Shown: one piece after another, positions 1-64,000 of the stretch
How the letters are laid out: every line of letters starts with the position of its first letter
Position numbering within the stretch: the stretch's first letter is position 1
Assembly (NCBI GenBank): GCA_963801605.1
Contig: CAWDFP010000006.1
Span: 800,001 to 864,000, forward strand
Length of the DNA: 64,000 nucleotides
Reading direction: 5' to 3'
Source of the DNA: an uncultured candidate division Zixibacteria bacterium
Lineage (GTDB): Bacteria > Zixibacteria > MSB-5A5 > UBA10806
Position numbers and translations under genes: made by a program
Notes under the pieces: generated by a model
Databases searched by the model: none
What the model saw: the letters and a program-made list of their open reading frames with translations, nothing else
What the model was told of the DNA's origin: nothing

Positions 1-1
1 G

Positions 2-1636
2 AAAATTGCCGCCGCCTAATGACAGGCTGGGAGCGTTATACGTATCGTTTCCGCCTCGTTCGTTAAGATAGCCTATGGTGAAATCATGACCGGAGCCCAG
101 CGACATATTCATCGATGCGGTATAGATATCGTTACCGGCGAAATCATCGAGATATCCCACTGCAAAATGCGCTCCTGAGCCGAGGGTGTACCAGACGCTC
201 TTATAAATATCATCCCCGGCCCCATCAAGCAGCATTCCCACCGCAAACCAATATCCGCATCCCTGGGCGAACAGTCCAGCGGAGTAATGATCATTTCCCA
301 TTATATCACAAAGAATACCAACGCCTCCGGCCCAGCTGTGGCCATCTATATAATCGGCGCGCTTGCCAAATCCCACTCCCTGGGAAAGTGAGGCGTTATG
401 CTCTTTGGTCTGCTGACCGGGAGCAAATAGAATGCTATCTTCGGCAATGTAGCTGTCGTTTCCGGAGTAATTGATACAAAGGCCGCAGCCTCTGGTATAT
501 CCAAAGCCCTGGGAGTTCGCCCAGCAGTAAAGAGAGTCGTCTCCGGTGCTGTCGCTTAGAATGCCAAGGCCAAATGATCCCGAACCTTGAGAATAGAATT
601 TAGCGCGGTATTTGTCATTACCGTTGTTATCCATTACAACCCCGACGCCAAACAGGGCGCTCCCCTGGGTGAGATTAATCCCCTGATAAAGATCATCCCC
701 GGACTTGTCGATTACTACAGCCATCCCCAGAATCGCCCCACCAATTCCGGGAGTTGTGGAGTCCGAGGAAATATACCTGTCATTTCCGGCAACATCGATG
801 ATCGCAGTTAACGGATATTCGACTGGATACCCGGAAAGATGATAGGTGTCATCTCCTCCCGGATCAAGTATTAGCAAAGGAGGTATTTTATAGGTATAAT
901 CATCACTTTCTTTAGTGCCAATTATAATCAAGCCATAAGGCGTTTTTATCGTCACTCGATGATCGGGAAATGAGCAATACTCAAGTGAATCGGCTGCCCA
1001 TATCAAGGCTTCACTTATATCTTCGGCTCCACCCACCATCCGGTTGAAATCGACCGATGCTGAAAGTCCCTCAATCATATCGTTATATTTTTGACTGTCG
1101 GCCACAAAGTGTTTGAAGATTTGAGATTGAACTTTGGCTCTGTCTGTTTTCCCGAAAGTTTGATTATAAATGAAAGAGCTATCATTAATTAAGGCGAAAA
1201 GCAGATCGATTTTATTTCTCAGTTTTTGATACTGCAGCCCTTCGAGCAGATTGCTCTTTTCCATAAAGGTTGGATGAGCCAAAGAATCGGGTGAATATTT
1301 TATAATGGGATCATCAATAAGCCCGCGACGAACCGGACAATCGATCTTTCGTCCCGCGCCCGAAATAAGTGCATTTATATTTCCGCAGTCGCTTCTAAAC
1401 GATTCAAGATTAAGCTTACCGTATTTGGGTAATTTGAGGGGATTTTTATGAAAGAGGGTAAAATATGAGAGACGCCAGGTATCGCCTCCCCATCCGGCCA
1501 TCTCGTCCTGGTCGAAATGAATATCCGCCACGGTCATATTCACTTGGACCATAACGGAATCAAACAGGCTTAAATCCTGGGCGTTAGAAAGTAATGGCAA
1601 AAACGTTACTAATACGATAAGGATCAAGGCTTTCAA
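2..1636 (-). CDS. Secreted glycine-rich repeat protein (about 10 DxxG[ND]DxY repeats); 3' end runs off the window start
   Basis: Not in the ORF track; translated by hand. TTG start at 1636 after a GGAG RBS, signal-peptide-like MKALILIVLVTFLPLLSNAQ, open to the window edge. Repeats include LDPGGDDTY, IDVAGNDRY, IDKSGDDLY, MDNNGNDKY and NERGGNDTY, separated by QGxG-type segments. Confidence 0.85.
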   Translation of the reverse strand, partial: MKALILIVLVTFLPLLSNAQDLSLFDSVMVQVNMTVADIHFDQDEMAGWGGDTWRLSYFTLFHKNPLKLPKYGKLNLESFRSDCGNINALISGAGRKIDCPVRRGLIDDPIIKYSPDSLAHPTFMEKSNLLEGLQYQKLRNKIDLLFALINDSSFIYNQTFGKTDRAKVQSQIFKHFVADSQKYNDMIEGLSASVDFNRMVGGAEDISEALIWAADSLEYCSFPDHRVTIKTPYGLIIIGTKESDDYTYKIPPLLILDPGGDDTYHLSGYPVEYPLTAIIDVAGNDRYISSDSTTPGIGGAILGMAVVIDKSGDDLYQGINLTQGSALFGVGVVMDNNGNDKYRAKFYSQGSGSFGLGILSDSTGDDSLYCWANSQGFGYTRGCGLCINYSGNDSYIAEDSILFAPGQQTKEHNASLSQGVGFGKRADYIDGHSWAGGVGILCDIMGNDHYSAGLFAQGCGYWFAVGMLLDGAGDDIYKSVWYTLGSGAHFAVGYLDDFAGNDIYTASMNMSLGSGHDFTIGYLNERGGNDTYNAPSLSLGGGNF

Positions 1637-1881
1637 GGCGTTCTCCAGCTTAGGTGTTAAACTTTAAGACAAAATATACCATCGCGGGCAATATTGGGCA
1701 ATTGTATCCTTAGGAGATATTATTTATTTCTGCCCCAATAGTTATAAAACCGATTGAGAGGATTTTTACGGATTTAGTCGAAATTCAAGATGCGATAGTA
1801 TCGGATTCCCATTAATAATAAACTCTTTTGCAAGCCTGATACGGAACAGGAATTTTGCATTTATTGGAATTAGAGCTATTG

Positions 1882-1908
1882 TCAATAATAACTATTATCT
1901 GCCGATAA
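1882..1908 (+). promoter_or_regulatory. Putative sigma-28 (FliA)-type promoter
   Basis: TCAA-N15-GCCGATAA about 100 nt upstream of the giant kinase; consensus is TAAA-N15-GCCGATAA. Confidence 0.45.
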
Positions 1909-2011
1909 TATAACCGTGGTTATTGCCCCTATAAGTATTTGCCGTGCCTCGACATGCAAAGGCCGACAATAATGATTGGTACAAAATCGATCTTTGCCTG
2001 AGGAATAAGAG

Positions 2012-5000
2012 ATGAACAAGGTAATCAGAATTCTTTTTATCGGAAACAGTGAAGCCGATATCGCCATAATTCTTCGTGAACTCTCTCAAGATGGTTTCAG
2101 GCCAGTGAGTCAACGAGTAGGGAAGGCCGAGGAGATGCGCTCGGCGCTTATTAACGACCATTGGGATATCATCATTTCGGAATATTCTTTACCGGATTTT
2201 GGAGCCGTAGACCCGCTCACGATCGCTAAAGACAGCAGCCAGAATTTGCCATTTATCTTTATTTCAGAAAAAATCGGAGAAGAAACCGCAGTTGATTTAT
2301 TGAAAGCGGGAGCTCATGATTTTGTTATAAAATCAAATCTGATGCGGCTCAATAACGTTATAACAAGAGAGCTGTATGAGGCCCAATTACGACGAGAAAA
2401 GCAAAAAGCAGATGAGGAACTAATTAAAAGCAAAGAACATTTTGAAAGTTTAATTAATGAATCTCCAATAGGCATATATAAAACAACTGTAGATGGCCGG
2501 ATTCTACATGCCAACCCGGCGCTAATCAAGATGCTGGGATTTAATTCCTTTGATGAGTTAGCCAGGCGCAATCTTGAATTCGAAGGCTATGGTCAAGGCG
2601 GTCCAACTCGTAGCGAATTTAAACGGCTTATGGAACAAACCGGGGAAATCAAAGGAATGGAATATTTATGGCGAACAAAAAATGGTAATTGCATCGCCAT
2701 AAACGAATACGCCAGAGCTATCCGCGATGAAAACGGAGTAATTCTTTATTACGAGGGCACAGTTGAAGATATTACCGTTCGTAATAAAGCAGAAGAAGAA
2801 TTACAAAATAGCGAAACTAAATATCGTACGCTTTATCAAAGCATAAGAGATGGCTTTGCCATGGTTGATATGGAAGGGCATATTATTGAATTTAATGAAG
2901 CTTATGTAAATATGCTGGGCTACACTTCTGACGAAATTCGGCAACTTTCATACCAGGATTTGACCCCCAAAAAGTGGCATGACATGGAATCCAGAATTAT
3001 CATGGACGAAGTTCTGCCCAGGGGATATTCCGAAGTCTATGAAAAGGAATATGAACGTAAAGATGGGACAATATTCCCCGTTGAACTGCGTACTATCCTC
3101 ATCAAAGATAATAAGGGCAAACCCTCCGCGATGTGGGGAATAATCAGGGATATTACAGATCGAAAAAGATCCGAGCAAGCGCTTCGGGATTCAGAATCGA
3201 ATTATCGTCTACTCATTGAAAATCAAAATGATTTAGTTGTAAAGGTTGATAATGATGGGAAATTTCTTTTCGTAAGCGAATCGTTTTGCAATATGTTCGG
3301 AGAAAACCAGGCAGATTTACTTGGCAAGAATTATTTATCTCTTGTTTCTGCAGATGAGAGAGCCTCGACTGCAAACGCAATGGAATGTCTTTTCAAGCCT
3401 CCATATAATAATAATCACGAAATGCGTGCTCTGACTAAAAACGGTTGGAAATGGCTCGCCTGGTCGAATACCGCAATGCTTAATGGCCAAAACAACGTTA
3501 TTGCGATCGTAGGAGTTGGTAGAGATATTACCGAACAAAAAATGGCAAAGGATACCTTAAAGGCATCTGAAGAAAAATTGAGGGCGATAGCCTCCCGTAA
3601 CGAGGCAATAATAGAGTCTGTGCCCGACATAATTATGGAAGTTGACAATAACAAATTATACACCTGGGCAAACAAAGCAGGGTATGAATTCTTCGGAGAT
3701 GACGTAATTGGAAAAGCAGCCGATTATTATTTTGAAGACGAACAAAACACCCTGGAAGCTGTCGACCCGCTCTTTCATGGTTTAGATGATATCATTCTTC
3801 TGGAGAGCTGGCAGCGTCGCCGCGACGGTAAGAGGCGACTGCTAAGCTGGAGATGCAAGGTCCTGCGAGATTCACAAGGCAAAATAATCGGTGCCCTCTC
3901 ATCGGCTCGAGATATTACTGAACATAAAACTGCCGAAATTGACCTGGTCGAAAGCGAGGCAAAATATCGAAATCTCCATGAGAGCATGATCGATGCCTTT
4001 GCCAATGCTGATTTAAATGGAAATCTTATTGATTTTAATGAAGTCTATCGAAACATGCTTGGATATTCAGCGGATGAGCTTCGCCAGCTTACTTACTCGG
4101 ATTTTACTCCTGAAAAGTGGCATGAATTAGATGCAAAAATCGTCAGAGAACAAATAATTCCACGCGGTTATTCGGATGTTTATGAAAAGGAATTCCGTCG
4201 TAAAGATGGCACGGTCTTCCCGGTTGAATTGCGGGTGACATTGACGAAAAGCGATTCAGGCAATCCTACCGGCATGTGGGCGATTGTCCGTGATATTACT
4301 GAGAGAAAAAAGGCAGCACAACAGCTTGCCGAAAGCGAAAGGCAGTTCCATTCGCTATTTGAGCACATGATCAATGGTTTTGTATTATATGAAATTTTAT
4401 ATGATGATAATGGCGAGGCTCGAGACGCCCGTTACGTCGAAGTGAACTCCGCGTTTGAGAAGTTGATGGGATTTAAAAAGGATGATGTTATCGGCAAGAC
4501 GATAACGGATCTTTTCCCCAGCATTAATATGGACTGGATTCGTGAATATGGCAAACTGGCAAAAGGCACGATATCGGCAATGGTTGAACGCGATAGGTAC
4601 GATACCGGGCAATATTTTGAAACCGCCATTTATAGCCCCCGGCCGGGTTATGTTGCTGCCATATTTCAAGATATATCCGACAGAAAACGCGCTGAAAATG
4701 AATTAAAATTCAGAAATTTGCTGCTTTCAACTCAGCAGGAAGCTGCTATCGATGGGATTCTCGTAGTTGGCGAATCCGGCAATATACTTTCTTTCAATAA
4801 AAGATTCGTTGATTTATTCAACATTCCATCAGAAATGCTGGCCGCTAAAATCGACGAACCGGTATTGAAAAGCGTTATGGAAAAAATGTCGGATCCTCAA
4901 CAATTCATATATAAAGTAATATATCTCTATCAACATCATTTTGAAACCAGTCGAGACGAATTAGTTTTGAAAGACGGACGGACCTTTGATCGTTATTCCG

Positions 5001-8000
5001 CTCCGATGATTGGAAATGATGGCAAGTATTATGGAAGGATATGGTTTTTCCGGGATATTACAGAACGAATAAAAGCTGAAGAATCTATTAGGGCTGCGGA
5101 GACTTATAACAGGGCGGTAATCGAACATTCGCCACTTGGAATATCAGTTCGAAGCCATACGGGACAACTTATAAGCTGTAATAAGGCCTGGCAAAAAATA
5201 TGGAATAAGTCCGATGAAGATATCAAAAGACTTATGGCTAACACATGCCAGGAGTTGAAATTCAATCAAAGCGATGATTATCTGAAAGTATGGCATTCAA
5301 AAATCAGAGACATTTACGAACAGGGCGGTTATCTTCATGTGCCCGAAGCGAAATTATTATTTCACCATGAAGGCGGAGATCATTGGGTATCGCAGCATTT
5401 TTATGCTATCAAGGATGCCAATGGTCAGGTTGAAAAAATCGTAATCTTGACCGAAGATATTTCCGAGCGCAAACAAACCGAGGAAGCTTTGGCCGAGGAA
5501 GTCCTCCGTCGTCGCATACTTATGGATCAATCCCGCGATGGAATCGTAATCCTGGACGATAATGGTAAGGTCTATGAGGCAAACCGGAGTTACGCCGAAA
5601 TGCTTGGTTACTCGATGGAGGAAGTTCGTCAGCTATATGTATGGGATTGGGATCGCCAGTGGCCCAGAGAAAAACTGCTTGAAATGATTCAAGCGGTAGA
5701 CGAGAAAGGCGATCATTTCGAAACCAAGCATTTTTGCAAGAATGGCAGCATCATCGATGTTGAAATCAGTACCAACGGTTCAATGTGCGGAGGGAAAAAG
5801 TTAATATTCTGCGTTTGTCGAAATATTACCGAACGCAAAAAGGCCGAGGAAGCTTTGCGCGAAAGCGAACAAAAATACCGGATGGTTATCGAAAATATGC
5901 AGGACGTGTTTTATCGGACTGATATCGATGGGAACCTAACCATGTTGAGTTCCGCCGGGCCAAAGTTTTTGGGATATGACTCCGTAGACCAATTGATTAA
6001 CGTCAATGTCGCTCGCGATTTATATGCTAATCCCGAAGAAAGAACACTATTTCTTAAGGAGCTCCAGGCTAAGGGCTTTGTACGCGACCACCAGGTAACT
6101 CTGAAACGCGTTGATGGAAGTCAATTCTATGCTTCGGTAAATAGCCAGTACTATCGCGGTCCCAATGGCGAAATATTGGGAGTTGAGGGAATTCTTCGAG
6201 ATATTAATGAACGAATTGAAAATGAAAAACATATTCGGGATCTATCGAGGTTCCCGGCTGAGAACCCCGCTCCTGTTTTGCGCATTTCAAAAAGCGGACA
6301 ATTACTATATGCGAATTCAAGCAGCGCCCCGATTCTAAGCGGTTGGGATTGTAAGATTGGCGATCTTCTGCCGAACCAATGGATAGAAATAATGTCCGAA
6401 ACCCTTAAAATAGGATTGAATAGGGAAGAAACCATTAAATTTGACGACCGAGTTTATTCGCTATTATTGGCGCCTGTTTCGGAATCGGGGTATGTTAACA
6501 TTTATGGCCTCGATATCACTCAACGGCTGCAGGCGGAGAATCGGTTGGCTCGCTCGGCAAAAATCAATGAGCATATCAGCCAGGTGTTAGTGACACTAAA
6601 CTCGATCAGTAACATTAATGAAATGATGCCCCCGTTATTAGAGGCCGCCATAGAGATAACTGAAATGGACGGCGGCGGGATATATTTAATTAAAGATCAA
6701 ATCGCGCTTCTTCATCTACATAAAGGCTTACCGGATACTTTCGTCAAAATGGTCTCGGAAATGCCTGTCTCAGAGCCGCCCGTAAGTCTGGCCCTGATTT
6801 CCGATAGGCCTTTGGATGTTTGCAAAATATCTGAGGATATTTTGAGACTTATTCAGGCTAACGGTATAAAACATGCTTACAGCGTACCGCTTCGGGTCGG
6901 CAATGATGTTTTCGGATTCTTAAATCTTTCCTCTTACAGAGCCGTACCGCCAGACGAACTTGGTTTAAATTCAGTCTGGATGCTGGCGCTGGAAGCGGGA
7001 TCATTTTTTAAGCGCGCTATCATGGAAAATGACCTTCGCGTCTCCGAAGAAAAATATCGTTTATTGTTCGAAAACGCAGGCGAGGCCATATTCGTCATAC
7101 AAGAATTCAAAATTGTATTTTCCAACAATAAGCTGGCTGAAATTCTTGGCTATAGCGATGCTTATGTCATTGATCGAAATCTGACCGATTATATTCATCC
7201 TGACGACAAAGACCTGGTCGTCAGACGATTCAAAGCCCGCGTTGAGGGCAAACAATTCGATAAACCCGAACCCTTCAGAGTCATGGCGTCTGGCGGAATT
7301 TATAAGTGGCTCCGTGTTGATGCGGTTAAGATAATGTGGGACGGGAAACCGGCCACTCTAAATTTTGCCACCGACGTTACCGAACAGTTACGGGCTCAGA
7401 GCAACCTAAAAGAAAGCGAAACAAAGTTTCGCACAATTTTCGAAAATTCAGCTGATGCTTCATTTTTAATGACAGATCGATTTATAGATTGCAATCAAAA
7501 AGCCTGTGAATTGTTGGCGTATGAACGCAATGAGTTAATAGGCAGGTCTCCGGTAGAATTTTCGCCCGCGACTCAACCGGATGGCAGAGTATCCGATGTA
7601 GTTTCTACAGCGTATGTAAATGCCGCGCATTCGGGAAAACCTCAATATTTTAATTGGCAGCATCAGAATAAAAAGGGAAAGCTAATAGATTGTGAAGTGT
7701 CTCTCAAAGCAATCACCATAGATGGAAAGAAGATGCTTCATGCGGTGGTAAGGGATATCAGCCAGCGCAAACGGGCCGAAGAGACACTTCGAAGATTGGC
7801 CACTGCCATCGAACAATCGGCGGACGCCGTTGTAATAATGGATACTAATACAATTGTGCAATATGTTAATCCCGCCTATGAAAAAATTACGGGCCGAAAG
7901 AAGGATGAAGTAGTCGGCCTTGAGTTCTCTTTATTAAAATCCGAAAATCAGGATTATAAGCTGATCGAAGATATTTGGAAAAAACTAAAAGCGGGACGGA

Positions 8001-9316
8001 CATGGTCGGGTACCATATTAAATCATAAGAAGGACGGCACTCCGCTAAACGAGGAAATAACTATTTCTCCCGTATTTGATAATACTGGAGCCGTTATCAA
8101 TTTTGTGGCAGTAAAGCGTGATATTACTAAACAGGTAACCCTCGAACAACAGCTTTTGCAATCGCAGAAGATGGATGCAATCGGGCGTTTGGCCGGTGGG
8201 GTGGCGCATGATTTTAATAATCTTTTAACAGCAATTATCGGATATAGCGAGTTGTTGCGCGTTGGTCTCAAAGGGCAGGACAATCTTATCGCGGATGTTG
8301 ACGAAATTAAGAAAGCAGGTGAGCGGGCCGCGTCCTTGACCCGTCAGCTTTTGGCTTTCAGCAGAAAACAAATCATTCAGCCCAAAGTGCTCAATCTCAA
8401 TTCGATAGTCGTTGACATGAATAAGATGCTAAAGCGTATAATCGGCGAAAATATTGATTTAGTAGTTGAAACCGAAAATGATTTATGGCAAGTCAAAGCG
8501 GACCCCGGGCAAATTGAGCAAATATTAATGAACTTAGCTGTTAACTCTCATGATGCCATGCACGACGGTGGAAAACTAATAATTAAGACAGAAAACACTG
8601 TCGCTGAATGTCGGGATGACGAGGCGGCGATAAAGATCGACCACATCGAGTACGTGATGCTGACCGTTTCGGATAACGGCTCCGGGATTCCCGATGATAT
8701 CAAGCCTCATATTTTCGAGCCGTTTTTCACTACCAAAGAACTGGGTAAAGGCACCGGCCTGGGCCTTTCAACCGTTTACGGTATAGTCGAGCAGAACAAA
8801 GGCTTTATCGAATTGGAAAGCCAACTTGGAGTTGGTACGACCTTTAAGATATATTTGCGGCGATTCGTAGACAACCTTGATGGAACCAAGATGCTGGAGT
8901 TGGAAAAAGGTGAGATAAGGGGGAATGAGACAATATTGGTGGTTGAGGACGAGGATGTCGTCAGGAATCTGACCATGCGCCTTTTGATCGACTTGGGTTA
9001 CGATGCAATTGTTGTAAGTGATGGTTTCCAGGCAATTGAGGTTTGTAAAGAGAGAGGAAACGAAATTAAGCTCCTGCTAACTGATATGATAATGCCCGGC
9101 ATGAGCGGCGACGAGCTTGCTATAAATATTAAAAAAGTAGTGCCGGCCATTAAAATCATTTTCATGTCCGGTTATACCGATAGTGCTTTCATTCAGCATA
9201 AAATCCTGGAATCGCAGGCCGATTATATTCAAAAGCCATTCAGGAAAGAGATGCTCGGATTGAAATTAAGGGAAGTACTGGATAGGCAGTTACCCGAATC
9301 GGTTGGTCAAATTTAG
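2012..9316 (+). CDS. Giant cytoplasmic hybrid sensor histidine kinase (REC - 11 PAS - GAF - 3 PAS - HisKA - HATPase - REC)
   Basis: 2434 aa with repeated PAS/PAC units ending in DITERK-like motifs, H-box LAGGVAHDFNNLL, PFFTTKELGKGTGLGL and a C-terminal receiver (LVVEDE...TDMIMP...KP). No transmembrane segment seen. Confidence 0.95.
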   Translation: MNKVIRILFIGNSEADIAIILRELSQDGFRPVSQRVGKAEEMRSALINDHWDIIISEYSLPDFGAVDPLTIAKDSSQNLPFIFISEKIGEETAVDLLKAGAHDFVIKSNLMRLNNVITRELYEAQLRREKQKADEELIKSKEHFESLINESPIGIYKTTVDGRILHANPALIKMLGFNSFDELARRNLEFEGYGQGGPTRSEFKRLMEQTGEIKGMEYLWRTKNGNCIAINEYARAIRDENGVILYYEGTVEDITVRNKAEEELQNSETKYRTLYQSIRDGFAMVDMEGHIIEFNEAYVNMLGYTSDEIRQLSYQDLTPKKWHDMESRIIMDEVLPRGYSEVYEKEYERKDGTIFPVELRTILIKDNKGKPSAMWGIIRDITDRKRSEQALRDSESNYRLLIENQNDLVVKVDNDGKFLFVSESFCNMFGENQADLLGKNYLSLVSADERASTANAMECLFKPPYNNNHEMRALTKNGWKWLAWSNTAMLNGQNNVIAIVGVGRDITEQKMAKDTLKASEEKLRAIASRNEAIIESVPDIIMEVDNNKLYTWANKAGYEFFGDDVIGKAADYYFEDEQNTLEAVDPLFHGLDDIILLESWQRRRDGKRRLLSWRCKVLRDSQGKIIGALSSARDITEHKTAEIDLVESEAKYRNLHESMIDAFANADLNGNLIDFNEVYRNMLGYSADELRQLTYSDFTPEKWHELDAKIVREQIIPRGYSDVYEKEFRRKDGTVFPVELRVTLTKSDSGNPTGMWAIVRDITERKKAAQQLAESERQFHSLFEHMINGFVLYEILYDDNGEARDARYVEVNSAFEKLMGFKKDDVIGKTITDLFPSINMDWIREYGKLAKGTISAMVERDRYDTGQYFETAIYSPRPGYVAAIFQDISDRKRAENELKFRNLLLSTQQEAAIDGILVVGESGNILSFNKRFVDLFNIPSEMLAAKIDEPVLKSVMEKMSDPQQFIYKVIYLYQHHFETSRDELVLKDGRTFDRYSAPMIGNDGKYYGRIWFFRDITERIKAEESIRAAETYNRAVIEHSPLGISVRSHTGQLISCNKAWQKIWNKSDEDIKRLMANTCQELKFNQSDDYLKVWHSKIRDIYEQGGYLHVPEAKLLFHHEGGDHWVSQHFYAIKDANGQVEKIVILTEDISERKQTEEALAEEVLRRRILMDQSRDGIVILDDNGKVYEANRSYAEMLGYSMEEVRQLYVWDWDRQWPREKLLEMIQAVDEKGDHFETKHFCKNGSIIDVEISTNGSMCGGKKLIFCVCRNITERKKAEEALRESEQKYRMVIENMQDVFYRTDIDGNLTMLSSAGPKFLGYDSVDQLINVNVARDLYANPEERTLFLKELQAKGFVRDHQVTLKRVDGSQFYASVNSQYYRGPNGEILGVEGILRDINERIENEKHIRDLSRFPAENPAPVLRISKSGQLLYANSSSAPILSGWDCKIGDLLPNQWIEIMSETLKIGLNREETIKFDDRVYSLLLAPVSESGYVNIYGLDITQRLQAENRLARSAKINEHISQVLVTLNSISNINEMMPPLLEAAIEITEMDGGGIYLIKDQIALLHLHKGLPDTFVKMVSEMPVSEPPVSLALISDRPLDVCKISEDILRLIQANGIKHAYSVPLRVGNDVFGFLNLSSYRAVPPDELGLNSVWMLALEAGSFFKRAIMENDLRVSEEKYRLLFENAGEAIFVIQEFKIVFSNNKLAEILGYSDAYVIDRNLTDYIHPDDKDLVVRRFKARVEGKQFDKPEPFRVMASGGIYKWLRVDAVKIMWDGKPATLNFATDVTEQLRAQSNLKESETKFRTIFENSADASFLMTDRFIDCNQKACELLAYERNELIGRSPVEFSPATQPDGRVSDVVSTAYVNAAHSGKPQYFNWQHQNKKGKLIDCEVSLKAITIDGKKMLHAVVRDISQRKRAEETLRRLATAIEQSADAVVIMDTNTIVQYVNPAYEKITGRKKDEVVGLEFSLLKSENQDYKLIEDIWKKLKAGRTWSGTILNHKKDGTPLNEEITISPVFDNTGAVINFVAVKRDITKQVTLEQQLLQSQKMDAIGRLAGGVAHDFNNLLTAIIGYSELLRVGLKGQDNLIADVDEIKKAGERAASLTRQLLAFSRKQIIQPKVLNLNSIVVDMNKMLKRIIGENIDLVVETENDLWQVKADPGQIEQILMNLAVNSHDAMHDGGKLIIKTENTVAECRDDEAAIKIDHIEYVMLTVSDNGSGIPDDIKPHIFEPFFTTKELGKGTGLGLSTVYGIVEQNKGFIELESQLGVGTTFKIYLRRFVDNLDGTKMLELEKGEIRGNETILVVEDEDVVRNLTMRLLIDLGYDAIVVSDGFQAIEVCKERGNEIKLLLTDMIMPGMSGDELAINIKKVVPAIKIIFMSGYTDSAFIQHKILESQADYIQKPFRKEMLGLKLREVLDRQLPESVGQI

Positions 9317-9350
9317 ATAATCATAATTTAGGTTTTCTAAATATCATTAG

Positions 9351-9378
9351 AAAAGGGCGGTCATATGACCGCCCTTTT
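9351..9378. terminator. Bidirectional intrinsic terminator
   Basis: Perfect palindrome AAAAGGGCGGTCATATGACCGCCCTTTT between convergent genes. Confidence 0.85.
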
Positions 9379-9395
9379 AAGTCACTGCCAGGTTT

Positions 9396-10949
9396 TCATT
9401 TCAGAAGGATAGCTATCGGCAATTTGAATGGAATAGTCACATTGCCGGGAGTTGTAGATTTCTTAAATTTGGGTGTCAAGGGCGGATTAAGCCTTGACGG
9501 TGGGCAGTCGGGGCAGGAGGCTAAAGCAGGTCCGCTCTTGAGGTAAGTAACAAAATAGGTAATATCAATTCCATTGAATGAACAGGAGCTATTAACATCA
9601 CCCGCGACGTAATGAAAATCTGGATGAGATGAACAATCGCAATAAATTGGAGGTGGGGGGCCGCCCTTGAGGAAGCTCACGCCGTAGACAACGTCAATAC
9701 CGTTGGCGCCGCCACTACCATTTATATCCCCCGAGACATATTCGCAAGCCGGTGCGAAAAAGCGAATTGAATCAAGCGGTGATTGCACCGCATTGAGGCC
9801 ATCAGAGAATTCGAAATAATAATGGTGCCAGCCCGCGCCTCCCGGCCAGGGGAGATTAGCTTCAAATTCCGATGTATCGGAGTAAAAATGATCGATACTG
9901 CCAAGGATAAATGATTCCGAATCGAAACGAAAAGTTCGCAACACCGGCAGATTATTATCTTGATCCAGGTATTTAACTCTTGGATAAATCCCCACGCCTG
10001 AATCTGCCTCCAAATGCGATGCATATAAGGTGGGCGGATTGTTGGAGTTGAAAGTTAGGAACTGCGTTTGAGGCTGGTAGATGGCCGGATAAGTCATATC
10101 GTTTACCATTTGTTCTGAAATGCTGGCGGTCAGAGTTGCCCCCATCGGAATAATATAGCCCTCAGGAGGAGGCCAACCAGGCCAGGCGGGATCGGATGAA
10201 AATTCGCTTAATAAACAGGACATGTGAAGAGCGCCCCCGCTAATGGTTGAGCTGATATCGCCTATTCTTGTATATGTGGAATCAACACGGTCAAGGATAT
10301 AAAGACCTGATGATATCATTAGCGGAATATTGGCATAAACCAGGGCATAGAATGATGAATCCGGCCCCGAGGTTATCATGAATCCGAAAGTATAAGCATA
10401 ATAGGTCAGAAACTGGCTTTGTGGCCAGGTGCCGGATACATTTTTCAAAAAGCAATAAAATTTAGTATCGGAATAACTCATGCCGTTGTCTGTGAGATCC
10501 AACCAGTTTCCATCGGAGCCACCAGCCATGTCGCCGCTGGCATCACGGATAAAATTCGCATATCGATAAAGTGGCGGCGGGAATTGATTGGTGGTATTTT
10601 TGGGCGATTGAGTAATTGCAAATGAATCCTGGGCGGTGCTATAATAATATTCGAGAATTCCGGGATTTACAGCAAAATTAATATCGGACTGATAAGTGAA
10701 TTCGTAAAATGGAGGTTCATTCAGCAATGGCATAGAAACCTGATTGAAGCTGGTTTCGGTTTGGCCTCGATAATGTAGAGTGACGCCATTTCCAACTGCC
10801 CCAGTAAAATCGCAGTTGAACAATACCGGCTGTCCAACGTTTCCTGCGGAGGAGCAGCCGCTTAACAAAGGTTGTTGGGCACCGGCTAACTGAAATAGAA
10901 TAGCGATGCTAAAGCCCCCCCAAATTAAAATTCTGTTCACCATTTCCAC
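9396..10949 (-). CDS. Secreted protein with C-terminal Cys-rich dockerin-like domain
   Basis: N-terminal signal peptide; C-terminal duplicated GD(I/V)NxS...NGID motifs followed by CPDCPP. Confidence 0.85.
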   Translation of the reverse strand: MEMVNRILIWGGFSIAILFQLAGAQQPLLSGCSSAGNVGQPVLFNCDFTGAVGNGVTLHYRGQTETSFNQVSMPLLNEPPFYEFTYQSDINFAVNPGILEYYYSTAQDSFAITQSPKNTTNQFPPPLYRYANFIRDASGDMAGGSDGNWLDLTDNGMSYSDTKFYCFLKNVSGTWPQSQFLTYYAYTFGFMITSGPDSSFYALVYANIPLMISSGLYILDRVDSTYTRIGDISSTISGGALHMSCLLSEFSSDPAWPGWPPPEGYIIPMGATLTASISEQMVNDMTYPAIYQPQTQFLTFNSNNPPTLYASHLEADSGVGIYPRVKYLDQDNNLPVLRTFRFDSESFILGSIDHFYSDTSEFEANLPWPGGAGWHHYYFEFSDGLNAVQSPLDSIRFFAPACEYVSGDINGSGGANGIDVVYGVSFLKGGPPPPIYCDCSSHPDFHYVAGDVNSSCSFNGIDITYFVTYLKSGPALASCPDCPPSRLNPPLTPKFKKSTTPGNVTIPFKLPIAILLK

Positions 10950-11203
10950 CTTTTATTAATTTCGCGCACCATCAAACGGATCAAGATTGCATCGTTTGTT
11001 AAATCATTTTTTTTCATTTGTCGCAGAACTGATTTTTCGTACAGAAGCGCCAAATTCGATTAATTCAGGCATTCACAAGCCAATCGAATTTTCAAAATCA
11101 ATATAATATCAATCTTAATACGTGCAATAGTAAATTGTACTATGAGAAATGGGCAAGCCCATTAATTAGAATATCAGAGAGGAGACTTAAAACTATTTAA
11201 GGA

Positions 11204-11659
11204 TTATCTACCGTAGATATCAAGAAGCTGAAGTCTGGTGGAATCGAGACGTTCAGCCATTATTTCGGTAAATACCTGCATCATTTTATATCCGAGATTG
11301 TGGTCTGTTTCGCATTTTGAACGAAGGCATTTGCCGTCGAGCGCTATAAGCCGGGTTTGTTCGCTGGTACGGGCATCAAATCGCCACTTAAAAGGAGGGA
11401 CAAACCATGACCATCCCAAAACATCACCTTCGGTGCATGTTTGGATACATATCGGACCCTGCCAGGGCGAAAAGACTTCTACGATTACCCGTCCATGGCG
11501 GATGACATAAAAAGCGTCGGCTTCAGCCCCTTCCCGGAAGATATATTGTTCGGGATTAAATACCTGATTAGAAGCGCATCCCACTAAAAGATTTATCTCG
11601 GCATCATTGAAATTCTTAAATACCGGGTGAGCGGCGATGATTGGTTCAATTGTCTCCAT
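11204..11659 (-). CDS. Stand-alone cyclic nucleotide-binding (Crp-type cNMP) domain protein
   Basis: 151 aa; IFREG...FYVIRHGRV...GDVLGWS pattern; no HTH domain. Confidence 0.85.
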   Translation of the reverse strand: METIEPIIAAHPVFKNFNDAEINLLVGCASNQVFNPEQYIFREGAEADAFYVIRHGRVIVEVFSPWQGPICIQTCTEGDVLGWSWFVPPFKWRFDARTSEQTRLIALDGKCLRSKCETDHNLGYKMMQVFTEIMAERLDSTRLQLLDIYGR

Positions 11660-11965
11660 AATTTCACTCCTTTTGAGCCGTCATAAAGCCTCAGATTAAT
11701 TGGCTTGACTCATGATCATATTTTGGAATTGCGCCTGACCATTGAATATATAATAATAAATACTATTATTATGTAAAGAGGAATTTGGTGTTTTTTATGG
11801 ATTAATCCAATAATATTTGCTGGGACCAGATAACGGGACCCACCCTTACCGTTTGTGTCGCAAGAGGATAGGGACGGTAGGGCTACTTGGTATATCCAAA
11901 ATTATGGGGCATCAGAGATGGCCGTCCCGGCAAATTATGATGATTACAATATTCTTTTTAGGCGC

Positions 11966-12646
11966 TTATAAACTGGCCTTAGGATGAAACTCCTCTGTGC
12001 GATGTCTTGCTATGACCCCATCAACCATGTAAATAACATCTTCGGAGATATTGGTGGCATGATCGGCGATACGCTCCAAATATCTTGAAACCGAAAGGTA
12101 AGGTATTAGCGCATCCACATGTTCGGGATGAGCTTTTATCGCATTCTTAACCAGATCATACATTTCCCGATTTATGGCATCGACCTCATCATCAGCGGCA
12201 ATAACATGACTGGCTATGGACGTATCAAACTTGACCAGCGAATCAAGGCTATTTCGCAGCATCCAGCTTGTTTTTTCGGCCAGCCCTGGAAGATCAAATG
12301 GTATCCTGACGTTCGGTTGTGAAGTTATAAATTTTACCCTTTCGGCAATATTCACTGCCAAATCCCCGATGCGTTCCAGGTCGTTATTAATCTTTAAAAC
12401 TGCAATGATGAAACGCAAATCAATTGCCACAGGCTGATGGAGCGCCAATATTTTAAGGCAATTTTCCTCGAGGTTTACCTCGGCCTGGTCAATTTCAAAA
12501 TCCGATTTAACCACCTTTTCGGCCAAAGTGGAATCTCTATCGTCAATAGCTCGAACGGCTATCTGAACGCTGTTTTCTACCAGGGCGCCCAGGCTGAGTA
12601 TCTCCTTTTTTAACTTATCTATTTCTCGTTGCAGATGCTGTGCCAT
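11966..12646 (-). CDS. phoU: Phosphate signalling complex protein PhoU
   Basis: QPVAIDLR, DLERIGDLAVNIAE and YLERIADHATNI motifs; last gene of the pst operon. Confidence 0.95.
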   Translation of the reverse strand: MAQHLQREIDKLKKEILSLGALVENSVQIAVRAIDDRDSTLAEKVVKSDFEIDQAEVNLEENCLKILALHQPVAIDLRFIIAVLKINNDLERIGDLAVNIAERVKFITSQPNVRIPFDLPGLAEKTSWMLRNSLDSLVKFDTSIASHVIAADDEVDAINREMYDLVKNAIKAHPEHVDALIPYLSVSRYLERIADHATNISEDVIYMVDGVIARHRTEEFHPKASL

Positions 12647-12659
12647 AATAAGCTACCTT

Positions 12660-13494
12660 TCATCCAAAGCGGCCGGTAATATAATCCTCGGTGCGCTTTA
12701 TTTGGGGCTTTGTAAATATCTGTTTGGTTGGCCCGAACTCGATTAAATGACCCTCATAGAAAAAGGCGGTATAATCCGAAATGCGGGCGGCCTGCTGCAT
12801 ATTGTGAGTTACGATAACAATTGTATAGTTTTTCCTTAGCTCTCCGATCAGGTCCTCAATTTTAGACGTTGAAATCGGGTCCAGCGCCGATGCGGGCTCA
12901 TCCATTAACAGAACCTCGGGACGGACCGCCAGAGCGCGTGCGATACAAAGTCTCTGCTGCTGGCCTCCCGAAAGCATATAGGCGCTATCGTCAAGCTTAT
13001 CTTTGACTTCTTCCCACAGAAAGGCTCTTTTGAGTGTTTCCTCGACAGCCTCCGCTATGATATTTTTATCGGTAATACCATTTACCTTAAGGCCGTAGGC
13101 GACATTTTCGAAGATCGATTTTGGAAAGGGGTTTGATTTTTGAAAGACCATACCCACGCGGGTCCGAACCGTGGAAACATCCTTAATATCTTTATAAATA
13201 TTCTATGTCATCGAGCTGTACCGTCCCCTCAAGCCGGGTACCGGGAATCGTTTCATTCATACGGTTAAGCGTGCGAAGAAATGTCGATTTGCCACAGCCC
13301 GAAGGACCGATCAAGGCGCTGACTTTGTTCTCTTCGATATCTAAAGATATATCGATAAGCGCCCGGAAAGAGCCGTAATAAAAATTTAATTCTCTGGCGA
13401 TCATCTTATATGGCCTGTCGCGGTTTGTTTCGGGCATCACAATTTCCGTTCCAGAATCGGATATTTTATTTGCTGTTCGATCATCAACTCGCAC
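12660..13494 (-). CDS. pstB: Phosphate ABC transporter ATPase PstB (split by one extra base near 13203)
   Basis: Walker [10 protein letters not shown] in 13192-13494; LSGGQQQR and DEPASALDP in 12660-13157. Removing one base joins them as [24 protein letters not shown]. Confidence 0.9.
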
Positions 13495-14440
13495 GATTTT
13501 TCCTCATTTTCGATCTGATAAAAATAGCTACAATATTCAACAGAAATGTCAGTATCAATAAAACCAAAACTGTACCATATAGAATCGGCTTGGTCTTTTC
13601 CACGTCCGGCGACTGGGTGGCCATGACATATACGTGGTATCCAAGCTGCATAAACTGATCATTCAGCCTGTGGGGAAGATATGATAAATAATACGCTACT
13701 CCTGTAAACATGATAGGAGCCACGTCTCCGGCTCCGCGGCTTATCGCCAGAATTCCACCGGTTAGTATGCCCGGCAATGCCTGCGGTAAAATAACTCGCC
13801 AGATTGTTTGCAGTTTGGTGGCGCCCAAAGCATAACTCGCTTCTTTCAATTCTCGTGGAATTGTCCGCAGCGCTTCTTCGGTAGAGACAATTACCACAGG
13901 AAGAGTTAGAAGCGCCATCGTTAGAGCGGCCCAGATTAACGCCGGCTGTCCCCAGGCCAATTGGCCGGAATGATAGAATGTCTTATCTATTCCGGCTCCT
14001 ATGAAGCCCACAAAGAAACCCAGGCCGAACAATCCGAATACGATCGATGGTACGCCCGCCAGGTTATTTACGCCGATTCGTATTAATTTCGTGATCTTTG
14101 AATCCGGCCGGGTATATTCCTGTAAATAAATGGCCGTTAATACTCCGATTGGCACTCCAAAGATAACCATTAAAATCACCAGGGCTACGGTCCCAAAGAT
14201 GGCCGGGAAAATGCCGCCAGCTGTCATTCCCTGTTCCGGCGCCTGGGTCAGGAATTTCCAGGAGATAGTGCCTGCGCCGTTAACAACGATGTTTATTATT
14301 ATAATGGCAAGTATTGTCAAAATTATAATTACTGCCAGAAGTGTCAGGCCTATTGGAATTATCCCTCGGGATTTGGGTTTCAAATGAAGCGCACTCACTT
14401 CCGAAACATTGAGCAAAGTTTGATTATAATCCTTAGTCAT
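13484..14440 (-). CDS. pstA: Phosphate ABC transporter permease PstA
   Basis: [16 protein letters not shown] loop [10 protein letters not shown]; operon position. Confidence 0.95.
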
Positions 14441-15396
14441 CTGGTCTTGCCCTGGAATTTGTCCTTTAGTTTCGATAAAATTAATTCGCCGCCGAGATTA
14501 ATAATAAAAGTAAAAACAAACAAGAGCGCCCCTATGAAAAACAGGACGTTATAATGGGCGCTTCCAAAAACTACTTCAGCCAGTTCAGCGGCTATGGTTG
14601 CGGAGAGCGTCCTGATAGAATCGGTAAAACTGGCGGACGTTATTGCTGCGTTTCCTGACGCCATCAAAACTATCATTGTCTCTCCGATAGCCCGTCCGAA
14701 TCCAAGTACAATTCCGGCCGCGATTCCCGGCAGAGCCGCCGGTAGTACCATCGTAAACGAAACTTGCCAGGGATTAGCCCCCAGAGCCATGGCGGCTTCT
14801 CTAAGGGATTTAGGCACGGCAGTCATAGCATCCTCGGCCAGCGTAAAAATGATCGGGATGACCGCTATTCCTAATGCTATACCGGCATTGATAGCATTGA
14901 GTCTATATGTGAAGTTGAATAGTTTTTGAAGAATGGATGCTAGAACAATCAATGCAAAAAAGCCCAGGACGACCGATGGAATACCCGCCAGAAGTTCGAT
15001 TGTGGGTTTAATTATCTCTCGCATTCTTTTTGATGCGAACTCCGCCGAATAAATCGCAGCTCCAACTCCTAAGGGAATTGCAAATAGCATCGCAATTAAC
15101 GCGGCCTTGAGTGTCCCCAGGAAGAGCGGCAATAAGGAATATTTGGGCACATCTGAGTTGGGTTGCCAGGAATATTTGGGTTCATGACCGGCATAATACT
15201 GCTGTTTTAAAAAAAGCTTTGATAGGCTGGCCTCGTTTTGAACTTTGGCGCTGGTAAATATCGGTAACGATTCTTTAAATATAAAAATAAATATTAGCAG
15301 AATTACTATTAACGCTGTAAAGGCGCTCATCGCGATAATCTTCTCGCCCAGCAGTTCTTTTATTTTCGATTTTGGCTTAAATTCGTATTTATTCAT
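14437..15396 (-). CDS. pstC: Phosphate ABC transporter permease PstC
   Basis: LAGIPSVVLG, REAAMALGA and GRAIGETM motifs. Confidence 0.95.
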   Translation of the reverse strand: MNKYEFKPKSKIKELLGEKIIAMSAFTALIVILLIFIFIFKESLPIFTSAKVQNEASLSKLFLKQQYYAGHEPKYSWQPNSDVPKYSLLPLFLGTLKAALIAMLFAIPLGVGAAIYSAEFASKRMREIIKPTIELLAGIPSVVLGFFALIVLASILQKLFNFTYRLNAINAGIALGIAVIPIIFTLAEDAMTAVPKSLREAAMALGANPWQVSFTMVLPAALPGIAAGIVLGFGRAIGETMIVLMASGNAAITSASFTDSIRTLSATIAAELAEVVFGSAHYNVLFFIGALLFVFTFIINLGGELILSKLKDKFQGKTR

Positions 15397-15461
15397 TATG
15401 CCTTCAAACGGCTATGGGCGAGGCATAGTTCCTCGCCCAACGTAATAGCCATGGAGGGGGG

Positions 15462-16311
15462 TTATTTAATCTGATTTTTTTCAGCCACTTCTTTGGGAAG
15501 CGGAACGTAATCAGTTTCCTGAGCGATTTTTTGCCCTTCCGGGGAAAGTGACCAGTTTAATAGATCCTTGACTGCGCCCTTAGGTGTGCCGTTAGTGAAC
15601 CAGTAAAGTTCGCGCGAAATAGGGTATGTATTATTGGTCACCGTCTCATTACTTGGAATTATGGCAGTTGATTTATCATCGTTTTTAACCGCCACATATT
15701 TAACTCCTTTGCCCCAGGCCAGACCGCCGTAACCGATGCCGAATTTATCGTTAGCAACAGCGTTAACTACTGCAGCGGTGCCGGGCAAAGTCTGGGTAGC
15801 TTCGGCGTAATCCTCATTGGTGAGTACCTTTCTCCTTAAAATAGGCGTAGGTGCCGGAGCTATTTTCGCGGCCGTATAAAATAATAGTGTGAGACTGTCC
15901 TCCGACCTCTTTCCAATTGGTGATTGAACCGGTATAGATTCCTTTTAGTTGAGCTAATGTCAACTCCTTAACGGGATTTGCTTCGTTCAGAAAGACTGCA
16001 ATACCATCTAAAGCTACAGATACTCGATAAGCAGCGTTTCCCTTAGCCTTAACATCATCGTATTCCTGCGGTTTCATGTCTCGCGAGGCTTCGCAGATAT
16101 CTGTGGTGCCGTTAATTAGCGCGGCGATACCGGTTCCCGATCCTCCTCCTGAGACCTGAATGACAACGTCCGGATGGATTTTCATGTATTCTTCTGCCCA
16201 GCGCTGGCCCAATCTCACCATCGTATCGGATCCCTTAACAGTGATGGTATTTGCTGCCATTGTCAAGCCCGGCAGTAGCATTGCCAGGGCGATTATCATT
16301 AGTTTCCTCAT
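15462..16311 (-). CDS. pstS: Phosphate-binding protein PstS (split by one extra base near 15829)
   Basis: GSDTM, GGGSGTG, RENSSGT in the 5' part and YPISR in the 3' part; one-base removal gives FKEK-VLTNEDYAEATQTLPG. Confidence 0.9.
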
Positions 16312-16339
16312 ATAAATCTCCTTATTTAATTCGTGAATG

Positions 16340-17464
16340 TTAAAACTTGAATTCAGTATTTACAAACAAAAACTTTTGAGGGTCTGTATTGGGGGCCTGG
16401 AAGCTTGTTTGCTTATAGCCAATTGAACCCCTTACACCCTTAACGGGCAGACATTCGAGTCCGCCGACAACCATGGTGTTGCCGTCTTTGTCGATCTTGG
16501 TATTGGGATCATATTGATCGACTCTGACATAAAGAACCAATGTTCTGAATATCGAAGATGATGGGACTACTCCGTTTAAGTATAGATTCCCCCAAAATGA
16601 AAGTCCCTTTTGCTTAATGGCAGTTACTCCGGGTCCCTGACCAAATGACCTGAAATTCAAATCGAAATCAACGTCAACCCATTTTTGATAAGCAAGTTTA
16701 CCGCCAATTGATACTATCTGGTTTTTCCAATCGGAGGCGGTGACTGGAGATACAATCGCCTTGTTCTGCGTGCCGGAATAGAATTGGGCGAATAGTGTGG
16801 TTTGGTCGAAATCCGCGTTGTTGAATAGAGGATTTATTTTAGCCGCTAAGTTCAAATCCTTATTACTATTGTTTTCTACCACATCGCTATATTTGGTGCC
16901 ATTGAAGACTCCCAATTCCAATTCACCAAGTTTTCCCTGAGGACCAATGGTGCCGACAGCGGCTGCTGCAAAATCGGATGTCGATAGCCAGCCGTTCTGA
17001 TCAATAACCATTTTGGCGACGTAACGGCGCATCCAGGCAGTTTCTGCATAGTTAAGATATGGCGTAGGCTGAAGGCCCAGGCGAAGCTTAAGATAATTGG
17101 CGATCGGCTTAATTTTCCATTCGGCATAAGCGTATTTAAGGATTATGGGGAATCCGCTATAGGCGGAAAGAGATGGCACCGTCACGGTATCGCCGGCGGA
17201 GTCAATGACCTTGGTGGAGGATGTGAGAAATCGCTCCGGCCGGATATCGAAAGTAATTCGCATGAATGTGTAATCGGAAAGCTTCGACTCGGCTCCCAGA
17301 TAGGCTCGGTCGATTGTAAAGGCGTTAGCGTTTTTTGCCCCCTTACTCTGATTCATCATCCAGTCTGCGTAAATTGTTCCCTTAATTGATGTCTCAGCCG
17401 CAAATGCCGAGGTTGCAAGCGCGAGAACAAGGATAATGTTGAAAATTTTGAGGGTTCTTGTCAT
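16340..17464 (-). CDS. Outer-membrane beta-barrel porin, probably phosphate-selective
   Basis: Signal peptide, IDRAYL and LKYAYAEW strands, C-terminal Phe; first gene of the pst operon. Confidence 0.7.
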   Translation of the reverse strand: MTRTLKIFNIILVLALATSAFAAETSIKGTIYADWMMNQSKGAKNANAFTIDRAYLGAESKLSDYTFMRITFDIRPERFLTSSTKVIDSAGDTVTVPSLSAYSGFPIILKYAYAEWKIKPIANYLKLRLGLQPTPYLNYAETAWMRRYVAKMVIDQNGWLSTSDFAAAAVGTIGPQGKLGELELGVFNGTKYSDVVENNSNKDLNLAAKINPLFNNADFDQTTLFAQFYSGTQNKAIVSPVTASDWKNQIVSIGGKLAYQKWVDVDFDLNFRSFGQGPGVTAIKQKGLSFWGNLYLNGVVPSSSIFRTLVLYVRVDQYDPNTKIDKDGNTMVVGGLECLPVKGVRGSIGYKQTSFQAPNTDPQKFLFVNTEFKF

Positions 17465-17552
17465 TACGTCTCCCTGTTTTGTGTTTTAACAGTTTACCTA
17501 TTCAAATGCATATGCAAACCACTATGCTTTGCCCTTTTAATACTTTTGAATT

Positions 17553-17777
17553 GTTAGGGAATTATTATTATCAAGTTAGAAAAGCATGAATTCGGCTATG
17601 TCTTTTATACAAGTAACTCTTTCGATTGGAATATCAAATGTAAGGAATTGCATCTGACTTCCTTTCATGTCTGAATTTTTTTACTTAACTGAGATCTTTT
17701 AAGTAAAATACGTTTCTTGACAACAAATTAAAATTTGCCATTAAGGCTAAATTAGCCATTCATTCAATTATGATTAG
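17553..17777 (-). promoter_or_regulatory. Two Pho-box-like arrays of 11-bp-spaced direct repeats
   Basis: Minus-strand CTAAC/ATAAT/CTAAC at 17579, 17568, 17557 and CTAAT/TGAAT/CTAAT/TTAAT at 17777, 17766, 17755, 17744, upstream of the porin-pst operon. Confidence 0.6.
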
Positions 17778-17789
17778 TTTTAATGAAAA

Positions 17790-19550
17790 TTAATCGGCTG
17801 TTGGGAGATGAATAATAAAGGTGCTTCCTTTATCCGGAGAGCTTTCGACGGTGATATTCCCGTGGTGAGCCAAGACGATATGCTTAACGATCGAAAGGCC
17901 CAGGCCGGTACCGCCCAATTCCCTGCTTCTGGCCTTATCGACAGTATAAAAGCGTTCGAACAAGCGGGGCAGATGCTTCTTTTCTATCCCGATTCCCCAA
18001 TCTTGAACGCGGATAATCACTTCCGATTTTACACTTAGGGCGAACAGGTCAACTTTGCCGCCCTCATCGCTATATTTAATGGCATTATCCAGCAGATTAA
18101 CTATAGCCTGCCGCAAAAGCTCGGAATTGATATCGGCCTTAATATCATCATCACAATTCAGCGCGACCGTAATCCTTTTTTCTTTGGCTTTTAATGCGCA
18201 AGTGGCTATGGCTTCGAGAAGAACCGCTTTTAATTCGTTTTTTTCGAGGCGCATTTGCGATTTTTCGGTTTCCTCAATTTGCGAAAGTGTTAAGAGGTCC
18301 GTAATTATCGAATTAAGCCTGTCCGCTTGCTTGGCGATGATAACCAGAAAACGTTCAGTATCTTCAGGGTTAGCGACTGCGCCTTCCTGGAGCGTTTCGA
18401 CAAATCCTTTTATTGATGTTATCGGTGTGCGCAATTCGTGAGATACATTAGCTACAAAATCGCGGCGCATTTTTTCCAGATGACGCAGCCTGGTTATATC
18501 ATTTAGTACCACCAAAACACCGAGATTCCGACTCTTATCGTCCCGAAGGATAGTACCATGCATTTGCAGTATTTGACCGTTAGCGCCCTCGATCTCAATT
18601 TCATCAAGCTCTTTATTTTCCAATATACGAGTCACTAATTTTTGAAGATCAACATACCTGGTAATTTCCTGAACGAAGTGTCCCCTGGCCTGCTCTTTAT
18701 CTATACTGAGCATCTTTGAGGCTGCTAAATTGAGGCTGACTAAACGTTCATTGGAATCAAAAGCCAGCACACCTTCAACCATGCTGGAAAGTACGGCATC
18801 GAGTTCATTGCGTTGGCCTAACACAGTCCGAATTTTATCATCAAGTTCCGCCGCCATCTGGTTCATTGCTATCGCAAGCTCATCGATTTCGATAGTATTC
18901 CCGAGCGGCACCTTATGGCCAAATTCGCCTCTGGAGTAATTCACCGCGATCCGCCTGATCCGATCCAAAGGAATACTAATGCGGCGAGATAAATAATAAC
19001 TAAAAATACCAGACAGCAACGCTATGATTAATCCCCCAAGAATAATTCTCGGATACAATTGAGCGAAGGCATGATCGATGGCATTGATCGGCAAGGCGGC
19101 TCGAACAACTCCCGCAGTTTTGCCATTCTGAAATATCGGGATTGCCACATACATCATTGTTTCTGATAGAGTGTGGCTGTATCTCGTAGAGACGCCCATC
19201 TGGCCCGAGAGCGCCTCTATTACTTCCGGCCGGTTGGCATGGTTTTCCATTCCAGATGGATTATTATCCGTATCGCCTATTACTTTTCCCGATGGAAGAA
19301 TAACAGTAAAACGCGTGCCGCTATCTTTTCCTAATGTTTTGCAGAGCAAATCTACATTGGATGAATCGAGACTCCCGGGAATTAGCAGGTCTTTCAGGAG
19401 AGTTGACCTCGCTCTCAGATCGTCCGAAGTTTCATTCAGATAAAGGCGTTTCATCGAGCCGGCCATAAACAAAGTGACGGCCGCGATTGCCAATACGATG
19501 ACAATCACGTAGGAAAAAAACAACCGCCATATCAACCGGCGCTTAACCAT
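17790..19550 (-). CDS. phoR: Phosphate regulon sensor histidine kinase PhoR
   Basis: TM-HAMP-PAS-HisKA (DFVANVSHELRTP)-HATPase (RSRELGGTGLGL); adjacent to phoB and pst. Confidence 0.92.
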   Translation of the reverse strand: MVKRRLIWRLFFSYVIVIVLAIAAVTLFMAGSMKRLYLNETSDDLRARSTLLKDLLIPGSLDSSNVDLLCKTLGKDSGTRFTVILPSGKVIGDTDNNPSGMENHANRPEVIEALSGQMGVSTRYSHTLSETMMYVAIPIFQNGKTAGVVRAALPINAIDHAFAQLYPRIILGGLIIALLSGIFSYYLSRRISIPLDRIRRIAVNYSRGEFGHKVPLGNTIEIDELAIAMNQMAAELDDKIRTVLGQRNELDAVLSSMVEGVLAFDSNERLVSLNLAASKMLSIDKEQARGHFVQEITRYVDLQKLVTRILENKELDEIEIEGANGQILQMHGTILRDDKSRNLGVLVVLNDITRLRHLEKMRRDFVANVSHELRTPITSIKGFVETLQEGAVANPEDTERFLVIIAKQADRLNSIITDLLTLSQIEETEKSQMRLEKNELKAVLLEAIATCALKAKEKRITVALNCDDDIKADINSELLRQAIVNLLDNAIKYSDEGGKVDLFALSVKSEVIIRVQDWGIGIEKKHLPRLFERFYTVDKARSRELGGTGLGLSIVKHIVLAHHGNITVESSPDKGSTFIIHLPTAD

Positions 19551-19553
19551 AAG

Positions 19554-20255
19554 CTAATTTTCTGTTTCCTTATCGGAGAAACGATAGCCCACGCCCCTTA
19601 TTGTTTCTATTAGGTCTCCGTAGGAGCCAAGTTTCTTTCTGAGTCCGGCAATTTGCACGTCGACAGAGCGATCGGTCACCGGATAATCATCCCCCTTAAC
19701 AGCATTTACTATCTGGTAACGGGTAAATACCCAACCGGGACGGCCGGCAAGAAAATGGAGAAGTTCAAACTCAGCGAAAGTTAAATCAAGCAACTTATTA
19801 TTTATGCGAACTTCTCGTTTTCCGGGATGAATTGTCAGATCATTTACTCGGATGGAGGTTTCCTTATCAGCATGAATCTTATTTTTACGGCGCAGTATTG
19901 ATCTTATGCGAGCGATCAGAATCCGCGGGCTGAAAGGTTTAACGATATAATCTTCAGCTCCAAGCTCCAATCCAAGTACGATATCTGTTTCCTCACCTTT
20001 GGCGGTTACCATTATTATGGGAATGCCCGCCAGCGACGGGTCTGCCTTAAGAATCCTGCAGATTTCCAATCCATCAATGCCGGGAAGCATTAGATCAAGA
20101 AGAATTAGGTCAAATTTAGTTGATTTGACAGCTTCGAGCGCATCTTCTCCGTTGGACGCCGTCGCAATTTGATAATGTTCTTTTTGAAGATTATATTTTA
20201 TTAGTTCCATGATATCTTTATCATCTTCTACAACTAACAAGCTCTCGCCAGACAT
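19554..20255 (-). CDS. phoB: OmpR/PhoB-family response regulator
   Basis: Receiver domain plus winged helix (RSVDVQI...ETIRGVGY); directly upstream of phoR. Confidence 0.9.
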   Translation of the reverse strand: MSGESLLVVEDDKDIMELIKYNLQKEHYQIATASNGEDALEAVKSTKFDLILLDLMLPGIDGLEICRILKADPSLAGIPIIMVTAKGEETDIVLGLELGAEDYIVKPFSPRILIARIRSILRRKNKIHADKETSIRVNDLTIHPGKREVRINNKLLDLTFAEFELLHFLAGRPGWVFTRYQIVNAVKGDDYPVTDRSVDVQIAGLRKKLGSYGDLIETIRGVGYRFSDKETEN

Positions 20256-20396
20256 TGCACACCCACTTAATCAGGTTTTTAGATATAGATTCATATTTTC
20301 GTATATATTTATCATAAATCTGCAAAGAATATACTAAAATTTATTGTCAGGATTTCGAATTATTTTGAAATTTCGGTGAATGAATTGCCGTCCCTG

Positions 20397-20432
20397 AAAA
20401 AAAGAAGAGGGCAGCTTTCGTAAGCTGCCCTC
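20397..20432 (-). terminator. Intrinsic terminator of the C25 gene
   Basis: GAGGGCAGCT/AGCTGCCCTC hairpin followed by a T-rich run on the minus strand. Confidence 0.8.
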
Positions 20433-20467
20433 CAATTGCTAAAAGGCAAAAAGCCCGAATACCCGAG

Positions 20468-23400
20468 TTACTCCGCTCCACCAGTCGGTTGAGTGCTGTT
20501 TAAAGTCGGCGAAGTCGTTTGCTGGAGTGTTGGTGTTGGCAGGATGCCGGGGATTGGAGGCGCCAATAGTCCACCCGGAGGACAATCCGGACAAGGATGA
20601 ATATCTGGTCCACCCTTAAAGTAATAGACCATAAAGGTAACGTCCAGGCCATTGAAATTGCATGAGGCGTTAACGTCTCCCACTACGTACCAGGTATTGC
20701 CGGGTGTGCACTCGCATGAATAAATGGGCAGCTGGCCGCTTTCCAAATAGCGCCCGGCGTAGAGCACATCAAGCCCGTCGAATACTTGATTCCCATTAAC
20801 ATCGCCAACGACATAATTACATCCCGGCCCGATGTTATCGACATAGAGGGTTACAGGTATAGATACGCATGAAGTGTCAGGATCGTTGGAATCAATCGTA
20901 ATGTGACCCGTATAGGTGCCTCTCGTAAGGTTAGTGGCGTCGAATGTAATGATGGCAAGAGTATCATCTCCGGCCGCAATCGTCCCCCCGTGAATATTGC
21001 TTCGGAGCCAGGTTGGCTGGCCATAAAACAGAATTGCCATATTACTATGCAGATAAGCAGCATTGTAAATAACCTGAAGCCCGTCCGTACCGCTGGGATT
21101 TTCAATACCCACGGTAGCTGAATTGAGGCTATGAGTACCACCATCCAAATAGCCATATTCATAAAGTATTCTGCCGTCCGGGTAAAGGATAGCCTCGAAA
21201 TTTGCAAAACCGGTACCGCCAGTAGATGTGTAGAACGGAGTAGAAGTGTAGCTGACAATAAATCTGTTATTGGCAGCATCGTGATAATATAGGACGGAGC
21301 CGCCGTTTTGAGGACTCAGGTCATCCCAGAGAGGCGCCAGGAAGTTATTGGGTAGGTTGGCGCTGGGAATAGCAGCATTTAAGGAAACGGTTGAACCGCT
21401 GGTAAGTGTCAATAGCCCGTTGGCGCTAATGTATACGGCTGAGTAGTTGCTGCCATAGAATGAGAAATTCATGCCCATGTCAATGGGACCAACAAAGCCG
21501 TTATCACCGACGATTGCCGCCGGTGTGCCAACTCCGCTAATGTCAACCCAGGTATAGGCCGGGCCGCCCGGGTCATCGGAATCGATCCAACTATGGCCAA
21601 ACGCATCTGGTCCGCCATGATTGAAGATGACAGGCCGTTGATTCGGATCATCGCCCCTAATGGAATCGCCATTATTAACAAATTCCCCGATAGTGAAATT
21701 GAGCGATCCACCGCCGGTATTAGAAAGATTAATTGTATCCAAAACTACCTGGCCGGCCGAGGTTCTTTCAATGCATGAGCCTGGACTGTAAACTAAATTG
21801 GATGGAGGCAGCATGCCGAGGGCCGTGGTCATTTTAATTGCCCGGCCAGCTACCAGACGAGCAGCCGCAGGGTGATAAATGTTGTCAAAGGTGTATTCCA
21901 GCCCCTCGAAATTGTCAGGGTCCTGCATGCCGACTGTGGCATATAGCCCGGGCTTAACAGTATTGTATGTATCGTTATCGTCGTTGTATACGGTTTGGTA
22001 TTGGAATATCATCTCACAATCACCTGTAGGAGTGGGATAGTAGGCAGGATCATTGATTATCATCTGAAATGTTTCGGGATGATTTCCGGGCGCCTCGGTG
22101 TGTGTGCATGCTTTCCATTCAAGAATGAATCGGTGATTCACCGAATCCGCATATTGGAATACGCCGTTGTTACCGGTATATTCCAGATCATCCCACAATG
22201 GAGCGATAAGGCCATCTGGCGCGCTGGGCTCGGGAATCTGGTTGTTGTCGAAGGGAGACCAGTGGTGGGTCCCATCATATCGAGTCGTATCGAAAGCGAC
22301 AAATCCATTGATGGAAACCATCAGGTAACTATAGGTTTCACCATAGTAGTGAATACTAAACGGCAGATTATTGATCACTTTGGAATCATCGTCGGTTCCA
22401 AAACTGAATGTAACCCTTGAACCGCTTCCTCCGGCGTAAGGCGAAATTTCGACCCAATTGTATGTTGGGCAGGAGGTGTAGCTCACGTCAGTGTTATCAT
22501 AAAGATAATACCCATAGGAATCAGGGCCTATCGGATCGGATGGGTTTACTGCACCGGTCACTAAGGAAAACGGTACATGAGCGATTGCACCATTACCGGA
22601 GACGAGCTCCAGATTAAGATTCGAATTATGCCCTCGGTATACATTCCGTCCAGCACGAATAACAAATGGGGATGCCGTATTTGATCCCGTCGCATCGATC
22701 CCAATATCTCCGAAATTCGCGGTGCCATTGATTATAACAAGACTTGTATCGTTGCTTATTAGGGTACCTGAAAGAGCTGCACCGGCAAGCTGCCCCATAT
22801 TCTTGAGAGTGATCACGAAATTTGAGGTCTCTCCGGGATCCAATCTATTATTGGCGTTACCCGGATAGCTTAGACCCTGATTGACGAATAGTACGCTCTT
22901 AATATCAACCGGTAAGGCCGCTGTCCAGCTTCCTTGATTTGAGGTAATGGCAAGCTGCAGAAGATAGCGGTTGCCATTTACCAGATTGGATGCAAAATGA
23001 GCGGCAAACTTACCTGAGGTAACTGAATCTCCCGGGGCGATTGAGCCATAAGTTTGGTTGGCAACGGTAACAGTAATGCTGGAATCCAAACTTGTTAAGG
23101 TTGCTGAGACGTTATTGGCCGTAGAATCGGTTCCAAAATTGCGAAGATTTACGGCGAATTCCACTGTTTCCGAGGGATTGACGTTGCCGTCAGAATTTCC
23201 CTGGGAGTTGCCTGAGTTATCATCGTCAATTGTGATGGAGCCAACGTTGATTGCTACCGGGGTAGCCTCCACCAGGGCATAACCGCAATGAGGAATATAG
23301 TTGTAAGCTGAAACCGTTACGAACATGGTGTCAGCCACAGTGGTGGAGAAATTAAGGGAAATGTCGCCATTGGCGTTGGTTCTTCCGCCCACGAAAACCT

Positions 23401-25333
23401 CTTCGGCGCCTCTCCGACCCTTGACCAGACAGACATAAGCGCTATCCAGGGGCAGGCTATCCGAGCCGACCACGTGAACGGTAAGAAGATTAGTTCCCAC
23501 CGGAACGGTCTGGGGATAGGTTACCGTCATGCTCTGCGGAATACCGGTTCTAACCTCGAATTCAGGTTCGCCAAGAGGATTGAAGCTATATGTATAGTGG
23601 ACTACACTCGGCCACGGAGCGTTCGGTGATCGATTGAAAGGAAATGTGTCATACAGCTCCAGCTTTCCCATGAAGCAAGCGGATGCAAAATTACGAATAC
23701 CTTCCATAAGGATGGCTGCATAATAACCGACCATAAAAGGATTATCGTATCTGGTTTCGGTGTCTTCTCCACAGGCGCCAAAGTAACCGGGGCCACCTTT
23801 AAAGCCTGTTGTCGTTGAACCCATCGTGCACCAGTGTTCGCCGAAGCAATCCTGAGTGCCAAAATTACCGGTGCCGCATGTCGGGCAGCAGGCGGGTCCA
23901 ATTTTATTATTGAATTGAAGCGCATCCAGATTGGCTGTTGAAAACACTGGCGCACCCCAATGATCCGGGAATCCCCAGCCTCGGTATGATGTTATGCTAA
24001 CGCCGCGATTTAAAGCGGCTGTGATGCCGGAAATACCAGGATCATGACCGTCCCAATAAAACACCGTGTCAACCTGCTGGAAGCCCCGCCTTAAAAGCAT
24101 CTCGCGAACCCAAAGGGTTGCAAGACGGGGCGTCACTGCGCTCACGTTGCCGGCGCATGAAAAGCCTCGTAACCAGTAACTGGGATCACCCATATATGGT
24201 GTTTTATCATAGACTATGGCTTTCCAAATGGTTGTTCTCATAACAGTGTTTGTTATGGGCATCGACATTCTGGTAACCATGACATCGGCGAAATAGTCAC
24301 TGCCGTCAACGCAGGCATATTGATGATCGGAATCCAAGCCATCATGAGGAAAATCGATAATTTTATTTGCGACGAAGATACTTCCCATAATACAAACAAA
24401 CTCCGGAGGGGAATCCCAGGTATTATAAGCATTTTGGATATAATTAAATATCTGCGAAGCAGTGGGGCTGGCATTGTGGGCGATTGCAGAATCTGGAACC
24501 GTCACAACGGAATATCCCTTAAGATGTTTCCAGCGTGCCAGGTCCTGTACAAGGGAATCAGGGATAGTGCGAGGATAAAGAATTAAGTATCCACCTCTTA
24601 CCGGCTGATAGGAGGCCAGCATTTCATCGGCGTTGGGAACCAAAGCCCGATACATCGGAAGGAATGTTTCGGAAATTTTGTTGTTGCGTCTTATTTTTTG
24701 GTTTCTGGTATCGATCCCTTCGTAATTCAGCCGCCAGTCAATATTTGTATAAACTTTTAGCTCTCTTCTGACCGGGTTATATTGAATTGGACAGATTACC
24801 GCTGAAACCATGCGCAGATCCCTTAAAACGACTGGTTCCTGAACCTGTACTAAATCTCGAGGATAAAATTCATCCTGTTGATAAAAAGCATCATCCTTCG
24901 TGAAAGGGATTACCTCGTCCGGCCGGCTATCCAGCGGTTGACGCTGAAACGGATAGACATCAACATTTTCGATAATCTGATAAGATGATGAAATAATTTC
25001 TGCTCTGACGCCCGCTTGATCGGGTATGGCGACCATCTGAGAATAAACTGGCAGATCGGGGAGGCCCTCGGTATCTGTCTGTCCGAATTTTTCAGGAGTA
25101 TCGGTAATTGGTAAAACTTGCTGGTAGTTCGTAGCTGAAACCGCCTTATCAGATAGCTCTACGCCAGCCAGACGGAAAGTAAAGCCGGTTTGTGATGTGG
25201 TAGAAATTGTCTTCTCCAAGTGAACCTGGCCAATATTAGACGCTTCCAGAACCACCTGTCTGGCACCCTCGCTTGCCCCGAGGGTTACAACAGGCAATGC
25301 AAAAATCAACATTACCAACAACGCGGTTCTCAT
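20468..25333 (-). CDS. Secreted C25 (gingipain-like) peptidase-family protein with propeptide, Ig-like repeats and C-terminal dockerin-like domain
   Basis: Signal peptide; propeptide (GLPDLP, LRDLRMV, PIQYNP); LARWKHLKG, SDHQY, CGTGNF, LGEPE; C-terminal GDVNG...GDVNASC...CPDCPP. Confidence 0.88.
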   Translation of the reverse strand: MRTALLVMLIFALPVVTLGASEGARQVVLEASNIGQVHLEKTISTTSQTGFTFRLAGVELSDKAVSATNYQQVLPITDTPEKFGQTDTEGLPDLPVYSQMVAIPDQAGVRAEIISSSYQIIENVDVYPFQRQPLDSRPDEVIPFTKDDAFYQQDEFYPRDLVQVQEPVVLRDLRMVSAVICPIQYNPVRRELKVYTNIDWRLNYEGIDTRNQKIRRNNKISETFLPMYRALVPNADEMLASYQPVRGGYLILYPRTIPDSLVQDLARWKHLKGYSVVTVPDSAIAHNASPTASQIFNYIQNAYNTWDSPPEFVCIMGSIFVANKIIDFPHDGLDSDHQYACVDGSDYFADVMVTRMSMPITNTVMRTTIWKAIVYDKTPYMGDPSYWLRGFSCAGNVSAVTPRLATLWVREMLLRRGFQQVDTVFYWDGHDPGISGITAALNRGVSITSYRGWGFPDHWGAPVFSTANLDALQFNNKIGPACCPTCGTGNFGTQDCFGEHWCTMGSTTTGFKGGPGYFGACGEDTETRYDNPFMVGYYAAILMEGIRNFASACFMGKLELYDTFPFNRSPNAPWPSVVHYTYSFNPLGEPEFEVRTGIPQSMTVTYPQTVPVGTNLLTVHVVGSDSLPLDSAYVCLVKGRRGAEEVFVGGRTNANGDISLNFSTTVADTMFVTVSAYNYIPHCGYALVEATPVAINVGSITIDDDNSGNSQGNSDGNVNPSETVEFAVNLRNFGTDSTANNVSATLTSLDSSITVTVANQTYGSIAPGDSVTSGKFAAHFASNLVNGNRYLLQLAITSNQGSWTAALPVDIKSVLFVNQGLSYPGNANNRLDPGETSNFVITLKNMGQLAGAALSGTLISNDTSLVIINGTANFGDIGIDATGSNTASPFVIRAGRNVYRGHNSNLNLELVSGNGAIAHVPFSLVTGAVNPSDPIGPDSYGYYLYDNTDVSYTSCPTYNWVEISPYAGGSGSRVTFSFGTDDDSKVINNLPFSIHYYGETYSYLMVSINGFVAFDTTRYDGTHHWSPFDNNQIPEPSAPDGLIAPLWDDLEYTGNNGVFQYADSVNHRFILEWKACTHTEAPGNHPETFQMIINDPAYYPTPTGDCEMIFQYQTVYNDDNDTYNTVKPGLYATVGMQDPDNFEGLEYTFDNIYHPAAARLVAGRAIKMTTALGMLPPSNLVYSPGSCIERTSAGQVVLDTINLSNTGGGSLNFTIGEFVNNGDSIRGDDPNQRPVIFNHGGPDAFGHSWIDSDDPGGPAYTWVDISGVGTPAAIVGDNGFVGPIDMGMNFSFYGSNYSAVYISANGLLTLTSGSTVSLNAAIPSANLPNNFLAPLWDDLSPQNGGSVLYYHDAANNRFIVSYTSTPFYTSTGGTGFANFEAILYPDGRILYEYGYLDGGTHSLNSATVGIENPSGTDGLQVIYNAAYLHSNMAILFYGQPTWLRSNIHGGTIAAGDDTLAIITFDATNLTRGTYTGHITIDSNDPDTSCVSIPVTLYVDNIGPGCNYVVGDVNGNQVFDGLDVLYAGRYLESGQLPIYSCECTPGNTWYVVGDVNASCNFNGLDVTFMVYYFKGGPDIHPCPDCPPGGLLAPPIPGILPTPTLQQTTSPTLNSTQPTGGAE

Positions 25334-25718
25334 GTTGCCTCCAAATGAATTAAAGAGTTTAGGGGAATATTAATAAATATCGTTTTAATAAGCCTGAAAA
25401 ACAGTGGGAGAAAGGAAAGCACAAATGACACAAAAACGCCCTTATTAATCCAAACTAGTCGGCTTAATAATAGCTCCTATTAAGCAATAAAACATATTTT
25501 TGCTTGCCGAAGATTTATATGATTGCGTAATAATACAATCATTCCCGACAGCGATGACGGGAAAACTATCTACGGTATTTCCTTTAATAACAAAATCAAC
25601 GGTTGTCAAAGTCAAGCTCCCAAAGTACGAACCACTACCAAGGAGTATTTTTCGTACAATATATTGATCCAAAAGCCCAATACAATCTTATTTTAATAAA
25701 ATTGGTAGTTTCTATTAA

Positions 25719-25751
25719 TAGTAGTATTATAGTAGTATTATTGTGGTATAA
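25719..25751. repeat. 11-bp tandem repeat x3
   Basis: TAGTAGTATTA TAGTAGTATTA TTGTGGTATAA. Confidence 0.7.
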
Positions 25752-26363
25752 TTATTCCAATCTTGTAGCAACCATCAATTAATGTTAATTAGCTGCCTTT
25801 GTGGCGTGATTGAGGTCATCTATTAATACTCTTGGACAAACATCCCGTATTAATCGGTTGAGTAAACCGATGAATTTTGAGAACGCGTTGCTATATAAAA
25901 CTCCAATTGATAAAGACATAGCTCCGATTTGCGTGTTGCGCCACTCCCGGGCAAGGCAATTCCAAAATTTAGAAAATGCATACGGGCGTTCATATATTTA
26001 GGATGCCATGATGGCAGATATGCGGTTTTGCCCCCAAAAAAAGGCTAATTCCAGGCGATATTCATATTAAAATCAAAACACAAAATTGGCAGGCTTCTGG
26101 GATTTGTTTTCAAAACGCCTATCGATTTACAATTTTAGTGATTTTAATTAATTTAATAGACTGTAAGTCTCCGATATTTCTTCAGGCCCTTCCCAGGCAG
26201 CTAATATTTAATCCGAATCTGCCGAAATTCATAATGTTGAATAACTTTAGCGCTCCTTCATTATCTCGATTTTTTAAAAAATGTCGGAGCTCAGGGAATC
26301 GCGGGAATCCGGGATTTTCCGAAAAAATAGGAGCGCCTAACAGGTAGAGATGGAGAAATCCGT

Positions 26364-28364
26364 ATGAATTCTCTTAAAGCAATATGCCTATTAATGGCTA
26401 TTGTCATTATGGCCGCGAATAGTGCATCCAATGCACAGGATAGCACATCGGCTGCTGATAATTTGTCTATTGAGGATCTCCTCAATACCCAAATCAGCAC
26501 TGCGGCCAAATATACCCAGGCAGTCAGTCAAGCTCCAGCATCAGTAACGATTATCACCTCCGATGAAATACAGCATTTTGGATATCGTACATTGAAAGAC
26601 GTTCTTTCTGCAGTCCGAGGGTTTTATACAAGCTACGATAGGAATTATGCCTATGTGGGCGTTCGCGGTTTCGGCAGGCCTACCGACTATAATAATCGCA
26701 TTCTGCTCTTGTTAAATGGTCATACCTTAAATGAGGATATTTATGGTTCAGCCCCCATCGGTACCGAATTTGGCCTGAATCTGAATAGCGTGGAACGAAT
26801 CGAAATTGTTCGCGGACCGGGCTCCGCGCTTTATGGGACAGGGGCGATGTTCGCCATTATTAATGTCATCACAAAAAGCGGAAAGGATATTGATGGATTC
26901 CAGGTTAATGGGGAGACCGGTAGTTATGGGAGAGCCTTGGGTTCGCTGGTAATGGGAAAGGAAATTGGCGATGATATTGAAATTGCGGTCACCGGCCAGG
27001 TAGGAAATATTGAGGGGCAGAATTTATTTTTCAAAGAATATAATTATCCTTCAACCAATTTCGGCATAGCTAAAAAACTTGATGGCGACCGATTTTACGG
27101 ATTCTTAACCAACCTTTCATATAAAAAACTATCTATCGAAGCTTTCCGATCCTCCCGGGAAAAAGACGTTCCAACGGGGGCCTGGGATGCCCCTTTTAAT
27201 GCTCGTCCCTCGAAAAGTCTCGATGAGTGGAATTTTATCGAAACTAAATATCAGGATCAAATTAAAAACAATTTAAGCCTTTCGGTAAGAGGGTATTATG
27301 ATTTTTATTTTTATAAAGGCTGGTTTCCTTACGAGACCCCCACGTTTGATGAATCAAATGGCCAATGGTATGGAAGCGAAGCTCAGGTTTGTTGGGATAT
27401 AAAGTCGAACAACCGCTTAACCATCGGGGGTGAATATCAAAATCGCATTCACGCTTCTTATAAGTATTGGAATGCCGACACTGTCTATTTTGATCGAAAT
27501 TTCCCGTCCTATGCGCTTTCGTTTTATATTCAGGATGATTACCAGGTCAGGGAAGACTTCTCGATTACATTGGGAATTCGACGGGATAGGTATAACACTC
27601 CTGCCAGCACCACCACTCCCAGAATTGGAGTGATTTATGATCCCTTTAACTCCAGTACATTGAAGTTGCTTTATGGCGAAGCTTTTCGCAAACCCAATAT
27701 TTATGAATCTTATTATGAAGATGCAATATCGGGGTATAAGGCCAATAAATATCTCAAGCCGGAAAATATTCAAACGGCCGAATTGGTGTGGGAGCAAGGT
27801 TTTGGAAACAGTATTATGGGCACGATATCAATTTACAATTATTCCATGAAAAATCTAATCGACCAGGTGATCGATCCAGCAGATTCGCTGATTCAATATC
27901 AGAATATCAGTAATATCAAAGCAAAAGGTGTTGAATTAGAACTGGATATGCGGAAGAAAACCGGATTGGCCGGTTCTATCAACTTTGCATATCAAAAGGC
28001 CAGAGATTCCAAGTCGAACAGGATTCTGACCAATTCGCCCGAATTTATTGCCAAAGGAAGTATTTCGTATCCTGTGGGAAAGTGCTTAAACCTGGCATCG
28101 GAACTTCTTTATGAATCTGAACGCTTGACAATTCAAAATCTTAAAACCAAATCCTATTTATTAACAAATTTAACCCTGGCTTTCAAGTCAACGTGTATGA
28201 AACGTGGCGGCCTTAATAACTTTATTGGCAAAATGGATATAACTCTTTCGATAAATAACATTTTTGATGTTTCGTATGAGTCGCCCGCGGGTTTTGAGCA
28301 TATAGAAAACGCTATACCTCAAGATAGGCGAAATTTCATCATATCGGCAGGATATAGATTTTAA
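26364..28364 (+). CDS. TonB-dependent receptor
   Basis: LSIEDLLN, APASVTII, plug RG...LLNG, ERIEIVRGPGSALYG, LKPE, C-terminal YRF. Confidence 0.93.
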   Translation: MNSLKAICLLMAIVIMAANSASNAQDSTSAADNLSIEDLLNTQISTAAKYTQAVSQAPASVTIITSDEIQHFGYRTLKDVLSAVRGFYTSYDRNYAYVGVRGFGRPTDYNNRILLLLNGHTLNEDIYGSAPIGTEFGLNLNSVERIEIVRGPGSALYGTGAMFAIINVITKSGKDIDGFQVNGETGSYGRALGSLVMGKEIGDDIEIAVTGQVGNIEGQNLFFKEYNYPSTNFGIAKKLDGDRFYGFLTNLSYKKLSIEAFRSSREKDVPTGAWDAPFNARPSKSLDEWNFIETKYQDQIKNNLSLSVRGYYDFYFYKGWFPYETPTFDESNGQWYGSEAQVCWDIKSNNRLTIGGEYQNRIHASYKYWNADTVYFDRNFPSYALSFYIQDDYQVREDFSITLGIRRDRYNTPASTTTPRIGVIYDPFNSSTLKLLYGEAFRKPNIYESYYEDAISGYKANKYLKPENIQTAELVWEQGFGNSIMGTISIYNYSMKNLIDQVIDPADSLIQYQNISNIKAKGVELELDMRKKTGLAGSINFAYQKARDSKSNRILTNSPEFIAKGSISYPVGKCLNLASELLYESERLTIQNLKTKSYLLTNLTLAFKSTCMKRGGLNNFIGKMDITLSINNIFDVSYESPAGFEHIENAIPQDRRNFIISAGYRF

Positions 28365-28477
28365 CCCCTAAATTATGGTAAAATGTGATTATTCGTGAAT
28401 ATCAATACCAGACCGTCAGGAAAATGTGCGCGAGTATGCAAGAACGTCAGGGAAATTCTAAGTAATAATGAGATGAA

Positions 28478-29044
28478 ATGAAGACTCTTATTTTCGCTTT
28501 AATTTTCATATTAACGATAAATTTGGTCGTCGCGCAAACGGTTGAAGTTCCGGTCGAGCTGCAGCATTCGCTATTTATGAAAATATTGTCGTTCGATAAA
28601 AATATTAAGGCTCGGGCGGGCAGCGAAATTATCATTGGCATTATATATCAAAAGAATTTTAAAATCTCCCTTGACACCAAGGATGAAATATTGAAAGCTT
28701 TTAGCAAATCGCCCGTGAAAGATATTAATAATATTCCAGTTCGCTTTGTGCCAATTGACATCGATGAAGAGACCGACTTGGGCGCCAGCGTCACAAAATA
28801 CGGAATCAGCGTGTTTTATGTGGCCCCTTTACGGGCCACACAGCTCAGTTCAATAATTGCCCTGGCTAGAAGTAAACAAATTCGAACCATGACGGGCGTA
28901 CCGGATTATGTCGTATCCGGATTAGCTCTGGGAATCGGGGCCAAAGGCGGGAAACCATTGATATTGGTCAACCTTGCCGCCGCCAAAATGGAAGGAGCCA
29001 ATTTTAATTCACAATTATTAAAATTGGCCAAGATTATAGAATAA
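28478..29044 (+). CDS. YfiR/HmsC-like (DUF4154) periplasmic protein
   Basis: Signal peptide; C-terminal ILVNLAAAKMEGANFNSQLLKLAKII typical of the family; located between a TonB receptor and a HAMP kinase. Confidence 0.8.
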   Translation: MKTLIFALIFILTINLVVAQTVEVPVELQHSLFMKILSFDKNIKARAGSEIIIGIIYQKNFKISLDTKDEILKAFSKSPVKDINNIPVRFVPIDIDEETDLGASVTKYGISVFYVAPLRATQLSSIIALARSKQIRTMTGVPDYVVSGLALGIGAKGGKPLILVNLAAAKMEGANFNSQLLKLAKIIE

Positions 29045-29061
29045 TTTATCGTTAATAAACA

Positions 29062-31818
29062 ATGAACGCAAAGTTGAAAATATTTAAATTTATTAGATTC
29101 TCTAACATCAGGGAAAAACTGGCGCTTGTGTTTTCGCTGCTGATAGCGGCTATATCTCTGTTTATTCTATTATATTTTCCAGCCAGACAGAAGCATCAAG
29201 CCCTGGACGCCGTTTCTGATAAAGCCAAGAGTATCGCCCAAATGACAGCTTATAGCCTTAGCCCCGGATTATATTTTGACGATTATGATGCGGTTAAAGA
29301 AGTCCTGGAAAGCGCTAAACAAAACAAGGATATCATTCATATCTCGGTGCTTAGCGATTCTAACAAGGTTTTTTACTCTTTTGGCGATTGTAATTTACCG
29401 CACACAATCCAATCATCCTCAGATAGCGAGATTATTCGGGGAGAAAATGCTTTTCAGATTACCAGCCCTATCAACTATTCGGGTCGCCGAATTGGCCAAT
29501 TAATTCTTGATTTTTCATTGTCTTCTATCATCGATGAAATCAATCAAAGCCGCGCAACGGTTACATTGATAAGTTTGATGATATTGATTCTTGGAATGGG
29601 CACAGTATTTATATTCAGTACGATTATTACTCGTCCTTTAAGTCGAATCATTGAAACTGTGGGCTATGTGTCAAAGGGCGATTTCAGTAAGCGAGCTGAT
29701 GTGGATTCGAAAGATGAAGTCGGCATTCTCGCAAAATCATTCAATCAGATGGTGCAGAATCTTCAATCGGCACGTAATGAGCTTCAAAATCTTAACATGA
29801 CGCTGGAATTAAAGGTCAATGAGCGGACCAAAGAACTCGTTAACGAAATTGCGGAACGCAAAAGCGTCGAGGAAGCTCTTAGAGAATCCGAGATTAACTA
29901 TCGAGCGATTTTTAATGCAGCTAATGATGCCATCTTTGTACACGATCCCCTGAACGGTGCAATTTTGGATGTGAATCAGAAAATGTGCGAGTTATATGGT
30001 TACCAATTGCCAGAAACCAAAAACCTGACAGTTGAAGATATAAGCGTTGGGGCGCCATCATTTACCCAAAGAGATGCCTTAGTTAAAATTGAAAAGGCGG
30101 CCAAGGGCGTTCCGCAGCTTTTCGAGTGGGCCTCCAAGCATAAGGATGGGCATCATTTCTGGGTTGAAGTCAGTCTCAGAAAAGCAGAAATTGGAGGCAA
30201 GGAAAGAATCCTGGCAGTCGTGCGAGATATTGGAGAAAGAAAAAAAGCAGATGAGCTTTTACGACGTTCGGAAGAAAAATACCGCAGCCTGATAGAAAAT
30301 ATTTCTGATGGAGTAATGGGCACCGATTTCGAGGAAAACATATTTTTCGCTAATTCGGCATCATGCAAGATATTTGGTTATGAATTGAATGAGCTTCAAG
30401 CCATGACCTTCAGCCAACTTATAGATAAAGAGGACGCGGATAAATTCAGGGGAGAAGCGGAAAGAAAGCAGAAAGGTACCAATAGCCAATTTGAAATATC
30501 GATTATAAAAAAGGATGGCCAATCCTGCCGAGTGTTAATTTCGGCGACGCCTTACCTTGACAATAGCGGAATACTGAGAGGATCCATTTATGTTTGCACT
30601 GACGTAACGGAGTTGAAGAAAGTCGAAGCCGAAAAGCAGGAATTACGGGAAAAGCTGGCCAGGGCTCAAAGAATGGAATCGCTGGGAGTTCTAGCGGGTG
30701 GAGTGGCTCACGACCTAAACAATATCCTCGGACCGCTGGTGGCTTATCCGGATGTGATAAGAATGAAGCTTCCGCCCGAAAACCCGGTTCTTAATTACGT
30801 TAGTAAAATCGAGCAATCGGCCAAACGGGCCGCGGAAGTCGTACAGGACTTATTAACGATGGCTCGACGCGGCCGTTATGAAATGGTGCCAATACAACTT
30901 AACGAGATAATAGAGTCGTATTTGCGATCTGTCGATTTCGCCAATCATATTTCGAAGCATCCGTCGATTGAAATGAATCTTGCGCTGGAAAGATCTTTGC
31001 CTCTAATTTATGGTTCAGCATCCCATCTTTCAAAAGTAATCATGAATTTGTTAATCAATGCTATGGAGGCTATGCCCGAGGGCGGGCGGCTTACGGTTAA
31101 AACCGAATGCAAACATGTGGATAGACTGATTAGCGGATTTGGAAATATCGAACCATGCAAGTACGTAATCCTCACCGTAAGCGATACCGGCATTGGTATC
31201 GACCAGAAAGATTTGAAGCGCATATTTGAGCCATTTTATTCGAAAAAAGAAATGGGCAGAAGCGGAAGCGGGTTGGGCTTGGCAATTGTCTATGGTGTGA
31301 TAAAAGATCACAATGGTTACATCGACGTTACTACCGAACTTGGCAAAGGCAGCGATTTTCTGGTTTATTTCCCTGCCCTCAACGCTTCAGTTGTCGAAGA
31401 TAAGCAGGAAATTATCGATATACGCGGGAGCAACAGCATTCTGGTCGTTGACGATGGACAGGAACAGCGGGAATTGGCGGCCGCTACTCTTTCAAGCCTC
31501 GGGTATAAAGTGTCAGTCGCCGCGAGCGGCAGGGAAGCGGTTGAATATATTAAAGCGCATAATGTAGATATGGTTATTCTCGATATGATAATGGAAGATG
31601 ATTTTGATGGGCTTGATACTTATCGTGAAATTATCAAGTTCCAACCCCAGCAGAAAGCCATTATCGCCAGCGGTTTTGCCGAGACCGATCGCGTGAAGGA
31701 AGCGGAAAGACTCGGAGTCAATATGTATGTTCGCAAACCTTACACGATGCAAACCCTGGGAAAGGCGATCAGGCAGGTCTTAGCCGAACGGCCAATTAAA
31801 GAAAAGGTTTCGGTTTAA
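29062..31818 (+). CDS. Membrane hybrid histidine kinase (TM-sensor-TM-HAMP-2xPAS-HisKA-HATPase-REC)
   Basis: HAMP DEVGILAKSFNQM, H-box LAGGVAHDLNN, GSGLGL, C-terminal receiver. Confidence 0.93.
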   Translation: MNAKLKIFKFIRFSNIREKLALVFSLLIAAISLFILLYFPARQKHQALDAVSDKAKSIAQMTAYSLSPGLYFDDYDAVKEVLESAKQNKDIIHISVLSDSNKVFYSFGDCNLPHTIQSSSDSEIIRGENAFQITSPINYSGRRIGQLILDFSLSSIIDEINQSRATVTLISLMILILGMGTVFIFSTIITRPLSRIIETVGYVSKGDFSKRADVDSKDEVGILAKSFNQMVQNLQSARNELQNLNMTLELKVNERTKELVNEIAERKSVEEALRESEINYRAIFNAANDAIFVHDPLNGAILDVNQKMCELYGYQLPETKNLTVEDISVGAPSFTQRDALVKIEKAAKGVPQLFEWASKHKDGHHFWVEVSLRKAEIGGKERILAVVRDIGERKKADELLRRSEEKYRSLIENISDGVMGTDFEENIFFANSASCKIFGYELNELQAMTFSQLIDKEDADKFRGEAERKQKGTNSQFEISIIKKDGQSCRVLISATPYLDNSGILRGSIYVCTDVTELKKVEAEKQELREKLARAQRMESLGVLAGGVAHDLNNILGPLVAYPDVIRMKLPPENPVLNYVSKIEQSAKRAAEVVQDLLTMARRGRYEMVPIQLNEIIESYLRSVDFANHISKHPSIEMNLALERSLPLIYGSASHLSKVIMNLLINAMEAMPEGGRLTVKTECKHVDRLISGFGNIEPCKYVILTVSDTGIGIDQKDLKRIFEPFYSKKEMGRSGSGLGLAIVYGVIKDHNGYIDVTTELGKGSDFLVYFPALNASVVEDKQEIIDIRGSNSILVVDDGQEQRELAAATLSSLGYKVSVAASGREAVEYIKAHNVDMVILDMIMEDDFDGLDTYREIIKFQPQQKAIIASGFAETDRVKEAERLGVNMYVRKPYTMQTLGKAIRQVLAERPIKEKVSV

Positions 31819-31849
31819 TATAATTGATCTGAAGAAGAAGCCGAAAGAA

Positions 31850-32758
31850 TCAAATTACCTGCTGAGTTTTGTGAAATACCTCGAAAATTGCCATAACGGC
31901 GGGATGGCTGACACGCCGTTCAGCCGTCACCGCATAAAACCTTTCTCGAATTTGCGGTAAATTTAAGAGTACTTTCAGGCCTAATTGTTTGCAAATGATC
32001 TTCTCAATAAAAGTTGGAATTCCTAAAATGCCGAGCCCCTCCTGGCCAAAAGCCGCGAGCAACGCGCCGTCCTCAAACTCGGCGCGCACATTTGGCCTGA
32101 TTTGTTGTTCTCCAAACCATTCATCCAAAACCCTTCTTTGAGTAGTATTTCCCGTAGCCAGCAAAAACGGTGCTCCATCGAGGGAACGCGGGAGTCTTGC
32201 TTTATACTTTTTAATCATTTGGGGAGTGGCTAATAGACTCGTGCCGCTTTCGACCAGCAGATGATTAAAAACCCTGAAGCCGGCCGATGGCGAAACAGGC
32301 GCGTCTACAAGCAGCATATCAAGGGCGTGAATAACAAGATCGGGCAACAATCTTTCTGGTTGGCCTTCACGGCAAATTAACCTGACATCGATTTTCAAGT
32401 TTTGGACCGGTTCTAAAATCTTTTTGACGATTTGTTTGGATATCACATCGACGATTCCAACGGTGAATATCAGCGGTTTTCCGGTAGGTCTGTCATGCAC
32501 GGTATCGATCATTTCGTGGCCGAGACGGAAAATTTCATCGGCATATTGGAATACGGTTCGGCCCATTTCTGTCATCTCGAGTTTCCTGCCTCGCCGCATG
32601 AACAGCTCTTCCCCAAGAGATGATTGAAATTCATGCAATTGTCCGCTTACTGTGGATGGAGCCAGGTTGAGCTTGTGGGCCGCTCGCGTAAGTCCGCCCT
32701 CCTTTACTACAGTCCAGAAATAAAGCAAATGATGATAATTCAACCATTCCATGTGCAT
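31850..32758 (-). CDS. nhaR: LysR-family regulator, NhaR-like
   Basis: N-terminus WLNYHHLLYFWTVVKEG is characteristic of the NhaR subfamily. Confidence 0.8.
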   Translation of the reverse strand: MHMEWLNYHHLLYFWTVVKEGGLTRAAHKLNLAPSTVSGQLHEFQSSLGEELFMRRGRKLEMTEMGRTVFQYADEIFRLGHEMIDTVHDRPTGKPLIFTVGIVDVISKQIVKKILEPVQNLKIDVRLICREGQPERLLPDLVIHALDMLLVDAPVSPSAGFRVFNHLLVESGTSLLATPQMIKKYKARLPRSLDGAPFLLATGNTTQRRVLDEWFGEQQIRPNVRAEFEDGALLAAFGQEGLGILGIPTFIEKIICKQLGLKVLLNLPQIRERFYAVTAERRVSHPAVMAIFEVFHKTQQVI

Positions 32759-32765
32759 AATATAT

Positions 32766-32810
32766 TTCGATTATTTCGAATTTACCATTAGAATCTTCCA
32801 TATTGACGAA
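32766..32810. promoter_or_regulatory. Putative LysR operator pair
   Basis: TTCG-N7-CGAA (32766-32780) and TTCC-N7-CGAA (32796-32810), fitting T-N11-A, between the LysR gene and the divergent ATPase. Confidence 0.5.
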
Positions 32811-32929
32811 TTATTTAAAACGCTTATCATCATATCGGTTGAAAATATTTAAGGGGATTATGAAATGCCCATGATGCGAAATGGACACCCTCGATGGGCT
32901 CAAGTCCAAAGAAATATCGATAATTATCA

Positions 32930-35477
32930 ATGGAATCATTTTTCGAACAAAATAAAATAGTTGGCCTGACAAAGCAGGAAGCTGCCAGTCGTCTTGAAGC
33001 TGAAGGTTATAACATGCTTCCATCTTCAAAGCCTCGGAGCGTTCTGCAAATTGCATTCGAGGTGGTTCGGGAACCAATGTTCCTGCTATTATTAGCCTGT
33101 GGGATTTTATATCTAATTTCCGGAGATAAAGAAGAGGCTTTGATGCTTCTCGGCTTTGTATTCGTAGTAATGGGCATAACGTTCTACCAGGAACGAAAGA
33201 CTGAAAGGGCCCTTGAAGCGTTAAAGGACTTGTCGAGCCCCCGAGCCTTAGTAATTAGAGATGGGAATAAGGAACGAATTTCCGGACGAGAGGTCGTCCG
33301 CGGCGATATAATGTTGTTATCCGAAGGCGATAGAGTCCCGGCGGACGCTATCATTTTATCGAGTTTGAATTTCCATGTAGATGAATCTCTTCTTACCGGT
33401 GAATCAATCCCCGTTCGAAAAACTGTCGCAGCTGAACCTTGTGAAATGGATCGTCCTGGGGGAGATGATACTCCTTTTGCCTTCTCCGGGACATTGGTTG
33501 TTAAAGGTCAGGCTATTGTCGAAGCTAAGGCGACCGGAATTAATACCGAGATAGGTAAAATTGGCAAAGCTTTACAGACAGTAGAAAGTGAAAGAACTCC
33601 GTTACAGCGTCAGACGGGCCGAATCGTTCGCAATTTTGCACTCATAGGTTTATCATTGTGCATAATCATCGTAGTAACCTATGGTCTCACTCGCGGCAAT
33701 TGGCTTGATGGATTTTTGGCCGGGCTATCATTGGCGATGGCAATGTTGCCCGAGGAATTCCCGGTAGTATTAACAATATTCCTGGCATTGGGAGCCTGGC
33801 GAATTTCCAAGGCTAAGGTTTTGACACGCAGAATTCCGGCTGTGGAAACACTCGGCTCGGCCACCTGCCTTTGCGTAGATAAAACCGGGACGTTAACGCT
33901 TAACAAGATGTCGGTAAAAGAGCTTTTCGTGGCGGGCAGTTATTTGGACATCGGTCACGATCATTTATCACTTCCGGAACAATTCCACGAAATCGTCGAA
34001 TATAGCCTGCTGGCCAGTCCGACCGATCCCTTCGATCCGATGGAAAGGGCAATGAAGGAACTTGGCGACAGAACCTTGATTAACACCGAGCATGTTCATC
34101 GGAATTGGACGCTCTTGCGCGAATATCCTTTGTCCAAAGAAATTCTGGCAATGACCAGAGTCTGGCGATCTCCCAATGAACAAGATTTCGTAGTGGCCAC
34201 CAAGGGCGCTCCGGAGGCTATCGCCGATTTATGTCATTTGACAATCAAATGAGTATTCCAAGCTTCAACCCGTCATTGACGAAATGAGTAACCGTGGACT
34301 CCGAATTATCGGAGTAGCCGGAGCGCGTTTTAACACTGAATCTCTTCCGACCGGTCAACATGATTTTGTTTTCAATTTCATCGGATTTCTCGGACTCGCC
34401 GATCCGGTCAGACCGCAGATAAAAGACGCCTTAAAGGAATGTTATAACGCCGGCATTCGTACTATCATGATAACCGGCGACTACCCCGGAACGGCGAAAA
34501 GCATCGCCAGGCAGATTTGCCTTCGGAATCCGGATCAATCTATAACGGGACCAGAGCTCGATAACATGACAGATGAAGAGCTTTCGGAAAAAATCAAAAC
34601 CGTTAATATTTTTTCGAGAATGGTGCCCGAACAAAAACTCCGTCTGGTTAAGGTATTGAAAAATTTGGGTGAAATAGTGGCCATGACTGGTGATGGAGTT
34701 AACGATGCTCCGGCATTGAAATCGGCTCATATCGGTATCGCTATGGGTGGACGAGGCACCGATGTGGCGCGCGAAGCGGCTTCGATAGTACTTCTTGAGG
34801 ATGATTTCAATTCGATTGTTCAGGCCATAAAGATGGGGCGGAGAATATTCGACAACCTGAAAAAGGCGATGATGTTTATATTTTCCGTGCATATTCCGAT
34901 CGCAGGTTTATCGTTGATACCAGTTTTATTTAAGTGGCCGCTGGCCTTATTTCCGGTTCATATCGTATTCCTCGAATTGATTATCGATCCTGCCTGCTCG
35001 ATAGTATTTGAGGCGGAAGCCGCTGAGAAAAATATAATGGACAGACCTCCGCGGCCGGTTAATTATAGACTATTCGGTATACGTTCGCTGACTTTGGGAT
35101 TAGTCCAGGGACTTATTATATTAGGCAGCGTCATCGGGGTTTATCGCTGGGGATTTGTTGCGCACGGCGAACAGGTTGCCCGGGCCCTTGCTTTTATCAC
35201 TCTGGTTATAGCCAATTTGGGATTAATCCTGACTAACCGTTCCAGATATCAATCCATTATTAAAACTATGCAAATTAAAAGCCCAACTTCATGGTGGATA
35301 ATTGGCGGAACGCTGGTATTTTTAAGCCTCGTCATTTTTGTACCTGTTCTACGGGAAATATTTCGCTTTGACGCTTTACATCAAATCGATCTTATAATAT
35401 GTCTGGCAGTGGCGATAGTCAGTACTGTAATGCTGGAAATATTGAAGATGAGGCCGATTAAATATTTATTTGATTAA
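32930..35477 (+). CDS. Cation-transporting P-type ATPase, P-II type (split by one extra base near 34244)
   Basis: TGES, PEEF, DKTGT, KGAPE in the first ORF; TGD and [10 protein letters not shown] in the second; frames join as [17 protein letters not shown]. Confidence 0.9.
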
Positions 35478-35500
35478 AAGAAAAAGGATGAAATATTCTT

Positions 35501-36274
35501 ATGGCAGCGATTAAAAACAGATATATACGTTATGGCATTCTTACCATCGTTTTAGGTTTGACTATCTACCTTGCTCTGGGATTTGGAACGCGTTCCTTTG
35601 AAGCTTATTGTCCATTTGGCGGAGTTGAAAGCCTGTGGGGACTATTTACCATGGGTAATTTTTCCTGCACCCTTGGGCCTCTCAATTTATCGCTTATGCT
35701 GGTTTTGATAGCCCTGGTGATATTATCCAAAAAATCGTTTTGCGGTTGGGCCTGCCCTATCGGATTCCTGGGAGAACTATTCGGGCGGATCGGTGGGAAA
35801 GCATGGAAAAAACGTCCTAAGGTACCGAGAAATATCAACAACCGGATAAAATTATTGCGTTATGTAGTCCTGGCTGTTGCCTTATTTTTTACCTATCGAA
35901 CTGGTGAATTGATACTGCGGGGTTATGATCCCTTTTTCCTGATATTCTCCGGTTTCGGACATGGCAGCCTGGGGACAATTTCCTTAATTGTGCTGATCCT
36001 TACAGCCATAGGCTCGTTTATTATCCCGATGTTTTTCTGCCGGTATCTTTGCCCTATGGGCGCGGTTTTCGATCCATTCAGCAGGCTGGGATTAATCAAA
36101 ATTAAAAGAAATGATTCAACCTGCACGGCGTGCGGAAACTGCAGTGATGCCTGCCCGCATGATATCCCGGTTCAAACACTTCAATTCGTGCGGAATCGCG
36201 ATTGTACAAATTGCCTGGAATGTGTGGATGCTTGCCCGGAAAAAGGAACCCTTGAGCTACGAGCTGGATTGTAG
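35501..36274 (+). CDS. Membrane 4Fe-4S binding protein (NapH/MauN-like)
   Basis: FCGWACP, FCRYLCP and two CxxCxxCxxxCP motifs; hydrophobic helices. Confidence 0.88.
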   Translation: MAAIKNRYIRYGILTIVLGLTIYLALGFGTRSFEAYCPFGGVESLWGLFTMGNFSCTLGPLNLSLMLVLIALVILSKKSFCGWACPIGFLGELFGRIGGKAWKKRPKVPRNINNRIKLLRYVVLAVALFFTYRTGELILRGYDPFFLIFSGFGHGSLGTISLIVLILTAIGSFIIPMFFCRYLCPMGAVFDPFSRLGLIKIKRNDSTCTACGNCSDACPHDIPVQTLQFVRNRDCTNCLECVDACPEKGTLELRAGL

Positions 36275-36282
36275 GAGGAATT

Positions 36283-36645
36283 ATGCGGATACCACGATTA
36301 GTCATTCCAATATTAATAGCTCTGGCGCTCTTTGGCGGATATTTTCTGCGGAAGGCATTCACGCAGCCGACGACAAGCGTTACTTATGCGAGTAAAACGG
36401 GAAAAATGTCGGTATTTGTCGTTGACGGTTTGAAATGCTACGGGACCGCCTCATTTTTCTCATCGCTCTATGATAGTGTCCCCGGAGTCTACGCGATCCA
36501 GACCTATGCCACTGAACATAAAGCTGTATTCAATTATGCGCCCGAAATGATAAGTCAGGATAGCATCAAAGCAATAATGGAATCTATGATTTTATTCGAT
36601 GACGGTTCGACCTCGCAGATATTTAAATGCCTGTCTGTGGAATGA
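36283..36645 (+). CDS. Small membrane-anchored protein with HMA-like fold
   Basis: Strong AGGAGG RBS; N-terminal TM; VDGLKCYGT resembles HMA GMxCxxC without the second Cys. Confidence 0.65.
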   Translation: MRIPRLVIPILIALALFGGYFLRKAFTQPTTSVTYASKTGKMSVFVVDGLKCYGTASFFSSLYDSVPGVYAIQTYATEHKAVFNYAPEMISQDSIKAIMESMILFDDGSTSQIFKCLSVE

Positions 36646-36712
36646 TTAATTCCGTTCAAATAAATTATGAATAATCTATGATTTTATGACCGGAATTTGG
36701 AGATTTTCGCTT

Positions 36713-37810
36713 TTATTGATTGTTGATAACCGCGGCTTGATTATATTCCGCCATCAATTTTGCAATCAATTCCTTAACGGAGATTATTTCGTTTATGCGA
36801 TAAACGTTTGCGCCTGCGAATGCAAATCCGTTTTTGAAAGATCCTTTTTGCGCGCTGATGAGCGCTCCCGCAATACAGTATGATGTGTTTTTATAGTCGC
36901 AGGTAATAATACAGTGATAAGGGCATTTGAATGGCTTTTTCAATCCCGACGCTACATCATCGATATACTTATTTCGAATCGCCCGGCCGGGCATTCCCAC
37001 CGGGCTTTTGATAATAACAACATCCTCTGCTCTGGCATCGATATACATCCTCTTAAATGAGATATCGGCATCGCACTCATGAGTTGCAACAAATCGGGTT
37101 CCCATCTGTACTCCGCCCACGCCGATATCCATGAAATTCCTCATATCGCCGCCGGTGTATATACCGCCTGCTGCGATTACCGGAATGCTTTTACCGGAAC
37201 TCTTCGCGTAACCGGCCACCTCGACGAGGACTGCGGGGATTAATTTCTCCAGGGCATAAGCCGGATCTGTTAGCTGCTCCTCTTTAAAGCCAAGATGACC
37301 ACCTGCCTTGGGCCCTTCAACGACGAAGGCGTCAGGCAGATAATCATATCTGCTTAGCCAGGTTCTGCAAATCAGGCCGGCTGCTCTTGCAGATGATACT
37401 ATTGGCACCAATGCTGTTTTGGAATTCGGTTTTAGAAAACTTGGGAGAGTCAACGGGAGCCCGGCCCCGGAAAATATAATATCGATTTTCTCTTCTATTG
37501 CCGTTCTGACCAGGTCGGCATAGTTGGACACAGCCACCATGATATTCAAGCCTAGAATGCCCTCAGTCATTGATCTGGCCTTGCGGATTTCGTTTCGCAA
37601 CGCTCGAATATTCGATTTTATATAATTCGAATAGAAATCGGTTTCTCTCATGCCGATACCCGCCGCGGCAATTACACCTATGCCACCCTCATTAGCCACC
37701 GCTGATGCCAGCCCGGCCAAAGATATACCCACACCCATTCCGCCCTGGATAATCGGTAGGGAAGCGGATCTATTTCCTATGGATAAAGATCTTAATTTTT
37801 GAAAAGGCAC
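36713..37810 (-). CDS. Nitronate monooxygenase / FabK-like FMN oxidoreductase family protein
   Basis: PIIQGGMGVGIS, EGPKAGGH, AAGGI, GVQMGTRF motifs. Confidence 0.9.
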   Translation of the reverse strand: MPFQKLRSLSIGNRSASLPIIQGGMGVGISLAGLASAVANEGGIGVIAAAGIGMRETDFYSNYIKSNIRALRNEIRKARSMTEGILGLNIMVAVSNYADLVRTAIEEKIDIIFSGAGLPLTLPSFLKPNSKTALVPIVSSARAAGLICRTWLSRYDYLPDAFVVEGPKAGGHLGFKEEQLTDPAYALEKLIPAVLVEVAGYAKSSGKSIPVIAAGGIYTGGDMRNFMDIGVGGVQMGTRFVATHECDADISFKRMYIDARAEDVVIIKSPVGMPGRAIRNKYIDDVASGLKKPFKCPYHCIITCDYKNTSYCIAGALISAQKGSFKNGFAFAGANVYRINEIISVKELIAKLMAEYNQAAVINNQ

Positions 37811-38421
37811 TACGAGGATTAACTTTCCCCGAGTTGGGATCTGGTAAAATTAGATACGTGGCAAGGGGGCTGTGTCAAAATCGATTTCCTATTCTTACTT
37901 ATAATTGTTGATGGCGATTTCGGACTAATCCAAGATTTGTAAGTCCGGACAACCCTTTCCCGACTGATTCCACACTTCAAATTCGCCAAATACTATCCCA
38001 ATTCTTATTCGATAGCGGATGTCTTTGATTTAAAACACACGGTATCAAATATAATTCAATATAATTGAAAATCGTCTAAAATCAAAGCCTTTCCCTTCAA
38101 ATGAGAAAGTATAGCTGTCAATGCAGATATGACATTAAGCAAAAAAACCTGATTTTTCGCATAAAGCGAAACATATACATGTGTTACTGTGTTTATCAAT
38201 TTACATGATTATTGTATCGAATCATCCGATAATATAAAATAGGGCTTGTAGAATTCGTTCTAACCTTTTATATTAGGGCGAGTTTGTATTGGCCCGGGCG
38301 GCACGAGTCGAACCGGGTTTTCTTTTACATGATCCTCCCTTCAACTAATTGCAAGCGGACTATTATGTAGAGATTAATTTGGGCAGTGTTTAATCTGCCA
38401 TCGGAGAGGTTTATTAGTTTT

Positions 38422-40318
38422 ATGACAGCAGTTAAGCATATACGCAACGTCGCCATTATTGCGCATATCGATCACGGGAAAACGACCATGATTGATTCCA
38501 TCTTTCGGGCTACCCGGACATTCAGGGATAATCAGCAGATGGCCGAAAGACTGATGGATAATAATGATCTGGAACGGGAACGGGGAATTACAATCCGAGC
38601 TAAACATTGTACAGTCAGTTGGAAAAAATATCTCATAAATATTATCGATACGCCCGGCCATGCCGATTTCTCCGGAGAGGTGGAGCGAGTCCTTTCGATG
38701 GTTGATTCGGTTTTGCTGCTGGTAGACGCCAATGAAGGCCCCATGCCTCAAACTCGATATGTATTGATGCGGGCGCTGCGTTTGGGATTATGCCCTATCG
38801 TAATTATCAACAAAGTCGATCGTCCCCATGCCCGGCCTGATTATGCTCTAAATAAGACTTTCGATCTCTTTATCGATCTGGGGGCAAACGAAAAGCAAGC
38901 GCATTTCCCGGTCCTCTTTCGGTTCAGGGCTTGATGGCTGGTTTGTCAGAGATCTGGACAATGATCCGCATGAAGGGATGGATGCCCTGTTCGAAACATT
39001 AATCGAACATGTACCCCCTCCCAAAGTTGATCATGGCGGTCCGTTTCAGATGCAGGTAAGCACCCTGGCCTGGAGCGATTACATCGGCCAGATAGGCTGC
39101 GGGCGAGTACTGAGCGGTTCACTAAATATCGGTGAAGAATTTACCAGATTCGTAATGCGCTGGAAAGATCCGTCAAATCAGGAAGCCGGCTGGGAACTGG
39201 TTAAATCATCCAAAGAAAAAGGCGTTCATCTTTGGGTAACCCGCGGCTTAAAACGAACTGAAGTTGATCATATCAGCGCCGGCGATATTGTTTGGTTGGC
39301 TGGTCCCAGTGAAATCGGCATTGGTGATACTTTTTCGGCTAACGAAGATCCAGCATCGGCTCTTAAACCTTTAGAAATCGAGGAGCCGACTGTATCGATG
39401 TTTTTTCTCGTCAATACCGGACCATTTTCCGGATTCGATGGTACCGCTATTACGCTTCGCCAGTTAAAAGAGCGCCTGACTCGCGAACTACGCACCAATG
39501 TAGCCTTGCGTATGGAAGACCAGGGACAGGCCGATGGCGTTAAAGTGTCAGGACGGGGCGAGCTGCATCTCGCGATTTTGATCGAGGAAATGAGGCGCGA
39601 AGGGCTCGAATTCTGCGTTTCTCGACCGGAGGTTATTACTCATCTGGATAAAGATGGCAATACGCTGGAGCCTATCGAGCAGTTGATTATGGATGTCCCC
39701 GAGGAATATCAGGGAGTCATCATTGAAAAGTTGGCGAAGCGCAAAGGCGAACTAAAGACTATCGAAAATGCCGGCACCAATGTTATCCGTATTGAATTCG
39801 AGATACCTACCCGCGGATTGATTGGTTATCGCTCGGAATTCCTGACAGACACTCGCGGCCTGGGAATCATGTCGTCCCGCTTTATTGAATATAGTAATTG
39901 GCGGGGGGAGATCAATTTGCGCAACCGCGGATCAGTTATCAGCATGGATACAGGCCAGACAACTGCGTATGCAATCGAGGGACTTCAGGAACGTACGGTT
40001 ATATTTGTAGATCCGGGTGAAAAAGTATATGCCGGTCAGATTGTGGGCGAAAACTCAAGGACTCATGATTTTACTTGCAATCCCACCAAACGCAAGAATC
40101 TGACTAATCATCGATCGTCGACAAAAGATATAGCGGTTACATTGGATGTTCCGCGCAAAATGTCATTGGAACAGGCAATTGAGTGGATCGGACCGGATGA
40201 ATTGGTTGAAGTAACCCCGAAGGCGATTCGCATGCGTAAGGCAATATTAGATTCCGATGAGCGAAGACGCTCTCCTAAAAATCGAACCGGAGCTAAACAG
40301 GGAGTTGGCACGGTTTAG
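38422..40318 (+). CDS. typA: Translational GTPase TypA/BipA (split by one extra base near 38919)
   Basis: [41 protein letters not shown]; frames join as [12 protein letters not shown]. Confidence 0.92.
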
Positions 40319-40379
40319 TACCATTTACTTTTTATAACTCCCTAAGATTAGTAAAAGAGAGGATTATTAGATCAATACT

Positions 40380-41705
40380 GTGTTTAATAAATTACGAAAG
40401 ACATTAGCACCAAAATTCGAAAGAACCCCCGAGATAGATATCCAACCGTCTCAAAGTAGTTTTAATGGCCTGGGTATCTCACAGGAAATAACCGCGGCAA
40501 TCGATGGATTGAAATTTATCGAACCTACCCCGGTACAAAAACAGGCAATTCCCATAGGCATAGAGGGCAGGGATTTGATCGCGATTGCCCAAACAGGCAC
40601 GGGCAAAACCCTTGCATTTGGCATTCCGATAGTTCAAAGACTGAACCAGTGTAAGGGTAAATGTGCTTTGATAGTGGTTCCCACGCGCGAACTGGCCCTA
40701 CAAGTTAACATGTCGCTTCAGCCTGTCTGCCGGGTTCATAATATGCGGACGGCGGTAATTATTGGAGGATTGTCGATGGAGCCTCAATACCGCACCATCA
40801 GACAGCACCCCCGTATAATTATCGCTACGCCCGGACGTTTGATAGATCACCTAAATCGCAAGTCAATCAATCTATCGGATATTGAAATTCTGGTTTTAGA
40901 CGAAGCGGATCGAATGCTCGATATGGGCTTTGCGCCCGCTATAAGCAGGATTATAACTTCAATTCCGCAAGAACGACAGACAATGCTATTTTCGGCCACG
41001 ATGCCCAACGAAATTATGACATTGGCCCGGAATTATATGGACGATCCGATTTTCGTAGAGGTCGCCCGTTCCGGAGCAGCCCCCGAAGAAATCAGCCATG
41101 AAGTATTCTTTGTTGATAAAGTAGATAAAATCAGGCTTCTGGAAATTCAGCTTCGGAAGCACACGGGTCCCGTTCTCGTTTTTAGCCGGACCAAGCATGG
41201 CGCGAAAAAACTTACTCGCACAGTACGGGAGATGGGGCATTCAGCAGTTGAAATTCATTCCAATCGAACGTTGGGCCAGAGGTCCAGCGCTTTGGAAGGT
41301 TTCAAAAATGGTCAGTACCGTGTTATGGTGGCAACCGATATTGCAGCCCGCGGCCTGGACGTCACCGGAATTATGCTGGTCCTTAATTATGACCTGCCGT
41401 CAACTGCGGAAGACTATGTCCACCGGATTGGGAGGACTGGACGAGCCGGAAGAAACGGGCATGCTGTTTCATTTGCCACATTCGATCAGGAAAAGGAAAT
41501 TTTCGATATCGAAAAGCTGATAAAAGTAACGCTTCCGGTTTCAGCGCTGCCATTTCAACCGTCAGGCCGCTTTCAGTCTCATCAGGATCGAACTCCGATC
41601 AAAGGGCGTTCCCGTCCCCGGCAAGAACCGCCGGCAACGCGGGCCTCGCAAAAACCAGCAGAAAAATTACAGGCATTTGGACGGCATCGAATAAAGAAAA
41701 AATAG
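40380..41705 (+). CDS. DEAD-box RNA helicase (RhlE-like)
   Basis: AQTGTGKT, PTRELA, TPGR, DEAD, SAT, HRIGRTGRAG. Confidence 0.95.
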   Translation: MFNKLRKTLAPKFERTPEIDIQPSQSSFNGLGISQEITAAIDGLKFIEPTPVQKQAIPIGIEGRDLIAIAQTGTGKTLAFGIPIVQRLNQCKGKCALIVVPTRELALQVNMSLQPVCRVHNMRTAVIIGGLSMEPQYRTIRQHPRIIIATPGRLIDHLNRKSINLSDIEILVLDEADRMLDMGFAPAISRIITSIPQERQTMLFSATMPNEIMTLARNYMDDPIFVEVARSGAAPEEISHEVFFVDKVDKIRLLEIQLRKHTGPVLVFSRTKHGAKKLTRTVREMGHSAVEIHSNRTLGQRSSALEGFKNGQYRVMVATDIAARGLDVTGIMLVLNYDLPSTAEDYVHRIGRTGRAGRNGHAVSFATFDQEKEIFDIEKLIKVTLPVSALPFQPSGRFQSHQDRTPIKGRSRPRQEPPATRASQKPAEKLQAFGRHRIKKK

Positions 41706-41760
41706 CGCCTGAAATATCGCGCTTTGAGTGCATATATATTAAAAGGTGATATTTTGAACT

Positions 41761-41793
41761 AAAAAAAAGGCGACGCCTGGTCGCCTTTTTTTT
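41761..41793. terminator. Bidirectional intrinsic terminator
   Basis: A-run GGCGAC gcctg GTCGCC T-run between convergent genes. Confidence 0.88.
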
Positions 41794-41836
41794 ATGGCAG
41801 AAATTATTAGTTTACAGAACTACATTACCGATTCTG

Positions 41837-43009
41837 CTATTTTGATGTCGCCAATCCTTCGTAGTAATTGAGTTGAATTGTATAGTCTTCGTTGTCGGGG
41901 TCCTCGGCCACCGCCTTTTTCGTATAATCGGCGGCAGACACATTATCGCCCTCTTCATGGCAAATATCAGCAAGGGTATCGTAGTAATTGGCTTTTTCTT
42001 TTCCGGAATGAGCCAGGGTTATCGCCTTTTCGGCTAACGTAGCCGCCTCACTTAAATTAACTTTTGCTCCCAGACACCACTGCGCGAATTCATTGAGTTG
42101 AATAGCCTGATCAGTCCAACCCTGAGGCATTGATGCTTTTCTATAAGATATGGCTTTTGTCGTATCACCATCGATAAATAGCAATTTAGTCGCGAGCAAC
42201 TGATCGTGAGCCTTGACCATGTCGGTATTAGTCGTATCTGACGTAGCGTCAAGTCCGCCCTTAATATATCCGGCGACTAATTCTTTCCGTTTGTTATCCA
42301 AAGACAATGTTACCATGCGCTGGCAAGCATCATATACCTGCCACTTTTGCTCGTTCTTAGACCTTACCACCTCGTCGGCAGCCTTTTTAACATCCTCAAA
42401 AGAAAATTCATTTTTTAGCGAACCGCAGGCCACACTGGTGAAAATTTCATAACTGTAATCATCAGTTGGATCGCTGTTGAGTTTTTGAGCTTCTTCGTAA
42501 TATTTGGCCGCTTTCTTACAATCGCCATAAGCCAGATGCCATCGTCCAAGTGCCGCCGCATCCTCGACAGTCGGCGTTTTATCCATTCTTTGCATCATTT
42601 CGGCAATTGTGCTCTTATCTTTTAAAGCGTCGTTAAGAGTGGGAATAAAATCGGTTTTATCGTAACCAAACCAACGATCTAACGGTTCGCCTTTGGCATT
42701 TACAATAATAAAGGATGGGAAAACCTTAACTTTGAATTCCTTTGCCAGGCTTTTGCCGTCGCCTTGTTCAGCGTCGGCTTGATAAAATACAACTGCCTCA
42801 AGCGCCTTTTGGGTGGCGTTGTCGGATTGGAGGGTTGATTCGAAATCTTTGCATGTAGGGGCCCACGTAGTGAAAAATTCAATTAATATCGGCTTATCCA
42901 ACTTGGCAGCTTGCGCTTTGATATCGGAATATTTAATATTGGTTTCTTGAGTATTACCCGGTAAAATAAACGCCAGCACCATCAAGCCAACTGCGCAAAT
43001 CGCTTTCAT
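41837..43009 (-). CDS. Exported thioredoxin-fold plus TPR-like protein
   Basis: Signal peptide; KPILIEFFTTWAPTC; cis-Pro VFPS; helical C-terminus with LNEFAQWC and YYDTLA. Confidence 0.8.
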   Translation of the reverse strand: MKAICAVGLMVLAFILPGNTQETNIKYSDIKAQAAKLDKPILIEFFTTWAPTCKDFESTLQSDNATQKALEAVVFYQADAEQGDGKSLAKEFKVKVFPSFIIVNAKGEPLDRWFGYDKTDFIPTLNDALKDKSTIAEMMQRMDKTPTVEDAAALGRWHLAYGDCKKAAKYYEEAQKLNSDPTDDYSYEIFTSVACGSLKNEFSFEDVKKAADEVVRSKNEQKWQVYDACQRMVTLSLDNKRKELVAGYIKGGLDATSDTTNTDMVKAHDQLLATKLLFIDGDTTKAISYRKASMPQGWTDQAIQLNEFAQWCLGAKVNLSEAATLAEKAITLAHSGKEKANYYDTLADICHEEGDNVSAADYTKKAVAEDPDNEDYTIQLNYYEGLATSK

Positions 43010-43380
43010 TTCTCCTCCTATTAGATTCGTAATTTTGTATTATCATATCACCAGGCTAAATACATTTCAACAATCTTTTTTTGGGGGAAATTGTTCCTGC
43101 CATTCAATCTTTGCCACCGATAAAACCCTTAAAGCTGATTTTATCTTACCGGGGGATAGTTACAATTTATTGAAACAATTCTTAAGTAAGGGAACCGTGG
43201 CGGTTTTCTCCGATCAATGAAATTTTGATATCTGATATTTAGCGCTATTACCATTGTGGGCTTTTATTTTATCTGTAAACACGGGAATGTAAAACGTTTA
43301 CCCTGAACCCGTTGAATCCCAGAGAGTTATCGGGCAGGGCGTGAAGCCGGAGCTGTGAATTTTAATATAAAATTCCGCAA

Positions 43381-43410
43381 ATAAATAGGCGGCTATTTCT
43401 AACCGCCCAT
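43381..43410 (-). terminator. Intrinsic terminator of the ECF operon
   Basis: ATGGGCGGTT-loop-AGCCGCCTAT followed by TTAT on the minus strand. Confidence 0.6.
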
Positions 43411-43430
43411 AAATTCTCTAATAATTTACC

Positions 43431-43442
43431 GGCCGACCGGCC
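43431..43442 (-). promoter_or_regulatory. Putative bacterial SECIS hairpin
   Basis: GGCC-GGTC-GGCC; loop starts 22 nt after the in-frame TGA; GGUC loop resembles the E. coli fdhF SECIS apical loop. Confidence 0.6.
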
Positions 43443-43454
43443 ATTGATTTTGAC

Positions 43455-43637
43455 TTAACCTCACCTGAATCCGCTGTTGGATCGGCAGGATGAACCACTT
43501 GATGCAAAGCTCGATAATACTCGCTCTGTATTGCCTGAACCGCATTCTTCACATGAAATATTTGTATCTGCGTGAGTAAATACGAAAACCTCAAATTTTT
43601 CGCCGCATTCATTGCATTTATATTCGTAAATCGGCAT
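43455..43637 (-). CDS. FmdB-family zinc-ribbon protein, probable selenoprotein (58 aa if TGA at 43463-43461 is a stop; 60 aa ending U-G if recoded)
   Basis: Missing from the ORF track. GGAGG RBS, then MPIYEYKCNECGEKFEVFVFTHADTNISCEECGSGNTERVLSSFASSGSSCRSNSGFR-TGA-GGT-TAA. Confidence 0.9.
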
Positions 43638-43667
43638 TATGAAACCTCCAAGTTATTCTTTTAGCTT

Positions 43668-44309
43668 TTACGCTACTGCTTCTTTGATAGCATCCAGAAG
43701 TATATGTTCCGGTACGGCGCCTTCCACGTCAATTGTGTCATTAATAACGGTCCGTGGAACTCCCTGGACTCCATACTTCCTCGCCAATTCAGGAAATTCA
43801 GTGGCTTCAATAGCGTCGGCTGTAACCAGCGGCGACTCGTATGCCAACTTAAATGCTGCCAGTACCGCCCGCGGGCAATAGGGACAAGTCGGTGTAACGA
43901 ATACCTGTAGATGTACCGGTTTTTTCAAGTTTTGCAGGAATTCCTTAGTCTCTTGGGATAGCCCGGAATTGTCCTTTGAAATCATTTTTACAGTTTCCAA
44001 AACGGTGACGAACTCATAACCGGATGGTATCCCGTAAAATCTTAAGCCTCGATCTTCACCATTGACAAAGATTGTCGCCGGGACCTTGTCTACCTTATAT
44101 TTGGCTGCAGCTTCCTTATCCGTGGCAACATTATAAACCTCTGCTGAGAGTTTGTCTGATAAGCCGCTCAACTCTTTTACCAGAGATGAAGTATCGTTGC
44201 AATATCGGCATTCCAGTTCCCTCGTGAAATTGACCAGCGTAACCGGTCCCGATAGCGATGAGAATTCTTTCTCTATCGCTTTTTTCTCTTTATCTTGAAG
44301 TATTGGCAT
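43668..44309 (-). CDS. Protein-disulfide oxidoreductase (PDO / AhpF N-terminal-like, two thioredoxin folds)
   Basis: CRYC and CPYC motifs, GIPSGYEF, GVPRTVIN; AGGAG RBS before ATG 44309. Confidence 0.9.
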   Translation of the reverse strand: MPILQDKEKKAIEKEFSSLSGPVTLVNFTRELECRYCNDTSSLVKELSGLSDKLSAEVYNVATDKEAAAKYKVDKVPATIFVNGEDRGLRFYGIPSGYEFVTVLETVKMISKDNSGLSQETKEFLQNLKKPVHLQVFVTPTCPYCPRAVLAAFKLAYESPLVTADAIEATEFPELARKYGVQGVPRTVINDTIDVEGAVPEHILLDAIKEAVA

Positions 44310-44368
44310 TTTTAGCTCCTTAATACAATCCATCCGATTTTTTCATGAATTAATATTCATGGTTTAAG

Positions 44369-44581
44369 TTATTTGGCGGCCTTAACTACGCAAGTATCTC
44401 TGCCGCAAACCTGGTACATGGCGCAGAAACGAAACAACCCTGTTAAAAGCAGCACCGCACCCAAGGCAATCGATACCACCATCCAGCCTAATGATTTAAT
44501 CAAAAATAATCCTATTACTATTAATACTATCCCCGCGATTATGCGGAGCGTCCTATCGAGTCCGCCCACGTTTGGTTTCAT
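44369..44581 (-). CDS. DUF2892 (YgaP-like) small membrane protein
   Basis: NVGGLDRTLRIIAG...LLLTGLFRFC...TC signature. Confidence 0.9.
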   Translation of the reverse strand: MKPNVGGLDRTLRIIAGIVLIVIGLFLIKSLGWMVVSIALGAVLLLTGLFRFCAMYQVCGRDTCVVKAAK

Positions 44582-44601
44582 AATGCCTTCCTTTTATTGA
44601 T

Positions 44602-44853
44602 TTATTTTGCTTTGAAGTGTTCGTCCCAACGGGTTTTGAGCACGCCTTTGAGCTTGTTTTCCAGAGTGATAGGCAGCTTTTCCCTGATACCGTCACGGCA
44701 GAGAATCACTGTTTGTTTCATGGTGTCTATCATTATTCGGCAATTATTGCAGTGGCCGATATGCTCCTCAATTTCCCGGCACAAGCTGAGATTGAGACTA
44801 CCGTCCAGGTAATCGTTAAGATCTTTTACATAATCAGCGCACTTATTTGCCAT
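44602..44853 (-). CDS. Soluble zinc-binding anti-sigma factor (zf-HC2/ZAS)
   Basis: C...LNDYLDG...EEHIGHCNNC (HxxxCxxC); overlaps the ECF stop codon; no TM segment. Confidence 0.9.
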   Translation of the reverse strand: MANKCADYVKDLNDYLDGSLNLSLCREIEEHIGHCNNCRIMIDTMKQTVILCRDGIREKLPITLENKLKGVLKTRWDEHFKAK

Positions 44854-45427
44854 GGCGAGCCTCAAAATCCTTTGATAAATATTCGCGAAGCGCCAATCTG
44901 GCGCGCAGAATTCGAGATTTTGCCGACGCTTCAGATTGTCCGGTCAGTTCCGCTATTTCCTTAACAGAGAGTTCATTATGATAGCGCAGCAGAAAAGCTT
45001 CTCGATATTGATAAGGTAAATTATCGAGGGCCATATTAATCTTTTCCTGCAGCTCTTTGGTCTCCAGTACGCGATACGGGTCCTGCCATTCGAGAAGATT
45101 TGTATCATGACTATGAGACTCGCTGCCCTGTGGAAGGTAGTCCTCTATTGGACGAAGGTCGGCCTGCTTTTCTTTGGCAAAGTGAGCCCGGGAAAGGTTC
45201 AAAGCAATAGCATAAAGCCAGGTGCCAAACGATGACTCCCCTCGAAATTGGCCTATGTTATCTATCGCTTTCAAAAAGGTCTCCTGGATAATGTCTTCGG
45301 CGTTTTCCTTGTTTCCCACCAGTCGATGTACCAAGGCGTATATTTTGTCCTTGTGGGCGTCAACAAGCGCCGTGAACGCCTCAAAGTCGCCCGACTGCAT
45401 CCTGGCTATCAATTCTCTTTCGTCCAT
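44843..45427 (-). CDS. ECF-family RNA polymerase sigma-70 factor
   Basis: AEDIIQETFL, SFGTWLYAIA, region 4 LSVKEIAE...KSRILRAR; likely start MDERELIARM at 45427. Confidence 0.93.
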   Translation of the reverse strand: MDERELIARMQSGDFEAFTALVDAHKDKIYALVHRLVGNKENAEDIIQETFLKAIDNIGQFRGESSFGTWLYAIALNLSRAHFAKEKQADLRPIEDYLPQGSESHSHDTNLLEWQDPYRVLETKELQEKINMALDNLPYQYREAFLLRYHNELSVKEIAELTGQSEASAKSRILRARLALREYLSKDFEARHGK

Positions 45428-45521
45428 TAGATAAGAATATACCAGAAATGATTCAAAATTTCGATAAAAGTTAATTATTTCACAAATATTCTGAATCAAA
45501 TGCCTGACGCGTCTATCTAAT
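45426..45521. promoter_or_regulatory. Mirrored divergent motifs TGAATCA-N15-TATCTAAT (putative ECF promoters) flanking a Rex-like box
   Basis: Minus copy 45455-45426, plus copy 45492-45521; AAGTTAATTATTTCACAA at 45468-45485 lies between them. Confidence 0.65.
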
Positions 45522-45564
45522 TATCGGTGATGATTTGTCCTGGTCTTAAAAAGTGGAGAAACTT

Positions 45565-47451
45565 ATGAAAATGCGAATGTTCGGGATAATGGTCATTTTG
45601 TTAATTGCGGTGGTTTGGGCGGCTTACGGCTTTTGGCCCAGAATTATCAACTTGATGCTTCCCTCCGATAGCAGACCGGGCAAAGTTTCATTTCCTGTTG
45701 AGCGTATTAATCAGGAGGAGTTTTCGGTGATTGCAAATGAGCTTAACGACTCCCATAGCGGCCAATTCGATCATATCGATCATTTTCGTAAAGCCGGCAT
45801 ATTGGCTTACGAGGGCCCATCAACATGCTTGAAATGCCATGAGACGATTAAGATCAAAGATGCCGTAACCGGAGCCGAAAAAGAAGTGAATCTTCTGGCT
45901 AATGTCACGGGTTCAGTTCATTATAGATTCTTCAGCTCCAGGCATCCCAATGTTTATGGTTTCAACGGCAAATTGGCTGATTATTTTCCAATGGGAAAAA
46001 TCGACCGTCCCTGCCCTAAGCCCGGCTCGTTTGCGATGACCGCTTGGGCCGAATTAGTCGTGACTCAAAAGGGCGATACTCTTTCCGAAGGGTGTGGCCA
46101 ATGCCATATCGGAGGAGAGTACCAGGCGCCGTTAGGAGATATCATGCCCGGTTATCGCCCTATAAAGGAAGAAAAGGACGCTATTGATTGTTTAATCTGT
46201 CATTCAGCGGCCTATGATATGAATAAGAAACAGGTAATAAAGGATGCCAGCGGTCGTTTACACTGGGACCAGGATCGATCGATGAAAGCCGCTATGAGCG
46301 TTACCAATACCACATCCCAAACCTGCCTTCGTTGCCACCAACATAATTTTGGAGGCGATATCTATATCGATTCACTCGATACCTCATTCATGCAAAGCAT
46401 TCAAAACACCGGATACGAAAGGCCTCGGGTACTTCATCCGGGCTCAAAACGCGGGACGCCGTATTCACCTTCCTGGGATGTTCACGCTGCCGCCGGTGTA
46501 AACTGCACTGATTGCCACATCACCGAGGGACACTTGATCGCCAAGGGAACGCATACAACTACTATTATGGCGAACGATCTGCCCCAAACGGAGGTAGCGT
46601 GCGAAAACTGCCATACGTCATCTCCTCATAAAAGCAACGATAAATTGGCTGATTACTTAAACAGCCACACTGAAAAGATCGCCTGTCAAACCTGTCATAT
46701 TCCTTCTCTTCAGCCCGATAATGCAACCTATCGCGATTTTTCAAAGACCGTTTATGAAGAGCGTGCCGGTATCTATGTGTACAATGATACACTAAAAGAA
46801 ACTGCTCCCGATAAGGGAATTACTTACGTCTGGTGGAATGGCGATGCTACATTCCTTGGAAACCCGATAGGCGATAATCCCAACGGAAAAAATCTATATC
46901 GATTCTATAATCCAACTCACATTTGGCCCGAATATAAGGATTACGATTATGCCGGCTGGTATGAAAAAACTATGCGCCCGATTGCCAGCGCTGGCAGGCC
47001 GTCGAAACTATATGCTATAAAGCTCTTTAATGGTAAACAGCATATTGATCTTCAAAATATGGGACCGTTCGGCGGCATGTTTGTTCCTTACAATTTGCCA
47101 ACCTATTACCGGACCGGAAATCCCGATCAGGCCGCGCAAAAAGAGATGGGCAAGAGCATGATGGCTATGATGTATGGCTATATGTTTAAGTATTATCTTA
47201 TGGATAAATTCATGTCCTTTATGAATGTCGATAGGTGGAATACCGGGGCTTACAAAGATGTTCTAAATATCAAAAAAGTTGAGCCTCGTTGGCTTCCCCA
47301 GGATGCATCTCTTGAGATAAGCCACGCGATTCGGAAAAATGGAGCTTTAACCTGCGATAATTGCCATGGACCAAATGGCGTTCTTGATTGGAAAAAATTA
47401 GGTTATTCTGATGATGAGGCGCTTTCGTTGAGTGATCTGAGGATTCCATGA
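45565..47451 (+). CDS. Octaheme c-type cytochrome (octaheme tetrathionate/nitrite reductase-like)
   Basis: Eight CxxCH motifs (CLKCH, CGQCH, CLICH, CLRCH, CTDCH, CENCH, CQTCH, CDNCH), last one isolated at the C-terminus; N-terminal anchor; GGAG RBS. Confidence 0.85.
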   Translation: MKMRMFGIMVILLIAVVWAAYGFWPRIINLMLPSDSRPGKVSFPVERINQEEFSVIANELNDSHSGQFDHIDHFRKAGILAYEGPSTCLKCHETIKIKDAVTGAEKEVNLLANVTGSVHYRFFSSRHPNVYGFNGKLADYFPMGKIDRPCPKPGSFAMTAWAELVVTQKGDTLSEGCGQCHIGGEYQAPLGDIMPGYRPIKEEKDAIDCLICHSAAYDMNKKQVIKDASGRLHWDQDRSMKAAMSVTNTTSQTCLRCHQHNFGGDIYIDSLDTSFMQSIQNTGYERPRVLHPGSKRGTPYSPSWDVHAAAGVNCTDCHITEGHLIAKGTHTTTIMANDLPQTEVACENCHTSSPHKSNDKLADYLNSHTEKIACQTCHIPSLQPDNATYRDFSKTVYEERAGIYVYNDTLKETAPDKGITYVWWNGDATFLGNPIGDNPNGKNLYRFYNPTHIWPEYKDYDYAGWYEKTMRPIASAGRPSKLYAIKLFNGKQHIDLQNMGPFGGMFVPYNLPTYYRTGNPDQAAQKEMGKSMMAMMYGYMFKYYLMDKFMSFMNVDRWNTGAYKDVLNIKKVEPRWLPQDASLEISHAIRKNGALTCDNCHGPNGVLDWKKLGYSDDEALSLSDLRIP

Positions 47452-47644
47452 ATTTTTTAATGAAAGTACTCGCAATAATCCTCTAAGGGGAGCCTGCAAT
47501 AAATATTTAAGGCCTTACCCTAACAACTATACGGCTCAAAGGCTGCAACTCTTGACAGGCCTGCGACAAGCCTAATTAATAAGGGTAGCCTATCTGATGC
47601 GCCGATACTAAATTTAAAATTGTGTTTCCCCCCAAAAAACGAAA

Positions 47645-47670
47645 CCCCCGAAGTCGTTGAACTTCAGGGG
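47645..47670 (-). terminator. Terminator downstream of tRNA-fMet
   Basis: CCCCTGAAGT-loop-ACTTCGGGGG followed by a T-rich run on the minus strand. Confidence 0.7.
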
Positions 47671-47678
47671 CTTAGACT

Positions 47679-47755
<77 letters not shown>

Positions 47756-47918
47756 TCGTAAATTCAATTTTTCTACCCAAGAACAAGCTTAATGATATCA
47801 TTCCATCATCGCTTGTTCCAAGATTACCAATATAGCCTTACTCTATAGCATATGTCAAGTTTATAAAATATTTTTACAGAAACAGTAATTATCAATATGA
47901 ATGGAGTGAGGATCAGCC

Positions 47919-48527
47919 TTATCGCAGCGGTAAAATCAGAAATATGGTAATATCCCATAAAGCATGAGAAATAATACCCGGCCACAAGGAGCCAAATTTC
48001 TTATAAAGCCATCCCCAATAGAGTCCTCCAATGATTGCAGCCATAACAAGAATCAGGTTTCTTGACCATAGATGTACCGCGGCATAAAGAATCGCACCCA
48101 ATATCCAGCCAGCGTTAGCTCCGAAATATTTGGAAAGGATACGCTGCGTCATGCCGCGCCAGAATATTTCCTCGGCTGGCCCAATGCAAAAAAGTAGAAG
48201 CGATGCAATTGCCCAGGGATTCAAAAGGGTATTATTTGCATAGATGGTATTAATTTGCCCCGAGGCGAACGGCAATATGCTTTTTGAAAGCAGATCACCT
48301 ATCCAAAATATTATATAAAGAGCAATCGCGGAAAGGATTCCCCATATAAAATAAGATAGTTTGAATTCGAATAATTGTTTGCGGTCTTCTCCGGCCAAAA
48401 TAATCGACCAGACAGCGAGTGTGCCCGCAGCGAATGCCATACCCCACCAGAAATTCAGCACATTCAATCCGAAAATAAGCATCCAGAATACAGCAGCGAA
48501 AAGTAAGGCTATGAGAAGATGTGCCAA
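47919..48527 (-). CDS. CPBP-family (CAAX/Rce1-like) intramembrane metalloprotease
   Basis: EEIFWRG, YAAVH, SHALWD motifs. Confidence 0.9.
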   Translation of the reverse strand: MAHLLIALLFAAVFWMLIFGLNVLNFWWGMAFAAGTLAVWSIILAGEDRKQLFEFKLSYFIWGILSAIALYIIFWIGDLLSKSILPFASGQINTIYANNTLLNPWAIASLLLFCIGPAEEIFWRGMTQRILSKYFGANAGWILGAILYAAVHLWSRNLILVMAAIIGGLYWGWLYKKFGSLWPGIISHALWDITIFLILPLR

Positions 48528-48561
48528 GGATAATCTTTCTCAGGTGTATCGCCTGATTTAA

Positions 48562-49098
48562 TCATAATTCTACGCTCTCAGCCCCCAGTTCACTTTTAAA
48601 GCACTCGAAGGTATCATTATCAAATAGGATAAATCCTACATGCTTGATCGAGCGGGATAGTTTCAAGAATTTCCGGGTTTCATCGATCATGGCCAAAGCG
48701 GCCTGCTCCCGAGGAAATCCCCCTACTCCAGTACCCAATGCTGGAAAATCGATCGATTGGATTCCCAAATTCTCCGCGCACATAAGGGCGCTTTTAGTCG
48801 CCAGCCGAATGCTGTTTTCATCTGTTTGCAGGTTTTGCCCCATGGCCGCAGCATGAATAATATATTTTTGCGAGAGATGTCCGGCACGAGTCGCCACCGC
48901 TTGACCAATCTCGATTGGCCCCTTGGAGATAGCCTCGATTTCGATTTCAGGGCCGCCTTTGCGCTTGATAGCACCTGCAACACCTGATCCCATCCAGAGA
49001 TAATTATTGGCAGCATTAACAATAGCATCGGCCCGCGATTCAGTAATATCGCCCTGAACGCATGTTATTGTTTTCCCGGTCATTTCGTAAATGCTCAA
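48562..49098 (-). CDS. Macro domain protein (ADP-ribose binding/hydrolase)
   Basis: GDIT, DAIVNAAN, GSGVAGAI, FPALGTGVGG. Confidence 0.92.
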   Translation of the reverse strand: MSIYEMTGKTITCVQGDITESRADAIVNAANNYLWMGSGVAGAIKRKGGPEIEIEAISKGPIEIGQAVATRAGHLSQKYIIHAAAMGQNLQTDENSIRLATKSALMCAENLGIQSIDFPALGTGVGGFPREQAALAMIDETRKFLKLSRSIKHVGFILFDNDTFECFKSELGAESVEL

Positions 49099-49103
49099 TT
49101 AAA

Positions 49104-49685
49104 TCATTCAATCTGTCGAGGCATGTTTTGATTAATGAAAAGTGTCCCGATTTTATTGGGTGCAGCATTTTTTGCCAGAGTGTAAACGAGGCCTCCTAAT
49201 AAAATTCCATAGAGTGCGCCGGCAATAATGTCAAAAGGGTAATGCACCCCAAGATATACCCGGCTTATACTTATCAGGAATGCCAAAATATATAGGTAAA
49301 TTCGAGATCCTTTATAAAGAGTCCCTATAACTATAGCCTGACTAAAAGTATTGGCGGCATGAGATGATGGAAAGCCGTATCTTCCACCGCAGCCATCGAT
49401 TGTCCGCAGCCAGGCAATAGCTGGCTCCGCGTGACACGGCCTTAATCGCGCAAAAAGAGGTTTAAATATCAAATGTAGTGAACTGTCAACGATGATGGCC
49501 GTAATGATGCTTAAAACAATTAACCAGCGTCCCCTCGATCCGCCTTTCCAGAGAAGCAGGATTGCTATCACAAATAGGGGGGCAGCCCAGATTTTAAAAT
49601 TCCCGATATGACCGAAAATAAAATCAAGCACCGGATTAGCGATATCGACATTGATAAATTTCAAGACGGCTAAATCCAGCGGCAT
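49104..49685 (-). CDS. PAP2-family phosphatase
   Basis: KPLFARLRP, FPSSH, SRVYLGVHYPFD. Confidence 0.92.
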   Translation of the reverse strand: MPLDLAVLKFINVDIANPVLDFIFGHIGNFKIWAAPLFVIAILLLWKGGSRGRWLIVLSIITAIIVDSSLHLIFKPLFARLRPCHAEPAIAWLRTIDGCGGRYGFPSSHAANTFSQAIVIGTLYKGSRIYLYILAFLISISRVYLGVHYPFDIIAGALYGILLGGLVYTLAKNAAPNKIGTLFINQNMPRQIE

Positions 49686-49751
49686 TAGTGCTCCATATTT
49701 ATTGGAATCTCAGGGTAATGCTCCAGCAGATTGGTAACGCATCGTATCGTT

Positions 49752-50369
49752 CTATCGGAACTCAACCTGTCCGTTAGTGCCATCGTTGAGTTTGTTTTTA
49801 AAGGCTGTTGCCTGTGACGCCCGGACCTCGACAACAAAAGTAACATTATCGCTATATTGCGAGTCCTTAAGCTCGGCCTCGAAAGTGTTAATGATATTAT
49901 GCGCCACGTTGACAAAATCAAAACTGACATTAAATGTTACAACTTCAGTAAAGTATTTTTTCTCTATTTCGGCAGAACGAAGAATGTCTATTGCCATTTT
50001 ACCGTATGAGCGCATTAAGCCGCCAGTACCAAGTTTTACACCACCGAAATAACGGGTGACAACGATACATACATTCGATAAACCCCGAGCATCGATTGCC
50101 TTAAGAATCGGCAATCCCGCAGTTCCGGACGGTTCACCATCGTCGCTATAACGGTATCGTTGAGATCGTCCAATTCCAACTTTCCAGGCGAAGGCATTAT
50201 GAGTGGCATCATGGAACTCCTTTTTCATCTCTTCAATAAACGCCACAGCTTCACCTTCGCTGGCAACCGGCCTGGCAGTTGCGATAAAATGGCTGCCTTT
50301 TACCTTATCATCACAGCGACACTGCTGCTTCATCTGATAATATTGATCTTGCGATAATTTTAGAACCAT
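49752..50369 (-). CDS. yigZ: YigZ / IMPACT family protein
   Basis: DATHN, SDDGEPSGTAG, VTRYFGGVKLGTGGL. Confidence 0.92.
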   Translation of the reverse strand: MVLKLSQDQYYQMKQQCRCDDKVKGSHFIATARPVASEGEAVAFIEEMKKEFHDATHNAFAWKVGIGRSQRYRYSDDGEPSGTAGLPILKAIDARGLSNVCIVVTRYFGGVKLGTGGLMRSYGKMAIDILRSAEIEKKYFTEVVTFNVSFDFVNVAHNIINTFEAELKDSQYSDNVTFVVEVRASQATAFKNKLNDGTNGQVEFR

Positions 50370-50614
50370 TAGGTTTTCTCCGATGGAAACTGCCCTATAA
50401 GTCGTTCCACCCGACTTTTGTAGATTTGTCTAAAAAACTTCGTCATCTCAGGTTCCTGCCGAGAGAATTCCGAATCTATCCGATCGTATTCATCCCTGGC
50501 GCTCGAGGGAGAGATAACGCCCAAAACAATTAAATCGCATAGCCTGTCGGCCTGTCTTCGAGAAAATAGATAGCTATCTGAATAACCTTCCATACGGAAG
50601 TTACAATTATACAT
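50369..50614 (-). CDS. Small helical hypothetical protein
   Basis: Fills the gap between dprA and yigZ; its stop overlaps the yigZ start. Confidence 0.6.
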   Translation of the reverse strand: MYNCNFRMEGYSDSYLFSRRQADRLCDLIVLGVISPSSARDEYDRIDSEFSRQEPEMTKFFRQIYKSRVERLIGQFPSEKT

Positions 50615-50619
50615 AAAAA

Positions 50620-51492
50620 TTATACCATGTATTTAATTATTTCGTCAACCGCTTCAATTCCATTAATAGGTAACGCATTGCTATTCTTAATTGTTTCGCT
50701 ATCCAGGATCTGTTCGGGATCTGCAAAATAAAGCGGTTTGCCCTGCTTGAATGCGTACTGGGCAGTGCGAAGCTCACCCCGACGTATTGTCCCAATCTGC
50801 GATACGATTACAGCTTTGGAGAAAGCGGCGATAAGCCGGTTGCGAAGGATTAAGCGAACTGCTTTAACTCGTCGCTCCGGAGGATATTCAGAAACCAGCA
50901 GTCCTGAAACGGCAATATTCTCCGCCAGAGTGATGTTTTCAGGAGGATAAATATTATAGAAGCCGCATCCCAGTACTGCGATAGTGGATCCCTGATATTT
51001 CAGAGCGCTCAAATGAGCTGCACTGTCAATCCCGATTGCCAGGCCCGAAACAACGCCGACGCCGCGTTTAACAAACTCCCTGGTTAAATCGATCGTTAGG
51101 CGTATCCCTTCCTGGGTCGCCTGAGTGGTACCTACTAAGGCAACATAATCATTTTTGAGAGCCTCGAGATTTCCCTTAAAATACAAAACGGGAGGAGGAT
51201 CGCCAATTTCGCGTAAAAGTTCAGGGTAATCATCGTCAAAGAAAGTGGTAGTATAAATCCCTTGATTGTCGAACTCTTCAATCTTTTTCTCAAACTCACC
51301 GATATGATCAAGAGATTTAAATATCTTCTCAAGTCCGTCCTCTCCGATTCGGGGAATATCTTCGAAATCCTCTGGCCGGGCACTTAAGACATTTTCCGGC
51401 GGGCCCACTCGCATCAGGATTTGCTGAAAAGTCTTGGGACCAACTCCCCCGATCTCGGTTAGAGCCATTATTATTGATTTTCTGCTATTCAT
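50620..51492 (-). CDS. dprA: DNA-processing protein DprA/Smf
   Basis: N-terminal HhH (GVGPK), YPELLREIGDPPPVLYFKG, VSGLAIGIDSAAH, RNRLIAA. Confidence 0.88.
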   Translation of the reverse strand: MNSRKSIIMALTEIGGVGPKTFQQILMRVGPPENVLSARPEDFEDIPRIGEDGLEKIFKSLDHIGEFEKKIEEFDNQGIYTTTFFDDDYPELLREIGDPPPVLYFKGNLEALKNDYVALVGTTQATQEGIRLTIDLTREFVKRGVGVVSGLAIGIDSAAHLSALKYQGSTIAVLGCGFYNIYPPENITLAENIAVSGLLVSEYPPERRVKAVRLILRNRLIAAFSKAVIVSQIGTIRRGELRTAQYAFKQGKPLYFADPEQILDSETIKNSNALPINGIEAVDEIIKYMV

Positions 51493-51759
51493 AAAATAAT
51501 TGTTCTATTTCATTAATGATTTTCAATGAAAATGCTTACACCGGAAATTGTCATCGCAGCCCCATACCGGTATCCAGCCGTTTATCAAGCAACCCTAAAT
51601 TATTCGGTCAAAGAACTTTTTTCGCCAGCAGTATTACGCGGAATTTTCCCAATTCGATACCCAAAATTATCCGGCGAAGGTCACACCCGGCAAAAGTTGC
51701 GGAATAAGAAAAGGGCCTATAATTCAACTAATTTATTATACGCTTAATGCTAACCAAAG

Positions 51760-53064
51760 TCAATTTCGTCCGGCCAAAACCGGTGGCGGTGGAGGCGCCG
51801 GAGCCGGATTATCCAGCAGCGGACGGTATTGGGTTACAACTTTTAGGAATTCCGCTTTGTCCTGATCTTTAATTGGCAACGATGCCGGCAAAATCAGTTT
51901 CAGGGGATCGATAAATCGTCCATTTTTGGTGATCCGATAATCAAGATGGGGTCCCGTACTCTGACCCGTTGAACCGACAAATCCAATCAACTGCCCCTGA
52001 TCGACATGATCGCCCAGGCCCAGTCCTCGGGCAAAACCTTTAAGATGACCGTAGCAGGTGACCAAATTCGATGGATGTCTTATCTCCAGATAATTCCCAA
52101 ATCCGGATTTCCATCCCTTGTAGATAACATGTCCCTCGCCTGGCGCGACCACGGGTGTTCCTGACGCTGCGGCATAATCCACTCCAAGGTGGGGACGATA
52201 AATTTTCATAATGGGATGTAAGCGGCTCATAGAAAAACGCGATGATATTCGCCGATAATTTAATGGCGATTTGAGGAACGATTTCCGAAGGCAATACCCT
52301 TTTTCGTCAAAATAGTCGCTATGTCCGGTGGAATCTGTATATAGGAATGCCCGGTGGGGGACACCGCCAAGATAATATTGCGCCGCCAGTATTTTCCCGG
52401 GCCTTACGAAAATGCTGTCTTTTTCAAATGTTTCGAAAATTAAACTAAATTTATCGCCCACTCTCGGCTCGGTCAGGAAGTCAATCTCGGAGCCAAAGAT
52501 ATCGGCCAGGTCGGTGAATATTTCCATGTCCGGCAGGATAGGCAAAAGCGCATCCCAGAGGCTTGTTTCGATAACGCCTTCCACACGCTGTACTTTTCTG
52601 TCGAGTCCAATTTCGTTAACAGTGGCGACATAATCATTTCCATCGCGATCGAGTCGGTAACGTTTCCAGTCGCTGGTAAGATATTCGAATGCGAGGATGG
52701 TATCGCCATGGCCCATGAAAAGCATAAATTTATCGCCGGGTTTAGAACCGCGCAGATCAAAGAGGCGCGAAAAGCGAGTCGTAAGCCCGGATATTAGAGT
52801 TTTCGGAAGCGGCCAGTTAAGCAGTTCGGAGTAGAGACTGGAATTACGCGTAATTGTTCCGCTATAGATATTTGCTATGCTAAGTGATTCCGTATAAGCC
52901 GTGCTATCGCTAACCGCAACGGATTCGGCTGGAAGTGAACCCGTCCTGTAAGTTTTCTGGAGAATTCCAGCCAGTAAAAAGATGAGAAAGCACGTTCCAA
53001 TAGATGTAATTTTCGCGCGTAATCTGCGATGTTTCTTAACGTTCGTAGTATCGATTATCTTCAA
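51760..53064 (-). CDS. M23-family peptidoglycan endopeptidase
   Basis: HLGVD, YGHL, STGPHLDY; N-terminal TM. Confidence 0.9.
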   Translation of the reverse strand: MKIIDTTNVKKHRRLRAKITSIGTCFLIFLLAGILQKTYRTGSLPAESVAVSDSTAYTESLSIANIYSGTITRNSSLYSELLNWPLPKTLISGLTTRFSRLFDLRGSKPGDKFMLFMGHGDTILAFEYLTSDWKRYRLDRDGNDYVATVNEIGLDRKVQRVEGVIETSLWDALLPILPDMEIFTDLADIFGSEIDFLTEPRVGDKFSLIFETFEKDSIFVRPGKILAAQYYLGGVPHRAFLYTDSTGHSDYFDEKGYCLRKSFLKSPLNYRRISSRFSMSRLHPIMKIYRPHLGVDYAAASGTPVVAPGEGHVIYKGWKSGFGNYLEIRHPSNLVTCYGHLKGFARGLGLGDHVDQGQLIGFVGSTGQSTGPHLDYRITKNGRFIDPLKLILPASLPIKDQDKAEFLKVVTQYRPLLDNPAPAPPPPPVLAGRN

Positions 53065-53066
53065 AA

Positions 53067-54648
53067 TTACCTTTCGCCAAAAATTTCAGCCTGAAAAACG
53101 TACAGTTCTGTTTGATCACTTCTCCAGCTTGAACTGGTAAGGCCTGCTTTAAGGCAGGCATGATCCAAATAGGTCGTTCGATCCCAACCCTGCTCGACAG
53201 GCACCTGAGGCAGGAGGACACCGGCATAGTTCCCCCGTTTTACATACAGGCCATCCCTGCCGACCATGACAGAATCGGAATTATATATTCTTTTCATCGG
53301 CGTTAAAACAGAAATCTCAATATCGATCGAATTTATTTCGCTTTCGGCCAGGGGTCGGAAACGGTAGTCCGAAAAGGCCGCTTGCCGGGCCATTTCAGCC
53401 ACAACTTGAAATAACGGGCCGCCGGGGTGAAAAGTCCCTATACAGCCGCGCAGTTCACCTTCCTCGTGAAGAGTCACAAATGCACCCAATGGCACTCTTT
53501 AGGGATGCTGGCATATCTTTGGGAAAGGTGATTTCTTTACCCTCCAAGCGCGTTTGGATTGATTTTCGTGCGATAGAGAGCAGCAAGTTTTTATCATCCG
53601 GTCCCAGCCCAAAATCTGCTCCACTTGTAGTCGCCGGGTTTGATACTGAATCCGATTTTTCCCCGGCTTTGGAGGAATTGCCTTCCTCCTCTAACTCAAT
53701 TTCAATAACTTTGTCGTCGCCGCTTTTATAAACCACTGCCGATAGATATCCAACTACGCTATCCTTATCTCCATTAGCGTCGCTGGAATCACCAAGGCCG
53801 GTAATTTTGGCGCTATCGGCGCCCATTCTCTGAGCCGCCATAAGAGCGGCGATGATGGGACCTCCTCCGCACGCCTCGGTTTTTTGTGTTTCGAGATCGT
53901 CAGTAAGCTTTTTGAAATTGTACTTTTCTATATCTTCGGCGATCACGGAGTCAAGCAAGGCGGCAGTAATCCGATCGTGAAAATGCGATAGGTCAGACGA
54001 TGCAACAATAAGTACATCATCACGGCCTCCTACCGCATTGGCTATGGCCTGAGCCAGAGCGTTACAGGTTGCCTGGTCCTGATCGCCCATGACAATCGCG
54101 ACCAGATTGAATTTACCAAGTGTCATTTGAAGGAACGGAAGTTGAACCTCAAGAGCATGCTCGGACCTGGCCCCGCTGTTAATATGTCCCTTATCCGACA
54201 ATGAAATCAGGCCACCAAAGGATGCGATCTTCTTCGCCAACTCCTGATCGATCGGAATTTCACCCAGCGGAGTGCTATAGGCCTTTCCCCCGAAAACTGA
54301 GACACCTTTAAAGTAGGTTGTGTGCGAGGGTGAAATAACAATGACGCTATTATATTCCTCACCCTCGAGCACCTTATAGGCCTTAGCCGCGATAGCGCCG
54401 GAGTAGATATAACCGGCGTGCGGCGCTATAATCGCAAATGGCTTACCGGCTAATTGCGGTTTGGGTGCAGCGTGAAAAAATTCCGCCAGCGTCTTGGCCA
54501 GCTCAGAAGGTGATCCGGGATAAAAACCTCCGGCAACGGCCGCCGGCCTGACATAATTTGTATCTATATTGCTCAAATCTACCTCGCCATAGGCGCTCGT
54601 ACTGATCGCCAGAGCCACTATATATATTATCGGCACACAAATTTTCAT
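53067..54648 (-). CDS. AmmeMemoRadiSam protein B (Memo-like) fused to protein A (AMMECR1); split by one extra base near 53497
   Basis: RPAAVAGGFYP, PHAGY, EHALEVQLPFL, SSDLSH, CGG; then GAFVTL, LRGCIG, LLPQV, KAG. Frames join as PASLK-VPLGAFVTL. Confidence 0.88.
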
Positions 54649-54847
54649 AATTTATTGGCTCCACGAGCGAAAATATTCCTATTACAGGTGCCTGTCAAGG
54701 TTTTTTAGCTCTCAGTCGCGCCTTCTTCACCCTCGGTGAATGCAATCAATCAAAGTTAATGCCTTATCATGTTTTAGCTGATCAAATTAAATTTTCGTGC
54801 TTTTGGTGTTTTACATGGACGGCTTAATGTGCTATTTTATATCCGAG

Positions 54848-55735
54848 ATGAAGGCAGCCATAGTTGTAAATCCTGTAAGCGGAAAGGGAAAATCCTTGGG
54901 GATTTTGCCCAGGGTCGTCGAATGGTGTCAGCAGCAAGGAATCGAATTTCGGATTTTTCCAACTACTGAACCGGGAGATGGCGCCTATCAGGCTCGAACG
55001 GCTCGCGCCGCGGGATTCGAACGCGTGATTGTTTTGGGTGGTGATGGTACCATCAATGAGGTTGGCCAGGCTTTAGTCGGAACTGATACACTCGTGGGAA
55101 TTTTGCCAGGTGGCTCGGGCAATGATTTTTATAAAATGCTGGGGAAAAAGTCCAGTCTTGAAGAAGCGATGAAGACCGCATTTTTAGGTGTTCCCCATGA
55201 GATTGATTTTGGGCTTGCCAATGGAAGGCCGTTTTTTAATGTCGTGGGAGCCGGGTTCGACGCCCAGGTGGCCGCAGAAGCGGTTAAGTCGAAGGCTTTT
55301 TCAGGTTTTCTAAAATATTTATCGGCGGTGTTTAAGGTCTGGCGCACTTACGAACCTCTGCCGCTGGAAATTGAACTCGATGCCTTTAAGATCAGCCAGA
55401 ATGTCACTCTGGTCTCAGTGGGAAACGGTCGATGTTCCGGAGGCGGTTTTCATTTGACCCCGCAGGCCAAATTTGACGATGGCCTTTTCGATATTTGTAT
55501 CATGGAGTATCTTCCAAAATCGAAAATATTTAGTGTCCTGCCGCGAGCCTTAAAAGGAACCCATGTCAGGCTTAACAGCGTAAGAGTTTATAGAAGCAAG
55601 CGGATCATTCTCAAATCATCCAAAGGTTTTCCGGTACATATCGATGGGGAACCATCGCCGGGGCCGCTGGAAAAGCTTGAGATCACAATTGATAAGCGAA
55701 AATTAAAAATCTCGGTCGATGAAGAAACCAGGTAA
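54848..55735 (+). CDS. Diacylglycerol/lipid kinase family (YegS/DgkB-like)
   Basis: NPVSG, GGDGT, PGGSGND, DDG, DGE motifs. Confidence 0.92.
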   Translation: MKAAIVVNPVSGKGKSLGILPRVVEWCQQQGIEFRIFPTTEPGDGAYQARTARAAGFERVIVLGGDGTINEVGQALVGTDTLVGILPGGSGNDFYKMLGKKSSLEEAMKTAFLGVPHEIDFGLANGRPFFNVVGAGFDAQVAAEAVKSKAFSGFLKYLSAVFKVWRTYEPLPLEIELDAFKISQNVTLVSVGNGRCSGGGFHLTPQAKFDDGLFDICIMEYLPKSKIFSVLPRALKGTHVRLNSVRVYRSKRIILKSSKGFPVHIDGEPSPGPLEKLEITIDKRKLKISVDEETR

Positions 55736-56231
55736 AAAAGCCTCTCTCTTTATAACCGTAGTAATGCTGATTGTTACTTTTTCGGGCATCTCGTACGGTC
55801 AGCGCCCCGACAGCCTGCATGTTAGAAAAGTGAATCCCACCGGGGCGCTGCTTAGATCGGCATTTGTACCGGGTTGGGGTCAATTTTATAACAGGAAATA
55901 TATCAAAGCGACAATCTTCGCGGGGGGAGAGGGTTACCTCATATATGGGATCGCCAAATACTGGAGAGACGCTAATCATCACAGATCCAATTTCGAACAT
56001 TCGAGCGATTACGCCTTTCAATCATCTGAATTCGATAAATATACCACCGCTCGCGACAGCCGGAACTTAAGGCTCTGGCTTATGGCGGCCTCGATTTTTT
56101 ATTCCATGTTCGACGCTTACGTCGATGCCCAACTTTCCGATTTCAATCAAACCGATAAAGCTTACCAGGTCTTCCTATCTCCCGCTCCAAGCGATGGCCT
56201 GCAGTTAGTTTTAAACATAAAAATCAAATGA
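55719..56231 (+). CDS. DUF5683-like membrane protein
   Basis: SAFVPGWGQFYNRKYIKA and DAYVDAQL motifs. Confidence 0.8.
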   Translation: MKKPGKKASLFITVVMLIVTFSGISYGQRPDSLHVRKVNPTGALLRSAFVPGWGQFYNRKYIKATIFAGGEGYLIYGIAKYWRDANHHRSNFEHSSDYAFQSSEFDKYTTARDSRNLRLWLMAASIFYSMFDAYVDAQLSDFNQTDKAYQVFLSPAPSDGLQLVLNIKIK

Positions 56232-56821
56232 ACATCGTAGGATTTTCGGGGAGCGCTACAGGCGGGTCCTCAACGGATCTTTTAATAAGCGCAGTCATTG
56301 AGGGCGCCTCAGCTCCGAATATCACAGCACGATTTTTTCGACTAAACGAACGGCAGATTATTCCCTGTCAGGCGTGCGGAATATCTCCCGAACCGGAGTA
56401 CTGTTTTTTTCACGATGGTATGGATGATCTTTTCAAAGCAATGGAAAAAAGCGATGGCATAATTCTTGGTTCGCCGATCTATTTCGATTCGGTCTCCGCA
56501 CAAACCAAGCTCTTTATAGATCGCACTAACTGCCTACGGCCGGCTGATTTTTCCGATCCATCGGTACAGAAATTCAAAGAGCCGCGTTTTAAGGGAAAGA
56601 AGGGCGGCATAATCTTGGTGGCCGGTGATTATGGTAAATTTGAGAATGCATTGCGAGTGATGCACGCCTTTTTCATCTGGGCGGGGATTGAGATAGTATT
56701 TGAGATTCTCTATCGCACTAAAAGTCTCAATGTTGGCGAAGTGAAAGACGATATTGCCAGGCTCGATGAATCTCGCGAGGCGGGGAAGAATCTTCGACAG
56801 GCGATAAACAAGACCCCATAA
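56228..56821 (+). CDS. Flavodoxin-fold iron-sulfur flavoprotein / FMN reductase family
   Basis: GS...GSST, CQAC...C..HD, GSPIYF, KLFIDR. Confidence 0.88.
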   Translation: MNIVGFSGSATGGSSTDLLISAVIEGASAPNITARFFRLNERQIIPCQACGISPEPEYCFFHDGMDDLFKAMEKSDGIILGSPIYFDSVSAQTKLFIDRTNCLRPADFSDPSVQKFKEPRFKGKKGGIILVAGDYGKFENALRVMHAFFIWAGIEIVFEILYRTKSLNVGEVKDDIARLDESREAGKNLRQAINKTP

Positions 56822-56978
56822 AATACTTTAATTAAATCCATTTATTTCTTGCCAAACATATATAGTAAATATTATTAATTATTAGCGATAAGCATCTTTG
56901 AATTTACTTCTCTTGTGATCGCAAGTTGGGATTTTACTTTTGTTGATTGGCTTTTGATCTTGTTGGGGGCAATGGTAT

Positions 56979-57228
56979 ATGCCTGATCCTTTTTTCGGTA
57001 CCCCTCCTCCATACGATCCCGATAGCGACGATTTGGATGGCGACGATGTGCCTGATAAATTGGAACCAGGCTTTAGGATTTAACCCTTATGATCCTGACA
57101 CAGATCATGACGGAGTAGACGATTTTGAAGAATTAGGATACGGAGCGGCTTACCGTCTGGCTATGCACAGCGCGAGCAAATGGAAAGAGAGTTTTACAAA
57201 ATATCCAGGCTTATTATGGCGCCGGTAG
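56979..57228 (+). CDS. Small acidic protein with bacterial TSP3-type Ca-binding repeats (one extra base near 57066)
   Basis: Corrected frame reads MPDPFFGTPPPYDPDSDDLDGDDVPDKLE-QALGFNPYDPDTDHDGVDDFEELG...; GGGGG RBS upstream. Confidence 0.6.
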
Positions 57229-57247
57229 CCAAAGTCGGTTTTTCTAA

Positions 57248-58268
57248 TTATTGGCTTTGCGCCTGAATCTTATAAAGATATTCTTTTGAGTGCTGGAAAG
57301 TGCTTTTGTGCCGTTCGCGGATATCCTTGGATGGATTATAAGCGAGGATAGCGTCAAACTGCGCTCTTGCCGAGGCATAGTCCTTCAAATTGAAATCGCA
57401 AATACCCTTACGATAGCGGCAGTAAATTATATTATAGCCGTTTTGGTTTCCCGCCTTCTCAAGCGATCCAACAATTCGGCCATAATAATCTGATGCCTTC
57501 TTGAGATTGCCGTTAGCCCAATAAATGCCGGCCAATAACCAAAGCGTTGTGCGTCCCCCAGATGATACATTCGTTAAGATGATTGGCAATTTTAAGCGCC
57601 TCAGAATATTTCCGCTCATTGAGCAGAGCCCAGGAGTATGCAATCCCCGCTGCTTTCGATGAGATAAGCGAGCTATCCATTGCCAGCTTTAGCTCCTGTA
57701 GACCTTCGGGACGGTTATCCGAGACGAAAGGAAATACCTTTTTAAGCTTAACCGATGACCAATAGTGGTAGCTTCCGATTCCCGTATAGCTGTCATATAG
57801 AGTCGAATCCAGCCTGAGAGCGTCCGAGAATCTGGCCTTAGCCTTTAGCCCGGAAAGAAGCGATTTGAGCCAGCTTTTCTTTTGTCCCAACCAAACCGAT
57901 TTATAGCCATAAGCGGAACCCCAGAAAAAATAGCCCCAGGCGTCATTTGGATTTTTGTCGATCCAGCGCTCCAGGGCATCGTTGGCGCTATCGACATGAT
58001 TCATAAACTCCTTTTCGTGGCTGTAATCCTCGCCATCCATCATCTGGGCATGCAGGATACTTGCATACAGGAGATGATAGATTGGCTGTCCGGGAATTGT
58101 ATCATTAATCTGCGCCGCCGTGACAAAGGCCTCAGGAAAGCTATCAGAAAATACATAATCGACTGTCTTAAGAAGGATAGATAACTCTGGCTCTTCGGGT
58201 TTTAGGGTCGCCCCATTTGAGGATGTAATCGCTGCCAGGATAAGTATGAAAATTAACCGTTTCACCAT
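57248..58268 (-). CDS. Exported TPR protein (split by one extra base near 57570)
   Basis: Signal peptide MVKRLIFILILAA; TPR-like helices; frames join as HLNE-VSSGGRTTLW. Confidence 0.8.
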
Positions 58269-58563
58269 CTTATTTGCTCTTTTTAGTCCGATACCCACCA
58301 CACATTATAGTAGTGTTATCGGCAAAATACTCAGATTACCTTTCGCTTTTTACCCGTTTTTTTGCAAAATGCGATTTTCCCCAATTCGCATAGATTATAT
58401 GATAATAGATAATCTCCAGCCATAAAACCCAAAACACTCGAATATAATAACATAAAAAATTCAATTTAATTTTAATCCGGCATTAAATTTCCATGAAGAA
58501 GTGACGAAAAACAAGCAGAGCCTGATTTATTGGTAAATAGACAAACTTGGAGGGAGACAGGCG

Positions 58564-59874
58564 ATGACCAGCATATTAGTGGTCGACGATCAGAAAGCAC
58601 AGCGAAAAAATCTCGCATTCTACTTAAAAAGTCAGGGCTATGATGTTGATACCGCCGAAGCGGGTGAAGATGCGTTGGCCAAACTTGAATCGAATTGTTT
58701 CGATTTGGTCATTACCGATTACAAAATGGATGACGTTTCCGGTCTGGATCTGATGAAAAAAGGCCAAAAAATCAGGCCATCAACAGAATTTATTATCATC
58801 ACTGGTTATGGAAACATTCCTTTGGCGGTCGACTCCATTCGCGAGGGAGCTGCCGATTTTATCTCCAAGCCGTTTGAATTTGCCACTATTTTGGATGCGA
58901 TTCATAGAATTCAAAAACGAAATCAAGTTAAGGCATCAAGCGATGATGGCGCGCTTCAAATCGTGGCCCATTCTCAGAAAATGAAAGAAATTGCAGATCT
59001 CGCGATCAAAGCCGCCGCGTCCGATATCTCGGTCCTCATTGAAGGCGAAGTTGGTACCGGCAAAGAACTTTTTGCCCGCATTGTACATAATCAGAGTCAG
59101 CATGGCCGTTTGCCGCTTCAGGTGATCGACTGCACCGATTCAGAACAGGAATTGGACCGGGAGTTATTTGGTTCCTCCGATGGCGCCAAAGGCGCTTTAT
59201 CATTAGCTAACAACGGCACGCTTCTTCTTCGTGATATAGAACAGCTTTCATCCAAGCTCCAGGCCAGGCTCTTGCGTTATCTAAGAGAAGGGATTTTCGC
59301 GCCAGCAGACAGCGCTTCCGTTAAAAAATCCAACGCTCGAATAATTGCAACCTCCACGAAAAATCTTAAGCAACTGGTTCAGTCCGAAACTTTCCGCGAG
59401 GATCTTTACTATCTGTTAAGCGTGTTTCCCGTTTATATCCCGCCACTTCGAAGCTGTAGCGAGGATATTCAGCCTTTGATAAAACACTTCCTGGCCAAAT
59501 ATGCTGCTAAAAATCAAAAAGATATCAAAGTGGTAGCGCCCGAGGTAACTTCCTGGATGATAAATTATGAGTGGCCCGGAAATGTTCAGGAAATGGAAAA
59601 CATTATCTCCCGCGCCTGCGTTCTGGCCTCGGGGGATATCCTCGATGAATCCCTGATTTTCACCCTGCCACAGGATCGCCCGGAAGATAACGATGAGGAT
59701 GCATTCCTCAATATTACCCTAAAGGATAATCAGAGGACTTTGATCCTCAAAGCCCTCAAGCAAAATGATGGCAATTATTCACGCACAGCCACCCAGCTTG
59801 GCATTTCGCGTACCACGCTTTGGCGACGGATAAAACGATTTCGTATCGAGGGGCTGCCTGTCGAATCTCGCTGA
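58564..59874 (+). CDS. NtrC-like response regulator (REC-AAA+-Fis HTH) lacking GAFTGA
   Basis: Receiver; GEVGTGKE; FREDLYY; WPGNVQE; LGISRTTLWR. Confidence 0.9.
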   Translation: MTSILVVDDQKAQRKNLAFYLKSQGYDVDTAEAGEDALAKLESNCFDLVITDYKMDDVSGLDLMKKGQKIRPSTEFIIITGYGNIPLAVDSIREGAADFISKPFEFATILDAIHRIQKRNQVKASSDDGALQIVAHSQKMKEIADLAIKAAASDISVLIEGEVGTGKELFARIVHNQSQHGRLPLQVIDCTDSEQELDRELFGSSDGAKGALSLANNGTLLLRDIEQLSSKLQARLLRYLREGIFAPADSASVKKSNARIIATSTKNLKQLVQSETFREDLYYLLSVFPVYIPPLRSCSEDIQPLIKHFLAKYAAKNQKDIKVVAPEVTSWMINYEWPGNVQEMENIISRACVLASGDILDESLIFTLPQDRPEDNDEDAFLNITLKDNQRTLILKALKQNDGNYSRTATQLGISRTTLWRRIKRFRIEGLPVESR

Positions 59875-59902
59875 CCCGGGATTGCAGGAGCAAATCCCTC
59901 AT

Positions 59903-59931
59903 AAAGGGGCGAGTCACCTCGCCCTTTTTTT
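59903..59931 (+). terminator. Intrinsic terminator
   Basis: GGGCGAG tcac CTCGCCC followed by T7. Confidence 0.85.
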
Positions 59932-59962
59932 ATTTCAGGTTTTCATCGTAGATAACCGATCC

Positions 59963-60131
59963 TGGCTCGCGGGTTCCGCGGCCCCGACAAGGTCGGGGCA
60001 CAGAAATCCGAAAGATAATTGTGACTCGTAAGGATGAGTTCTTTAATACGATATCCTGATGCATTACAATCAGTGAAATTGGATTTCTGATCTTTTGTTC
60101 CAGAGGAACAAAAGGCGGAACCCGCGAGCCA
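59963..60131. repeat. Structured inverted-repeat element (four-way junction); REPIN/MITE-like or ncRNA
   Basis: 17-bp perfect terminal IR TGGCTCGCGGGTTCCGC, two internal hairpins (8 and 10 bp) and a 9-bp inner IR CAGAAATCC. Confidence 0.8.
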
Positions 60132-60253
60132 TAGGGGCGATAGCAAAGATAATCAGCGCTAATATCACCGAAATTGGGATATTGATATTCTATTTGACTA
60201 TTTTAAAATTTCATGCGAAATTATCATCCAATAAATAGCATATTGGAGGCAAT

Positions 60254-61211
60254 ATGAAAACGTTTGTCATTCTTTTGATTTTGGCAGTTATGCCTTTTAG
60301 TTTGTTATGGGCTACCGTACCGGTAAACACCTTTTCTATAGTCGGATGTGATCCCGCTACGGGGGAGCTTGGTGTTGCCGTGGCCAGCAAATATTTCGCG
60401 GTGGGATCGATTGTCCCCTGGGCCAAGGCCGAGGTTGGCGCTATCGCTACTCAAGCTTGGGTCAACGCCGATTACGGGATTATAGGCTTGGAGCTTTTGG
60501 AAAAAGGTATGACACCCCAAGAGGTGGTTGATTCTCTGACCAAGGCCGATACTCTATCGTCGCGGCGGCAATTAGGCATAATTGATCTCAAGGGACACGC
60601 CTCAACTTATACCGGCAAAGATTGTATGAATTGGGCCGGCGGCATGGTCGGTAAAAATTGCGCAGCCCAGGGGAATATCCTGGTTTCAAGTAAAACCGTG
60701 TCCGATATGATAACGGCTTTTGAAAACACAGATGGCGAGTTGTCCGACAAGCTTTTAGCGGCCCTTTTAGCGGGCGACCTGGCCGGTGGCGATTCACGCG
60801 GCAAGCAATCGGCAGCGATTTATGTTGTCCAGAAAATGCCGGGCGAAAGGTATGATACCAAGATTGATATCAGAGTTGACGACAGCCCCGATCCGTTTGC
60901 GGAGATAGCGAGATTACATGGAATCGCAAAGGCTCTTTCCTATCTGGAGACGGCCGCGGCTCGGTATCGTCAGGGAGATCTTCCCGGGGCAGTTGAACAG
61001 GCAAGACTTTCAGTTAAGCTTGGTCCTAACATGCCCGAGACATATTATGATCTGGCTTGTTATCTATCTCTTTCGGGCCAACTCGATGAAGCGATGAAAA
61101 ATATTACCGACCGCTATTAAATTGGGGCCAAATTTTAAATCGATGGCTGCCAATGATTCCGACTTAAAAGCCTTAAGGGAAAGGACTGATTTCAAGGAAC
61201 TGGTAAAATAA
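60254..61211 (+). CDS. DUF1028 (Ntn-hydrolase-like) exported protein with C-terminal TPR (one extra base near 61109)
   Basis: TFSIVG.DP.TGELGVAVAS, GAIATQA, QGNIL, GGDSRGKQSAA, DIRVDD; corrected tail ...TAIKLGPNFKSMAANDSDLKALR. Confidence 0.88.
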
Positions 61212-61412
61212 ATCTAATTTGGACAAAATCGGCAAATTAACGTTAATAGAATGCTCGATATCGGCCCAACCTGTAGCCGGGTATTATTGGCGTAATGCTT
61301 TGTTACGTAATCTATTAGACAAAGATAGATTATTGATAATGAGAATTATATCACATTTTGCTTGACTGAAGGGCTACTTTCAATAAATTTGGACGGGTTA
61401 TAGCGCCTATAG

Positions 61413-61430
61413 TTGTGAATCTGTTCACAA
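61413..61430. promoter_or_regulatory. Rex operator (perfect consensus)
   Basis: TTGTGAA-TCTG-TTCACAA upstream of the multiheme cytochrome genes; weaker copy ATGAGAATTATATCACAT at 61339-61356. Confidence 0.75.
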
Positions 61431-61468
61431 TTTTGGGTGCCTCACAAATGTATGGGAAAATAAGCGAG

Positions 61469-63413
61469 ATGAAAAAAAACGAAAATTCGATTAATTCTGT
61501 ATTCCTCCTGATTTTCATGACACTCCTGCTTTTATGGGCGGCTCCTGGTCAGGCAGGGGCTCAACAATGTCTCGAATGTCATGGCGATAAAACTATGACC
61601 ACCAAAGATTCGCTAGGGCATGAAATATCTCTATTTGTCAGCGATTCCACATACAAGGCGTCGGCCCATGGCAGCTATGGAATGCACCGATTGTCATAAG
61701 GGCATAAGCGAAATCCCCCATCAGGAGAATTTACCCCAAGTCAATTGCGGCGATTGCCATAGCTCTGAGGTTGAAATTTACAAACAGCATGGCAGGCTTA
61801 TGGTGGGATCGGCGGGAATGGGAAAAGATATTCCGGCTTGCGTGGATTGCCATGGCAAGCATAATATCCTGCCACCCGATGATAGAGAATCCAGTGTTAA
61901 TCCTCTCAATCTTCCCAGCACCTGCGGCCGTTGTCATGAAGACGTCGACCTTGTTAAAAAACATCAGATTCCAATGGAAAAGCCGGTAGAGGTTTTCGAA
62001 AGCAGCGTCCATGGTAAAGCCTCGCTTGGCGGAGTATACCTGGCTGCCACCTGCAACGACTGTCACTCCTCAAACGGTACAGCGCATATCATTTTACCGC
62101 CCGGCGATTCCCGATCATCAATAAATCATTTTAATATTCCCAAGACCTGCGGACGATGCCATAAGAGCATCGAGCACGATTACTGGGATGGTATTCATGG
62201 CAAGCTCACCGCCCAGGGGGAGACCGATTCTCCTGTTTGCACCGACTGCCACGGCGAGCACGGCATTCTGGCGCCTGATGATCCGCGGTCACCGGTTAGC
62301 CCCGCGCGAGTCGCGGAGGCCACCTGCGCCCCTTGCCACGAGTCCGCCAGACTTAACGAAAAATATGGCGTTCCTACCGGACGATTACAGTCATGGGTGG
62401 ACAGCTATCATGGCTTAAAAAGCCGTGCCGGCGATCTAACGGTCGCCAATTGCGCATCCTGCCATGGTGCGCATCGTATTCTTCCTCACACCGACCCATC
62501 ATCATCGATATATTCCGCCAATCTGCAGAAAACTTGCGGCAACTGCCATCCGGGAATTACGGCTGCAATCGCCAGCACCCCGATTCATGGTACTCCGGGA
62601 GTGACCCGAACCAACATCGCCCGGATATTCCAAAACATCTACATCATCCTGATCATCGGGATCATTGGAACCATGATAATTCATTGGCTGATCGATCTAC
62701 GTAAGCAGATTAAAAATATCGGCAAGAAAAAACAAATCCAGCGCATGACTCCCGGCGAAGTGTGGCAGCATACATTCCTGATGATTACTTTTATAACACT
62801 GGTTTTCTCCGGATTTGCGCTGCGTTTTTCAGAGGCTTGGTGGGTTAAGGTTATATTTGGTCACGAAGGCGGATTCCCATTGAGAGGAATCGTTCATAGG
62901 GTAGCGGCTGTCCTTTTTATCTGCACCGCTATCTGGCACGCTATTTATTTGACAACAGCACGAGGGCGCAAGTTCCTCGTAGATATGTTGCCGGGCAAAC
63001 ATGATTTCACGCAGTTCAGAGATATGATCTTCTACAACCTCGGTTTTAAAAAAGATTCGCCCGCATTTGGCCGCTTCAGTTATGTCGAAAAAGCTGAATA
63101 CTGGGCGCTTGTCTGGGGTACCGCAGTAATGATTTTAACCGGCTTTTTCTTATGGTTCGAAAATTTCGCGGTCAAATGGTTTCCCAAAGGGTTTCTCGAT
63201 GTCATGCTCATTGTCCACTACTATGAAGCCTGGCTGGCAGCATTGGCGGTTCTTATCTGGCATATGTATTCAACAATTTTCAGCCCCACCGTTTATCCCA
63301 TGAATCCGTCGTGGTATACCGGCAAGATGCCCGAGGATATGTATCGTCATGAGCATGCGGCCGATCCGATCCTGCTTCAAGCGAAACAAGAAGAAAAGCC
63401 TAACAACGATTAA
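61469..63413 (+). CDS. Multiheme c-type (11 CxxCH) plus cytochrome b membrane domain protein, CbcL-like (one extra base near 61673)
   Basis: CLECH before the shift, ten CxxCH after it, then TM helices with WQH, VHR, EKAEYWA and VHYYEA; frames join as SAHG-AMECTDCH. Confidence 0.88.
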
Positions 63414-63437
63414 CGAAAATTCGGACTAAGGAAATTT

Positions 63438-64000
63438 GTGAAAAAAGCCGTCCTAACGATTATCCTGGTTTTCGTTGCAACTTTGGTACGTGCTCAATCG
63501 GTGGATGATTGCCTGGCCTGCCATGAGGATAAATCGCTTTCCGCGGAACGCGCTGGTCATAAAGTATCCCTATATATCGAAAAAAAGGTTTTTTCCAAAT
63601 CAGTGCATGGCGAGCTCGACTGTATCGCCTGCCATGAGGATCTTGCAGGCTCCGAATTTCCGCATAAGGAAAATCTCGCTCCGGTTAAATGCGGAAACTG
63701 TCATGATGACGTAGCCAAACAATATGATGCCAGTCTGCATGGCAAAGCTGTGGCGCAGGGAGCCAAGCTTGCCCCGCGTTGTTGGGATTGCCATGGCGCC
63801 CACGATATCCTGCCGGTTAACGATCCCAATTCTAAAGTTACCAAATTCAATATTCCTTTTGTTTGCGGACGATGCCACAAAGAGGGAACCGAAGTTACCC
63901 GAACTTACGATATTCCTCAGGATAGCATTTTAAGCCATTACTCTTTCAGCGTTCATGGAGAGGGCCTTTTCCAGAAAGGCTTAACTGTAACGGCGGTATG
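63438..64000 (+). CDS. Second multiheme cytochrome c, paralog of the preceding gene; truncated by the window end
   Basis: Not in the ORF track; translated by hand. GTG start, signal peptide MKKAVLTIILVFVATLVRA, then CLACH, CIACH, CGNCH, CWDCH, CGRCH, open to the edge. Confidence 0.88.
   Translation, partial: MKKAVLTIILVFVATLVRAQSVDDCLACHEDKSLSAERAGHKVSLYIEKKVFSKSVHGELDCIACHEDLAGSEFPHKENLAPVKCGNCHDDVAKQYDASLHGKAVAQGAKLAPRCWDCHGAHDILPVNDPNSKVTKFNIPFVCGRCHKEGTEVTRTYDIPQDSILSHYSFSVHGEGLFQKGLTVTAV

Follow-up and report, generated by a model that had tools for sequence, protein, structure and literature searches.

Closest described selenoproteins

FmdB-family proteins have been listed among the predicted selenoproteins of the Global Ocean Sampling (GOS) reads (Zhang and Gladyshev 2008, PMC2398784), and the selenocysteine (Sec) motif of the family has been given as UxxU (PMC13188914) or U/CxxU (PMC9312934). 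In both published FmdB sequences, it is the first CxxC of the zinc ribbon that holds Sec (PMC2398784, Dataset S2), and the same sequence is found in the deep-Sep supplement. For two other bacterial proteins, DUF466/KCU-star (PMC4607533) and SaoC (bioRxiv 10.1101/2022.07.06.499078), a C-terminal Sec and a SECIS element beyond the stop codon have been predicted. The consensus for bacterial SECIS (bSECIS) elements has a loop of 3-9 nt with a G at its first or second nucleotide, a stem of at least 4 bp, a spacing of 16-37 nt, and an energy of -7.5 kcal/mol or lower (PMC13188914).

We analyzed a short FmdB-family gene on the minus strand of the window, that is, the whole stretch of DNA under analysis (64,000 nucleotides). 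Like the published GOS FmdB, it has the TIGR02605 domain, predicted UGA recoding with a predicted bacterial SECIS, but it keeps all four ribbon Cys, and the predicted Sec is the penultimate residue of the tail (hereafter, the tail form). The original prediction was thus right that FmdB is listed among predicted selenoproteins, though with the published Sec in the first CxxC and not in the tail. As in DUF466/KCU-star and SaoC, Sec is C-terminal, the stop is double, the SECIS lies outside the coding region, and standard searches missed the gene. Those proteins differ in being unrelated, in having adjacent Cys-Sec as their last residues, and in having clear Cys-Cys homologs, whereas about 7 residues separate Cys from Sec in the window FmdB and Sec is followed by 1-5 residues in the family. 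The window hairpin differs from the bSECIS model as presented in PMC13188914 in lying wholly beyond the true stop. The resemblance to animal thioredoxin reductase (PMC4607533), which the original prediction had drawn, is a loose one: Sec is near a flexible C-terminus and has a Cys partner, but there is no homology and no flavoenzyme, the Cys and Sec are non-adjacent, 1-5 residues follow Sec, and Gly follows it in 18/49 homologs, which rules out a strict Sec-Gly ending.

No description of the tail form was found in the literature available, though a mention may exist in subscription journals, in supplements on bioRxiv or in BSepDB online. One BSepDB supplement gave no tail-form match, the form is absent from a 119-family catalogue of 2026, and the available parts of PMC13326102 (text and supplement), PMC11227280, PMC3419521 and PMC11022373 hold nothing on it. 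No NCBIfam model specific to the tail form was found for the 49 aligned members among the matches listed (25 of 28 families). The tail form is an unlisted variant of the FmdB selenoprotein, and its recoding mechanism is the ordinary bacterial one.

The FmdB gene and its predicted protein

The features of the gene and of its 3' region are as follows.

43645..43649, minus strand: Shine-Dalgarno-like GGAGG (sequence; 7 nt to the ATG)
43455..43637, minus strand: FmdB-family zinc-ribbon gene with TGA read through, 60 residues plus TAA (TIGR02605, PF09723)
43515..43637, minus strand: Cys4 zinc-ribbon domain, residues 1-41, with Cys8, Cys11, Cys29 and Cys32 (PF09723, alignment, AlphaFold2)
43458..43514, minus strand: Ser/Gly-rich tail, residues 42-60, with Cys51, predicted Sec59 and Gly60 (alignment, pLDDT)
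43461..43463, minus strand: TGA, predicted selenocysteine codon (frame, homolog pattern, co-occurrence)
43455..43457, minus strand: TAA, predicted true stop (frame; second stop within 5 codons in 49/49 aligned homologs)
43430..43443, minus strand: SECIS-like hairpin within the 3' untranslated region (UTR), loop GGUC at 43438-43435 (sequence, folding, kept in the same-genus ortholog L022)
43385..43410, minus strand: separate intrinsic-terminator-like hairpin closing the operon (folding, terminator-like hairpin)

The frame runs from the ATG at 43637 through 58 codons to the TGA (43463-43461), GGT (43460-43458) and TAA (43457-43455). Its 58-codon ORF is present in an ORF listing made at a 50-aa threshold, and a plus-strand reading of 43431..43637 was ruled out by several stops. 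The ribosome-binding site that had been described as strong is in place (GGAGG at 43649-43645, 7 nt upstream of the ATG), and so are the MPIYEY start, the two CxxC motifs and the ending SSCRSNSGFR-TGA-GGT-TAA, all on the minus strand, the strand having been left unnamed. The protein reads MPIYEYKCNEC...CEEC...SSCRSNSGFR before the TGA.

Membership in the FmdB family is clear, with a TIGR02605 score of 66 bits (cut-off 31.3) and a PF09723 score of 61.8 (cut-off 34.4) over a sequence with two CxxC motifs from the N-terminus; 49/49 aligned family members also match. Cys8, Cys11, Cys29 and Cys32 of the ribbon are invariant across the 49 aligned homologs, and Cys51 of the tail is kept in at least 90% of them. 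AlphaFold2, run with the 49-sequence alignment, modeled a three-strand ribbon over residues 1-40 (block pLDDT 75-88) and gave the tail a pLDDT of about 54, so the tail is predicted to be flexible. Structure searches with this model returned generic zinc fingers and ribbons only; the best PDB matches were zinc ribbons, none at E <= 0.001. The ribbon presumably binds zinc.

Stop codons, extensions and hairpins in homologous tails

To compare tails without reference to the stop codon, FmdB ORFs were classed by how many Cys stand among the 14 residues preceding the first stop, with the codon disregarded. The main sample held 117 ORFs from 110 loci (30 from relatives and 80 from a GTDB genome scan), and a few loci had no ORF matching the pattern. 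Tails with a single distal Cys ended in TGA in 45/47 cases, and the remaining two carry additional Cys earlier in the tail. The multi-Cys tails (n = 49) were divided among TGA (20), TAA (22) and TAG (7), and the long tails among TGA (11), TAG (8) and TAA (1). All 45 single-Cys TGA tails have a second stop within 6 codons after the TGA, and 43/45 have a G-loop hairpin. An independent second sample of 80 metagenome loci gave the same pattern: single-Cys tails ended in TGA in 15/15, with the hairpin and a second stop within 5 codons in 14/15 (the 15th meets the contig end), and 44 multi-Cys tails ended in TGA (21), TAA (15) or TAG (8). For comparison, a second stop within 5 codons follows 293/834 TGA-ending ORFs genome-wide (35%) and 3/28 TGA-ending control paralogs. 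The TGA-tail loci include Desulfobacterales, Syntrophales, Dehalococcoidales, Thermoanaerobaculia and Fibrobacterota, as well as Krumholzibacteriota, Neomarinimicrobiota, Bacillota and Nitrospirota. A plasmid search gave a single weak N-terminal match.

The 49 aligned members comprise the 45 single-Cys TGA tails of the main sample plus four TGA cases picked by eye, of which three have a double Cys and the fourth a Cys at a greater distance, so that the set is conditioned on TGA. Alignment of homologs, which had been proposed as a check, showed that the TGA, the short extension (1-5 residues after the Sec position), the second stop and the hairpin are kept, and that Gly after Sec is not: among the 49, the predicted Sec is followed by Ala in 20, by Gly in 18 and by Ser in 5. 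The Cys-to-Sec distance is mostly 2-10 residues in the homologs and 7 in the window copy. As had been predicted for the window copy, the SECIS lies beyond the true stop, in the 3' UTR: the loop is beyond the second stop in 47/47 members with a detected hairpin.

The sequence-only anchor GGT[CT] at +14..24 is found in 35/49 members and in 4/68 control ORFs. Because gaps made a MAFFT alignment of the 3' regions unsuitable for counting pairs, the count was anchored on the motif. Stem positions 2-6 were paired in 124/175 cells, compared with 74.9 +/- 5.7 in partner shuffles, 0/5000 of which reached 124, although these counts are inflated by the relatedness of the sequences. G-C, C-G, A-U and U-A pairs are all found at the same stem positions. 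Slid controls kept pairing in 4 to 25 of 35 at each position, which makes sliding a less discriminating control than shuffling.

Other kinds of tails were also seen. His-rich, Cys-free FmdB tails end in TGA-x-x-stop with a hairpin at +28/29 (L359, L362, L365), and some multi-Cys tails have, where the last or the first Cys of the tail would stand, a TGA with a hairpin (L285, L298, L425).

These patterns bear on the simplest alternative, in which all family members simply stop at the TGA, the second stop codon serves as a tandem back-up, and the hairpin acts as a terminator or for stability. In this genome, TGA ends 834/2709 called ORFs, and for 35% of these another stop follows within 5 codons; 36/36 database homologs are annotated without the extension; and G directly follows the TGA in 38/49 homologs, a context that favors termination in E. 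coli. Left unexplained by this reading are the TGA endings of single-Cys tails from different phyla (45/47 and 15/15), the constant spacing between the TGA and the GGU loop, and both the restriction to Sec-using genomes and the Cys/TGA pairs described below, and a separate terminator-like hairpin sits downstream. We consider it very unlikely.

The hairpin of the window copy

The GGCC-GGTC-GGCC hairpin claimed for this gene, with its loop 22 nt after the TGA, was found at 43442-43431 on the minus strand. The 12-mer occurs once in the window, and 0/100 shuffles contain one. Taken alone, the hairpin is weak and unremarkable. Folding of the 44 nt from the UGA gave -7.6 kcal/mol (z = -0.35). Two registers compete, one with the loop GGUC (-7.4 kcal/mol, closing-pair probability 0.52-0.59) and a slipped one with the loop UCGG (-7.6 kcal/mol, probability 0.40-0.47). 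Compared with the bSECIS consensus, the loop (GGUC), stem (4-5 bp) and spacing (22) agree, and the energies of the two registers straddle the -7.5 kcal/mol threshold. A GGT-loop hairpin 12-30 nt past the stop is found in this genome for 3/834 TGA-ending, 5/1267 TAA-ending and 3/608 TAG-ending ORFs. Our own fold-based bSECIS test was passed by 40/49 homologs and 16/68 controls, but also by 117/834 ordinary TGA genes of this genome, and the window copy fails it. An Rfam scan of 42900-45700 gave a single match at chance level. The SECIS loop of E. coli fdhF contains GGUC.

Because the hairpin is weak alone, the case for Sec rests on comparison. The same-genus ortholog (L022), which ends F-R-TGA-G-TAA, has the identical 12-mer at +20 with the same 4-bp stem and a probability of 1.0, and the slipped register is impossible there. 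Conservation lifts the window hairpin above chance.

Cysteine counterparts

A profile with Cys in the Sec column was run on 1.84 billion representatives and gave 26,349 matches, the top 150 of which were inspected. Among these, 148 were short, and 95/148 end at F/Y-x, the motif preceding the TGA in the aligned genes. A C...F-x-C ending was found in 0/148, these short matches being 50%-identity protein clusters known from proteins alone. From these proteins, the main branch seems to be without a plain Cys form. Cys/Sec pairs thus come from side branches alone, which weakens the usual Cys/Sec argument for a selenoprotein but would explain why the tail form was missed; the deep-Sep authors state that proteins without Cys counterparts can be filtered out (PMC12013277).

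The proposed search for Cys at the TGA position thus gave none among the 148 short matches and found pairs in side branches. One side branch has CPT-U (L035) paired with CPT-C (L139, L168), each of the three loci being near a DUF5320-like gene and a second FmdB, and the CPT-C genomes tested have no selD over the cut-off. Elsewhere, CxxU-G closes a multi-Cys tail (L298), and U is the first of several tail Cys (L425).

Sec machinery and co-occurrence

The original prediction had called for a search for selA, selB, selC and selD, and all four were found in the genome, with tRNA-Sec scoring 68.7 bits, selD itself containing an in-frame TGA, and selB frameshifted in the assembly. The selB gene lies in two frames at G000:C6:1297842-1299696 (L010, L013), with a one-base insertion relative to relatives. 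Because selB is intact in 5/5 relatives, including both same-genus genomes, and 5/40 genes comparable with relatives' proteins look frameshifted in this assembly, the break is probably an assembly error. Within the window, a GTPase gene on the plus strand (38386-40318) is apparently split in two frames (38386-38934 and 38978-40318); we take it to be TypA/BipA-like.

A TGA-readthrough frame scan of the genome gave 601 candidates, of which 54 were printed and six tested, yielding a further four likely selenoproteins, below family cut-offs and with UGC or UxxC motifs: an OS_HP2-like protein, a pair of Omp28-like proteins and a thioredoxin-TPR protein. The two further candidates were ruled out as adjacent genes. 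Three of the four and selD have stable hairpins with GGU-starting loops at +21, +23, +23 and +32, a loop type shared with the window FmdB gene. The OS_HP2/DUF1573-like gene with UGC and the two Omp28-like genes with UxxC are at G000:C6:2767-4074, C6:195713-196834 and C7:106798-108141 (L232, L233, L235). Matches to MvhD and molybdopterin Fe4S4 in the genome had no TGA inside the matched stretch. Downstream of the FmdB gene, a thioredoxin-TPR gene (41837-43009, minus strand) has AxxC, and its paralog at G000:C6:1327664-1328890 (L234), 41% identical, has UxxC and a SECIS-like hairpin. A selA match at G061:C157:2068-3432 contains one in-frame TGA.

The frameshift raises the possibility that the family is a selenoprotein family while this organism no longer decodes its TGA, selB being broken or the hairpin decayed, which would leave a 58-residue product. 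The hairpin is indeed weaker than the other SECIS-like stems of the genome and has a competing register. We regard this loss as improbable, however: selB is intact in all five relatives, the frameshifted look of 5/40 testable genes and of typA in the window suggests errors in the assembly, the genome still has selA, selD, tRNA-Sec and four other TGA genes in open form, and the same-genus ortholog has the same 4-bp stem.

The tail pattern tracks the Sec machinery. Across the window's class, selA is above the cut-off in 57/61 genomes, and the other four have partial matches. Among GTDB genomes, the tail form was found in 23/66 selA-positive and 0/14 selA-negative genomes (Fisher p = 0.008, with kin not independent; one sub-cut-off selA match in this 80-genome count was scored as selA-negative). 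To compare genomes of mixed status, we used a class in which 60/91 are selA-positive, taking only the best-scoring FmdB loci (63 genomes; the fetch truncated five ORFs). A TGA followed by a short extension and a hairpin was found in 16/39 selA-positive and 1/24 selA-negative genomes. That lone exception has selB, a high-scoring tRNA-Sec and a TGA-containing selD, and so does a second selA-negative genome that has a TGA tail with no detected hairpin. In three selA-negative genomes whose tails are of the CPT-C kind, neither selB nor selD scores above the cut-off, and tRNA-Sec is at best borderline (49-53 bits). The genomes are incomplete, so the absences of Sec genes are soft.

On the exclusivity of TGA, the extension with its hairpin, and the restriction to genomes with Sec machinery, the tail-form FmdB family is almost certainly a selenoprotein family, and the TGA at codon 59 of the window copy is very probably read as Sec. 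The C-x7-U-G product that had been claimed is therefore likely, with the Sec genes present and the TGA, extension and hairpin kept in homologs. By analogy with established bacterial Sec decoding, a SelB-GTP-Sec-tRNA complex would bind the GGUC hairpin and deliver Sec to the UGA; Gly60 would then be added after Sec59, and the TAA would end the 60-residue protein. Only the end of the frame one codon past the UGA places the SECIS in the 3' UTR; its spacing is itself usual.

Probable operon, neighbors and possible function

The FmdB gene is the last of a probable operon, whose other genes lie upstream.

43668..44333, minus strand: protein disulfide oxidoreductase, TIGR02187, Cys form (profile match; also upstream in the same-genus ortholog)
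44369-44581, minus strand: YgaP-like membrane protein (ORF listing, profile matches)
44602-44865, minus strand: zf-HC2 anti-sigma factor (ORF listing, profile matches)
44843-45499, minus strand: ECF sigma factor (ORF listing, profile matches)

The disulfide oxidoreductase gene is probably co-transcribed with the FmdB gene; among the fetched loci, this neighbor is common only to the window copy and its same-genus ortholog. Divergent from the ECF sigma operon, a gene at 45553-47451 (plus strand) encodes a multiheme c-type cytochrome related to octaheme tetrathionate reductase. Neighbors elsewhere vary but often concern thiols, sulfur or metals, and recurring ones include thioredoxin-like, OsmC, ArsR and metal repressor proteins (126/139 neighboring ORFs scanned). 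A bacteriocin-precursor reading of the Ser/Gly tail was dropped because no modifying enzyme recurs among these 126 neighbors. No fixed partner gene was found outside the window's class.

In at least 19/26 loci from the window's class, the gene directly upstream encodes a two-helix protein whose loop has the form C-x3/4-C and which matches DUF6132 in part; three genomes have TGA in place of its second Cys. DUF6132-type two-helix microproteins with TGA at the second Cys of the loop were seen at L034 and L045 (both upstream of the FmdB gene) and at L255, with a G-loop hairpin about 18 nt downstream of the TGA by eye, and same-class homologs have Cys there. This microprotein is likely a second unlisted selenoprotein; the window's genome gave no DUF6132 match. 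The commonest context in the window's own family is, in this order, DUF302, the two-helix microprotein and a tail-Sec FmdB (L023-L032, L044, L214), and one same-genus genome has both an FmdB copy in the DUF302 context and an oxidoreductase-linked copy.

The function of the tail is less clear than its decoding. The flexible arm with Cys51 and Sec59 may cycle between selenylsulfide and reduced states, the co-transcribed disulfide oxidoreductase may recycle it, and the operon may serve a thiol- or sulfur-stress response under the ECF sigma/anti-sigma pair. We give even chances to the tail being mainly a redox unit, rather than a metal-binding one. The same recoding could also supply a soft-metal or cluster-binding arm, in which Sec replaces several Cys ligands of the multi-Cys tails and the protein chaperones or senses copper, nickel, mercury or an Fe-S cluster. 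Sec-free paralogs have tails with several Cys, Cys and Sec stand anywhere from 2 to 10 residues apart, certain Sec tails are rich in His and Cys-free (L359, L362, L365) or have Sec as the first of several tail Cys (L425), and among the neighbors are a metal-sensing repressor, ArsR, cation efflux, NUBPL, SufBD and Nitro_FeMo-Co proteins. The variable spacing and the His-rich, Cys-free Sec tails fit metal binding at least as well as redox chemistry. Yet the window's own operon is a thiol-disulfide module, one Cys and one Sec alone are a poor ligand set, and a review states that most uncharacterized selenoproteins are probably redox proteins (PMC13188914). The metal arm is a close though somewhat less likely rival, and the redox reading remains our preference for the window copy.

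Implications for the family

More speculatively, the family may be among the most widespread unrecognized bacterial selenoproteins, missed by Cys/Sec-pair searches for want of a Cys version in its main branch, with its SECIS wholly in the 3' UTR, and paired in the window's class with a two-helix DUF6132-type microprotein, itself able to carry Sec, in a minimal cross-membrane selenium/sulfur redox relay; as a whole this picture is rather doubtful. UTR-located SECIS elements have predicted precedents, and a 60-residue protein with such an element should be easy to test. This natural set of SECIS elements, free of coding constraints, would be useful for defining SelB recognition. If the reading is true, a blind spot of Cys/Sec-pair and local-alignment searches is exposed, a small selenoprotein of many anaerobic lineages is truncated in protein databases, and the known selenoproteomes of many uncultured bacteria would be larger.

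What the first reader, a model, noticed from the sequence alone, without database searches (positions are those of the whole stretch)
43455..47451. Candidate redox-response system: ECF + soluble ZAS anti-sigma + DUF2892 + PDO + Sec zinc ribbon, divergent from an octaheme cytochrome
Seen: five co-oriented genes, four of them Cys-bearing (anti-sigma HxxxCxxC with extra Cys, DUF2892, two-CxxC oxidoreductase, zinc ribbon), back-to-back with an 8-heme cytochrome. Known: soluble ZAS anti-sigmas such as RsrA/RshA sense thiol oxidation, and DUF2892/YgaP domains are associated with sulfur-transfer proteins. Inference: a thiol/sulfur-oxidant (or nitrosative) sensing circuit in which the reductases reset the anti-sigma and the cytochrome reduces the external oxidant. 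I do not recognise this combination as a described system.
Basis: partly seen in the sequence, partly recalled or inferred. Interest (0 to 1): 0.75.

Follow-up and report, generated by a model that had tools for sequence, protein, structure and literature searches.

The report
Zixibacterial redox sigma-factor regulon, self-limiting promoter
Five neighbouring genes and an eight-haem cytochrome facing the other way share one conserved promoter motif, likely read by the cluster's own stress sigma factor; it likely responds to thiol oxidation, and its promoter is predicted to skip the sigma gene's own start codon, which would shut the response off again.

Summary
All six genes are real. A motif TGAATC-N17/18-RTC lies at the ECF gene in 61 of 65 loci and before 38 of 41 MMPL genes not used to train it. 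In the window it occurs twice, back to back: at the ECF start and before the cytochrome. In other Zixibacteria it also precedes unlinked copies of the Sec zinc ribbon (22 of 29), cytochrome (7 of 30), PDO (3 of 10), DUF2892, rhodanese, peroxiredoxin, OsmC and DUF302, so co-regulation is well supported. By SigH geometry, ECF-driven transcription starts just inside the ECF gene, making anti-sigma and effectors but not sigma, while an overlapping sigma70-like -10 would give a leaderless basal message. The cytochrome has the OTR fold but fails the OTR family cut-off. Sec readthrough is well supported. The signal is untested. Verdict: new variant of the SigR/SigH-RsrA kind.

The parts
44843..45427 (-). 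ECF sigma factor, 194 aa; orthologue in 122 of 285 genomes of the phylum (count includes this genome) but 0 of 23 others of its own family and order
45428..45455 (-). ECF-type promoter (TGAATC-N17-ATCTA) ending directly before the ECF ATG; predicted start of transcription 45421-45420, inside ECF codon 3
   Evidence: SigH geometry from PMC6411747; start site inferred
45436..45441 (-). sigma70-like -10 hexamer (TATATT, TG upstream) inside the spacer of the ECF promoter, 8 nt before the ATG; predicted leaderless basal transcript
   Evidence: 41 of 61 ECF sites, 0 of 38 MMPL sites
45468..45485 (.). degenerate Rex-like box (3 mismatches) between the two promoters, at the same distance from the cytochrome as a 2-mismatch box in G094; weak on its own (145 three-mismatch sites in the genome)
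45492..45519 (+). ECF-type promoter (TGAATC-N17-ATCTA) before the cytochrome; score 20.6 of a possible 21.1; predicted start of transcription about 45526
45553..47451 (+). octahaem c-type cytochrome with the OTR fold; N-terminal hydrophobic segment, invariant Lys149 and Cys154, Met-rich helix at 530-560; likely start ATG 45565
44602..44853 (-). soluble CHCC-type ZAS anti-sigma factor, 83 aa, with two further conserved Cys; start overlaps the ECF stop and has its own SD-like GAGG
44369..44581 (-). DUF2892 / YgaP-like two-helix membrane protein, 70 aa
43668..44309 (-). protein disulfide oxidoreductase (two thioredoxin folds, CRYC and CPYC)
43455..43637 (-). FmdB-type zinc ribbon, predicted 60 aa ending Sec-Gly (TGA at 43463-43461)
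43429..43444 (-). predicted SECIS hairpin with a GGTC loop 22 nt after the UGA
   Evidence: not the minimum-energy fold
43385..43410 (-). intrinsic-terminator-like hairpin closing the operon

Best explanation
This is a compact copy of a Zixibacteria-wide ECF/ZAS regulon whose members share the promoter motif TGAATC-N17/18-RTC, and it likely works as a self-limiting thiol-oxidation response. Shown: gene content, the motif and its conserved positions. Inferred, step by step: (1) housekeeping polymerase makes a leaderless ECF-ZAS-DUF2892-PDO-zinc-ribbon message, and ZAS holds the sigma; (2) a thiol-reactive oxidant (most likely a disulfide- or sulfane-sulfur-type stress, possibly peroxide) oxidises the zinc site and frees the sigma; (3) the sigma fires two back-to-back promoters, one for the periplasmic OTR-fold reductase and one that starts 6-7 nt inside its own gene, so anti-sigma, DUF2892, PDO and the selenoprotein rise but sigma does not; (4) PDO with thioredoxin reductase and the Sec zinc ribbon repair cytoplasmic thiols, the cytochrome reduces a sulfur or nitrogen oxyanion outside, and fresh anti-sigma shuts the response off. 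The cytochrome is an optional member that Rex controls in many relatives. My odds: co-regulation by this ECF 0.85-0.9; start-codon skipping 0.7; thiol-oxidant signal 0.6.
For: Motif at 61 of 65 ECF loci. Matrix trained on 57 ECF sites without the window or the cytochrome-linked loci finds sites 35-50 nt before 38 of 41 MMPL genes, counted from the R of RTC. The window's two sites are the two best intergenic gene-proximal sites in the genome; 19 sites score 20 or more in 6.1 million positions, most inside ORFs. Cytochrome: 7 of 30 other ECF-bearing genomes have a site 33-50 nt from the end of the scanned window, against 1.6% per window by chance (binomial 4e-7, about five lineages). Sec zinc ribbon: site within 2 kb upstream in 22 of 29 ECF-bearing genomes (11 of 18 not picked through the pattern search) against 1 of 9 without the ECF and 6% by chance. 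G035 has sites before cytochrome, MMPL, rhodanese and PDO in 9 kb, with a TauE gene between cytochrome and ECF. Further targets: 1-Cys peroxiredoxin, OsmC, DUF302, DUF2892, PDO. ATG lies 5-7 nt after the R of RTC in 55 of 61 sites and upstream of the -10 in the other 6; SigH reads G-11 T-10 T-9 (PMC6411747, passages). Sigma70-like -10 in 41 of 61 ECF spacers, 0 of 38 MMPL spacers; SD-like trimer before 3 of 57 ECF and 38 of 38 MMPL starts. ZAS is soluble, has no second domain, is CHCC-type, and its extra Cys25 has the spacing of RsrA Cys31. Thioredoxin reductase is in the genome.
Against: No expression, start-site or binding data. RsrA determinants E39, E40, L45, E46 (PMC3177212) are not kept: the window has G-H before and R-I after the CxxC, and the family has R after it in 57 of 61. 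The profile matches RsiW (E 7e-7) better than RsrA (E 0.28), and RsiW is CHCC-type yet redox-insensitive. RsrA Cys31 is non-essential. The ECF-with versus ECF-without contrast for the cytochrome is not significant (7 of 30 vs 1 of 15, Fisher 0.24). G214, G028 and three Bacteroidota have a site but no orthologue of this ECF was found. The commonest target, MMPL-LolA-like-barrel-DUF2892, has no known redox function and was not found in this 87%-complete genome. PDO has the motif in only 3 of 10 ECF-bearing genomes examined. 6 of the 20 distant pattern hits I fetched (L237, L238, L245, L246, L249, L252) had no clear gene start called right behind the site, though three of these have a zinc ribbon within 0.7 kb. 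Genomes are related, so p-values overstate.
Confidence: 0.55

Rival explanations
1. The regulon is real, but the anti-sigma senses something other than thiol oxidation (zinc or heavy-metal status, or regulated proteolysis), and the core output is the MMPL-LolA-like-barrel envelope transporter; the redox genes are secondary recruits.
For: RsrA determinants absent and best profile match to RsiW. MMPL operon is the most constant target (38 of 41 with a site). A truncated second cytochrome copy in this genome faces an ArsR-permease-thioredoxin cluster (names read from the sequences, not scanned).
Against: No transmembrane or sensor domain for proteolysis. Five Cys are conserved. Unlinked targets are peroxiredoxin, OsmC, PDO, rhodanese and a selenoprotein. 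This genome keeps ECF and redox genes with no MMPL operon found.
Confidence: 0.2
2. The cytochrome is an anaerobic respiratory reductase under Rex (NADH) control; its site and position here reflect lineage-specific capture, and it is not part of a stress circuit.
For: Rex box with at most 2 mismatches before 15 of 46 Zixibacterial cytochrome genes (2 of 1860 shuffles); Rex gene present. Cytochrome stands alone in varied contexts in other phyla. OTRs reduce nitrite and hydroxylamine in vitro and may reduce sulfite in vivo (PMC12949373, passages). Motif absent in 23 of 30 ECF-bearing genomes.
Against: Near-maximal ECF sites at a fixed position recur in three separate clades of the cytochrome tree and adjacency to the ECF recurs in three families. 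In the window's clade the motif is in the ECF-bearing members (G000, G094, G179) and not in G098 or G280. The window's own Rex box is degenerate.
Confidence: 0.15
3. The site at the ECF gene is an ordinary positive-feedback promoter that makes a leaderless or slightly shortened sigma message.
For: Most ECFs autoregulate positively (established knowledge). The window ECF and its closest relatives have an in-frame ATG at codon 10. The start site is inferred from SigH, not mapped.
Against: The ATG would lie at -6 to -2 by SigH geometry; in 6 loci the start codon is upstream of the -10 altogether; downstream in-frame starts are not conserved in position and many loci have none in the first 30 codons.
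Confidence: 0.2
4. The six genes are a chance mosaic on a mobile island with no shared regulation.
For: ECF not found in 23 other genomes of the same family and order; a tRNA-Met follows the cytochrome; closest ECF relatives have NifB/NifX-like and CGGC genes upstream instead.
Against: Two near-maximal sites back to back in a 125-nt gap; the same motif before unlinked copies elsewhere; ECF-ZAS-DUF2892-PDO order kept in L072 and L074, PDO-zinc ribbon in G001; GC like the neighbours.
Confidence: 0.04

Closest known systems
SigR-RsrA of Streptomyces coelicolor / SigH-RshA (ECF12)
   Same: ECF followed by a small soluble CHCC ZAS; extra Cys at the RsrA Cys31 spacing; promoter geometry GAAT-N18-RTC against GGAAT-N17/18-GTT; thiol-redox targets.
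   Different: Different -35 and -10 bases; RsrA redox determinants absent; TIGR03988 only 31 bits (cut-off 62.5); targets include an MMPL operon, a Sec zinc ribbon and a periplasmic octahaem cytochrome; different phylum.
Corynebacterium glutamicum sigH-rshA wiring (PMC3489674, passages read)
   Same: Sigma gene read from housekeeping promoters; a sigma-dependent promoter inside the sigma gene drives the anti-sigma, proposed to shut the response down.
   Different: There the promoter lies 62-66 nt before rshA; here it overlaps the sigma start codon and the sigma70-like -10, and would also drive effectors.
Bacillus subtilis SigW-RsiW
   Same: Best profile match for the anti-sigma domain (E 7e-7), CHCC motif, similar residues round the CxxC; SigW among the top solved ECF matches.
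   Different: RsiW is membrane-bound, proteolytically controlled and redox-insensitive (PMC5358783); this ZAS is soluble with two more conserved Cys.
Octahaem tetrathionate reductase OTR, Shewanella oneidensis (PDB 1SP3; TIGR04315)
   Same: Only clear structural match (Foldseek E 2.5e-15; VIA Z 18.5, rmsd 3.5 over 380 residues, 26% identity); eight CxxCH in the same order; conserved Cys before haem 2.
   Different: TIGR04315 99.6 bits, cut-off 375; about 630 aa with inserts and a Met-rich helix; invariant Lys five residues before the Cys, eight in three canonical OTRs; no cytochrome b partner gene in the close clade.
FmdB-family selenoproteins (PMC2398784; TIGR02605)
   Same: Same zinc-ribbon family, UGA plus bacterial SECIS.
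   Different: Published forms carry Sec in CxxU/UxxU (passages); here it is in a C-terminal tail. Earlier scan notes report this tail form already.
Protein disulfide oxidoreductase, TIGR02187
   Same: Over cut-off, two CxxC, thioredoxin reductase in the genome.
   Different: None in sequence; many Zixibacterial homologues have a TGA in the second CxxC, this one has Cys.

Membership tests
ECF12 SigR-RsrA / SigH-RshA | soluble ZAS encoded directly after the ECF | tested here: met
   ZAS behind the ECF in 60 of 60 neighbourhoods; no hydrophobic segment
ECF12 SigR-RsrA / SigH-RshA | CHCC zinc motif with N-terminal Cys | tested here: met
   Cys5, His31, Cys35, Cys38; 61 of 64 loci fit a pattern that demands the Cys spacing, His kept in 59 of 61
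ECF12 SigR-RsrA / SigH-RshA | redox-determinant residues flanking CxxC (E39, E40, L45, E46) | tested here: not met
   window G-H-C-x-x-C-R-I; family R after the CxxC in 57 of 61
ECF12 SigR-RsrA / SigH-RshA | promoter GGAAT-N17/18-GTT | tested here: not met
   TGAATC-N17/18-RTC: same geometry, other bases
ECF12 SigR-RsrA / SigH-RshA | oxidation releases zinc and sigma | not testable with these tools
   needs biochemistry
Any ECF group of Casas-Pastor 2021 | score against the group HMMs | not testable with these tools
   no such library; text searches of the supplement (stored cut) found no group with this promoter or with Zixibacteria; no NCBIfam equivalog over cut-off among the 25 shown
OTR (TIGR04315) | score over the curated cut-off | tested here: not met
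   99.6 vs 375 bits
OTR (TIGR04315) | OTR fold with eight CxxCH | tested here: met
   profile-profile probability 100 against three canonical OTRs
OTR (TIGR04315) | Lys ligand of catalytic haem 2 | tested here: inconclusive
   invariant Lys149 in the right segment but different spacing; not aligned by hhalign; model weak at 153-164
OTR (TIGR04315) | reductase activity on nitrite, hydroxylamine, tetrathionate or sulfite | not testable with these tools
   needs assay
PDO (TIGR02187) | score over cut-off, two CxxC | tested here: met
Bacterial selenoprotein | conserved in-frame UGA with a downstream SECIS hairpin | tested here: met
   37 of 37 TGA, 35 of 37 hairpins
Bacterial selenoprotein | complete Sec machinery in the genome | tested here: inconclusive
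   selA, selD, tRNA-Sec present; selB split into two frames, probably an assembly error since other genes are split too
Published FmdB selenoproteins | Sec in CxxU/UxxU of the zinc ribbon | tested here: not met
   both CxxC intact, Sec in the tail
Rex regulon | TTGTGAA-N4-TTCACAA operator and a rex gene | tested here: inconclusive
   rex present; window box has 3 mismatches; strong boxes before 15 of 46 relatives

The most novel reading that the evidence does not exclude
An undescribed ECF group senses sulfane sulfur or polysulfide through a five-Cys anti-sigma and uses a single 28-bp element as a two-way switch: sigma70 makes a leaderless sigma message, and the freed sigma takes over the same element, starts inside its own gene and so cancels its own synthesis while inducing the anti-sigma, a C-terminal-Sec zinc ribbon and a new clade of OTR-fold reductase that is gated by both this sigma and Rex (oxidant present and electrons in surplus).
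Probability: 0.25. Interest if true: 0.82.

Novelty: new variant of a known kind. Interest (0 to 1): 0.62.

Why it matters
It gives a predicted promoter, regulon and wiring for a stress sigma factor found in 122 of 285 Zixibacteria genomes, a phylum known mostly from metagenomes. It places three orphan protein types (C-terminal-Sec zinc ribbon, MMPL-LolA-like-barrel-DUF2892 operon, a widespread OTR-fold cytochrome clade) under one testable signal. The physiological substrate of OTR-type enzymes is an open question (PMC12949373); a clade under ECF and Rex control offers a handle on it. The start-codon-skipping promoter can be tested in E. coli or in vitro with a few short constructs.

Tried and rejected
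Cytochrome-centred neighbourhoods: none of the 51 loci holds an orthologous ECF, ZAS, PDO, DUF2892 or zinc ribbon by tblastn (several contigs are short; two hold unrelated ECFs at 27-34%). The metagenome scan with the ECF gave only 4 close loci of 56, all under 2 kb; the rest were dropped as distant. TIGR04315 search of 121 genomes found nothing and its controls did not ring, so it is uninformative; canonical OTRs came from plasmid records instead. A single-sequence search with the haem-2 region did not align to 1SP3. The anti-sigma model was mediocre (pTM 0.54, strands where ZAS proteins have a helix) and had no fold match; not used. P0003 (cytochrome, 86%) and P0123 (ECF, 83%) both list a 6028-nt contig, but no identifiers came back, so linkage there is unproven. 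The top 30 TIGR02605 loci were mostly the long non-Sec paralogue. Raw counts of the strict pattern do not separate genomes with and without the ECF (48 of 50 have a hit; 23 matches unlisted), so only position-aware tests were used. A site inside the zinc-ribbon gene (16.4) was treated as chance. Literature: searches returned no paper describing this ECF, promoter or regulon; one search (RsrA/SigR with sulfane sulfur) returned none. The library lacks most subscription journals, the ECF supplement was stored cut, and bioRxiv supplements were closed.

Full report
What is there. The window is G000:C6:800001-864000; homologue names point to Zixibacteria. Five genes run on the minus strand from 45427 to 43455: ECF sigma, an 83-aa soluble ZAS, a DUF2892/YgaP-like membrane protein, a PDO over the TIGR02187 cut-off, and an FmdB zinc ribbon. 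The four downstream genes have SD-like sequences and a terminator-like hairpin follows. An eight-CxxCH cytochrome starts 125-137 nt away on the plus strand.

Selenocysteine. The zinc ribbon reads through TGA to one Gly and TAA. The genome has selA, selD, tRNA-Sec and a selB split into two frames; typA and two other genes are split too, which suggests assembly errors. Among 76 zinc ribbons parsed from all loci, 37 of 37 with the short tail end at TGA and 35 carry a hairpin 16-24 nt downstream; 18 of 34 other members and 1 of 5 Cys-tailed members end at TGA. The published FmdB selenoproteins have Sec in CxxU/UxxU (PMC2398784 and PMC13188914, passages). FmdB was not found in PMC13326102 or PMC12013277 main text, and in PMC11227280 the name means another protein. 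Earlier scan notes already describe the tail form.

Cytochrome. Its only clear relative of known structure is Shewanella OTR, by sequence and by model. It scores far below the TIGR04315 cut-off. The clade is tight: the 120 best of 807 hits are 65% identical or more and span several phyla. Lys149 and Cys154 are invariant in 38 sequences, but the spacing differs from three canonical OTRs, so the Lys ligand described for OTR (PMC11024163, passages) is unproven. OTR's physiological substrate is unsettled: nitrite and hydroxylamine in vitro, not tetrathionate in vivo, perhaps sulfite (PMC12949373, passages).

Linkage. The ECF occurs in 122 of 285 phylum genomes, the cytochrome in 47, the PDO in 48. 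In 60 neighbourhoods chosen across families ZAS always follows the ECF; the usual next genes are MMPL, a LolA-like protein, a probable barrel and another DUF2892 subtype. The window's order ECF-ZAS-DUF2892-PDO recurs in close metagenomic relatives, which have NifB/NifX-like and CGGC genes upstream, not the cytochrome. Of 30 other genomes with both ECF and cytochrome, three have them divergent: G222 and G223 (one genus) and G035 (N-terminal fragment at a contig end, with a TauE gene between). Many of the rest are on different contigs. So adjacency is recurrent but not typical.

The promoter. Sequences before the ECF genes share TGAATC-N17/18-RTC, present at 61 of 65 loci. A matrix built from 57 such sites, leaving out the window and the cytochrome-linked loci, finds the motif before 38 of 41 MMPL genes, an independent check. 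In the window it scores 20.2 at the ECF and 20.6 before the cytochrome, on opposite strands and not overlapping. These are the two best intergenic gene-proximal sites in the genome. The motif also precedes the cytochrome in 7 of 30 other ECF-bearing genomes, four of them unlinked, against 1 of 15 genes in genomes without the ECF; these fall in three clades of the cytochrome tree. It lies within 2 kb upstream of the Sec zinc ribbon in 22 of 29 ECF-bearing genomes (two by coordinates only; 11 of 18 among those not chosen through the pattern search) and 1 of 9 without. PDO has it in 3 of 10 ECF-bearing genomes examined. Twenty distant hits that I picked by eye led to MMPL operons (3), DUF302 (4 directly), PDO (2), peroxiredoxin, OsmC, DUF2892, a zinc ribbon and a HesB-like gene (named from its sequence only), with six unclear. 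Every kind of gene in the window's cluster therefore turns up under this motif elsewhere.

Wiring. At the ECF gene the ATG begins 5-7 nt after the R of RTC in 55 of 61 sites and lies upstream of the -10 in six. SigH reads G-11 T-10 T-9 (PMC6411747, passages); by that geometry the ECF-driven message starts inside codon 3 and cannot encode the full sigma. The spacer holds a sigma70-like -10 7-10 nt before the ATG in 41 of 61 ECF sites and in none of 38 MMPL sites; an SD-like trimer precedes 3 of 57 ECF starts and 38 of 38 MMPL starts. I infer a leaderless housekeeping message for sigma and an ECF-driven message for anti-sigma and effectors: negative feedback. C. glutamicum sigH-rshA uses the same logic with a promoter deep inside sigH (PMC3489674, passages). 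Two earlier scan notes describe start-codon overlap in other ECF systems (not checked by me). A caveat: the ECF-driven message would carry about 570 untranslated nt before ZAS, and no start site has been mapped.

What is sensed. For thiol oxidation: a soluble CHCC anti-sigma with no other domain, an extra Cys at the RsrA Cys31 spacing, a fifth Cys in 59 of 61 (PMC4960319, passages), a SigR/SigH-like promoter shape, and thiol and sulfur redox targets. The sulfur link of DUF2892 and DUF302 is recalled, not shown by a call; one search gave no paper tying them to MMPL. Against: RsrA's determinant residues are missing (PMC3177212, passages), and RsiW, the best profile match, is CHCC-type and redox-insensitive (PMC5358783, passages). 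PDO is absent from family f9 (0 of 108), where the ECF is commonest (66 of 108), so it is not the obligatory reset enzyme.

Rex. Fifteen of 46 Zixibacterial cytochrome genes have a box with at most two mismatches (2 of 1860 shuffles), mostly those without the ECF motif; G094, G070-G072 and, weakly, the window have both. A rex gene is present. The cytochrome thus looks like an electron sink that different lineages place under Rex, this ECF, or both.

Comparison and verdict. It works like SigR-RsrA/SigH-RshA but fails two membership features, and I could not assign an ECF group (supplement of PMC7826278 searched by terms only, stored cut). PMC9250108 was read in passages for OTR context. Ten literature searches found no description of this regulon. 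The parts are of known kinds; the promoter, the regulon make-up and the overlapping-promoter wiring appear undescribed. New variant of a known kind; interest 0.62.

Noticed in passing
G000:C6:46937-49489 (L010): A truncated second copy of the cytochrome (N-terminal 158 residues, 56% identical) heads a minus-strand run DUF134, NifB/NifX-like, DsrE-like, CGGC. The CGGC gene is 90% identical to the one lying just upstream of the ECF in L075, hinting at a rearrangement.
   Followed up: partly
G000:C6:1297842-1299696; window 38386-40318 and 53067-54648; G000:C6:879482-880634: selB, typA/bipA, an AmmeMemoRadiSam-type gene and a thioredoxin-TPR paralogue are each split into two frames; probably assembly indels.
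   Followed up: partly
L016, L017, L021 (about 90 nt before the cytochrome): Three Bacteroidota carry a strong match to the motif but no orthologue of this ECF (best 35% identity); another ECF may read a similar promoter.
   Followed up: partly
L257-L282: Most Zixibacterial PDO homologues have an in-frame TGA, apparently in the second CxxC (Sec form); the window's has Cys.
   Followed up: partly
window 47140-47232 (cytochrome residues 530-560): Met-rich helix, 7-10 Met in 31 residues in the close clade against 4-5 in the distant clade; role unknown (membrane contact, metal binding or oxidant sink).
   Followed up: no
L049 (G035:C104): The cytochrome's C-terminal part is followed by convergent cysteine-synthase/CBS-like, methionine-gamma-lyase-like, NifB/NifX-like and DUF134 genes.
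   Followed up: partly
L050-L065: The distant clade (about 40% identity, 730-860 aa) usually lies behind a multihaem cytochrome and a cytochrome b-like gene, the likely electron donors that the close clade lacks.
   Followed up: no
L250 (G133:C2): A motif site precedes a HesB-like gene that appears interrupted by a stop, possibly another selenoprotein target; no Pfam hit on the fragment scanned.
   Followed up: no
window 61617-64000 and genome-wide: 10- and 19-haem cytochrome frames at the window's end; 23 frames with three or more CxxCH in the genome, including 58- and 42-haem ones already in earlier notes.
   Followed up: no
window 41837-43009 (-): Secreted thioredoxin-fold/TPR protein without a CxxC lies downstream of the terminator; several paralogues in the genome; not part of the operon by my evidence.
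   Followed up: partly
window 47679-47755 (-): tRNA-Met converges on the cytochrome; with the ECF's absence from its own family and order this may mark an insertion site.
   Followed up: no
L176, L177 (family f15): The two most distant ECF orthologues have a different upstream element (GCGACC ... GTCTA) in place of the motif.
   Followed up: no
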